Positions 1 through 38,955 are shown, counted from the stretch's first letter. The stretch: 38,955 bases of DNA from Folioceros fuciformis (GCA_049999805.1 JBNGIO010005405.1:62001-100955); one strand, 5' to 3'. The notes: generated by a model not told the origin, from the letters alone. Numbers and translations: made by a program.

Positions 1-2134
1 AAAGGTCAACCATGCAGGCATAATGGCGCATTCCTGGAACGATCCCAAATTTGTCGGACATTGAGCAGAACAGGCGATAACCCTCATCTAACAGCCCAGC
101 ATGGCTGCAGGCGGAAAGAACACAAACCAGAGTGACATCATCCGGCTTCAGTCCCTCTCTTAACATTTGCTGGAAGAGTTGAATGGCCTTTCGACCATTC
201 CCATGCTGAGCATACCATCCAATGGCCGAAGTCCAGGACACTAGATCCTTGTCTGGCATTTTGGCAAAAACGTTCCAAGCATCATCTGGGCTGCCACATT
301 TGGCATACATATCAAGAAGCGTGCTCCTGACAACTGCATCAGATTCAAGCCCTCTTGCCTCAAGTAAGGCATGAACCCTCTTCCCCAAGTTCAGTGCCCC
401 AACCGTGCCACAAGCTTTCAAAAGGTTCAGGAAGGTCACTTTGTCAGGCTGCAGACCCTCTTCTTCCATTCTTACGAAGAGTTTAATAGCATCTTGGCCA
501 TGCCCAGAACTCCCATAACCTCCTATCATGGTAGTCCAAGACACCACGTCCCTGTTTTCCAGCCTGTCAAAGACCTGACCTGCCTCTTTCAGGGCGCCAC
601 ATTTCAGATACATGTCAAGGAGGGCATTTCCTACAACAATTTCACCATTTACTCCCTTTTCCACTATCAGAGAATGAAACTGCTTGCCCTTTTCTAGATC
701 TTGTGCCGCAGCACAAGCGTTCAAGAGGCCCACGAATGTGATACTGTCTGGTTCAAAACCATGCTCCTGCATCTGACAAAACATTTGCAAGGCTTCGCGA
801 CCACGACCATGGTGAGCAAAGCCTGCAATCATAGCATTCCAGGTAACCAGATTTTTTTCCCGGACATTGTCAAACACTCTACGTGCCTCTTCTAGGCTCC
901 CACATTTGATGTACATATCAATGACCGAGTTCATCACGAAAACAGTCATCTCAGACGGCGTCTGTTTGATGTGGTTGTGAATCATTCTACCCTCTGTCAA
1001 AGCTCCTACGCATGCACATGCCTTGAGAGCTGCAGCATAAACATAGGCATTAGGTTTAAGGTTGGACTGTCTCATCTCCAGGTACAACTTGATGCCTTCA
1101 TCGCTCTGCCCATGATTGATATGTGTGAAAATCATGGCCTGCCAGGAGTATGTATCTGGTTCACGGACAGCACGGAATGCTTGATTCGCATCCGCCAAGC
1201 AGTTGCATGAGTCAAACATTCGAATGATGTTTCTGTTCAGAAAACTTGAGTTGAGACCCCTTCGCGTGACAAGGGCATGCAACAACCTTCCAACTTCCAG
1301 GTCCTTTCTCTGTATGCACCCTTGCACGATGCTACACAGTACGTGTGTTGGAATCTCAGCACCTTGCTGGTCTATCCACTGGAGAGCACAACATGCCTCT
1401 TTTAGCCGCCCCTCTATACACAGCCTACCAACAACTTCAATATGCCCAGTCAATCTGCGTTCTTTCCCAGACCTGTGAAACATGGAAGCTCAGAGTTGAC
1501 AATGCACTTACAATACAGTCAATGGACATATCATATTTCCACAGTACCCGTTTAGAACATATACCTGGCTGGATCTATTGAGAGGCTGACGCCGGGCTTC
1601 ACTAAGAATTGAGCCCTTTCTTTTAGACCTGATGTCTTTTTCAAAGCCGCTAACCTCGGCTTCACCCAGGAGGGATTCCACCAGCTGTCCGTCCATAAAG
1701 TGTCCTTCGTCACACTATGAACAAAATCTGGGTAGCTCACATCTGTCTGCAACAAACAGCAGAAAATTCAGACCATGAGGGGAAGAGATGACCACTTCGC
1801 GTAATAGGAACCTTAGATAATTGCAGACCTTTCTCCACCTGTGGTCCCACCACAGCGAAGGATTGGTGAAAAAATTTCTCCACAGATCCTCTGTTGCAAT
1901 CGACTGAGCTGCAGGCCATGACTCACGGCTTGTATCCGCTCTGACGTGGGCTGCGGTGCTGACAGTGAAACACGACCAAACCAATGGAGTAATGCCAAGT
2001 ACACTGCTTACGACATACGCTGCAATTTCTCCTTCCCTGGTCGAAGATCTCGCCCAGAACCTGTGACTAGCATCAGGAAACCAGACTCTGCGCATAAGTG
2101 CTCCAGCCCTCCTGCCCGCCCCCGCTAATGCCAT
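1..2134 (-). CDS. PLS-class pentatricopeptide repeat protein (probable organellar RNA-editing factor) with an N-terminal OSB-type PDF motif; C-terminus lies outside the window
   Basis: ATG at 2134. Exons 2134-1829, 1746-1565 and 1472-1, with GT-AG introns 1828-1747 and 1564-1473. Exon 3 is open to the window edge and encodes about 14-15 P/L/S motifs (e.g. VMNSVIDMYIKCGSLEEARRVFD, NLVTWNAMIAGFAHHGRGREALQMF). It ends in the P2-L2-S2 signature DDVTLVCVLSACSHAGLLDEG...HYACMVDL that normally precedes E/DYW domains. The Arg/Ala-rich N-terminus resembles a transit peptide. Confidence 0.92.
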
Positions 2135-2570
2135 ATCAGTTTCGTCAAGTCATAACTCCCAATTGCCCAGCCTTGAGCTATCCCTTCACCAGGCATCACA
2201 GAACTGCTGAATTACTGCACAGAGACCCGGGAATCGATGTGGGATGCATTTGGCTTCGGATGATTTCCCTTCTCTCCACGCTTCCAGCTTTCGCTCAAGC
2301 AATCTCCTCCCGACCCTGCAGGGTTAGAGCATCAGGACAAGGCATACGACTGCAACACTCCCCAACAAAATTTTTCCCTTTCCACTAAACCCATGCTAGT
2401 CTACACAGTCAGATGTCGCTTCGTGCAATGTAACACGCTGTCGGGCCTTTTGCTACATCTCCTTCCCTCCTTGAAACAAACCAGTACTACTGTACAGAAC
2501 GGAAAATTTGCTGCCCACTGGTACCCAAGGAATTCATGTGGGCTACCTTGGCTAGGGCTGATTGTCCCTT

Positions 2571-2580
2571 AAACCCTAAA
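2571..2580 (+). promoter_or_regulatory. Telo-box (AAACCCTAA) in the divergent PPR/SET-protein intergenic region
   Basis: Exact AAACCCTAAA about 90 nt upstream of the SET-protein ATG. Telo-boxes are established plant promoter/5'UTR elements. Confidence 0.45.
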
Positions 2581-2665
2581 CCCTTCTCCTGGTAGGATAT
2601 CCATGCACAGATCAGGAAGAGATAGATCCATAGCTCGATGAAATGCTGGGATTGTGAAGGTTAAG

Positions 2666-4081
2666 ATGTTGCGTAAGGTAACATTCCGAACGGACAATAA
2701 CAATGGCCTTTGCTCTCAACAGACAAGCTGCAAATCATAGACTCAGCTGGCATCGTGTTGTGGGAATCTGCAGATCTGGGGGAGACTGGCGACATCACTT
2801 CAAGGAGTGGACAAGCGCCAGTTCCAGCATGAAATTGATACACATCGTCTCTTTCTTCTCACCAGCTACAAGAAGTTGGATTCCCCCACAGAGGAGAATG
2901 TAGCAGACGTGGAAGGTCGTGCAGACAGGACTGGCTTTGAAGAGTGGAAGCAAGAAGTACAAGGTAACGTCGGTGAGCAAGTGCGGGTGATCTGCAGTGC
3001 ATTGGACAACATCTTGCTGGACCCGTCGGAGAGATCAAAGGCAAAAGATGGAGAGGCGGGTAAGAAAAACCGGCCCAGCGGATTGAGCTTCGCCGTAGGA
3101 GGATGGCAGCCAGCCAAGCGCGAGACTGAACCTGCTCAGTAAGGGGCTCACTTCTTTACAGTCGATCGTCTTTATGGCTGCCAGGATCTGCAATGCAAGT
3201 GATACGGTGCTTGTGGCAGGATTGTCACGCTACCCCTGAACCGGGCCCAGGTTTCGGAGGCGTTCAAGGAGAAGCTGGGATTCACTCTGGAGCTCAACCC
3301 TTCCAGAATCGCACACAGAGAAGCAGGTGATGGCCTGTATGTGTCCGGAAAGGCTGGAGCAGGGTCGGTTGTGTCCATGTATCCTGGGGTGATCTACGCA
3401 CCAGCTCAGTATAGATACCTTCAAGGCTACCCAAGGGTGGAGCTGGGCAACCCGTACTTGGTTTCACGGTTCGATGGGCTGGTGATTGATGGCAATCCCT
3501 GGGGCAGAGGAGGGGATACGAGAGAATTCTGGGATGGCATGTCCAAGAGGGATAGAGAGGTGCAGGAGCACATCCTCAAGAGCATAGCAAACGAGCAGCC
3601 GCAGGAGGAGAGCAGCCAAGGGGAGGCCAAGTCTGCCAGCGACAAGCTGTGGCAAATGGTGGGTGGTGGAAGGAAGGGTGATGAGCTGATGGAAGGAGCT
3701 GTCTTAGAGAGGAGAAATCCTCTGGCCCTGGCGCATTTCGCAAACCATCCTCCGAAAGGGGGACAGCCAAATGTAATGGTCTGTCCGTACAACCTCTGCC
3801 TTGATGGTGAAGGAATCAAGCTCAGGCCATACATCCCCAACGTCACTTGTGCCGTGGACAGTGATATTCCGATGCAACAGAGCGGGCTTCTGTGGGTTAA
3901 AAGAAGCAGGGAGACATCAGCAGAGAAAAAATACAAACAACTCTGCACTCTTGTGCTCGTGGCCACCAGGGATGTTTGTGATGAGGAGCTGTTGCTTAAT
4001 TACAGGTACAGCAACTTCAAGAATAGGCCTGCCTGGTATCATTCGGTTGATGAAGAGGAAGACAGGCGCAGGTGGGAATGA
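2666..4081 (+). CDS. SET-domain protein, SETD9/C5orf35-like (plant At5g23200-type)
   Basis: Exons 2666-2677 (MLRK), 2774-3138 and 3220-4081 join in frame across GT-AG introns. Motifs RLFLLTSY, MYPGVIYAPAQYRYLQGYPRV, NPYLVSRFDG, RRNPLALAHFANHP and ATRDVCDEELLLNYR match the SET NH/ELxxxY motifs of this family. Confidence 0.85.
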
Positions 4082-6014
4082 TACCAAAACATTTGGTGCC
4101 TTCATCTACTTGTCCAGCAAAATAAAACATCGGAGATAGTTTAACATCGGAGATAGTTTCACATCGGATGACAACCGTCCTACTGGAGCTCCAGACCTTT
4201 AAGTCGACCGCAACATGCCACGACCATCTGCTATATCGAAATTTATCAGATCCTGACATCCTCGGAAAGAGATGGACCTAAAACCACACTGTGCCCTGGC
4301 AAACTTGGTTCATCCATGGCTTGCATCCGTCACTTGCTCCGGTCAAGACTACGATGGAACACATCCTCGCACTAGGCAAATCAAGTATGCGATGCCCAAG
4401 CTTGACAAAGCTCAGGGGAGGAGCATCGAAGTCTGTAACAGCCTATGATCTGATTCCTCATTCGAACTCCTCTGTGCAAGGCAAGTAGCCCGGGCATCTT
4501 TGAGTGGCAATTTCCGTTAGAGCCACCTTAAGCACGAAAATGTGTGTTGCCGTGTCTCAGTCGTGAACGAACACTGGGATAATGAAGTGTCGAGCAACTT
4601 CAACAGACCATTTCCAAGATCTTGTCAGAACACACATCAAATTTTCCACCTCTTATTTCATACCTTTTATTTCTTGCTTGGTTTTCAAGCAGATGTTGTT
4701 ACTATTAACTTAAGCCCTTACTTTTGTAGGTTTTTCAAGTGTTGCCAATTGCTGCCCAATTCTTTCAAGGTGTGGTGTTGTTTGCTATTCAAGCCAACCT
4801 TTTATGCCATCCCTAGTGACATGAGTCGTTTTGTTTTCCTACTCAGCACACAGTTAATGTGCTCCATCCCTAGCCTCTTTGTTTTTTTAGCATCCAGGAA
4901 GCAAACTATTGGCTTGCAGAGGCTTCTAGGCAGCAAACTAGCAACAAAAATTGAGAGGCTTCACATATGAGCTTCCAATGTTACAAAACATTAGCATCCA
5001 CAGCTTTATATTTGATTTTGAACAATCCTCCTCAACTCAACCAATCACTCCAATTACTAACAAAGGACTTGTATATACCTTTGCTATAAATATTTTACTC
5101 TGGTCAAGCCTTGCACCCCACTTTGTACGACGTCTCAATCCGAAGTAGGACTGCGCATTCTTGCATGAATAATATTGTGTCTTATTTTAAATCAAATTGC
5201 ATTAATACACTTGTGTTCAGTAGAGATTGCTCCTAGAGCTGCTCTCAGAGTATCAACAACCTTACAGATGTGTACGAATTGTTGAGCAATACATAATTAG
5301 CATAAAACCACATTCTTGTTGGCTCACCTCAAACTAGAATAACAAATGCAAACTAATCTTTGTGTATATCAAGAGGTGCTTTCTTCTTTCTATTTTCTTA
5401 CCTTATGTTATTTACTTTTAAGGTTCCTCTGTTAAAACATCCAAAATTACCAATGTATGTAATATAATTAAGTAAGGCAGCTGGAAAAAGAAACGTTTTG
5501 AATCTTTGGGCACACCTTGGGAGTGGATTGTCTGCATAGGTATTTCCAGGTGAGAAAAGCATCTTTGAAAGGGGAAAGCTGGAGTCCAGGGGGAATAGAG
5601 TTGCAGAGGCCGTGCTCGCTCGAGAGGGGACCACATACTGTACATAGCTACATCTGTACAGTAGGTAGCTTTTGTTGGAATGGGCGGAGGCAGGGAAGCT
5701 TGTTGGGAGTCTGTGAGTGTGGGAGAACACAGTTGTCGGAGTCGGGCTTGTTTGAGGTAATTGGTCGGGGTTAGGGTGGAACGATTTAAAGAGGTGTGAC
5801 GCCAGCCGGGCTTCCGACCTCCTTGCTTTGCTTCATGTTGGATTGTGAAACCTAGCAGTTTCCTGTGTTAGCACACACTTGCTGGCTGTCCCGACACACA
5901 ATTTGCACATGGCGCTTCTCCTTCCTCAGGCCTCGGCGTTTCCCAGTCTCTGAGTCGGCTGCGTGGCTTGGGTTTGTTGTTAGGTTGGAGCTCGACACTG
6001 GGACCCGGACAGGG

Positions 6015-6908
6015 ATGGACTGTGTGGTGCAAGTGGACACAGTCGAAGACCCTGTGAGGAGTGTGAAAAAGGTTCGTGGCTCCTCTAGGTTTGTCCGGGT
6101 GTGTGAGTGCCAGGGGCGTGTCGGAGGAGTAGCGGATTTCTCATCGCTCGGTGTGCAGGAGGGAGGCTCAGCACCAAGGAGGTGTGCCAACATCAGACTG
6201 GTTGGCAGACACCCGGATGTGTATGAGCCTTGTGATGATACGTTTGCCCTTGTGGATGCTCTGCTGGCGGATAAGAACAACATCCTGCGGGACAAGCCTG
6301 ATGTGTGCGTAGAGGTTGGATGCGGGAGTGGGTACGTGATTACTTCGCTAGCTCTGCTTATCGGCAGCGAGCATGCCGCGCAGTATATCGCCACGGACAT
6401 CAGCGAGGCAGCTGCCGGGGTGACGAGGAGGACTCTGGAAGCGCATGATGTGAAGGCGGAGGTGTTTGTGACAGACTTGGTGGCAGGGTTGGAGGATCGG
6501 TTGGCCGGTGCCGTGGATCTGCTTGTGTGCAACCCGCCTTACGTGCCGACGCCAGAGGAGGAAGTCGGAGCTCCAGGCTTGACGGCTTCGTGGGCCGGGG
6601 GCAGCAGGGGCCGAGTCGTAATCGACCGCTTGCTAGTTCTTGCTGACGAGCTGCTAACAAGAAAGGGATGCATGTACTTGGTGACGCTGGCGCAGAACAA
6701 CCCGTGTGACATCTGCCGGATCATGAGCAAGAGGGGCTTTGCTTCACGCATCGTCATCCAGAGGAATACGGAAGAAGAGAAGCTGCTTGTATTGAAGTTT
6801 TGGAGAGACGAGTTTCATTCGGACTGGTCCGAGTACAGCTCCAGTCCCCCAACTTCCGACTTGTCCTTCACTTCCAAGATGGCTCGTTTGGCAACTTTCT
6901 GGAGATAA
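6015..6908 (+). CDS. HEMK2: HemK2/MTQ2/N6AMT1-type SAM-dependent methyltransferase (eRF1 glutamine methyltransferase catalytic subunit)
   Basis: Family motifs VYEPCDDTFALVDAL, motif I EVGCGSG, catalytic NPPYVPT and WAGGSRGRVVIDR. First in-frame ATG at 6015, probable 87-nt in-frame intron 6072-6158, stop TAA at 6906-6908. Confidence 0.9.
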   Translation: MDCVVQVDTVEDPVRSVKKVRGSSRFVRVCECQGRVGGVADFSSLGVQEGGSAPRRCANIRLVGRHPDVYEPCDDTFALVDALLADKNNILRDKPDVCVEVGCGSGYVITSLALLIGSEHAAQYIATDISEAAAGVTRRTLEAHDVKAEVFVTDLVAGLEDRLAGAVDLLVCNPPYVPTPEEEVGAPGLTASWAGGSRGRVVIDRLLVLADELLTRKGCMYLVTLAQNNPCDICRIMSKRGFASRIVIQRNTEEEKLLVLKFWRDEFHSDWSEYSSSPPTSDLSFTSKMARLATFWR

Positions 6909-7442
6909 TATTTGCTCAAATCCATCTTTGGAGAGGCTTGTACAGTGTAAGTCTGAGCAGTGGGTGAAGCCAGCTGCTAGTTGTACATATTATTTCCTTC
7001 TCACCTAGGCTCATATTACTGCCTTCTCCTTCTGTGAGGACACGCATGAAAGTTGATGCTTTCTGAACACATACCTGTAAAGCAGGGTTGTTTGCAGAGT
7101 ACTCCAGTGCAGTCTGCTAGCTGTTTAGCTGCCCACACCTCCTGGTTCTATTGAACATGGTCGCTACCCATGGATCTGCGAGCGCGGAGTAGTCCAATCT
7201 TTCAGAGCGATAGGAAATCATGGCCTGCGAACTTTTACTTTGCAATTGGAAGGGGATATTACCGTGGGCTTGATACGAAGCAAGCAATCCACGACCGCCT
7301 GTCGTGGTCCCACTACGCGTAGGGCAATCGGCCCAGCCTTTCACCACAAAGGACGTCCGATTAGGAAGTCTCGGCTTACGAACAAAAATAATGAGAAGCA
7401 TCGAAGCACACGTATTCGTATCAATGGTGGAGGGAAGTCCAT

Positions 7443-7447
<5 letters not shown>

Positions 7448-7475
<28 letters not shown>
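7448..7475. repeat. (TA)n microsatellite
   Basis: About 14 TA units visible directly. Confidence 0.95.
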
Positions 7476-7481
<6 letters not shown>

Positions 7482-7675
7482 AGAGGAATTTATTTATTTT
7501 AGAAGAATAAGGTGGAAAGATGAAAAAATCCATCTACCCCTAGAGAAGAGATAAACTATGATAGAAACTACAATAAACTAGGGACTAGAACTATGATAAA
7601 CTACTATAGCACCCAAACCATTATGGTATGGAAGGAGAAAGAATCTACCTACCTCTCCTTCCAATATTGTCGTCC

Positions 7676-7695
7676 TATATATATATATATATATA
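7676..7695. repeat. (TA)n microsatellite
   Basis: About 10 TA units visible directly. Confidence 0.95.
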
Positions 7696-8959
7696 ACGAA
7701 TATGGGAAACTCATCTTGCCTTAGAGGAGTGGGACAAACCACCAAAGGCACATGGCCAACCTAAGAATTACCGCATTGGAACATTTTGTAGAACTTTGTT
7801 GCTCACACAACAAATTAGAATTAGATGAGCTAAAGCTAAAAAGCTAAGACTATGTGTTTGAAAAACTAATTAGTAGTGAAAAACATATGCTTAAGATAAA
7901 ATGTAGTAAAGATTATGCATATTACCAACGAATAATAAGATATGTAAAGAAGAATGATTAATTATTGTTATTCTTAAAATGGTACAAACTTGCTAGATCG
8001 TTTCTAGACATTTTACTTACCACAAAGACACTCAACACATTCTATAAGTTAAGCTTATATAAAAAATAATTATAAATATCTATTATATATTATATATTAT
8101 ATACATATTAAATCCTTCGTGCTACTATCATGTAATAGTTTCGTGGATGCTTGGATTTCTTTTCATACAACCATTTTAAAGCTTCATGTAAATAGTCATT
8201 GGATTGTACCAAAAAAAGGACAAGAAATTTATTATCAAAGAAATAAATTTTTCACACACATTCTTTTGAAGATATTATAGTAAATCTTGTGTAATAAATA
8301 AATAAAATATTATATAAAAACTATTATAGATGAGAAAATGACATGCAAAAAATAACAAGCTTAATATTATTATCAATAGTAATACAACAAATAATCACCT
8401 ATCAAACTAAAATAAAATATTAATCAATTATAAGATGCAATATAGAAAGGGTGTGCGCTTGCCTTCAATATGTATTTACGTTGCAAACACAGAAGCCAAA
8501 GGATTTTTTCCTGAAGTTTGATATTTTAACTTATATCAATAATTAATTCTAAGTATAAATGAAATTTTATCTTTATCTAGAAGCTTCCCAACTCCAACCT
8601 CATTAAGGTAGGAGAGCTATCGGCAGAGAAGGAAAGATTCTTGCTCTGCGAACATGTATGTATGTTTCAGTGAGCACTGTAGCAACCGGCTTGAGCTCGT
8701 GGTGCCAAACACATGCTCGCTCGACTCATTGTTCCCTCCCGAAAACCTTGCAGCAATGAATATACTTTCCCAGGCAAGATGACCTTGATACTGAGCCTTT
8801 AGTATTGTGGTCCACCTCATTGCTTCCCCCTAGGAAGAAAGCTTCATGGCAATGTGCCACAATTCCTACGTAGTGTACAAATGGTCTTGAGAAGTCATAC
8901 TGAACTTGGGGTTTCGTGGAGGCAATCAGATGGCAAAGAGGATAACTACAATCACTGGA

Positions 8960-11865
8960 TCAACTTGGGGGGAGTCTTCCACCATGAGGTGAAGGTGCTT
9001 GCCTGATCCCAGCTGACCCGAACTTCACAGGTCTGGCAGCATCTCGCCTGGCTCCAGGAGTTCGGGCCCACTTTGCGGCATGGGCAAGGGCGTCTCCATG
9101 GGCACCAAGCCCCCTTCGCCCCACAAGCCTGGCTTTAAAACTCTCAATTAAAAAACGCAATCTCATTTCATCTCCTCCCCCCACTCCCATCAACTCGAAA
9201 GCTTGAATCCGACTGATAACAGAGTACAACTTTAAAGGTTCTTTCAATTGTTCTCCATTTTGGCCTTCACCTATGAATCCACTGGGTCTTCTAGTGGAAT
9301 CCACCAAGACCACCCTCAGTAACACGGAGGACGTAGGGTCCTTAGTTCGGGGATCAAAGATAACATCAAAGCACCCAAATTTGAGATCCGGTTCATTGAA
9401 AATATCTTCCATAAAGTTAGCACATGCAGAGGGATCCTTCTGTATACCTCGACTCAACTTCGTAGTGCTAGCCAATCGCGCTGCAGCTCGAACTGCGATA
9501 TTACCCGCCTCTCGTAGTCCACTCAGAAATGCCCCATGCATTGTTGCAGGATAGCGACGATTTGTGGCTTCACCGGCAAAGAAGAGTCTTCCATCTCCAA
9601 CACTCTCAGCCAAGATATCGTAATCCTCTCCCGAAGACCCGACAGCCACATTGGAATACGATCCATAGCATAGGGAATCATTGCCCCAACGAGTGCACAC
9701 AGACTGCAGGGGGTCTGGCACAGTGATGCCAAGCGGTTGGTAGATCCCTGGCCACCAAATACGTTAGAAGGTTGCAAATTGTGGTCCCCCGAGGACAAAA
9801 CTGGGAGAGGGAAAAAAGGAAATGTACCTCTAAGAACATTCAAAACTCGAGTGACAGCCTCCACAGGAGCCATATCCTCAAAGTTCACAGCGGACTGCCC
9901 AGCCACAAGGGCCAAAAGTAGAGGTCCACCAGCAACTGCAGCATAGCTGTAAAACATGAAAAATTCACCGTTCGTCCTGCGATCATCAGTCAAGTGTCCA
10001 AAATGATCGAGCTCTGACCCCCAGAACGTCTGGGGAAACAGCATCACCACCTTATTCAGGAGCCCAAACCCTAATCGTTGGATGGCATCGAGCTTCCTCT
10101 GCGGCAGCTCAGGATGGAACTTGATACAGCCCCTCTTCAAAACACCAAGTGGCACTGTACATAACGCCATATCTGCTTCAAACACCTGATCAGCAGTTTC
10201 CACCTGCACCCCTACATCCGAGTACGTGATTGAATGTACAGTACTACCATAAAAAATGGGTATGTTTTCGGCCAAGGCAGCTATGAGCCTGACGTTTCCC
10301 CCTGCCAGCCAACAATGATCTCCTCCCATCTCGTATGGGTCATCCTGGTCCCAATGGGACAGCGACAGCTTTGAAAGGAGCTCAGCGTTCGCGTACTCGA
10401 GATTAGCAACGTGCCAATCGAACAGCTGCCTTTCTTCCTCCGTCTCCACTACACCTAACTTAGCCCTAAGCACGTCCAGCGCCCCACCCAAGGACAACTC
10501 TTCGGCATTCTCCACCTGCTGTCTGTATAAGCTTACCTCATCTAGAATATCATTGAAGTATTTCTCCATCTTCTTATCTAACACCTGCCTGACAGGACTC
10601 CCATCGGGCTGAAACAGGGGGCACGGCTCCCTGATTTTATGAAGAGGATACCCGAGCTGTCTGGCAAGCACAGCAAGCGGATTCCCGTGCACACCCGTCA
10701 CAACACTTCCTCCCATATCCGCTGCAGCTACTACGGTGCCCCCCAAGGTCACGCCCTCCATCCTCTTAGTGTACACCCGACCACCAGGACGTTGCCTCCC
10801 CTCCAAAATAACCACCTTATGCCCGAAGGCCAGCAGCTGTCTGGCAGCAGCAAGACCAGCAAACCCCGATCCGATAATCACCACCGTGCCCTTGTTCGGC
10901 TCTTTCGGAATGTTGGCTTTGATAGCCGCAGCCACTCCAAAATTTATGTAACCATACTGCATGAGGAATTTGTAAGCAACCGAAACAAGCCCTCTAAACT
11001 TGGTCTGAATTGTTTCCATCACCGTGTCCTGCGACAACCACGCACTCACGTTCTCCCGCCACCTAGTCAGAATGTGATTCCTCACCATGATGTAATTTGC
11101 CCGCTCGTGCGCGCTGGTATCGCTCGGCAGCACCTTAGCTGCCACCTCCTCGTCACTCAGGAACTCGCGAGAGAAGCCAATAGCGGCTCCAATCATGGCC
11201 TCCATGTTGTTCTCCTTCGCCGTATCCACCTGCTTCTTCTTCCGCCTCCCAGGCCCTGCAATGTCCCCGATCTGCTCGTCGATCATGGAGTCGAGAGCCG
11301 CCTCATCATAAGTCTGCGGCCGTGCGTGCTGCCTCACCGGCCGCATCCCTCTCCCCCTCACTTGATTCTCCTCCATGTCCATAAAGAGCTCTCGGGGCTT
11401 CCGCTTCCGCTTCTTCTTTCCCGCCGCGCCCCCGGCTCCTCCTTCCAATTCTTCTGCTGCAGCTCCTGCTCCCTCTCTCCCTTCCACAGCACTCCCAGCT
11501 CCATCTCCCGCTGCAGCCTGCACAGCTCCGTCACCGTCTCCAGTCGCCGGAGCTCCTCCATCTTCTCCGTCTCTCCCTGTGAGAGAGATCCTCTCCCCTC
11601 CATCTCCACTACCACTTCCATGACTCCCATTTCCCGTTGGAGTTGGAGGTGCCGGAGCAGAGGCAGGGTCAGAGCCAGGGGCGGGAGCAGCTTCATCCCT
11701 GTTTCCAGGCTCAAGAGACGCCGCGTCTCTGGCTTCACCTGAAGCGAGTGCCGAGTGCCGAAGTGGAGGCCTAATTGCAGGGGACTCTACACGGGGAGCT
11801 GCAGAGCCACCATTTTGTGAAGCTGGTCTGGCAATGTCATCCAAGGATGGTAACTCGAGAGACAT
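8960..11865 (-). CDS. FLD: Lysine-specific histone demethylase 1 homolog, FLD-like (SWIRM + FAD amine oxidase)
   Basis: ATG 11865 (MSLELP). Exons 11865-9828 and 9747-8960 with an 80-nt GT-AG intron, giving [16 protein letters not shown]. Contains a SWIRM region ([15 protein letters not shown]...YGYINFG), FAD motif [26 protein letters not shown] and [26 protein letters not shown]. The C-terminal [10 protein letters not shown]...LVGRRGLG is typical of the FLD clade. Confidence 0.92.
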
Positions 11866-12396
11866 GCTGAACGGGAGAGATATCCAGGAGCATCGAAACC
11901 GACAACAGCACAGCCTTTGCTTACCACCGATCCGCTCAGCTCCTTGCTTCAACCATCGTGGCTTTTGCGTCCACCAAACCTAAGTATCATAGTGCAATAA
12001 TATGGCAGATACGGGGTAACTTCTCTTTCTTCTCGGTACGTCCCACGATCACTGTCTGTATCGGGTGACACCTAGTGAGAGTAGAACGATGGAAAGAAGC
12101 CAAAGACAGAACAAAAAAACCCACTCCATGTAAGGTTAAAGGAGCATCTAAGATTATTATGTTCTAATTAATGCTCCTATAATATGATAGGTAGAACAAA
12201 TAGATTACAAATCAAGGAGTTAGAGGAAGAAGTATGCAGGCTCTTTATTAAATGTTCACTTACTTAACCACTCCTCAAACAATTCATGTAATGTAAGTTG
12301 CTTATTTATCTTAGATACCCATGCTCCTAAAAACACTCGGATTGTGCCATTTAGGATCTAAGTTCCCTACAGAACAAAAGAAAAGCTATACTCTAA

Positions 12397-12653
12397 ACAT
12401 TACAAGCAATAGGAACAAATAAACATCTACATTTTCTATCCAATGCTCATGAAACATCATCTAAGCTTCTTGTCAAAGGGTACCCATTCCCTGAATTCAA
12501 GCTCTTTGGTGAAGGGTATCTACTGACATTACAAGCAATAGGAACAAAGAAACATCCACATTTTGTATCCAATGTTCATGAAACATCAGCTAAGCTTCTT
12601 GTCGAAGGGTACCCATTTCTTGAATCTAAGCTCTTTGGTGAAGGTATCTACTG
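12397..12653. repeat. Tandem duplication, 2 x about 129 bp
   Basis: ACATTACAAGCAATAGGAACAAA...GGTATCTACTG starts at 12397 and again at 12526, with scattered mismatches. Confidence 0.9.
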
Positions 12654-12987
12654 ATCGAAAAACATTCTAAAGAGGTTATGAAGGTTATCAAAACAACTTA
12701 TCAAAGGGTACCTGTATCGAATAGTACCTATTGCTCTGAAAACATTATAAAGAGGGTAAATGAAGGTCACTACTGCTCTTAAAACATCATAATTTATTGA
12801 TCAAAATAAATGAGGCAATATCTAAGCTTGTTGTGAAGGATAGCTCCTACCCTTAAAACCTAATGGTGAATGAAGGAGTATGTTCAGTAAGCACCTTATT
12901 GAGCATAATTCCTTCTCCTTGAACCTTTGAATGAAGGAGAATTTAAGCACCTTACTGACAAATGGTAGCTACTACTCCAGAAACATC

Positions 12988-13140
12988 CTAAGCAGGTGGT
13001 TGATCAAACCACCAAGAAAGAGAAAGATTCTTAACGTAGCTAAGCAAGGCAGTTGATTAAAAAACGAAGGAAGATAAAGAGTCTTAAGGTAGCTAAGGAG
13101 GCAGTCGATTAAACCACGAAGGAAGAGAAAGAGTCTCTAG
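12988..13140. repeat. Degenerate tandem repeat, 3 x 52-53 bp
   Basis: CTAAG(C/G)A...GAT(T/C)AAA...GA(G/T)AAAGA(G/T)TCT units start at 12988, 13040 and 13093. Confidence 0.75.
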
Positions 13141-13378
13141 GAAGCTATCTACATGAGAGTGAAGGTGATTGTAAAGCAAAATACATGCTCCAAGGCTATC
13201 TACATCTTCTTGAACATCATTTGCATGAACAGGCAAAGACTACTTAGTAATACATACCATGGACAAAGCTGACGAAGTTGTTGTACTATTGACAGTGGCC
13301 ACATGTTGGACAATTTATCATTGAGAGGGCCACACAGAATTGTCATTGAAGGCTTCTCCTAGAGGATGATGCAGATAC

Positions 13379-13790
13379 AGTGTCTTCAGTTGAGAGCGCT
13401 TCCTAAAAGATGATGTGGACATAGTGTCTTCAGTTCAGAGCACCTCTTAAAGGACTGTAAGGACATTGTGGTGTCTCACGTTGAGAGCACCTCCAAAATG
13501 GCGATAAGGACGTGGTGTCTCTCGTGAGAGCATCTCCTCGAGGAGGATAGGGACTGGGTGTTTCTCGTGGAGAGCACCTCCTCGACGAGGATAGGGACTT
13601 GGTGTTTCTCGTGGAGAGCGCCTCCCACAGGACAATAGGGATGTGGTGTTTAAAGTAAGTGGTGTGTCTCGTGGAGAGCACCTCTCAAAGGACGATAGGG
13701 ATTCCTCTCAAAGGACGATAGGGATTCCTCTCAAAGGATGATAGGGATTCCTCTCAAAGGATGATAAGGATTCCTCTCAAAGGACGATAG
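13379..13790. repeat. Minisatellite: about 44-bp units followed by 5 x 23-bp units
   Basis: GTGGTGTCTCTCGTGGAGAGCACCTC...GATAGGGAC-like units at about 13379, 13423, 13468, 13512, 13556 and 13600. Then CCTCTCAAAGGACGATAGGGATT at 13681, 13704, 13727, 13750 and 13773 (last copy partial). Confidence 0.9.
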
Positions 13791-14840
13791 AAATGCCACT
13801 CCAAGAATGATAGAGATGTGGTCTCAGGAGAGCAAGTGATCAATAGAGACACGTTGTCGAAAGTAGGGCAAGAAGTGAGGGAGAAAGGCTGAAAGTGAGG
13901 CTAGAAAAAGGGGTAAAAGTAAAATGTACGCGAAGTACCAATAAGCAAATGCAGAAATTGAGCTTTATGTAGAATTATGATATGACCAATGGGAATATAC
14001 TCATTCTTTTCCTTACACATTAAATAAAAATATAGAAGAAGTACAACACAAATTGGGACTAGCCTTTCCATACAAATGAAAATTTTATGACACCATGCTT
14101 GTCGTATTCTACATACATACCACACATCTACACAATGAAATATAAAACGTATTGTTTTCATCTGAAACTTGCAACTTTAAGGTGTAGTATTTTCCTTCCC
14201 CAAAAGAGCCTTCGAACAGGCAAATGTCTAAATAAAGAAGTCAAATTACGAAGGACTTCAATGCTTAAAAAAAAAAAAACTTAAATAATTCATTTATAGT
14301 GCATTTATAGTGCACCCTAAACCCATCTCGTTTGAGTGCATGCTCGGAAAGAGACGTTTTACAATAACTTTTGTAGAAGTGTCAGTTCCCTCCTCTGTCC
14401 GCCGTCTCCTCGTCCTTTCCAGGAGAAGTTCAGATGTTTCGAAAGTTTGTACGGCTTCCTTGGCTTCAAGGTATTCAAATGGTGGAACTTCCAGACAGGT
14501 GCTAGTTGGTATGGATCCTGATGGGCCCGAGCCTGCAAAGGGTTGCAGCAGTCAGCCACACACAACTCTCGAGGGTGTTGAGGAGAATCTTTCGAAAGAC
14601 CTCGGTGTCTTCCGGATCCCTGAGTGACCACCGAAGGCCGACAATTCCATCTTGCCCTCCTAAACACAAGTGACCATGTCCTGCCAAACAGCTCTTGCAG
14701 ACACCGATTCCATAAGCGCGCAAGCGCACCAACCACCGACAAGGTGTTGCGCTATCAGTGCTACTTCTGTTGGAGCCCATCCGCTCCACACCACGACGAT
14801 GGACGCAGGAGGGTATAGTTCTCACGCTCAGTGACGAATC

Positions 14841-15629
14841 TTATCCCTTCGAGATCGCGCCCGCTGCTGCTCTGGTTGATGGAGTAGCTGGCCGGCTCTT
14901 TGCCTGCAATACAATGCTGACCTGATCTGCCACCCGTTTCTTCTCCGAAGCCACCTGCAAAGCAAGCAGCAGCCAGAATTCGTCAGACGCCCTGAACGCC
15001 AACCTCACATGCAAACTTGTACCGGCCCTCCTTCGATGCAACGCCAAGCTGAGTCCTTGCTCATACAGACCTCAACCAGCTTGTCGTGGTTCGCTCTCAA
15101 AAACTGGATTTTCCGCTCGCAGTAGTCCTTGCTTTCGGGTAACGTCTTCTGCAAAACCAGTCCAGCCAAGACTCTTGAGCATGCGGGCGCGGGCAGCCTG
15201 GGAACTCACACAAAACATGCAACTCGAGGACCTGAAGCTACACCTGTATGTAGTAACCGGTTCCGACATCCACGAGGACGCTATCCACATTCGCTAGCCT
15301 TCCCGGCGCGTACAAAGAGGCCGTCAGAGGAACTAACAGCTCCTTCCCTGCCAACCAAAACCAGACGCACCATGCGCATCAACAACCAAACCTAAAACCC
15401 TGTTGCAGCACGGCAAAACGCGGCCAGGGCAAGGGCGGGCACCCGCGGGCTGTTGCGACAGCTGGTGCACAGCTTTGGCGGCCATCTCGAAACGAGTAGC
15501 AGCCGTCCGGATGCTAGACAAGCTGTCCTGCAGCACGGAGAGCTCTCCATCATACTGCTCCTTCACCTGCTTCAGCTGATCAATGCTCAGCTTGCTGAGC
15601 TCGTCCATTAACCTCCCCGGCTGCTCCAT
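14841..15629 (-). CDS. PFD5: Prefoldin subunit 5 (alpha-type)
   Basis: Exons 15629-15443, 15347-15244, 15148-15071 and 14954-14841, all GT-AG and in frame. Product: [30 protein letters not shown]...[15 protein letters not shown]...[14 protein letters not shown]...KDYCERKI...[19 protein letters not shown]. Confidence 0.93.
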
Positions 15630-16068
15630 GCTCCCTGTCACCCGACATCAGCATCCATCCACGTCTTGCTCAGACCTTCTTGAATCCTCACCATCCTCCA
15701 TTCCCTTGTTCCCTCTGTCGAGAAAAGCAGCACTGCTGAAAACACACAAGGCAAGGCATACGGCCTCCATGCAACAACACAGCCCCGTCCCAATTCCGCT
15801 ACTCCTTCGCCGCCCCACCTGATTGATTGTTGTTGTCGGTTCCAGTTCTGCGCTTTCCGGCTCCCGCCATGGGCCGGCAATAGCAGGATCCAAGATCCCG
15901 TACGAAACAAGAGGCCTACCACAGTTTCGACGCCTGGATGTCGATGCCCTAGGTCGGGTCTCCTGTTGTTGCACAACGCTATCAGGCCTATACTGGTTTA
16001 AGACTCTCCCATGAGTGTACCTTTAGCCATAAAATACGCACAAGACAACAAAAGGGTGTCAGAGGCGG

Positions 16069-16106
16069 GGCTCCGGCTCCGGCTCAGGCTCAGGCTCAGG
16101 CTTAGG
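16069..16106. repeat. Hexamer repeat (GGCTCC/GGCTCA)n
   Basis: About 6 units in the divergent PFD5/PLC intergenic region. Confidence 0.8.
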
Positions 16107-17057
16107 TTCGCATCGGGATGACTTTGGAAATGTGGACAAAGGTTTCTCCTAGTGAAGGTCGAAGGAATGTTTGTGGACGGCACAGGACAGGCACAGGGCT
16201 TGGAAGTAGGAACAACGGTTGTCTCTTAGCGCAAAACATTACACCAAGGTTGAATGTACATACAATGCAGTATAGATTATAGTAAGAGAAGGACACGTGA
16301 AGGGCAGAAAAGTCGACAACGCGTTGCGTTGCTGTCTCATCCGCCAGGCAGAAGTTTGTTTATCAAGGCAGCTCCTTACGACATATTTGGCCTGGTCTCA
16401 CCAGTTCTTCATTTCCCAGCAGCAAGAACGAGCGATGCCAGTTGGAGCTTGCGGGGAGTGACACTGCGCGATTTTTGCATCCGAGTGATCAGGAGCCGAC
16501 ACCAGTGGTTGCAGCAGTTTTGGCGGAATCGGAAGTCACATACAAAAGGTAAGGCTCGTCCTCGGCAACGGTCCTATTTTAGAAATGCGACAGTGGATTT
16601 CCTCCAGCGACATACAGTAGCTAGCTAGCTAGCTGCGCCGTGCTGTGGATGAGACGACATGGAAGGCAGACCCGAGGCTTGTCCATTGTGTCCTGGTAGA
16701 AGCGGAGCTTCGGTAAGGCAGTTGTTGCGCGGAATGGATTTGGGTGGAGATGCCAGGATTGTGAAATGAGACGTAGGAGTTGGGTCTAACGGATAGGGCT
16801 CCTGGTGTACCAGCTCGCCATGCAAGTCTACCCGTGTCCCATGTCTCGAAGCAGCGACTGGGGTCGGTAGATCGTAATGGGCCAGTGTCTGCCTCTCCCC
16901 GCTTCCGCCTCAAGTCCTGAGTACAGTCAAAGGTTGTGAATTTTTTTTCCTGCGAGTCCATCCGAGGGCAACTGGTGACGGGGGACGGTGCTGCATGATA
17001 GGTTGTGGCTGAAAAAGGGGTGGGTGTTGTGGCAGGATATTGAGCGAGTGGATCACC

Positions 17058-19802
17058 ATGCCGGGTCTTTTTCGGTGTTTCCCTGAGGTGCATTTCCACC
17101 ACGGGCGAGTGAGAAGTGTACCAGCACTGGTTAAGAGGCTGTTTAACGAGGCTACAAATGGGAAGGAATCCATGAATGCTCTGGATCTCTCTGGTTTCAT
17201 CTCGAGGGTGCAGGGGGATTCCTTTGTGGACGAGGTGAAAGCTGCGGACATAATTGGGAAATGCAATTCGGAAGGAGGTTCTCATTCTCACCGTCTATTC
17301 GGTTCACATAGCAGCAGAGACAGTATGAGTAACGTCGAACTTGATTTACAAGGATTTTACAACTACTTGCTGCACAGTGATTTAAATAGTGCAGAGGCAA
17401 CCAGCTCCAAGGTAACAACAGCCGTCTGTTTGTTTGGGCTTTGTGAGAGGTGGAATTCCACTCTGTCCAGCTTATCACGGTTTGAATGGTGATATTTTGA
17501 GTTGCACAGCCAACCCAAGATATGACAGCTCCTCTCTCTCACTATTACATCTACTCGAGCCACAATTCTTACTTGACTGGGAATCAACTGACGTCGAGAT
17601 CAAGCACGGAGCCTATCGTGAAGGCCTTACAGGATGGGTGCCGTGTCATCGAACTTGACTGCTGGGGACGGAAGGGAAAAATCATGGTTCTACACGGGGG
17701 GTAAGTACTCTGACTTCCTTCTACAGCCACGAAGAAGCCTGGTTGGTGAAATCCGTGCTGTGTGGACTGTCGTGGCCTCTGTTGAACCCATACTGTTCTT
17801 CCTTCAGCACGTTGACAAAGGCTGTACCTTTTGCGGATTGCATAACGGCAATCAAGGAGAATGCGTTTGTTGCATCCGAGTATCCAGTGATAATAACAAT
17901 TGAGAATCATCTGTCACTCGAACTACAGCAGCAAGCCGCTCAGGTGACCACCTGAGTCTCCCTCCTAGTTTCTGGTTCAGGACATGAGACAGAGCAGTGA
18001 ATGTGTGACCTGATTTTGCTTGCTGCCGTTTGGCAGATACTTGTTTCCACACTGGGGAACTTGCTCTTCATTCCCCCAGCAGAGGAGCGGCCACCAAAGG
18101 TCTATCGTTCTCCGGAGGACCTGAAGGGGAAAATTATCATATCTGATAAACCACGTTCCGAAGCTGTGGAGGAGCAGGTGCATCCCTTTCTCTGTAGCGT
18201 TGGATACAGGCATTGCTGGATGTTGTTCCTCCACCTGAAAGTCTGTACGTACCCTGATGTGCCACAGGTGCAAGAAGATCCTGATGGCGCTGTGGGCATT
18301 TTGCCAGAGGTAGCAGCAATAGGAGAGAGACCGGTTGAAAATGATCCACCCAGGAAGCTGGGACCAGGCATGAAGGGGACAAAGACAAAGGCAGCTCAAT
18401 TTACAGTGCAAAAGGCAGCTGCTGCCATGGATGCGATCGCACACCACAGGCCAGATTCCGTTGAGGAGGATCAGCAGATAGCCACAGAGTTTGAACACCT
18501 TCTTTACATCTATTGTGAGAAGCCATCAGAAATGAAGCAAGCAGTCAAGGATCTACTTGTAGCTGGTGAAACCCGCACCATGGCCAACATGAGTGAGCCT
18601 CAACTGAAGCGAGTAATCGAGAAGAATCCTGGGTGCCTTCTCCAGTAAGAAAGCGAAGTGCATTAGAGACTTCGGTTCTGGCTTGCCCAGAGTTCGTCCT
18701 TTGTGAATGCTTTGTGTGTGTCTTGGCTGGAAATTAGATGGGCTTCGTGTAGTGGTGGCTAATTGAAGGTGAGACTGTGTTAACAATTGCAGGTACACGA
18801 GGACTAATCTGGGAAGGATGTATCCATTTGGCCTGCGTGTCGATTCTTCCAATGCAGACCCAATGCTAGCGTGGAGTTATGGTTTCCAACTCGCAGCAAT
18901 GAACATGCAAGGGTCAAATCGTGCCACTTGGATCGGTCGAGCTTTTTTCAACGCTAATGGTGGGTGCGGCTACGTCAAGAAGCCTGACCATTTCCTCGAC
19001 GACCGCGCAGCTGACATACAAACTCTTCCTCCGAAGCTAATTCTGAAAGTCAGTGTAGAGACAGGTGTTTGTGTTCCGTACGTGCACTTTTCGTTGTCGT
19101 CCAGTAATAATCTAACTGCGTCCTTTCAATGAGCTCGAATGTAGGTCAGGGTGCTGGCGGGAACAGATTGGCACAAGCATTTCGATATTTTTAAGAAGCC
19201 TGACTTTTACGTTAAGGTCTGATGGCTCACATCTGTGGTCGTTGTTTGTAGTTGTATCCTAGAACACTTCAGTCCTCCATTCGGACAGTAGATGTATCCT
19301 AGAACATTTTAGTCCTCCATTCTGACATTGGACATGGCAGGTGGGCATTCATGGTGTGGATGCTGACGAAGCTGATCACAAGACGCCCGTCGCTCACAAG
19401 AGCAGGGAGCCCCTTTGGGAGACCGAAATATACGAATTTCCCCTGACAGGTGTGCAATTTTCTTCACCGTTGACGACGGCATGGACTGTAGGAGACTGAA
19501 CAAGTTCTGTCATTTACCTGTGGAATATGATCCGGTGATATTGATGTGTGGACAACCACCTTGTGGTACTGACGAAGACCCATTTGTTTGCAGTCCCAGA
19601 AATCGCAGTGCTTAGGCTGGAAGTGTGGGAGGACGACAAATTCCAGCGTAATAAATTTGCCGGACAAGCTTGCATTCATGTAAAGGTAATGCAGCCTGGC
19701 ATACGGGTCGTCCCCTTGTTTTCCAAGAAGGGGGTAGCTCGGGGGTCCAAGCTCCTGCTCGAAATCGTCCGGGAGTCGGTGAATGGATTCAGTTTGAGTT
19801 GA
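17058..19802 (+). CDS. PLC: Phosphoinositide-specific phospholipase C (EF-like, X, Y, C2 domains)
   Basis: Nine exons: 17058-17411, 17510-17700, 17808-17943, 18037-18177, 18268-18644, 18793-19048, 19145-19216, 19341-19449, 19594-19802. X-box [52 protein letters not shown]-box [32 protein letters not shown]2 PDFYVKVGIHG...[15 protein letters not shown]. Confidence 0.93.
19253..19326. repeat. 40-bp-period tandem duplication inside PLC intron 7
   Basis: TGTATCCTAGAACA(C/T)TT(C/T)AGTCCTCCATTC(G/T)GACA at 19253 and 19293. Confidence 0.85.
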
Positions 19803-19925
19803 ATATGTGAAAAATGTTACAGTTACAGTGACACATGCAGAGCCGTACGTGGTGCAAGATGCAGAGTTGAGATACTTAAGGGCGGTTGTGAGAGCGGAGA
19901 GCGAACAGGTAGCGAAGTTTTCCAT

Positions 19926-19999
19926 TGCTGAGAATTGGTATGTCAGGACGGCATTGTGTATATGCTGAGAATTGGTATGTCAGGACGGCATTGTGTATA
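19926..19999. repeat. Perfect 37-bp tandem duplication downstream of the PLC stop
   Basis: TGCTGAGAATTGGTATGTCAGGACGGCATTGTGTATA at 19926 and 19963. Confidence 0.95.
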
Positions 20000-20470
20000 C
20001 TAATCTAAAGGGATGGTAAGCCTTCAGCCTAAAGGGGTGAGGACCGGAGCGAACAGGAAGAAGAAGAAGAAGACTATTATAGTCCAGTAGGGACAGAATT
20101 ATGTACTTGCAAACTTAACCACTTGAACCACGGACAACCTAGCTACTTGTCACAAGGCCATCATCTTTGGCCTTTCTTATGAATGTGCGTCCATTTGGCT
20201 GAGGACGGAGGACTATCTCAGGCTTTTATAAATGTGGAGAAGCATCCTAGGTTATTGTTGTAACAACCGAAGATTTTACTAAAATTCTTTTGATCTATCC
20301 TAAAGGGAATAATTGCCAAGCATGCACCAACCTACATGGAGGACAAGCATATGACATTGCAATTACAGCTTGTAACATTAAGCACACCAAAATTAGGTAG
20401 TGGTGCAAAGGTTGTCATTTGCGATGTATTTGACATCGGCCTACACGTTTTCCATCTGTTTGCCATCGTC

Positions 20471-20740
20471 CTACATAGTTCGATAGCTTGCACACATCCC
20501 TAAGCCAAGGCTTGGTGCTACACAGTTCGATAGCTTGCACACATCCCTAAGCCAAGGCTGGGTGCTACGCAATTCGATAGCTTGCACACATCCCTCAGCC
20601 AAGGCTTGGTGCTCTGTCAGCTTGCACACACTCCCTAAGCTAAGGTTTGCAGCGTACCCACACGCTTTCAGCTAAGGCTGGCTACTTGCACACACTTTAT
20701 TGCTGCTTGCCGTAAGCCAAGGCTTGATGCTTGCACAAAA
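20471..20740. repeat. 47-bp minisatellite (3 good copies plus degenerate copies)
   Basis: CTACA(T/C)AGTTCGATAGCTTGCACACATCCCTAAGCCAAGGCTTGGTG at 20471, 20518 and 20565, then decaying copies. Confidence 0.9.
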
Positions 20741-20805
20741 AGTCTTAATAAGTGAAAGTGGGAGGCCAAACTAGGTCTTGCACCCATTGTCTTGCACTAG
20801 TCTTG

Positions 20806-21046
20806 GCTGACCAAGCCGAGAGGAAAGTTAGGCTGAACAAAAGAGAGCTGATCAAGTTGAGAGGAAAGTTAGGCTGAGCAAAAGAGAGCTGACCAAAAGA
20901 GAGCTGATCAAGTTGAGAGGAAAGTTAGGCTGAGCAAAAGAGAGCTGACCAAGCCTAGAGGAAAGTTAGACCTAGCAAAAAAGAGTTGACCAAGCCAAGA
21001 GGAAAGTTAGGCCTAGCAAAAAAGAGAAAAAAAGGTAGGCTGAGCA
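20806..21046. repeat. 41-bp purine-rich minisatellite
   Basis: GCTGA(C/T)CAAG...GAGGAAAGTTAGGCTGA(A/G)CAAAAGAGA at 20806 and 20847, about 5 copies in all. Confidence 0.88.
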
Positions 21047-21138
21047 AGATATGTTCCTTTACTTGAGCAAAGTTGGAAACTAGCAAGAGTGAAGACGAGT
21101 ATGTTACTTGAAACTTATCAAATTGTACTTCCACCTAA

Positions 21139-21400
21139 AAAACAAAAGAAGGCAAGGCAACATTATGCAAAAAGCTTGTAGTGGTTGAACAAAGGAACTT
21201 CAACATGCAAAACAAAAGAAGGCAAGGCAACCTAATCTCTGCACATAGAAAAGCTTTAGTAGTCGAAGGGAGGGACTTTTGACTTGCAAAACAGAAGAAG
21301 ACAAGATAGCCCCAATCTTTGTATGAAGAGTACTGAATCGGTTGTCAAACAGAGGGACTTTGACCTGTAAAACAAACGAAAATAAAGCAGCCCAATTTTT
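21139..21400. repeat. Degenerate tandem repeat of about 70-80 bp
   Basis: Recurring AAAACAAAAGAAGGCAAGGCAAC ... GGGACTTTTGAC(T/C)TG(C/T)AAAACA blocks. Confidence 0.6.
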
Positions 21401-22272
21401 TTTTATGTTGAAAACCTTAGTCGAACAAAGAGAAAACTACAAGTGGGAAAAAACACTTTGCAAATCCGTCTTTCACACAACAAAATGATTCCAAAATGAA
21501 CATGAGAATCCTAATGACAAAACAAGAGACCAGGATGGAAACATAGAGGGTTTAATTCTTAAAAATACCATAATTTGAATCATTATGATAAGTCTAGTGT
21601 AACTAAAAGACTAGTGTATGGAGACGGGAGAAACACACAATACCTAATCAAGTCCCCACAATGCACTCAAAAGTGCTTTGGCCAATGACTGCATAAAACT
21701 TCCTGCAAGGGGTAGAACATTGCTTAGCAGGTAACGTGAAATGGCACACACATATTACATCAAATTTAATACCTTGAAAAAACTTGTGCTTATCTTCGAC
21801 TTCCAAGCCTCACAACTGGCTGATAGTTTCCTGAACTCGTCATTCGGCACCACGTAGAGGCTTTAATGTGTGACTTCGAGGTTTACGTTTCTAAACATAT
21901 ACTGTTGCTCAACGTTTCATTTTCCTTTTATGTTAAATGCAACCTGAATGAAATAACTGTCTTCACCCGGTCCTGCCTATGGGAAGGCCTTTCTCTCGGC
22001 CCCCAGACACCACGACCACATTCTTGCAAGATGTGAAGCTACGCCATCCTGCGCACGCGCAAGAAGTGTCAATGGAAGTTCAAGAAGACGCAACGGAAAA
22101 ACAGGGGCTGCTCTCCAGAAGGAAGGATCGTCACTCCGCAGCAGCTCATTCTGTAAGGCAAGGCACATGATTTCTGTCAATCCCAAGTATCCTCCACCAG
22201 AATGCAGTCGCATTTTTGACTGCAGAGGCTTGGCCTGATCTGCTGCAAGAAGGTTGATTCTCCGAGGTGGCG

Positions 22273-24357
22273 ATGGAGGTTGATGAAGATGAGGGTGAGT
22301 CAGGAGCCAAGGTGGTGGTTGGCCTGGACTTCGGGACAAGTTTCTCTGGATTTGCATTCTGCCACAAGAGTGACCCCGACCGGATCAACACCTTCTACGA
22401 TTGGCCCGACCAGGTGAAGGGTGGCAGCAAGCCTTACTGCAAGACACAGACCAGCCTTCACTATGTCCTTGCACGGGGGACAGGACCCCATCGCAGCGAC
22501 GAGGATTACGTGTTGAGGAACTGGGGGTGGTCTGCACAGGTTGGGTATCTGGAAGCTCTTCAGGCTTGGTGTAAAAGGGATCAGAAGCAACGCGTTGAGG
22601 ATCTGCAGGAGGAGGTTGGCTATCTTGTCAAGAGGTTCAAAGTCCGTCTTGCAAGCCGGCTGTCAGAATCCCCGCTCCCAGCTGGGAGCCCGGACTTGCT
22701 CCTTGCTCCAGGCCCAGGAAGAGGGAGGCAGAGCAAACTGCTGTCCTCGGCACTCAACTTCACCAAGAGGATCTTCAGCAGCCAAGACCACGGCACCCCG
22801 GATACAGCCTGGGACAGCATCAAGGCGGAGGTGGAGTGCGAACGCAAGAAGCATGACGCACTGGCCCTCTCCGTCCTGGACGGCCTCCCTTCTGGCATGA
22901 GCGTGGAGAGGGCCATCTCGGACTACCTTGCAAAGATGACGGACTTCATCATGGCACATCTCCAACACACATACGGCAAGCACCTCACCAAGAGACAGGT
23001 CCAATGGTGCCTCACAGTTCCTGCTATCTGGGACGACCGAGCCAAGCAGCACATGCGGAGCTGCGCAGAGAAGGCAGGCATGGTGACAGGAATGTTCTGC
23101 CCTGAACAAGCAGCAAATTTAGCCAGCCCGCATCCCCTGCAGATCGTCCTGGAATCCGAGGCTGCCTCCGTCTACTGCCTTACCAAGTCCAAGCTCCTGG
23201 GCCTGGGCAAGGGATCCCACTTCCTGGTAGCCGACGTCGGAGGCGGCACAGTGGACATCGTCGTTCACACCATGTCCAGCTCCACCCACGGCACGAAAGC
23301 TCTCAGTATGCAGGAAGCCAAGCAGAGCACAGGCGGCCTCTGTGGAGGTTCCTATGTCGATCATAACTTCCTCTCCTTCCTGTCTCACAGAATCGGAGGC
23401 TTCGACTCCTTCGTCCGAGCCAACCCTACCTTTACGCCGATCCTTCACCGACGATGGGAGGAGATCAAATGCAGCTTCGACGGCTCTTTCAGCTGGGACC
23501 AGAGCCTGGATTTCGAGCTTCCCCGCAAGCTGGCCACAGCATGGAAGCGCCATGACGTAGAAAACGGAAAGTTCTTGGCCAGCAATAACTACGACGAGCT
23601 CGCCATCTCCGCTTCTCAGATGAAGGACATCTTCGATCCAGTGATCGACCAGATCCTGGACCTGATCCGGGCACAGATGTCGGCCGAGATCAAGGTGCTG
23701 ATGATCGTGGGAGGATTCTCGGCCTCACCATACCTGAACCGGAGATTGCGAGGCGCGTTCGGGATGCAGGTCGAGGAGATAATCTGTCCCCCGGACCCGG
23801 GCAGCGCCATCTGCCAGGGAGCTGTGGCACTCGGGGCTTCCCCTTGCAGCATCGTCACCTCCAGGATTGCCAGGAGGACGTACGGAATCGCGACATTCAG
23901 AGACCCGTGCAGCATGGACCCGCCGGGATCGCAGGTGCTGCGGAACGGGAAGCTGCGATGCCGAGATGGTTTCCACATCTTCGTGAGGAAGGGAGACCGG
24001 ATAGGCATCGACCAGTGCGTGAAGCATCGATACTGCCCCGCCGTGGACGATCAGCAAGGCATCCGCTTCGAGCTCTTCAGCTCGCCGTCACCGGCACCAG
24101 TGTATGTCACTGAGCGAGGAGTGCAGCTGGAAGGATCTTTCTTGTTTGACATCAGTGGAGACGCATCCAACCTCGGCCGCCTCCGTAGCGTCTGCATCTC
24201 CATGTTCTTCGGCCGCTCCTGCATAGAAGTCCGGGCGCAGCGGCAGAATTTTGGAGACGTCAATGAGGTGGTGAAGCTGGAGCCCCTGGGAGGATTGGCT
24301 GATCCGTTTGCGTTCAAGAACGGGGAGCTTCAGATGCTTGTCCCCATGTCACCGTAG
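22273..24357 (+). CDS. Atypical Hsp70-superfamily ATPase, HSPA12-like; intronless
   Basis: 694-aa single-exon ORF with VVVGLDFGTSFSGFAF, DWP...YCKTQTSLHY, WCLTVPAIWDDRAKQHMR, LESEAASVYC, ADVGGGTVD, CGGSYVD, IVGGFSASPYL and SRIARRTYG. This motif set matches the HSPA12-like nucleotide-binding domain rather than DnaK (no GIDLGT/TVPAYF, no EEVD). Confidence 0.85.
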   Translation: MEVDEDEGESGAKVVVGLDFGTSFSGFAFCHKSDPDRINTFYDWPDQVKGGSKPYCKTQTSLHYVLARGTGPHRSDEDYVLRNWGWSAQVGYLEALQAWCKRDQKQRVEDLQEEVGYLVKRFKVRLASRLSESPLPAGSPDLLLAPGPGRGRQSKLLSSALNFTKRIFSSQDHGTPDTAWDSIKAEVECERKKHDALALSVLDGLPSGMSVERAISDYLAKMTDFIMAHLQHTYGKHLTKRQVQWCLTVPAIWDDRAKQHMRSCAEKAGMVTGMFCPEQAANLASPHPLQIVLESEAASVYCLTKSKLLGLGKGSHFLVADVGGGTVDIVVHTMSSSTHGTKALSMQEAKQSTGGLCGGSYVDHNFLSFLSHRIGGFDSFVRANPTFTPILHRRWEEIKCSFDGSFSWDQSLDFELPRKLATAWKRHDVENGKFLASNNYDELAISASQMKDIFDPVIDQILDLIRAQMSAEIKVLMIVGGFSASPYLNRRLRGAFGMQVEEIICPPDPGSAICQGAVALGASPCSIVTSRIARRTYGIATFRDPCSMDPPGSQVLRNGKLRCRDGFHIFVRKGDRIGIDQCVKHRYCPAVDDQQGIRFELFSSPSPAPVYVTERGVQLEGSFLFDISGDASNLGRLRSVCISMFFGRSCIEVRAQRQNFGDVNEVVKLEPLGGLADPFAFKNGELQMLVPMSP

Positions 24358-24559
24358 CACATTGAAGGGGAACAAGACGCACTCACATTCCAAGAAAGAA
24401 CGGGGAGGACGCTGCATATATTCATGTCGGGTGTCACATGGCAGGTAAGAGTGGAAAATATGGGAGTACCGTTCCAAGAACGTGGAGGGAACTGGAACGC
24501 AGAAGCAAGACGAGCTGGAACCGGGCCATCCGACGTCCTTGCGGCTCGTCTCCCCAGAA

Positions 24560-25020
24560 TGAATGGTGTCGGATTGGCCTGTGGTACTGCTACATTGGAG
24601 AGCCCCGAGCGAATCTGAACGCCCTACCGCAGAAAGCTCGTGCAGGAGGGCGTCTACGGGGCCGTGGTCTCCCAAGGAGAGGGAGCTGCGGGCGAACTCC
24701 CTTGAGCTGAAGGAGATGATAAACATCTCGTGCACGCCGTCGGCATCGGGACTCGTAGATGTGGATGCGGTCTAGCCCGATGAGGAGGCTTCCCGGCTCG
24801 GCGCTTGCTGTCACGAAGTAGTAACAAAGATTTTGCCCTGTTGGACTCCAGAACGCTTCCTCTCACAGAGGACGGCCCGGAAAACTGTGGTGCACGAGCG
24901 GTCGTGAAAATCCTGCATGACGTGGATGGTTGTGATACGTAAGCTCGTTGATGAGCTCCACCTCTACATCTGCAGTCTCCAGTGCCTCGGATAATTCCAG
25001 GGGTATGCACACAGTTTGCA
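24560..25020 (-). pseudogene. Possible disrupted coding remnant of unknown family
   Basis: Protein-like, GC3-rich reading ELSEALETADVEVELINELTYHNHP...RPL*EEAFWSPTGQNLCYYFVTASAEPGSLLIGLDRIHIYES with an in-frame TGA at 24863-24865. An apparent frameshift near 24750 continues as DGVHEMFIISFSSREFARSSLSLGDHGPVDALLHELSAV. No family recognised. Confidence 0.3.
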
Positions 25021-25315
25021 GGCAAGCCGCCCACACTTGCCTCCTGCCATGCCCGAAATTTTGAATTGTAGCTGGAGAGGGGCCCGTTCGTGCGCAGGTC
25101 TGGTAGTGGTGCAAAATCTGTGTTCTCCATGGGCTGTATCCATTGCAAGGGAAATCTCGAATCCGGACACTGCAATGCCCTTCCTGACAATACGACGGTA
25201 AGAGGAGTACAGTACAGTCTGGACATACGTTGCCGTGTGCCTGTTCACGAATCTGGGAGAGATGCCTGTATTCGGCCTCCTGGAAATGTACAAGAGATTA
25301 TGACATAGGTGGCTT

Positions 25316-28300
25316 TCAGCTGGACTCAGCTTTCCTGACCTGAGTAGCCTGTTGAGCTTGCCTTTCTCTCAGTTGCCTCTCCCATTCCTGAGCCTCGTAG
25401 TCTTGCTCACTGAAGTCTTTCTCGGTCGAATACACGATCCTTTCCTTGTTTATTACAGTCCGATTCGCAGACTCACGAGCACTCTTGATCTGGCAAAGGA
25501 AGATATCAAACACAGATTCTTCAAAACCACAATGAAGGAAAGACGACAACAAAATGGAGTCATCCAATACCTTCTTAAGCAAAGCAGGATCGGCGCGGTC
25601 CAATGTTATAGCCCGTTCCATGCGAGCACGGTTTCGTTCCTCGATCTGCAGATTCTTTTGCTGTAGAACAACCCATCGGAAGGCTGGAATGGCAAAGAAT
25701 GCGGCTGTGTACACCTGTTGAAATGCATAGCCATTGGTCATTCGAAAAGGACTTCAACCCGAGTGCTGCATTCATACCTCAATGTCAAATTTCCCACCTG
25801 AAGAAGTGGTAGGATTTTTGATACGAATGGGATGAAGCCGCTGGCTCCACCTAAATGGCCCATGAGCGTATAGTCTCTGCCAGAAACACATCCACAGACA
25901 GCCAGCTCAGTGCAATGTCCTCCTCACCAGAAGGGAAAGCACCCTTCACCCGCAAAAGCAATTGAGCTTCGAATCACAGCTGAGCAGCGCCGCTGATTTA
26001 GACACCTGGTAGTTACTCACTTCAGCATACTGCTCAGAATAATGACTCCAAGCATATTCACTCCGCCAAGACCAATAACCATTGCTCTTTCCATTGCGTT
26101 AGCCTTGCTGAAAAACATTGGCAGCCAGAGGACACCTTCAGGAGAAGAAAAAGCAGCACTCGCGCTGGTAGATTCTTCTTCAGAACATATGTGAAGTTCA
26201 GAAACGTCACACATTCAGAGTAATAAACAGGACAAGTTCCACAGACCCTTCAAAACTTCAGACATACCTAAAGTTCAAACGCTTCTCTGCAAAATATCCG
26301 ACTATCTTTTGCTGCGCTCTTCGACCCAGCCAATCTACACCTGAGCGTTGCAACGATGGGAAGCGATAAAGAATGTTCCCCTGCAACAGAGGATAATATT
26401 CCTCAGCAAACTGGCACAAGCAGCTGGCTGATATATACGAACTGCCAGGACTTGTCGTTTCAGGGAACGGTTTTCACCTTGTCATCCACTTCTGGTTGCC
26501 CATCAAATCGCAAGAGGACAGGCAGCACATAGGATTCATCACTCTGCAAAATCAAGAACCCAGGTGAGATCCATCTGGCACGCACAATTGAAGAGCAGCA
26601 TGGTATTGCCTGTGCGGACAGAAGTAGATAAAGGACGTCTACTACTTCTGCCAAAAACAGCATACTTCATTATCGTTGCGTAGTGGGGGAACATTCAGAA
26701 ACGGAGCCAACTCCTCGGCAGTAACTACACCGCCCTTGGTGGTAATAAGATCTCCAATCTGCAGAGCCTCATATCGGATATTCGTTAAAAAATCAATCTT
26801 AACAACAGGCCTTGATTTCATGGGTGAATCCAGCATTCCCCCCCGGAGGAGGGTGTTGACAGACACATCCGTAGTTGATCAGAACAGCACAGGATAGGAC
26901 TTCCACTAAAGGAACCCAAACTAGGAGACTCTTCGCATGAACTTACAGCTCTCCACCGCTGATCTTCTAATCCTTCATTTGGATCCTCATCCCCAAAAAC
27001 AAAAGAAAACACCTGCATCAAGTTCCAAGAAACTCATAAGATTTTCCTCGACACTAACTCTGAAAAGAACTGGAGAGAGAAACGACAGCTCACTTACAGA
27101 TTCAAAGAAGTTAAAACCACCATTTGTCCTCGTTCTCCTCCGTCTGTAGTAATATGGGTCCCAATACCTGCACTGAGCATGTCAGGCTTCCAGAGCAAGC
27201 TAAGTCGACACTGGGTCATAATCTGCCAAGCATACAGCCAATAAGAATAGCAAATGGGCACTACATACCAGAACAAATCTGCAGGGCTGATAAACATTGT
27301 GAACCCAGGACCAGAGGATCTCTGGGCCCCATATCCCCGGTTGCTTCTGCTGTCCTCATCACTGCCAGATGCAAAATTTAAACAGGTCACCACTGCGAGC
27401 GCAACAACTAGCCTTTCAGAAATTCAAATTCAAGTCTTGTCAGTTCTATCCTTGAGACGAGGCTCGACTAGCCCTGGGAAGAAGCAATTGTTAACATCCA
27501 TTGCCTTTCAGCAGGACTTTAATCATACCTCCGGGCGGAAGAGATGAGAACTACAATAGCGCTGTACACGAGCACAATGGAAGCCAAAAGAGTTGTTCCA
27601 AATGTCACACGCACCAAATATGATCCTACTTCCTGGAGAATCAGACGGCATTTGGCAAATACGTCTGAGAGCAGTGCCAGAGCACGCAGTGATTCAATTT
27701 GAAACCAGCTCCGTCAATCCACGCTAGATACCTGAACTTTCTGGAATGTGGGCTCCAATCTTATTTTCAGAGACTTGGCAGTGAGATTGGACCGATATTC
27801 CCTTGGAAAGCAATAAAGAACATCACCTTCATCTGAGACCTGAGGAATGGAGACAAAACACATGGTTACCATCCTCATTACTCCCTCATGGACCACAGAC
27901 TGCGTAGAAGAGCCCATCTCATCCAGCAGACCCAGAAAAAGAGGTTCCACCCTACCATACCTCCAAAAACCCGCCAGAATCTGCAGCAAGTGCCTGCAAG
28001 GCACTTTGAGCTTGTGTGACTTTCAGACCAGTCCTCGCAGCCACATCCCCCACAGTGACTCGTCTTCCAAGGTCATCAATGGCTTGCATACAGCTGTCTC
28101 GCAACGAAGGGGGCAGCGAATCTGTCTCGATCCTATTTACAAGATTTAGGCCCGACGTCAGGCCTCCATTGCTATCGGCTCTACATTTGAAAGCAAGCCT
28201 CCTCCTGTCTCCGGGCTCCGGGGTCCTGTGCAGAATCAACCGCCCCAAGAATCCGTTTTGTAGAGATCTGCCTTGACTCGTGAAAGAGAGCCTTATTCCA

Positions 28301-28497
28301 CTGCGGGCACCGCGGCTTCTCCGCCCGAACCTCCCTACTGAAATGACCTTTGCAGGCAACGCGCACAACCCATGAGAAACCTGCAAACCCTGGATCACTT
28401 GAGACCTGATCAGGCATGAGCTGCAAGACCCGCTTGACCAACCAACAAGTGGTGCAGGTCTAAGCCCCTGCCAGCCCGGGCATCCCGAAATCTGCAT
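25316..28497 (-). CDS. Conserved chloroplast membrane protein, At5g03900-like
   Basis: 13 exons, all GT-AG and in frame: 28497-27961, 27839-27732, 27632-27529, 27361-27269, 27167-27098, 27012-26947, 26758-26666, 26543-26478, 26380-26268, 26107-26021, 25876-25798, 25714-25571, 25489-25316. Motifs RRVTVGDVAA...ALAADSGGFLEVSDEGDVLYCFP, YLVRVTFGTTLLASIVLVYSAI, NFFESVFSFVFGDEDPN, GGVVTAEELAPFL, VLLRFDGQPEVDDKGNILYRFPSLQ. Ser/Arg-rich transit peptide. Confidence 0.88.
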
Positions 28498-28834
28498 CCT
28501 GCTGTTCCTCTACTCTGCTGTCCTATTTAAGGTAGCTGCCAGGAAATGGAGCAGCAGCTGGCCATGGGCGGATTAGCATACATGAGCGTGTCCACTCGAA
28601 ACCTTGCGCACTTCAGATCGATGGGCAGAAGATCGTGGTTGTGCATCGATCGTGCCACCTTTCCCTCCTCGCCGTTCCACATTGCATACATATGGACGAG
28701 GCTTTTAATTCCCGTGTTAATACCGGCTTAGTCTGACTTCTGGGCTGTCACTTATTTCCCATCCCCATTGCCACACAACTGCCCTCTCCTGTCTGCGGAT
28801 CAATTCCCGCTCCGCGGATTTGGTGGGTTTCAGA

Positions 28835-31261
28835 ATGGGGAGGGCGAACGCCAGTAGATTGGTGGCCAGGGCTGCTGCTGCTGCAGTACGAAGGTCGCTG
28901 GTGTCTCACTGTGCCCCAGCTACTTCATCCGGACCTGTACAGGGCCACAAGGCATGGGAGCATCAAATTCGGCAGGTGAGCATCTATGTCTGCCGCAATG
29001 AGCTGGTGGCTGCAAATCGTTGGTGGGCACGAAGGCTGGGATTAGGTTTCACGACAGCTTGGTGCTTTGTGGTGATGCTGCATCTGCACAGTGGGGAAGC
29101 TCAGCTGCAGTGGCATCAGTGGATGAGCTGGAAGAGGAGATCGTTTTCCCAAGGTGTGGACTTGGCTGCTCTTGATTTGTTGATCCTTTTGCATGATCTG
29201 TTAAGCGCTTGGTGGATAGGGTCTTCACTGCTTTCCTTCACTATCTCGGCAGGGAGGGTCCAGGGGTAAGCTACGCACTGAATTGGGCTCTCGCAGCAGC
29301 TGGAGTGCCACCTTCTGGGGAGGCTTATCGCAATCTCAAAGATGCAGAGTTGAAGAAACATGGGGCTGCTGTACCAGGTCTTGGTTTCCGTTCCGGTTCT
29401 GTTTATCTGTGACAATGCTTGCAGTCGTTTCAACTGAAGTGCGTGCTATTTCAGCGCTGATTTCTGCATCAGAGCAGGACATGTTTGGCTGTGGGCGCTT
29501 ATCAGTCGGCCAATGTGGTGGGTGCAGAAGAGAAATCTGGCGCTGGCATGTTTGTAGCAGGAAATAGAGCTGCAGGTGCTGTTGAGATTACCAAAGGACA
29601 GTTCAGCAGATTGTACAAAGAGGTGAGAGCTCTTGTAATTATAATGTATCTGTGCTGAAACTTCCAAGGCTGAAGAATCTGCGCTGTTGGGCAGGTAACA
29701 GCTCATTTGGGGTCCGCCTCAAAGCTGTATGTGCATGATGGAGCTGTGGGATCGTCTTCAACATCAGATGCAAAAATACGCACAATAGCCGATGACCCCT
29801 CTGTTTCTCTGTATCTCCGAAGCATTCTACTGCCAACGCCTACTCGGGTGGTGTCTTTTGAAGCTTTCCCTATCACTGTCCTCGTGGCATCCCGTTATCG
29901 GTTTGCATCTCCTTCCGTCAACTTGCAAGAATGGCGTTTGCTTCGTTCGTTTTTGAGGGTTCGACGCGTTGTCATTTCAGGATTCTGTAGTCTGTCCAGG
30001 AAGAATTCTCTAAAGTCTGAGCGTGGCATAGTTTCTGATGAGCTTTCCCTTGCCTATCGACAGTTCACAATCTCTGGGACAACTTGGGCTACCAGAGAAG
30101 GCAGAGTTCGTTGCTGCAGACTTTGAGACCTCGACTGCCCTCTTGGTTGGGTCGGCTTACACTGACTCACGAGCCGTGAAGGCAGTGCTCTCGGCTTTGG
30201 CTGGCCCAACAATTCTGGAACGGGAAGCTGTGCCGCTAGCAGCTCGGTGAGTTAGTCGCTTGCAAGGTTTTGGTGCTCGATACGCAGCATGTGGACTGTT
30301 TTACATTCCAACTTCAGTTGCTTCTTCTTCATGATATGGACAGGCTACTTGTTCAGGGGGACTGCACCATCCTGCTCTTTGCACCCGAGGATATAGTGCA
30401 GAGCAGCCCATCACTGCTGAAGGCTGCTGTATCAAAGGATTTAGGAGTGGCATGGAGCTCTGATGGACTGGCACGATTGTTTGAGCCCTCGTCTGAACGC
30501 CCAAATGTATATAAGAATCCAGCCTCGGTCGTTATTCTGACTGCAGACAGGTAAGCATCGTTCGGGCATGCTCTTGAATCTAATTCTGGCCGTAAGTCAA
30601 TCTGCGGGGACACTTTTTGATCAATCGTGCAGCTCTGGGGCAGTGCCTAGTGTGACCAAGGTTCAGCCATCCCAGGCTGTGTATCACTTCCTCGCTGGGT
30701 ACAACGGAAACTCATTCAGTCCTGCCTATCAAGTAGGACCAACGTCGGTAGATGCTGTGACTCTAGCTGAGAAGTTCCTGTCTCAGGTACACCATGGATA
30801 TGTGCATTCAGATCCCACCTACTCTAGATGACAACAACCATTCCGACACACCTTGCTGTGGTTGTGTGCTTGTCAGTTGGTGAGCTCAGGAGCCTCTCCT
30901 TTTCTTGTCAACGCATATGAAGGTGACAAGGCCTTACCAGGTAAACCCCGACCTTGTGACAGGGCTTTATGAACTTAGTCATCAGAGGCTCAGGTGACTT
31001 CTCGTGTGCAGACGCAGAGCTGTTCAAGTTGGTCACATCCACAGCTTTAGAGAAGCTTCCCAAGAATACGGGAAAGAAGCCATCAGAAGCCGCGGGTAAA
31101 ATCCTTCCATCGCAAATTTTGTTGGTGGCCCTTCCTATAAGGAGCTGCCTCACTAAAAGCTAGGTTGCTTTCTCTGGCATGCAGTTGAAGCCCTGAAGAA
31201 AAAGTACACGAATTTCGTGTCCACCACTTTCCCTAATCTCCCAGAAGGAATAGCTCTTTGA
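28835..31261 (+). CDS. PEP carboxykinase (ATP)-fold protein, probably non-catalytic and organelle-targeted
   Basis: 11 exons: 28835-28975, 29092-29153, 29253-29377, 29528-29622, 29695-29900, 30064-30246, 30344-30550, 30633-30786, 30877-30940, 31012-31095, 31185-31261. PEPCK-like segments KLYVHDGAVGS, FVAADFE and VVILTADSSGAVPSVTKVQPSQAVYHFLAGY; plant-family N-terminal motif FPREGPGVSYALNWALA. Confidence 0.82.
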
Positions 31262-31332
31262 AGGGTGATCACTGGCATGTGCAAGGACGTTGTCGCCTGA
31301 GGAAAACAAGCAGCACCTCCAAACGTTAGTAC

Positions 31333-31643
31333 GGAACTGGGGAAACCCTAGCCAGTACCCAGGGCCAGTGGGCAAACTTTAGAAACCTCAGTGATCCGGA
31401 AGCGCACAACAAAGCCCCTGCTACCTCCTTTGGAATCGCTGTCGATTGCATTGATGGTCCTTTGACGATGAATGTGCGTACCTGCCAAGTCGAAGGTCTG
31501 ACAGGGTGCAACACCAAGGCTTTCAACATATTTGTGATTGGGTTGTCCAGTGCTGAGCAGCGAGGTCGACCAGCCACTCAAGATTTCGTACGTCGTCCTC
31601 ACAAGTTCCAAGCAAGCTCGTATGTGGGACGTGACTTCTCACC
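31333..31643. repeat. Copy 1 of a degenerate dispersed direct repeat of about 310-330 bp
   Basis: Shares blocks CCAGGGCCAG, GCTGTCGAT, CCTTTGACGATGA, TCCAGTGCTGAGCAGCGAG, CACTCAAGATTTC and GACTTCTCA in the same order with 32565-32895. Confidence 0.8.
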
Positions 31644-32564
31644 AGTGACAAGTCCTCTCCAAAAGATTCAATTGACGAGAACTCTGCAAATTGACTCCCG
31701 TCTGACGAAGGCCGGACTACGTTGTATTTCGGCAGCCAGGCTGCATTGTAGTTTGGCTGCAGAGCCCAGCTTTGAGTCGTCCTAATGTTTAGGGTGCTCA
31801 ATAAGCCCCCCCAATAACTTGAGGTGAGCACGACGAAGAAACATTGGAAGCCATGGCTTGCGTGCTCGGCTTAGCTGGGAATGTGTTTGTGTTGCCTGTG
31901 GCAGACAGTTATGCAGTGCAAGCTGAGGTTGGAGTGGTGCTAAAGATAACAGGAGACAAAATTATGGTGCTAGATCCCTCCAAGCTCCTTGCGACCACCG
32001 GCGACAATGCAGACAGCGCGCATTCTTGTATTGTATCCTGACGAACATTCGGCCGCTTTCCTAGTATTGCAACGCCGCCCCCTTTCCCACGACTGCTGCT
32101 GCTATCTTTATGAGAAGTCAGCTGGCTCATGCTCTGCGCAAGGTAGGTCGGAAAGCTTTTCAGACCGCAGGTTGGGAAAAGGAAGCAGGCCCGTCTCTTT
32201 ACTACTTGCACGAAGTCGCCACGCTCCATAAATTGGAGGAAGCAGTCTTGAGATCTGGGAAGGGAAGCCTGGTGCTTTCCTGAGGGTTTAGGAAAGCCGG
32301 TTCTTCAACACCTCGAGGTCTGACAATGTTGTTTACTACTCGCCGCTGCGAACTTCGTGCAATCGTTGATGGATGAATACCACAAACCAAGCTTGTTTCT
32401 CGAGAAGGCGCTGGAGCTGGTGGATAAATCCATCGTGGAATCGAGACCCGCCTCGTTACTTCTCCATCGAGCTTTGTTGTGGAGACGTGCACGAGCTCTG
32501 AGACGTGCAGACAAAGACGCACACGAATCGTGACGACTTTCATACATTTGGAATTATTTATTGT

Positions 32565-32895
32565 GGAATTGAGGAAGCCCTAACCAGTGTCCAGGGCCAG
32601 CGGATAGATTATAAAGCTCCGTCAGTGACCCGGGAGCGTCCAACGCAGCTCCACCTACCAGGAATTCTTTGCAAGCGCTGTCGATTCCTTCGATGGGCCT
32701 TTGACGATGACTTTGCATACCAACCAAGTTGACCGTCTGACAACGCAATGTGAAAGGCTATCAACACACTTGTGGTTGGGTTCTCCAGTGCTGAGCAGCG
32801 AGATGGACTGGTCACTCAAGATTTCATTGGGGCCAATGACTTCGGGGCTTCCCCGCAAGTTCCATACCAGTTCGCCAATGAAACGAGACTTCTCA
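32565..32895. repeat. Copy 2 of the degenerate dispersed direct repeat
   Basis: Collinear with 31333-31643 at an offset of about 1230-1250 bp. Confidence 0.8.
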
Positions 32896-33056
32896 GCTCT
32901 TCGTGCGTGCTTGAAACAATGCAGCTACGCTTCACATTGTAGACTTCCTATACCGACGAACCGGGGCAAAACACTCGTCAAGAATCGCATCTGTTTTTTA
33001 TATGGTGAAGTCTTGGGCCATCGACTTCTCTGTAAACAAATCCCTCCCACGGCGCG

Positions 33057-33063
33057 TATATAA
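33057..33063 (+). promoter_or_regulatory. Candidate TATA box of the EG45-like gene
   Basis: TATATAA in a GC-rich context about 220 nt upstream of the first in-frame ATG. Confidence 0.45.
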
Positions 33064-33276
33064 GGCTGCCTTGCATTCAGGTCTCCCATCTCCGTCTCCA
33101 TTGCCTGCAGGTGCAGCTGGAGCAGCAGCTTGCATTCAGTTCCCCGTCGCCTCTGCAGCTCCCTCTGCATCCATATAGCTGCCGGGACCTGCTACTCCGA
33201 TCAGGCACTGTAGTAGAGCTGCTGCCTAGGCCATCGTCCAAGGACGTCTATCGAGCTGTGAGTCACTCGCTCCCGT

Positions 33277-33870
33277 ATGGCTTACAAGATGAAGGCGAAG
33301 GTGGAGCGGAGCCGGATTCTGATGAGCTCGCGATTGGCACCAGCAGCACTGGCGCTGCTGCTGGCAGTGCTGTATAATGCACACCTCGCCTCCGCAGATG
33401 CTTACGGCAAGGCAACATACTATAACGAATACGTCCGTAAGTAGAGCCGCCAAGCTTGTCATTCAACGGGACTGTCACTGTCCTGCTGCCCTTCTGGACA
33501 CTGCATGCATTCTGCCCAGTTCTGCATTCTACCAGTCACGCAGTTGCAATCGAAGTGATTATGAGCGTGTCATGTGTGGATTGCAGCGTCCGCGTGCTTC
33601 GGGTACGACCAGAGCCAGTTCCCGGCCAACGGCTACTTTGCGGCAGCAAGCGATGCGTTCTGGAACGGAGGCGCAGTGTGTGGAGATTACTACTGGGTGT
33701 GGTGCACGTCGGGCTGTACCCACACCAACCCGATCAAGGTGCGGATCGTGGACTACTGCCCTCCCGGCTGCGCTGGCACCATCGACCTCTCACAGACCGC
33801 TTTCGCCGCAATAGCAAACCTCGACACTGGGGTCATCGGAATTGGCTACAACTTCGCCAACTCTGGATAG
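33277..33870 (+). CDS. Secreted EG45-like / plant natriuretic peptide-like protein (RlpA-like double-psi beta-barrel)
   Basis: Exons 33277-33436 and 33587-33870 (alternative ATGs at 33289 and 33322). Hydrophobic signal peptide ALALLLAVLYNAHLASA, then GKATYYNEYVPSACFG...AAASDAFWNGGAVCG...VRIVDYCPPGCAGTIDLSQTAFAAIANLDTGVIGIGY. Confidence 0.9.
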
Positions 33871-35942
33871 TTCCATTTGGACGCCATCTTCTCAAAACCT
33901 TAACACCTGCTTATAAAGCGATCGGCATGTGCGATCGTCCAGTGGCTTCTGAGGTACCGGTCTGCGTATAAATGAGGGCCGATCGCGAGCCAGCTTTCTA
34001 GCTCGGCTAAGCTACATAGATGAGTGTTTGTTGCTAACCGATCCAGACTAGTGTTCTGTATGCGCAGCGTTGTGGTAATCAGCTGTATCGCGCAGAATCA
34101 TGCTATGGTAATGCAATGAGACCCTTGAGCTTGTGGGCATTCTCGCAACTGCCCTGCTCGTTTGATCATACTCAGTGTTCATCCGCAGTTATTCACATCG
34201 GACTGTGATCGAGATAGTAATTTCAGCCAAGTCTTGTCACTTGTGTAGGTGCACCACCTACTCACCAACGATCGTGGATCACCCAGCTGCTGGCCTGGGC
34301 CTTTCTAAATTTAACCTTGCGTGCCCCAGACTTTCGGACACTAAGATAATTCCTGCCCGGATCCTCCACAGGCTTTCCAAACGCTGCCGAAACGAACACC
34401 GATCTTCGACCTCTGACACAACGTTGTGGCACTAGACTAATAAGAAAACAGAGAAGCAACTTCATCTGATTGGAATGAGGGTGAAGTGATTGGGCTAAAC
34501 GCGGGCCAGTCAGAAACTAGAGGAATACAGTATACTATGGAGAATCTAGAAACGCACGTGCATCTCGGGGACAATGATGTACTACTGGAGGAGCTGCACA
34601 TGAAGCTGCTCAGCTAGGTTGTAGGATAGAAGCACCGAATCACGGAGAGTGGAGAGTCGAGAAGCGCCTACTGGCTCCTGCTGCTTGCATTCGAATGGCT
34701 ACTTTTCTATCAATAGGTTGAGTCCTTGTGGGCTTTTCATGGGGAATTCGTTTCCAGACCGGCTGTACATGTCTTGCTCAAGTTGAAGGTCAGCAGGCCA
34801 CATTGATATTGAGCCTCGATCAACTTTTGAGATTTCTTGTCCCCATATTCAGGTTCACAATGACGGCAACAACAAGAGGCATCTCCAGAAAGTATGTGAG
34901 GTTATTTTGCCGGTCACTTCTCCAGATCTGACTTCATCCGGATGTTCCAGCTAACTGGTTGTGTCACCGTGTCCACCTCCAGCATGCACATGCCAACAAA
35001 AGCCTGCCCGTGGCATGGCACAAGCGGCCGTGATATGCTGCAACACGCTTCCACAGAATGTGTACTAGCCGCCTCATCTGATCGCGAATCCTCACCTGCC
35101 AGTGGGATTCCTGACCGGGCCCGCCGGCCGCTCGTCGAGTCCAGGTAAACGGATTTTTTGGTGTACCACCATGTATACGGCCCCACCGTATAGGTCTTGG
35201 ATCCTTGCGAGCAGCCAGCCGTGATGAGCAGATCCTGCTCTATCACGACAGCGCACTTCACACAAAATGACTTGGACTGCCATCCCGTCGAAGACCGGAG
35301 TTCGGAGTTCAGACATCCTCCCATCTTCCACAGGTAGCTTGTGTGGGTACGTACATGATGGCCAAGTCAAGGAAGCTGCTGTCAACGATCCAATCCACAT
35401 TCTTGACTTGGGCAGGGCAAGGGACGCCATGCCACATGTTTCTGCCATGCTCTACATCTGGCAACCACGAGACTTGAGTCGGCCAAACTAGAAAAGTCCA
35501 AACAGTCACCGCTAACTATCGGGATTAGCCACACCGGTCTGCAACAGACGGAACAGAAACAGCATTACAATTGCGGAAGCTGCAGAGTCGCATGCTGGTT
35601 AATCCTCCAGCGTCCAACACGATTTTTGCCAGAGTCTGGTTGTCTCGCGGGTACGACAAGTTGGCCTGACTCACAACCCAGCTGCGTTGTGCCTGCCATG
35701 TCCAACCCACACAGACTTCATAGCCGGTGCTGCAACCCACAAGGGCTCGGAACTCGACCTCCGCATTTAGGGCTCAATCGGTGCGAAGGTGAACATCATC
35801 GAGAAACAGAACCTGACGGTCCGGGATCAGGAGCTGACAGGCAGGAAATTCCAGGGACACATGTGATGCCATGGCAGCCTTTACGCAGCACAAGGTTGGG
35901 GTGCAGAATGCTGTCTGTGGAGCCTTCCTGGTAGGCCAGGCC

Positions 35943-36995
35943 ATGGAGGGCACGGAGGTGGAGGAGTTGGCATGGCTCGTGAAGGACAACCTGTACAGCA
36001 AGCATCTGGTGCTGTCGGTGGAGGAGATGTTTGTGGAGTTTCTACAGGATGGCGCAGGAAGTGGGAGTGGACAGGACGTGCTACAGCTGAAGCCCATGGA
36101 TTCGTACCAGAGGATGCTGCTGCACCGGCTGGCCGATCTGTTTGGATTAGCTCACGAGTCGGTTGGGGAGAATGAGGAGAGGCATCTGGTGGTCGCCCAC
36201 AGCGCCGACTCCTCCATCCCGGAGGTACTGGTGAGCGACGTGCTGGCCAAGGGTCCCGGCGAGGCGGCCGCGAGGGAGCCCCACGGGAGCAAGCTCCTGC
36301 TCAAATCCGAGTCCGGATCCGCGGCATCGGCAAGGGGTCTCAAGAGGAGCGCCGTGGTGCAACGATCTGCCGTGTCCCTGGAGGAGCGGGAGGCGGCGTA
36401 CTCGGCTGCCAGAGAGCGGATCTTCGCAGACGGAGGATCGGGGCACTGCGACAGGGTTCCCAGCGCCAGGCCCGTACCCTTGGCTGCTCGCAGGATGATC
36501 GCCCGTGCTCTCGGCAAGCCGCGTATTGGGGACGGAAGCCCTGACTCGGCGAGAGACGTGCCGGATGCCGAGCCATGCGACCGGAAAGATGCGAGAGATG
36601 GAGAAACCCTAGCTATGGCAGAGGGTTCGCCTTCCTCCTCTGGCCAGGGTTCGCTTCAGCAGGATGATGGGTCTCGGCGAGCTGCCCGGTCGTCAGCTAG
36701 GGCGGCTACTAGGATCTTCGCCCAGGCCCTGGTCTTGCCCGTCACGCATCCGTCCAGGCAAGCTGGAGCCTCAGATCCAGGTCGTGACAGGAGCAGCAGG
36801 GGCCACGGCGGTGATGTTGCCTCGGATGTTGTGGGACGCAGAACGCCGTCTCCCAGGCTGAAGTATGCTAGTCGTGTGCGGGACGATGGCGGCCCTGATG
36901 CGGGAGCAGGAAGGACGCGAGGGCGAGCTGCACTTCCTCTATCTTCCTGCCGACTCGCTGATGACCATGTTGCATCGTCAACAAGTGCGTCGTAG
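35943..36995 (+). CDS. R3H and SUZ domain single-stranded nucleic-acid-binding protein
   Basis: VEELAWLVKDNLYSKHLVLSVEE, R3H core PMDSYQRMLLHRLADLFGLAHESVGE and SUZ motif SLEEREAAYSAARERIF, followed by a disordered tail. The start could be the upstream in-frame ATG at 35871. Confidence 0.87.
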   Translation: MEGTEVEELAWLVKDNLYSKHLVLSVEEMFVEFLQDGAGSGSGQDVLQLKPMDSYQRMLLHRLADLFGLAHESVGENEERHLVVAHSADSSIPEVLVSDVLAKGPGEAAAREPHGSKLLLKSESGSAASARGLKRSAVVQRSAVSLEEREAAYSAARERIFADGGSGHCDRVPSARPVPLAARRMIARALGKPRIGDGSPDSARDVPDAEPCDRKDARDGETLAMAEGSPSSSGQGSLQQDDGSRRAARSSARAATRIFAQALVLPVTHPSRQAGASDPGRDRSSRGHGGDVASDVVGRRTPSPRLKYASRVRDDGGPDAGAGRTRGRAALPLSSCRLADDHVASSTSAS

Positions 36996-37781
36996 GGCGG
37001 GCGGGCGGCTCTTGCATTTTTCTCCAGCTACTTCCTCGTGCAGGCCGGCTATTGCAAGTTTCTCCATCCGCGTCCATTCCATGGATCCCTGCAGGCAGGC
37101 AAGATCTTGCGACTTTCCCCCTATGCTTGCATTTCATGGATTCCTCCATGCTGGCGCTTGGAGTTCCCTCCAACTACGTCCATGGATTCCTGCAGGCGCC
37201 GGGCATGTGTATCTAAATGCGGTGAATGAGCAGGTTGATCCTCTGGGAGGTTTTACAAAGAAGCTTCCCTGCCATGCTCCATGCCCTTGTTCTTTGCAAG
37301 GATTCAGGATCTTCTCACGTCACGGCAGAGGACAGACTCACATCCCTCATAACGAGAAGAGTACAGTAGTTTGTACATTTTTCTGTGCTGCCTGTGATGG
37401 CCTTAGCAAAGGTCGGAGGAAGACAGATCACCTCATCACATTATATCGTTCGACGCATTCAAAGTCGCTCACGCAAATTCTTGTGACTGGACATGGTGAC
37501 AGACTTTCTTGCATCAGTATGGCATGAAGTCGAGGACCTTCGATAATCTTTTCTTCTCCTCTCCTTGGAGTACATATCAGATCAAACAGATGTTTGAAGC
37601 CTAGGAGGCAGTGCATAATTTTGAGTCAGTGAAGTATGTCAGCTCGGGAGACTTCATGAGCACCGACTCATCGCATCGTCCCCTGACCTAATCACGAGAC
37701 GGGAGAGATGATCGTATGTTCCTGCACTTCAGTAAGGCACCTTGCCGAGCTTATAACACGTCCTGGGAAGCCACTCTCACC

Positions 37782-37900
37782 GCCTGCACAATTTCTGTTG
37801 GTCCTGCACCATTTCTGTTGGGCCTGCACAATTGCTGTTGAGCCTGCACAATTGCTGTTGGGCCTTCACAATTGCTGTCGGGCCTGCACAATTTCTGTTG
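37782..37900. repeat. 20-bp minisatellite, 6 copies
   Basis: GCCTGCACAATT(T/G)CTGTTGG repeated head to tail with few substitutions and no unique spacers. Confidence 0.92.
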
Positions 37901-38955
37901 TCACGGCGAGCGAATTGAACAGAACTGGTGGTGCCGAGCGCGTGAGAGCGACATGCGTGACAGAAGGAGGCAGCGGAAGGGGGAAACCGCATCGCGCGGG
38001 GGCTCGCGCTGGAGAAAGGGACTGGGATTTGGACACGCGTCTCACCTGGGACGTGAATCTCGAGTCGCGAATTGCGAATCGTAAGCCGTGATTCGTGAGC
38101 TTCGGGCAGGCAACGACACGACACGACAGGGCCGTCGAGCCCGGGGCTTCAGGTCGGTGAGACAGGTGCGGTCAACCGGTGACCAACACTTCGCTGGTTG
38201 TGGCAGGCAGTTCCCGGCCACACCTTGCTTCTTAGCTTTCTCTATCGCATACGACGTCCTTTTTGTCTCCAGGCCCGCACTCGCACCCCCTCAGTCGGAA
38301 TCTGGAATCGTGGTCCCGTGCGCCCCGCCCGGGCGCCCGCGATTGCTTGCCATCGCCGCGACCTCGAGGCGCGGATCCAGCTGAGCGTCGGGCGTTTGGA
38401 AATGGCTTCCGTGCTCTGAGCACGCGCACGGCAAACGCCAGCCAGTCTGCAGTTGAAGCGTTGTTGTACACAAGATCGGGCAGCGGCAATTGCCAATCCC
38501 AGTGTTCCTGCATGAGGTACGTTTGCGTGTATGTTGGAAGCTCCCATTTTTGCTTCCGAGTCTCCTGGGTCTCGCGTTATCGAGACTGAGCAGGTGCTTT
38601 CTGTGATGTTAAGTCTGGAGATGGCAACGACACATTCCTCACGTCCCAGCTCGGAATCCTGCCGCCCTAATCTTTTGTGTGGGTTCTTGCGCCTTGTCCG
38701 GGCCTTGTGAGTGAGCTCATGTTGTGCTTTCTGGCGGACCGCAGAGCGTGAGCCGGGAAGGCACCATGGAATGGAGTCCCACAGCTCAGTTGTTTCGAGC
38801 GGAGGGGCCACGCGGATTTCGAAATGCGGCTGGGGGATGTGTTCATGTGAGGACGAGCCTGGTGGGGAACGTTGTGCCGGGGAGGAATTTTCTGGCCTCC
38901 CGTTGCAGGACGCGGAGGTTGGGCGGGTGTGAGAATCGGTCCCTTTTTCTGGCTG

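Follow-up and report, generated by a model that had tools for sequence, protein, structure and literature searches.

Introduction

The usual picture of a PLS-class PPR editing factor, of which PPR56 from Physcomitrium is an example, is that of a transit peptide followed by the repeats and an E/DYW tail. It is the 5' portion of the cis-element that is bound by the N-terminal repeats of such factors. In flowering plants, the editing helpers known as the MORF/RIP and ORRM proteins act in trans, and the factors of the E class require a deaminase that is likewise supplied in trans.

A different set of organellar proteins, the OSB family, is distinguished by the PDF motif. According to passages of two reviews, this motif of ~50 residues is responsible for the binding of ssDNA by the OSB proteins, and in AtOSB1 it is sufficient on its own for that activity (PMC6963530; PMC4166229). 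Both AtOSB1 and AtOSB2 are described as preferring ssDNA over either dsDNA or RNA (PMC4166229). A survey of OSB genes from 2026, according to its methods, retained only those proteins containing an OB-fold-like domain together with a PDF domain, and because both domains were demanded, proteins in which a PDF domain is joined to a PPR array would have been dropped (PMC13393729).

Described here is a minus-strand gene located at the left end of a stretch of DNA of 38,955 nucleotides, hereafter referred to as the window. Its product carries a PDF domain on a PLS-class PPR protein, and this identity and architecture can be assigned with very high confidence. With respect to function, the explanation that best accounts for the observations overall, and which is held with somewhat more confidence than doubt, is that the PDF domain would provide the PPR protein with an accessory contact to single-stranded nucleic acid.

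Gene organization

Joining of the three exons by script yields one open reading frame of 653 codons that is free of stops. The initiating ATG is positioned at 2134 on the minus strand, with an upstream in-frame stop at 2150-2152. Exon 1 (1829..2134, minus strand) comprises 102 codons and encodes, in addition to the start, a putative presequence of ~80 residues and the first half of the PDF domain. Intron 1 (1747..1828, minus strand) is 82 nt in length, has GT..AG ends, is in phase 0, and interrupts the PDF domain. The second half of the domain and part of the linker that follows it are provided by exon 2 (1565..1746, minus strand), which is separated from the last exon by intron 2 (1473..1564, minus strand), a phase 2 intron of 92 nt that also displays GT..AG ends. 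Exon 3 (1..1472, minus strand) encodes the end of the linker and the PLS-class PPR array and is still open at the left end of the window. A 5' untranslated region extends over 2135..2247 (minus strand), at least in relatives, as defined by the extent of their contigs, which reach upstream to 2207 in the runs labeled X3 and X5 and to 2247 in X2.

Contigs from four sequencing runs, X1, X2, X3, and X5, were placed on the window. Run X2 represents one organism (B), whereas X3 and X5 represent another (C). These last three runs derive from three studies, are ~88-93% identical to the window, and are taken to be RNA runs by guess only. In each of them a single contig spans exons 1, 2, and 3 and skips precisely positions 1747-1828. 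For the second intron, the joint in all three runs falls at 1470 to 1563, with 92 nt being skipped, and an equally good fit two places further on corresponds to 1473-1564. At both joints the contigs of X2, X3, and X5 show CT..AC ends on the plus strand. Thus, a joined form of the exons exists, whether these contigs represent cDNA or processed copies. The coding part of the relatives' contigs contains a single insertion or deletion, namely the loss of 3 nt at 2005 in X2, and the 1-nt insertions or deletions at 2155, 2158, and 2160 all lie 5' of the ATG. Given that the single-nucleotide changes are upstream of the start and that the coding change is of 3 nt, the reading frame is kept in the relatives. 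The contigs of run X1 are 100% identical to the window where placed, and they cover 1-856, 980-1148, 1162-1455, and 2130-2339. None of these pieces crosses either intron, and they speak neither for nor against splicing.

The exon 1/exon 2 junction was also compared by BLASTP with two annotated lycophyte proteins, hereafter P0002 and P0015, in which the motif is uninterrupted. The residues encoded at the 3' end of exon 1 and at the 5' end of exon 2 are collinear with residues 72-95 and 100-131, respectively, of P0002 and with residues 23-40 and 42-75 of P0015. These alignments leave no space for a residue to be gained or lost at the junction. The gene model is correct, with the splicing being shown in relatives rather than in the window's own organism. 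The first-pass annotation of this DNA had proposed both an 82-nt intron at 1828-1747 that splits the motif and a second intron from which the frame continues into a PLS array. The ends, phase, and skipping of the former in the X2, X3, and X5 contigs, together with the 92-nt intron at 1473-1564, the frame of 653 codons, and the bridging contigs, bear out both proposals.

Identity of the PDF domain

The first half of the domain is encoded by the 21 codons at the end of exon 1 (1829..1891, minus strand; residues 82-102) and has the pattern W..FF.NP..WWD.R..K. The second half, with the pattern PDF.H....LW.....P.WV, arises from the 35 codons that open exon 2 (1642..1746, minus strand; residues 103-137). 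The domain was scored with a profile HMM of 56 positions that was built from 13 PDF motifs belonging to five SSB-domain proteins of the OSB type only (P0035, P0043, P0049, P0055, and P0038). In the spliced product this HMM recognizes one domain, which extends from residue 82 to 137, covers positions 1-55 of the 56, and scores 52.3 bits. When considered alone, the first half aligns with HMM positions 1-22 at 21.0 bits, and in BLASTP searches it matches residues 72-95 of P0002 with an E-value of 1e-7. The corresponding values for the second half are positions 24-55, 28.9 bits, and an E-value of 3e-9 against P0002 as well as against P0015. The two exon ORFs, scored separately, yield 29.4 and 21.7 bits, the sum of which is close to the score of the spliced product. 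Among the 833 six-frame ORFs of at least 30 residues in the window, the next best reaches 10.6 bits, and when the N-terminal 170 residues are shuffled 1000 times the top score is 7.3 bits. In an alignment of 30 sequences, the window copy retains all 16 of the invariant or nearly invariant PDF positions.

When the 60 residues of exon 2 alone were run by HMMER against a full set of 1.84 billion representative proteins, 33 proteins were returned at E <= 0.001. The PDF tripeptide is found in its canonical context in 31 of these, and one or more PDF domains are recognized by the HMM in 30. The exceptions are P0026, which is a biased repeat protein, and P0052, along with P0050, which is an exception by the HMM only. 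Pfam assigns an SSB domain to six of the 33 proteins and PPR arrays to two. Five of the six SSB proteins were identified, namely those from which the HMM was built, although the SSB score of P0038, at 23 bits, falls under the Pfam cut-off of 26. Two of the matches carry OSB names in their source records: P0055 from Chenopodium quinoa is listed as 'protein OSB3, chloroplastic/mitochondrial-like' and P0034 from Cardamine amara as 'Protein OSB3'. Calculated over the entire library, the E-values of exon 2 against the OSB3-named and SSB-domain proteins lie between 3e-6 and 6e-4. A word-indexed search of longer proteins with exon 2 gave 71 candidates, none with E <= 1, a null result that reflects a limit of sensitivity rather than absence, since the full HMMER scan did find matches. 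Pfam contains no family matching the PDF motif in exons 1 and 2. The only Pfam row for these exons, a zinc-binding viral domain with an E-value of 0.091, was treated as noise.

Judged by its sequence, the motif represents a true PDF domain that is homologous to the one found in OSB proteins. The first-pass annotation had recognized it as an OSB-type PDF motif and had suggested that the spliced N-terminus be scored against an OSB-derived HMM; the score of 52.3 bits, as compared with 7.3 for the best shuffle, and the 16 retained positions agree with that assignment. It had also placed the motif at 1655-1890, which is the right location, but the extent is slightly wider, with the domain occupying 1891-1829 plus 1746-1642.

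The possibility that the protein is an artefact, due either to a chance resemblance or to the misjoining of two separate genes, has a probability close to nil. It draws on the fact that the bridging contigs come from relatives and not from the window's own organism. It is countered by the difference in score between the domain and the best shuffle, by the occurrence of bridging contigs in three runs (X2, X3, and X5), and by the existence of contiguous annotated proteins with the identical order of parts.

The window protein resembles the OSB proteins in having a putative N-terminal presequence and a full-length PDF domain (HMM positions 1-55 of 56, with the 16 key positions), and the number of PDF copies is variable across the family. 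It differs from them in lacking an SSB-like OB fold. A Pfam SSB (PF00436) domain is not recognized in any of the three exons at E <= 1, and without this central domain the window protein falls outside of the OSB family. The order of the parts is different as well. Whereas the PDF domain of OSB proteins is positioned C-terminal to the OB fold, that of the window protein is N-terminal to the PPR array.

Predicted fold of the PDF domain

AlphaFold models were examined for two short proteins of the family, P0045 and P0054, the first of which is an N-terminal fragment that clusters with the PDF-PPR protein P0071. Both models display the same compact PDF unit, in which three short strands or bridges lie between two helices. 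The pLDDT values for the PDF part are 92-95 in P0045 and ~88 in P0054. A Foldseek search of the PDB with these two models returned no match at E <= 0.001. In a comparison by VIA-align with 48,161 chains, the best Z-score for P0045 was 4.6, with the majority of its matches located on the N-terminal helix, and that for the isolated domain was 2.2. At the level of sequence, a search of the PDB gave no match for exon 2 at E <= 10 and two chance rows for exon 1 (E = 0.35 and 2.3). On the basis of these predicted models, a solved relative of the fold was not recognized, which does not imply that the fold is novel and provides no mechanistic clue. The ESM Atlas matches to exon 2, at best 0.75-0.77, belong to unrelated phage and bacterial clusters and lie below the level of a lead.

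Presequence, linker, and PPR array

The first 80 residues of the protein contain nine arginines, no lysines, 15 alanines, and ten serines, with aspartate and glutamate together accounting for only five. Such a segment, rich in arginine, alanine, and serine and poor in acidic residues, fits a presequence, and the protein is probably targeted to an organelle. A linker of ~30 residues connects the PDF domain to the PPR array. Exon 3 then encodes four triplets of the form P35-L35-S31, followed by a P2 repeat of 35 residues, an L2 repeat of 36 residues, and 11 residues from the beginning of S2. Pfam recognizes PPR_2 and PPR in this exon with E-values of 1.3e-73 and 5.5e-56, respectively. The organization of the array is that of the PLS class, as had been proposed for the motif-bearing frame from the start: the PDF domain is spliced in frame to four 35-35-31 triplets, P2, and L2. 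As no more than these 11 residues of S2 fall within the window, any C-terminal E or DYW region would lie beyond it. In run X1, a contig of 5.9 kb extends ~5 kb past the left end of the window and should include the C-terminus. Since the C-terminus lies outside of the window, a role in editing is drawn from the PLS organization and from the relatives discussed below.

With PLS-class editing factors of the E and DYW types, the window protein shares the 35-35-31 triplets, the P2 and L2 repeats and the start of S2, and a long array exon that is free of introns. It is unlike them in that an extra folded domain is inserted between the presequence and the array and in that the gene contains two short 5' introns.

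PDF-PPR proteins in lycophytes

The N-terminal 200 residues encoded by exon 3 were compared with proteins longer than 858 residues. The search yielded 25 PLS-PPR matches, with the top ones being from Diphasiastrum complanatum (53% and 36% identity) and further ones from ferns, Ginkgo, Selaginella, and flowering plants. Taken by themselves, these top matches would point to a lycophyte as the source of the window. In two of the 25, P0002 and P0015, a contiguous PDF motif is located ahead of the repeats. The former (Diphasiastrum complanatum O6H91_10G080800) contains 1132 residues and has an E motif at its end. The latter, from Selaginella moellendorffii, contains 917 residues and is annotated as 'PPR At3g02330, mitochondrial-like'. 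None of the five fern proteins among these 25 matches has a PDF domain, which is a very small sample.

Residues 60-140 of P0002 were next used as an N-terminal module query against proteins of 622-1981 residues. Of 48 candidates, 39 proteins were matched at E <= 0.001. All 39 are from Diphasiastrum complanatum, all belong to PPR Pfam families, and together they represent 38 distinct locus tags. Because the words were drawn from one Diphasiastrum protein, a search of this kind finds close relatives only. By the OSB-derived HMM, each of these 39 proteins has from one to three PDF domains, with scores of 42-84 bits. Six of them terminate in CSCGDYW and on the basis of these termini are proteins of the DYW type, whereas the remaining 33 have no DYW end. 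Additional proteins with the PDF-PPR architecture emerged from the scan of representative proteins, namely P0037, which corresponds to Diphasiastrum O6H91_01G119900 (KAJ7570437.1) and 12G041000 and has an E motif; P0027, a transcript-derived protein of 1371 residues with three PDF domains; and P0071, which has 692 residues and an E+ motif. In the public records these proteins are named either 'hypothetical protein' or generically as PPR.

As far as the sequences go, there is in lycophytes a sizeable family of PDF-PPR proteins to whose architecture that of the window gene conforms. Shared features include a putative presequence, one or more PDF domains, a short linker, a first repeat with the signature LC.EGRL, and a PLS array. 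The window protein has one PDF domain as compared with one to three in the Diphasiastrum family, and in the 200 residues at the start of exon 3 its identity to P0002 is only 36%. The notion of an isolated chimera, with which the first-pass annotation had begun, can thus be set aside, for the window gene belongs to a large family that includes 38 Diphasiastrum locus tags and P0015 of Selaginella. The accompanying suggestion that such proteins might already be present, unremarked, in fern or hornwort proteomes was right in that they are unremarked in public proteomes, but they were found in lycophytes instead, in both Diphasiastrum and Selaginella.

The full text of Creative Commons papers in PMC and of bioRxiv was searched, a scope that does not extend to subscription papers, including the large PPR surveys, and no description of a PDF-PPR fusion was encountered. 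Within the same full texts, 'PDF motif' occurs together with 'pentatricopeptide' only in one review, where PPR is linked to RNA polymerases, and data on the binding, localization, or editing activity of any PDF-PPR protein were likewise not encountered. The lycophyte family thus appears to be undescribed.

The 33 Diphasiastrum members without a DYW end would need a deaminase in trans. They thereby lend some weight to a reading in which the PDF domain is a module for protein-protein contacts, interacting either with PDF-bearing proteins, such as OSB or other PDF-PPR proteins, or with some other partner, and so serving as a built-in helper or assembly handle. The available literature passages on the PDF motif, however, make no mention of protein contacts mediated by it, and this reading is considered quite improbable. 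A nucleic-acid contact by the PDF domain remains the preferred explanation.

Conservation of the PDF domain

Mean pairwise identities were calculated for the separate parts of the Diphasiastrum paralogues. The PDF domain adjoining the array averages 76% (n=39), and the first 420 residues of the array 71% (n=35), as compared with 56% for the linker (n=35) and 26% for the presequence (n=30). The average array identity of 71% marks the Diphasiastrum set as a young expansion. Even within this set, conservation is much stronger for the PDF domain than for the regions on either side of it. The window copy, though distant from the Diphasiastrum set, still has all of the key PDF positions.

These values bear on the proposal that the domain is a functionless passenger, that is to say, that the exons for a presequence and a PDF domain were captured once from an OSB-type gene for the purpose of targeting and have since been carried along. 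The youth of the Diphasiastrum set is in keeping with such a history, and the high identity of the PDF domain may partly result from recent duplication. A passenger would not be expected, however, to be conserved at 76% next to a linker at 56% and a presequence at 26% in the same proteins. In addition, all 16 key positions are retained in the window's distant copy, for which the PPR region is 36% identical to that of P0002, and the same architecture occurs in Selaginella. The passenger proposal is accordingly viewed as very improbable, and a PDF domain that contacts single-stranded nucleic acid is still favored.

One difference from the OSB proteins concerns the PDFKHK segment. Both lysines are present in OSB and in most of the Diphasiastrum copies, whereas they are replaced by a valine and by a serine, valine, or tyrosine in the window protein, P0015, P0071, and P0042, with the window copy having valine and serine. 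Given these replacements, the nucleic-acid binding of the window's PDF domain may differ.

A tree was calculated by a quick search from 144 PDF domains and 56 columns. As can be seen from it, 71 of the 74 PPR-linked domains fall within one group of 77 rows, for which the SH-aLRT value is 93, unstarred, and which is weakly supported. The window domain groups with those of P0015, P0071, and P0042 with a support of 81 and a warning for long branches. The three domains of P0027 lie outside of the main PPR-linked group. With 56 columns the tree is too weak for the number of fusion origins to be counted from it.

Proposed function

The window gene would encode a nuclear-coded, probably organelle-targeted PLS-class PPR protein of the type that recognizes C-to-U editing sites. 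Its array would read the RNA upstream of the target cytidine, and the PDF domain would be positioned at the array terminus directed toward the 5' side of the RNA to which the array is bound. Because the linker leading to the N-terminal end of the array is only ~30 residues long, the PDF domain would be placed beside the transcript upstream of the footprint. There it could add a sequence-independent, single-stranded contact, most likely to the stretch of transcript immediately 5' of the PPR footprint, and such an added contact would be expected to result in a higher affinity or a longer residence time. That the PDF domain has a role in binding single-stranded nucleic acid is regarded as an evenly balanced proposition, and the choice of RNA as its ligand, rather than organellar ssDNA, is tentative and somewhat doubtful. 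Against an RNA ligand is the preference for ssDNA over RNA described, in the passages available, for AtOSB1 and AtOSB2 (PMC4166229).

In functional terms, an analogy may be drawn with the MORF/RIP and ORRM proteins, in that a module is added that might raise the activity or the affinity of a PLS-PPR protein. Those helpers are, however, separate proteins from unrelated families, whereas here the PDF domain is fused in cis.

Tethering of the protein to the nucleoid, which was first put forward in the first-pass annotation, is the main rival to an accessory contact with the transcript. In this rival reading the PDF domain would bind organellar ssDNA, in the form of transcription bubbles, R-loops, or intermediates of replication or recombination, and thereby couple editing to transcription. 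It is in keeping with the ssDNA-binding activity of the PDF motif and with the favoring of ssDNA over RNA by OSB1 and OSB2, as reported in the available passages (PMC6963530; PMC4166229). The one to three tandem PDF copies in the PDF-PPR proteins, as in OSB, point in the same direction. On the other hand, the subgroup to which the window protein belongs is without the two PDFKHK lysines that are found in OSB, and a domain attached to an RNA-bound array is kept beside RNA. Tethering to ssDNA is thus considered unlikely, and an accessory contact to single-stranded nucleic acid, most probably the transcript 5' of the PPR footprint, is retained as the working description of the window protein.

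A broader speculation, itself unlikely, is that in clubmosses, and perhaps in all lycophytes, a large share of the organellar editing factors carry a PDF domain fused in cis that replaces the helpers of flowering plants, either by clamping the transcript beside the footprint or by docking on nucleoid ssDNA as the RNA emerges. If true, this would constitute a lineage-specific route by which PLS-PPR proteins attain their working affinity, and it would represent a physical link between parts of the genome-maintenance machinery and RNA editing.

A conserved folded domain ahead of the repeats, occurring in dozens of paralogues including DYW proteins, would be a new part for the editing machinery of early vascular plants. 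It offers a handle on two questions, namely by what means editing factors that lack the helpers of flowering plants achieve their affinity and whether a connection exists between editing and either the nucleoid or transcription. The PDF domain is also shown to be a portable module that is not exclusive to OSB proteins and, as a small natural add-on domain, it may be of interest for the design of synthetic PPR editors.

The Ends of the PPR Gene

The minus-strand PDF-PPR gene (exons at 2134-1829, 1746-1565 and 1472-1) is open at the left end of the window. A contig of 5912 bases from X1, a run that is 100% identical to the window where aligned, matches positions 1-856 and reaches approximately 5 kb past that end. 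The C-terminus of the PPR protein, which is missing from the window, should lie within this contig. On the 5' side, the contig from X2 (a run from a relative, organism B) that bridges the coding exons also aligns to 2351-2587 on the minus strand, skipping 2248-2350. This gap may represent a 5'-UTR intron or, alternatively, an indel in organism B. The contigs from X3 and X5, both runs from a second relative, organism C, end at position 2207. No Pfam family was matched by the ORF adjoining the 5' end of the gene (3203-4078, 292 aa).

Other Open Reading Frames in the Window

According to Pfam, a long minus-strand ORF at 9526-11979 contains a SWIRM domain and a flavin amine oxidase domain, and a second ORF on the same strand, 8963-9763, carries the end of that oxidase domain. 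This domain combination is that of LSD1-type histone demethylases. On the plus strand, Pfam matches correspond to a small methyltransferase domain (5856-6905), a PI-PLC X fragment (18001-18645, weak), an Hsp70-like protein (22258-24354, weak), and R3H and SUZ domains (35838-36992).

PDF Domains in Other Proteins

Outside of the window, P0029, a 1160-residue protein from the flowering plant Kingdonia uniflora (KAF6142360.1), contains 12 PDF domains by HMM versus 13 PDF tripeptides. P0038 from Striga hermonthica (CAA0829756.1, 1063 aa) displays three PDF domains and an SSB-like stretch (23 bits), despite its source name of "Interactor of constitutive active ROPs 2-chloroplastic", and is possibly a merged gene model. 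With the profile derived from OSB-type proteins, tandem arrays of six to nine PDF domains, each scoring 27-58 bits, were observed in proteins of Symbiodiniaceae dinoflagellates, namely P0048 from Cladocopium sp. Y103 and P0051 with its cluster mates from Effrenium voratum.
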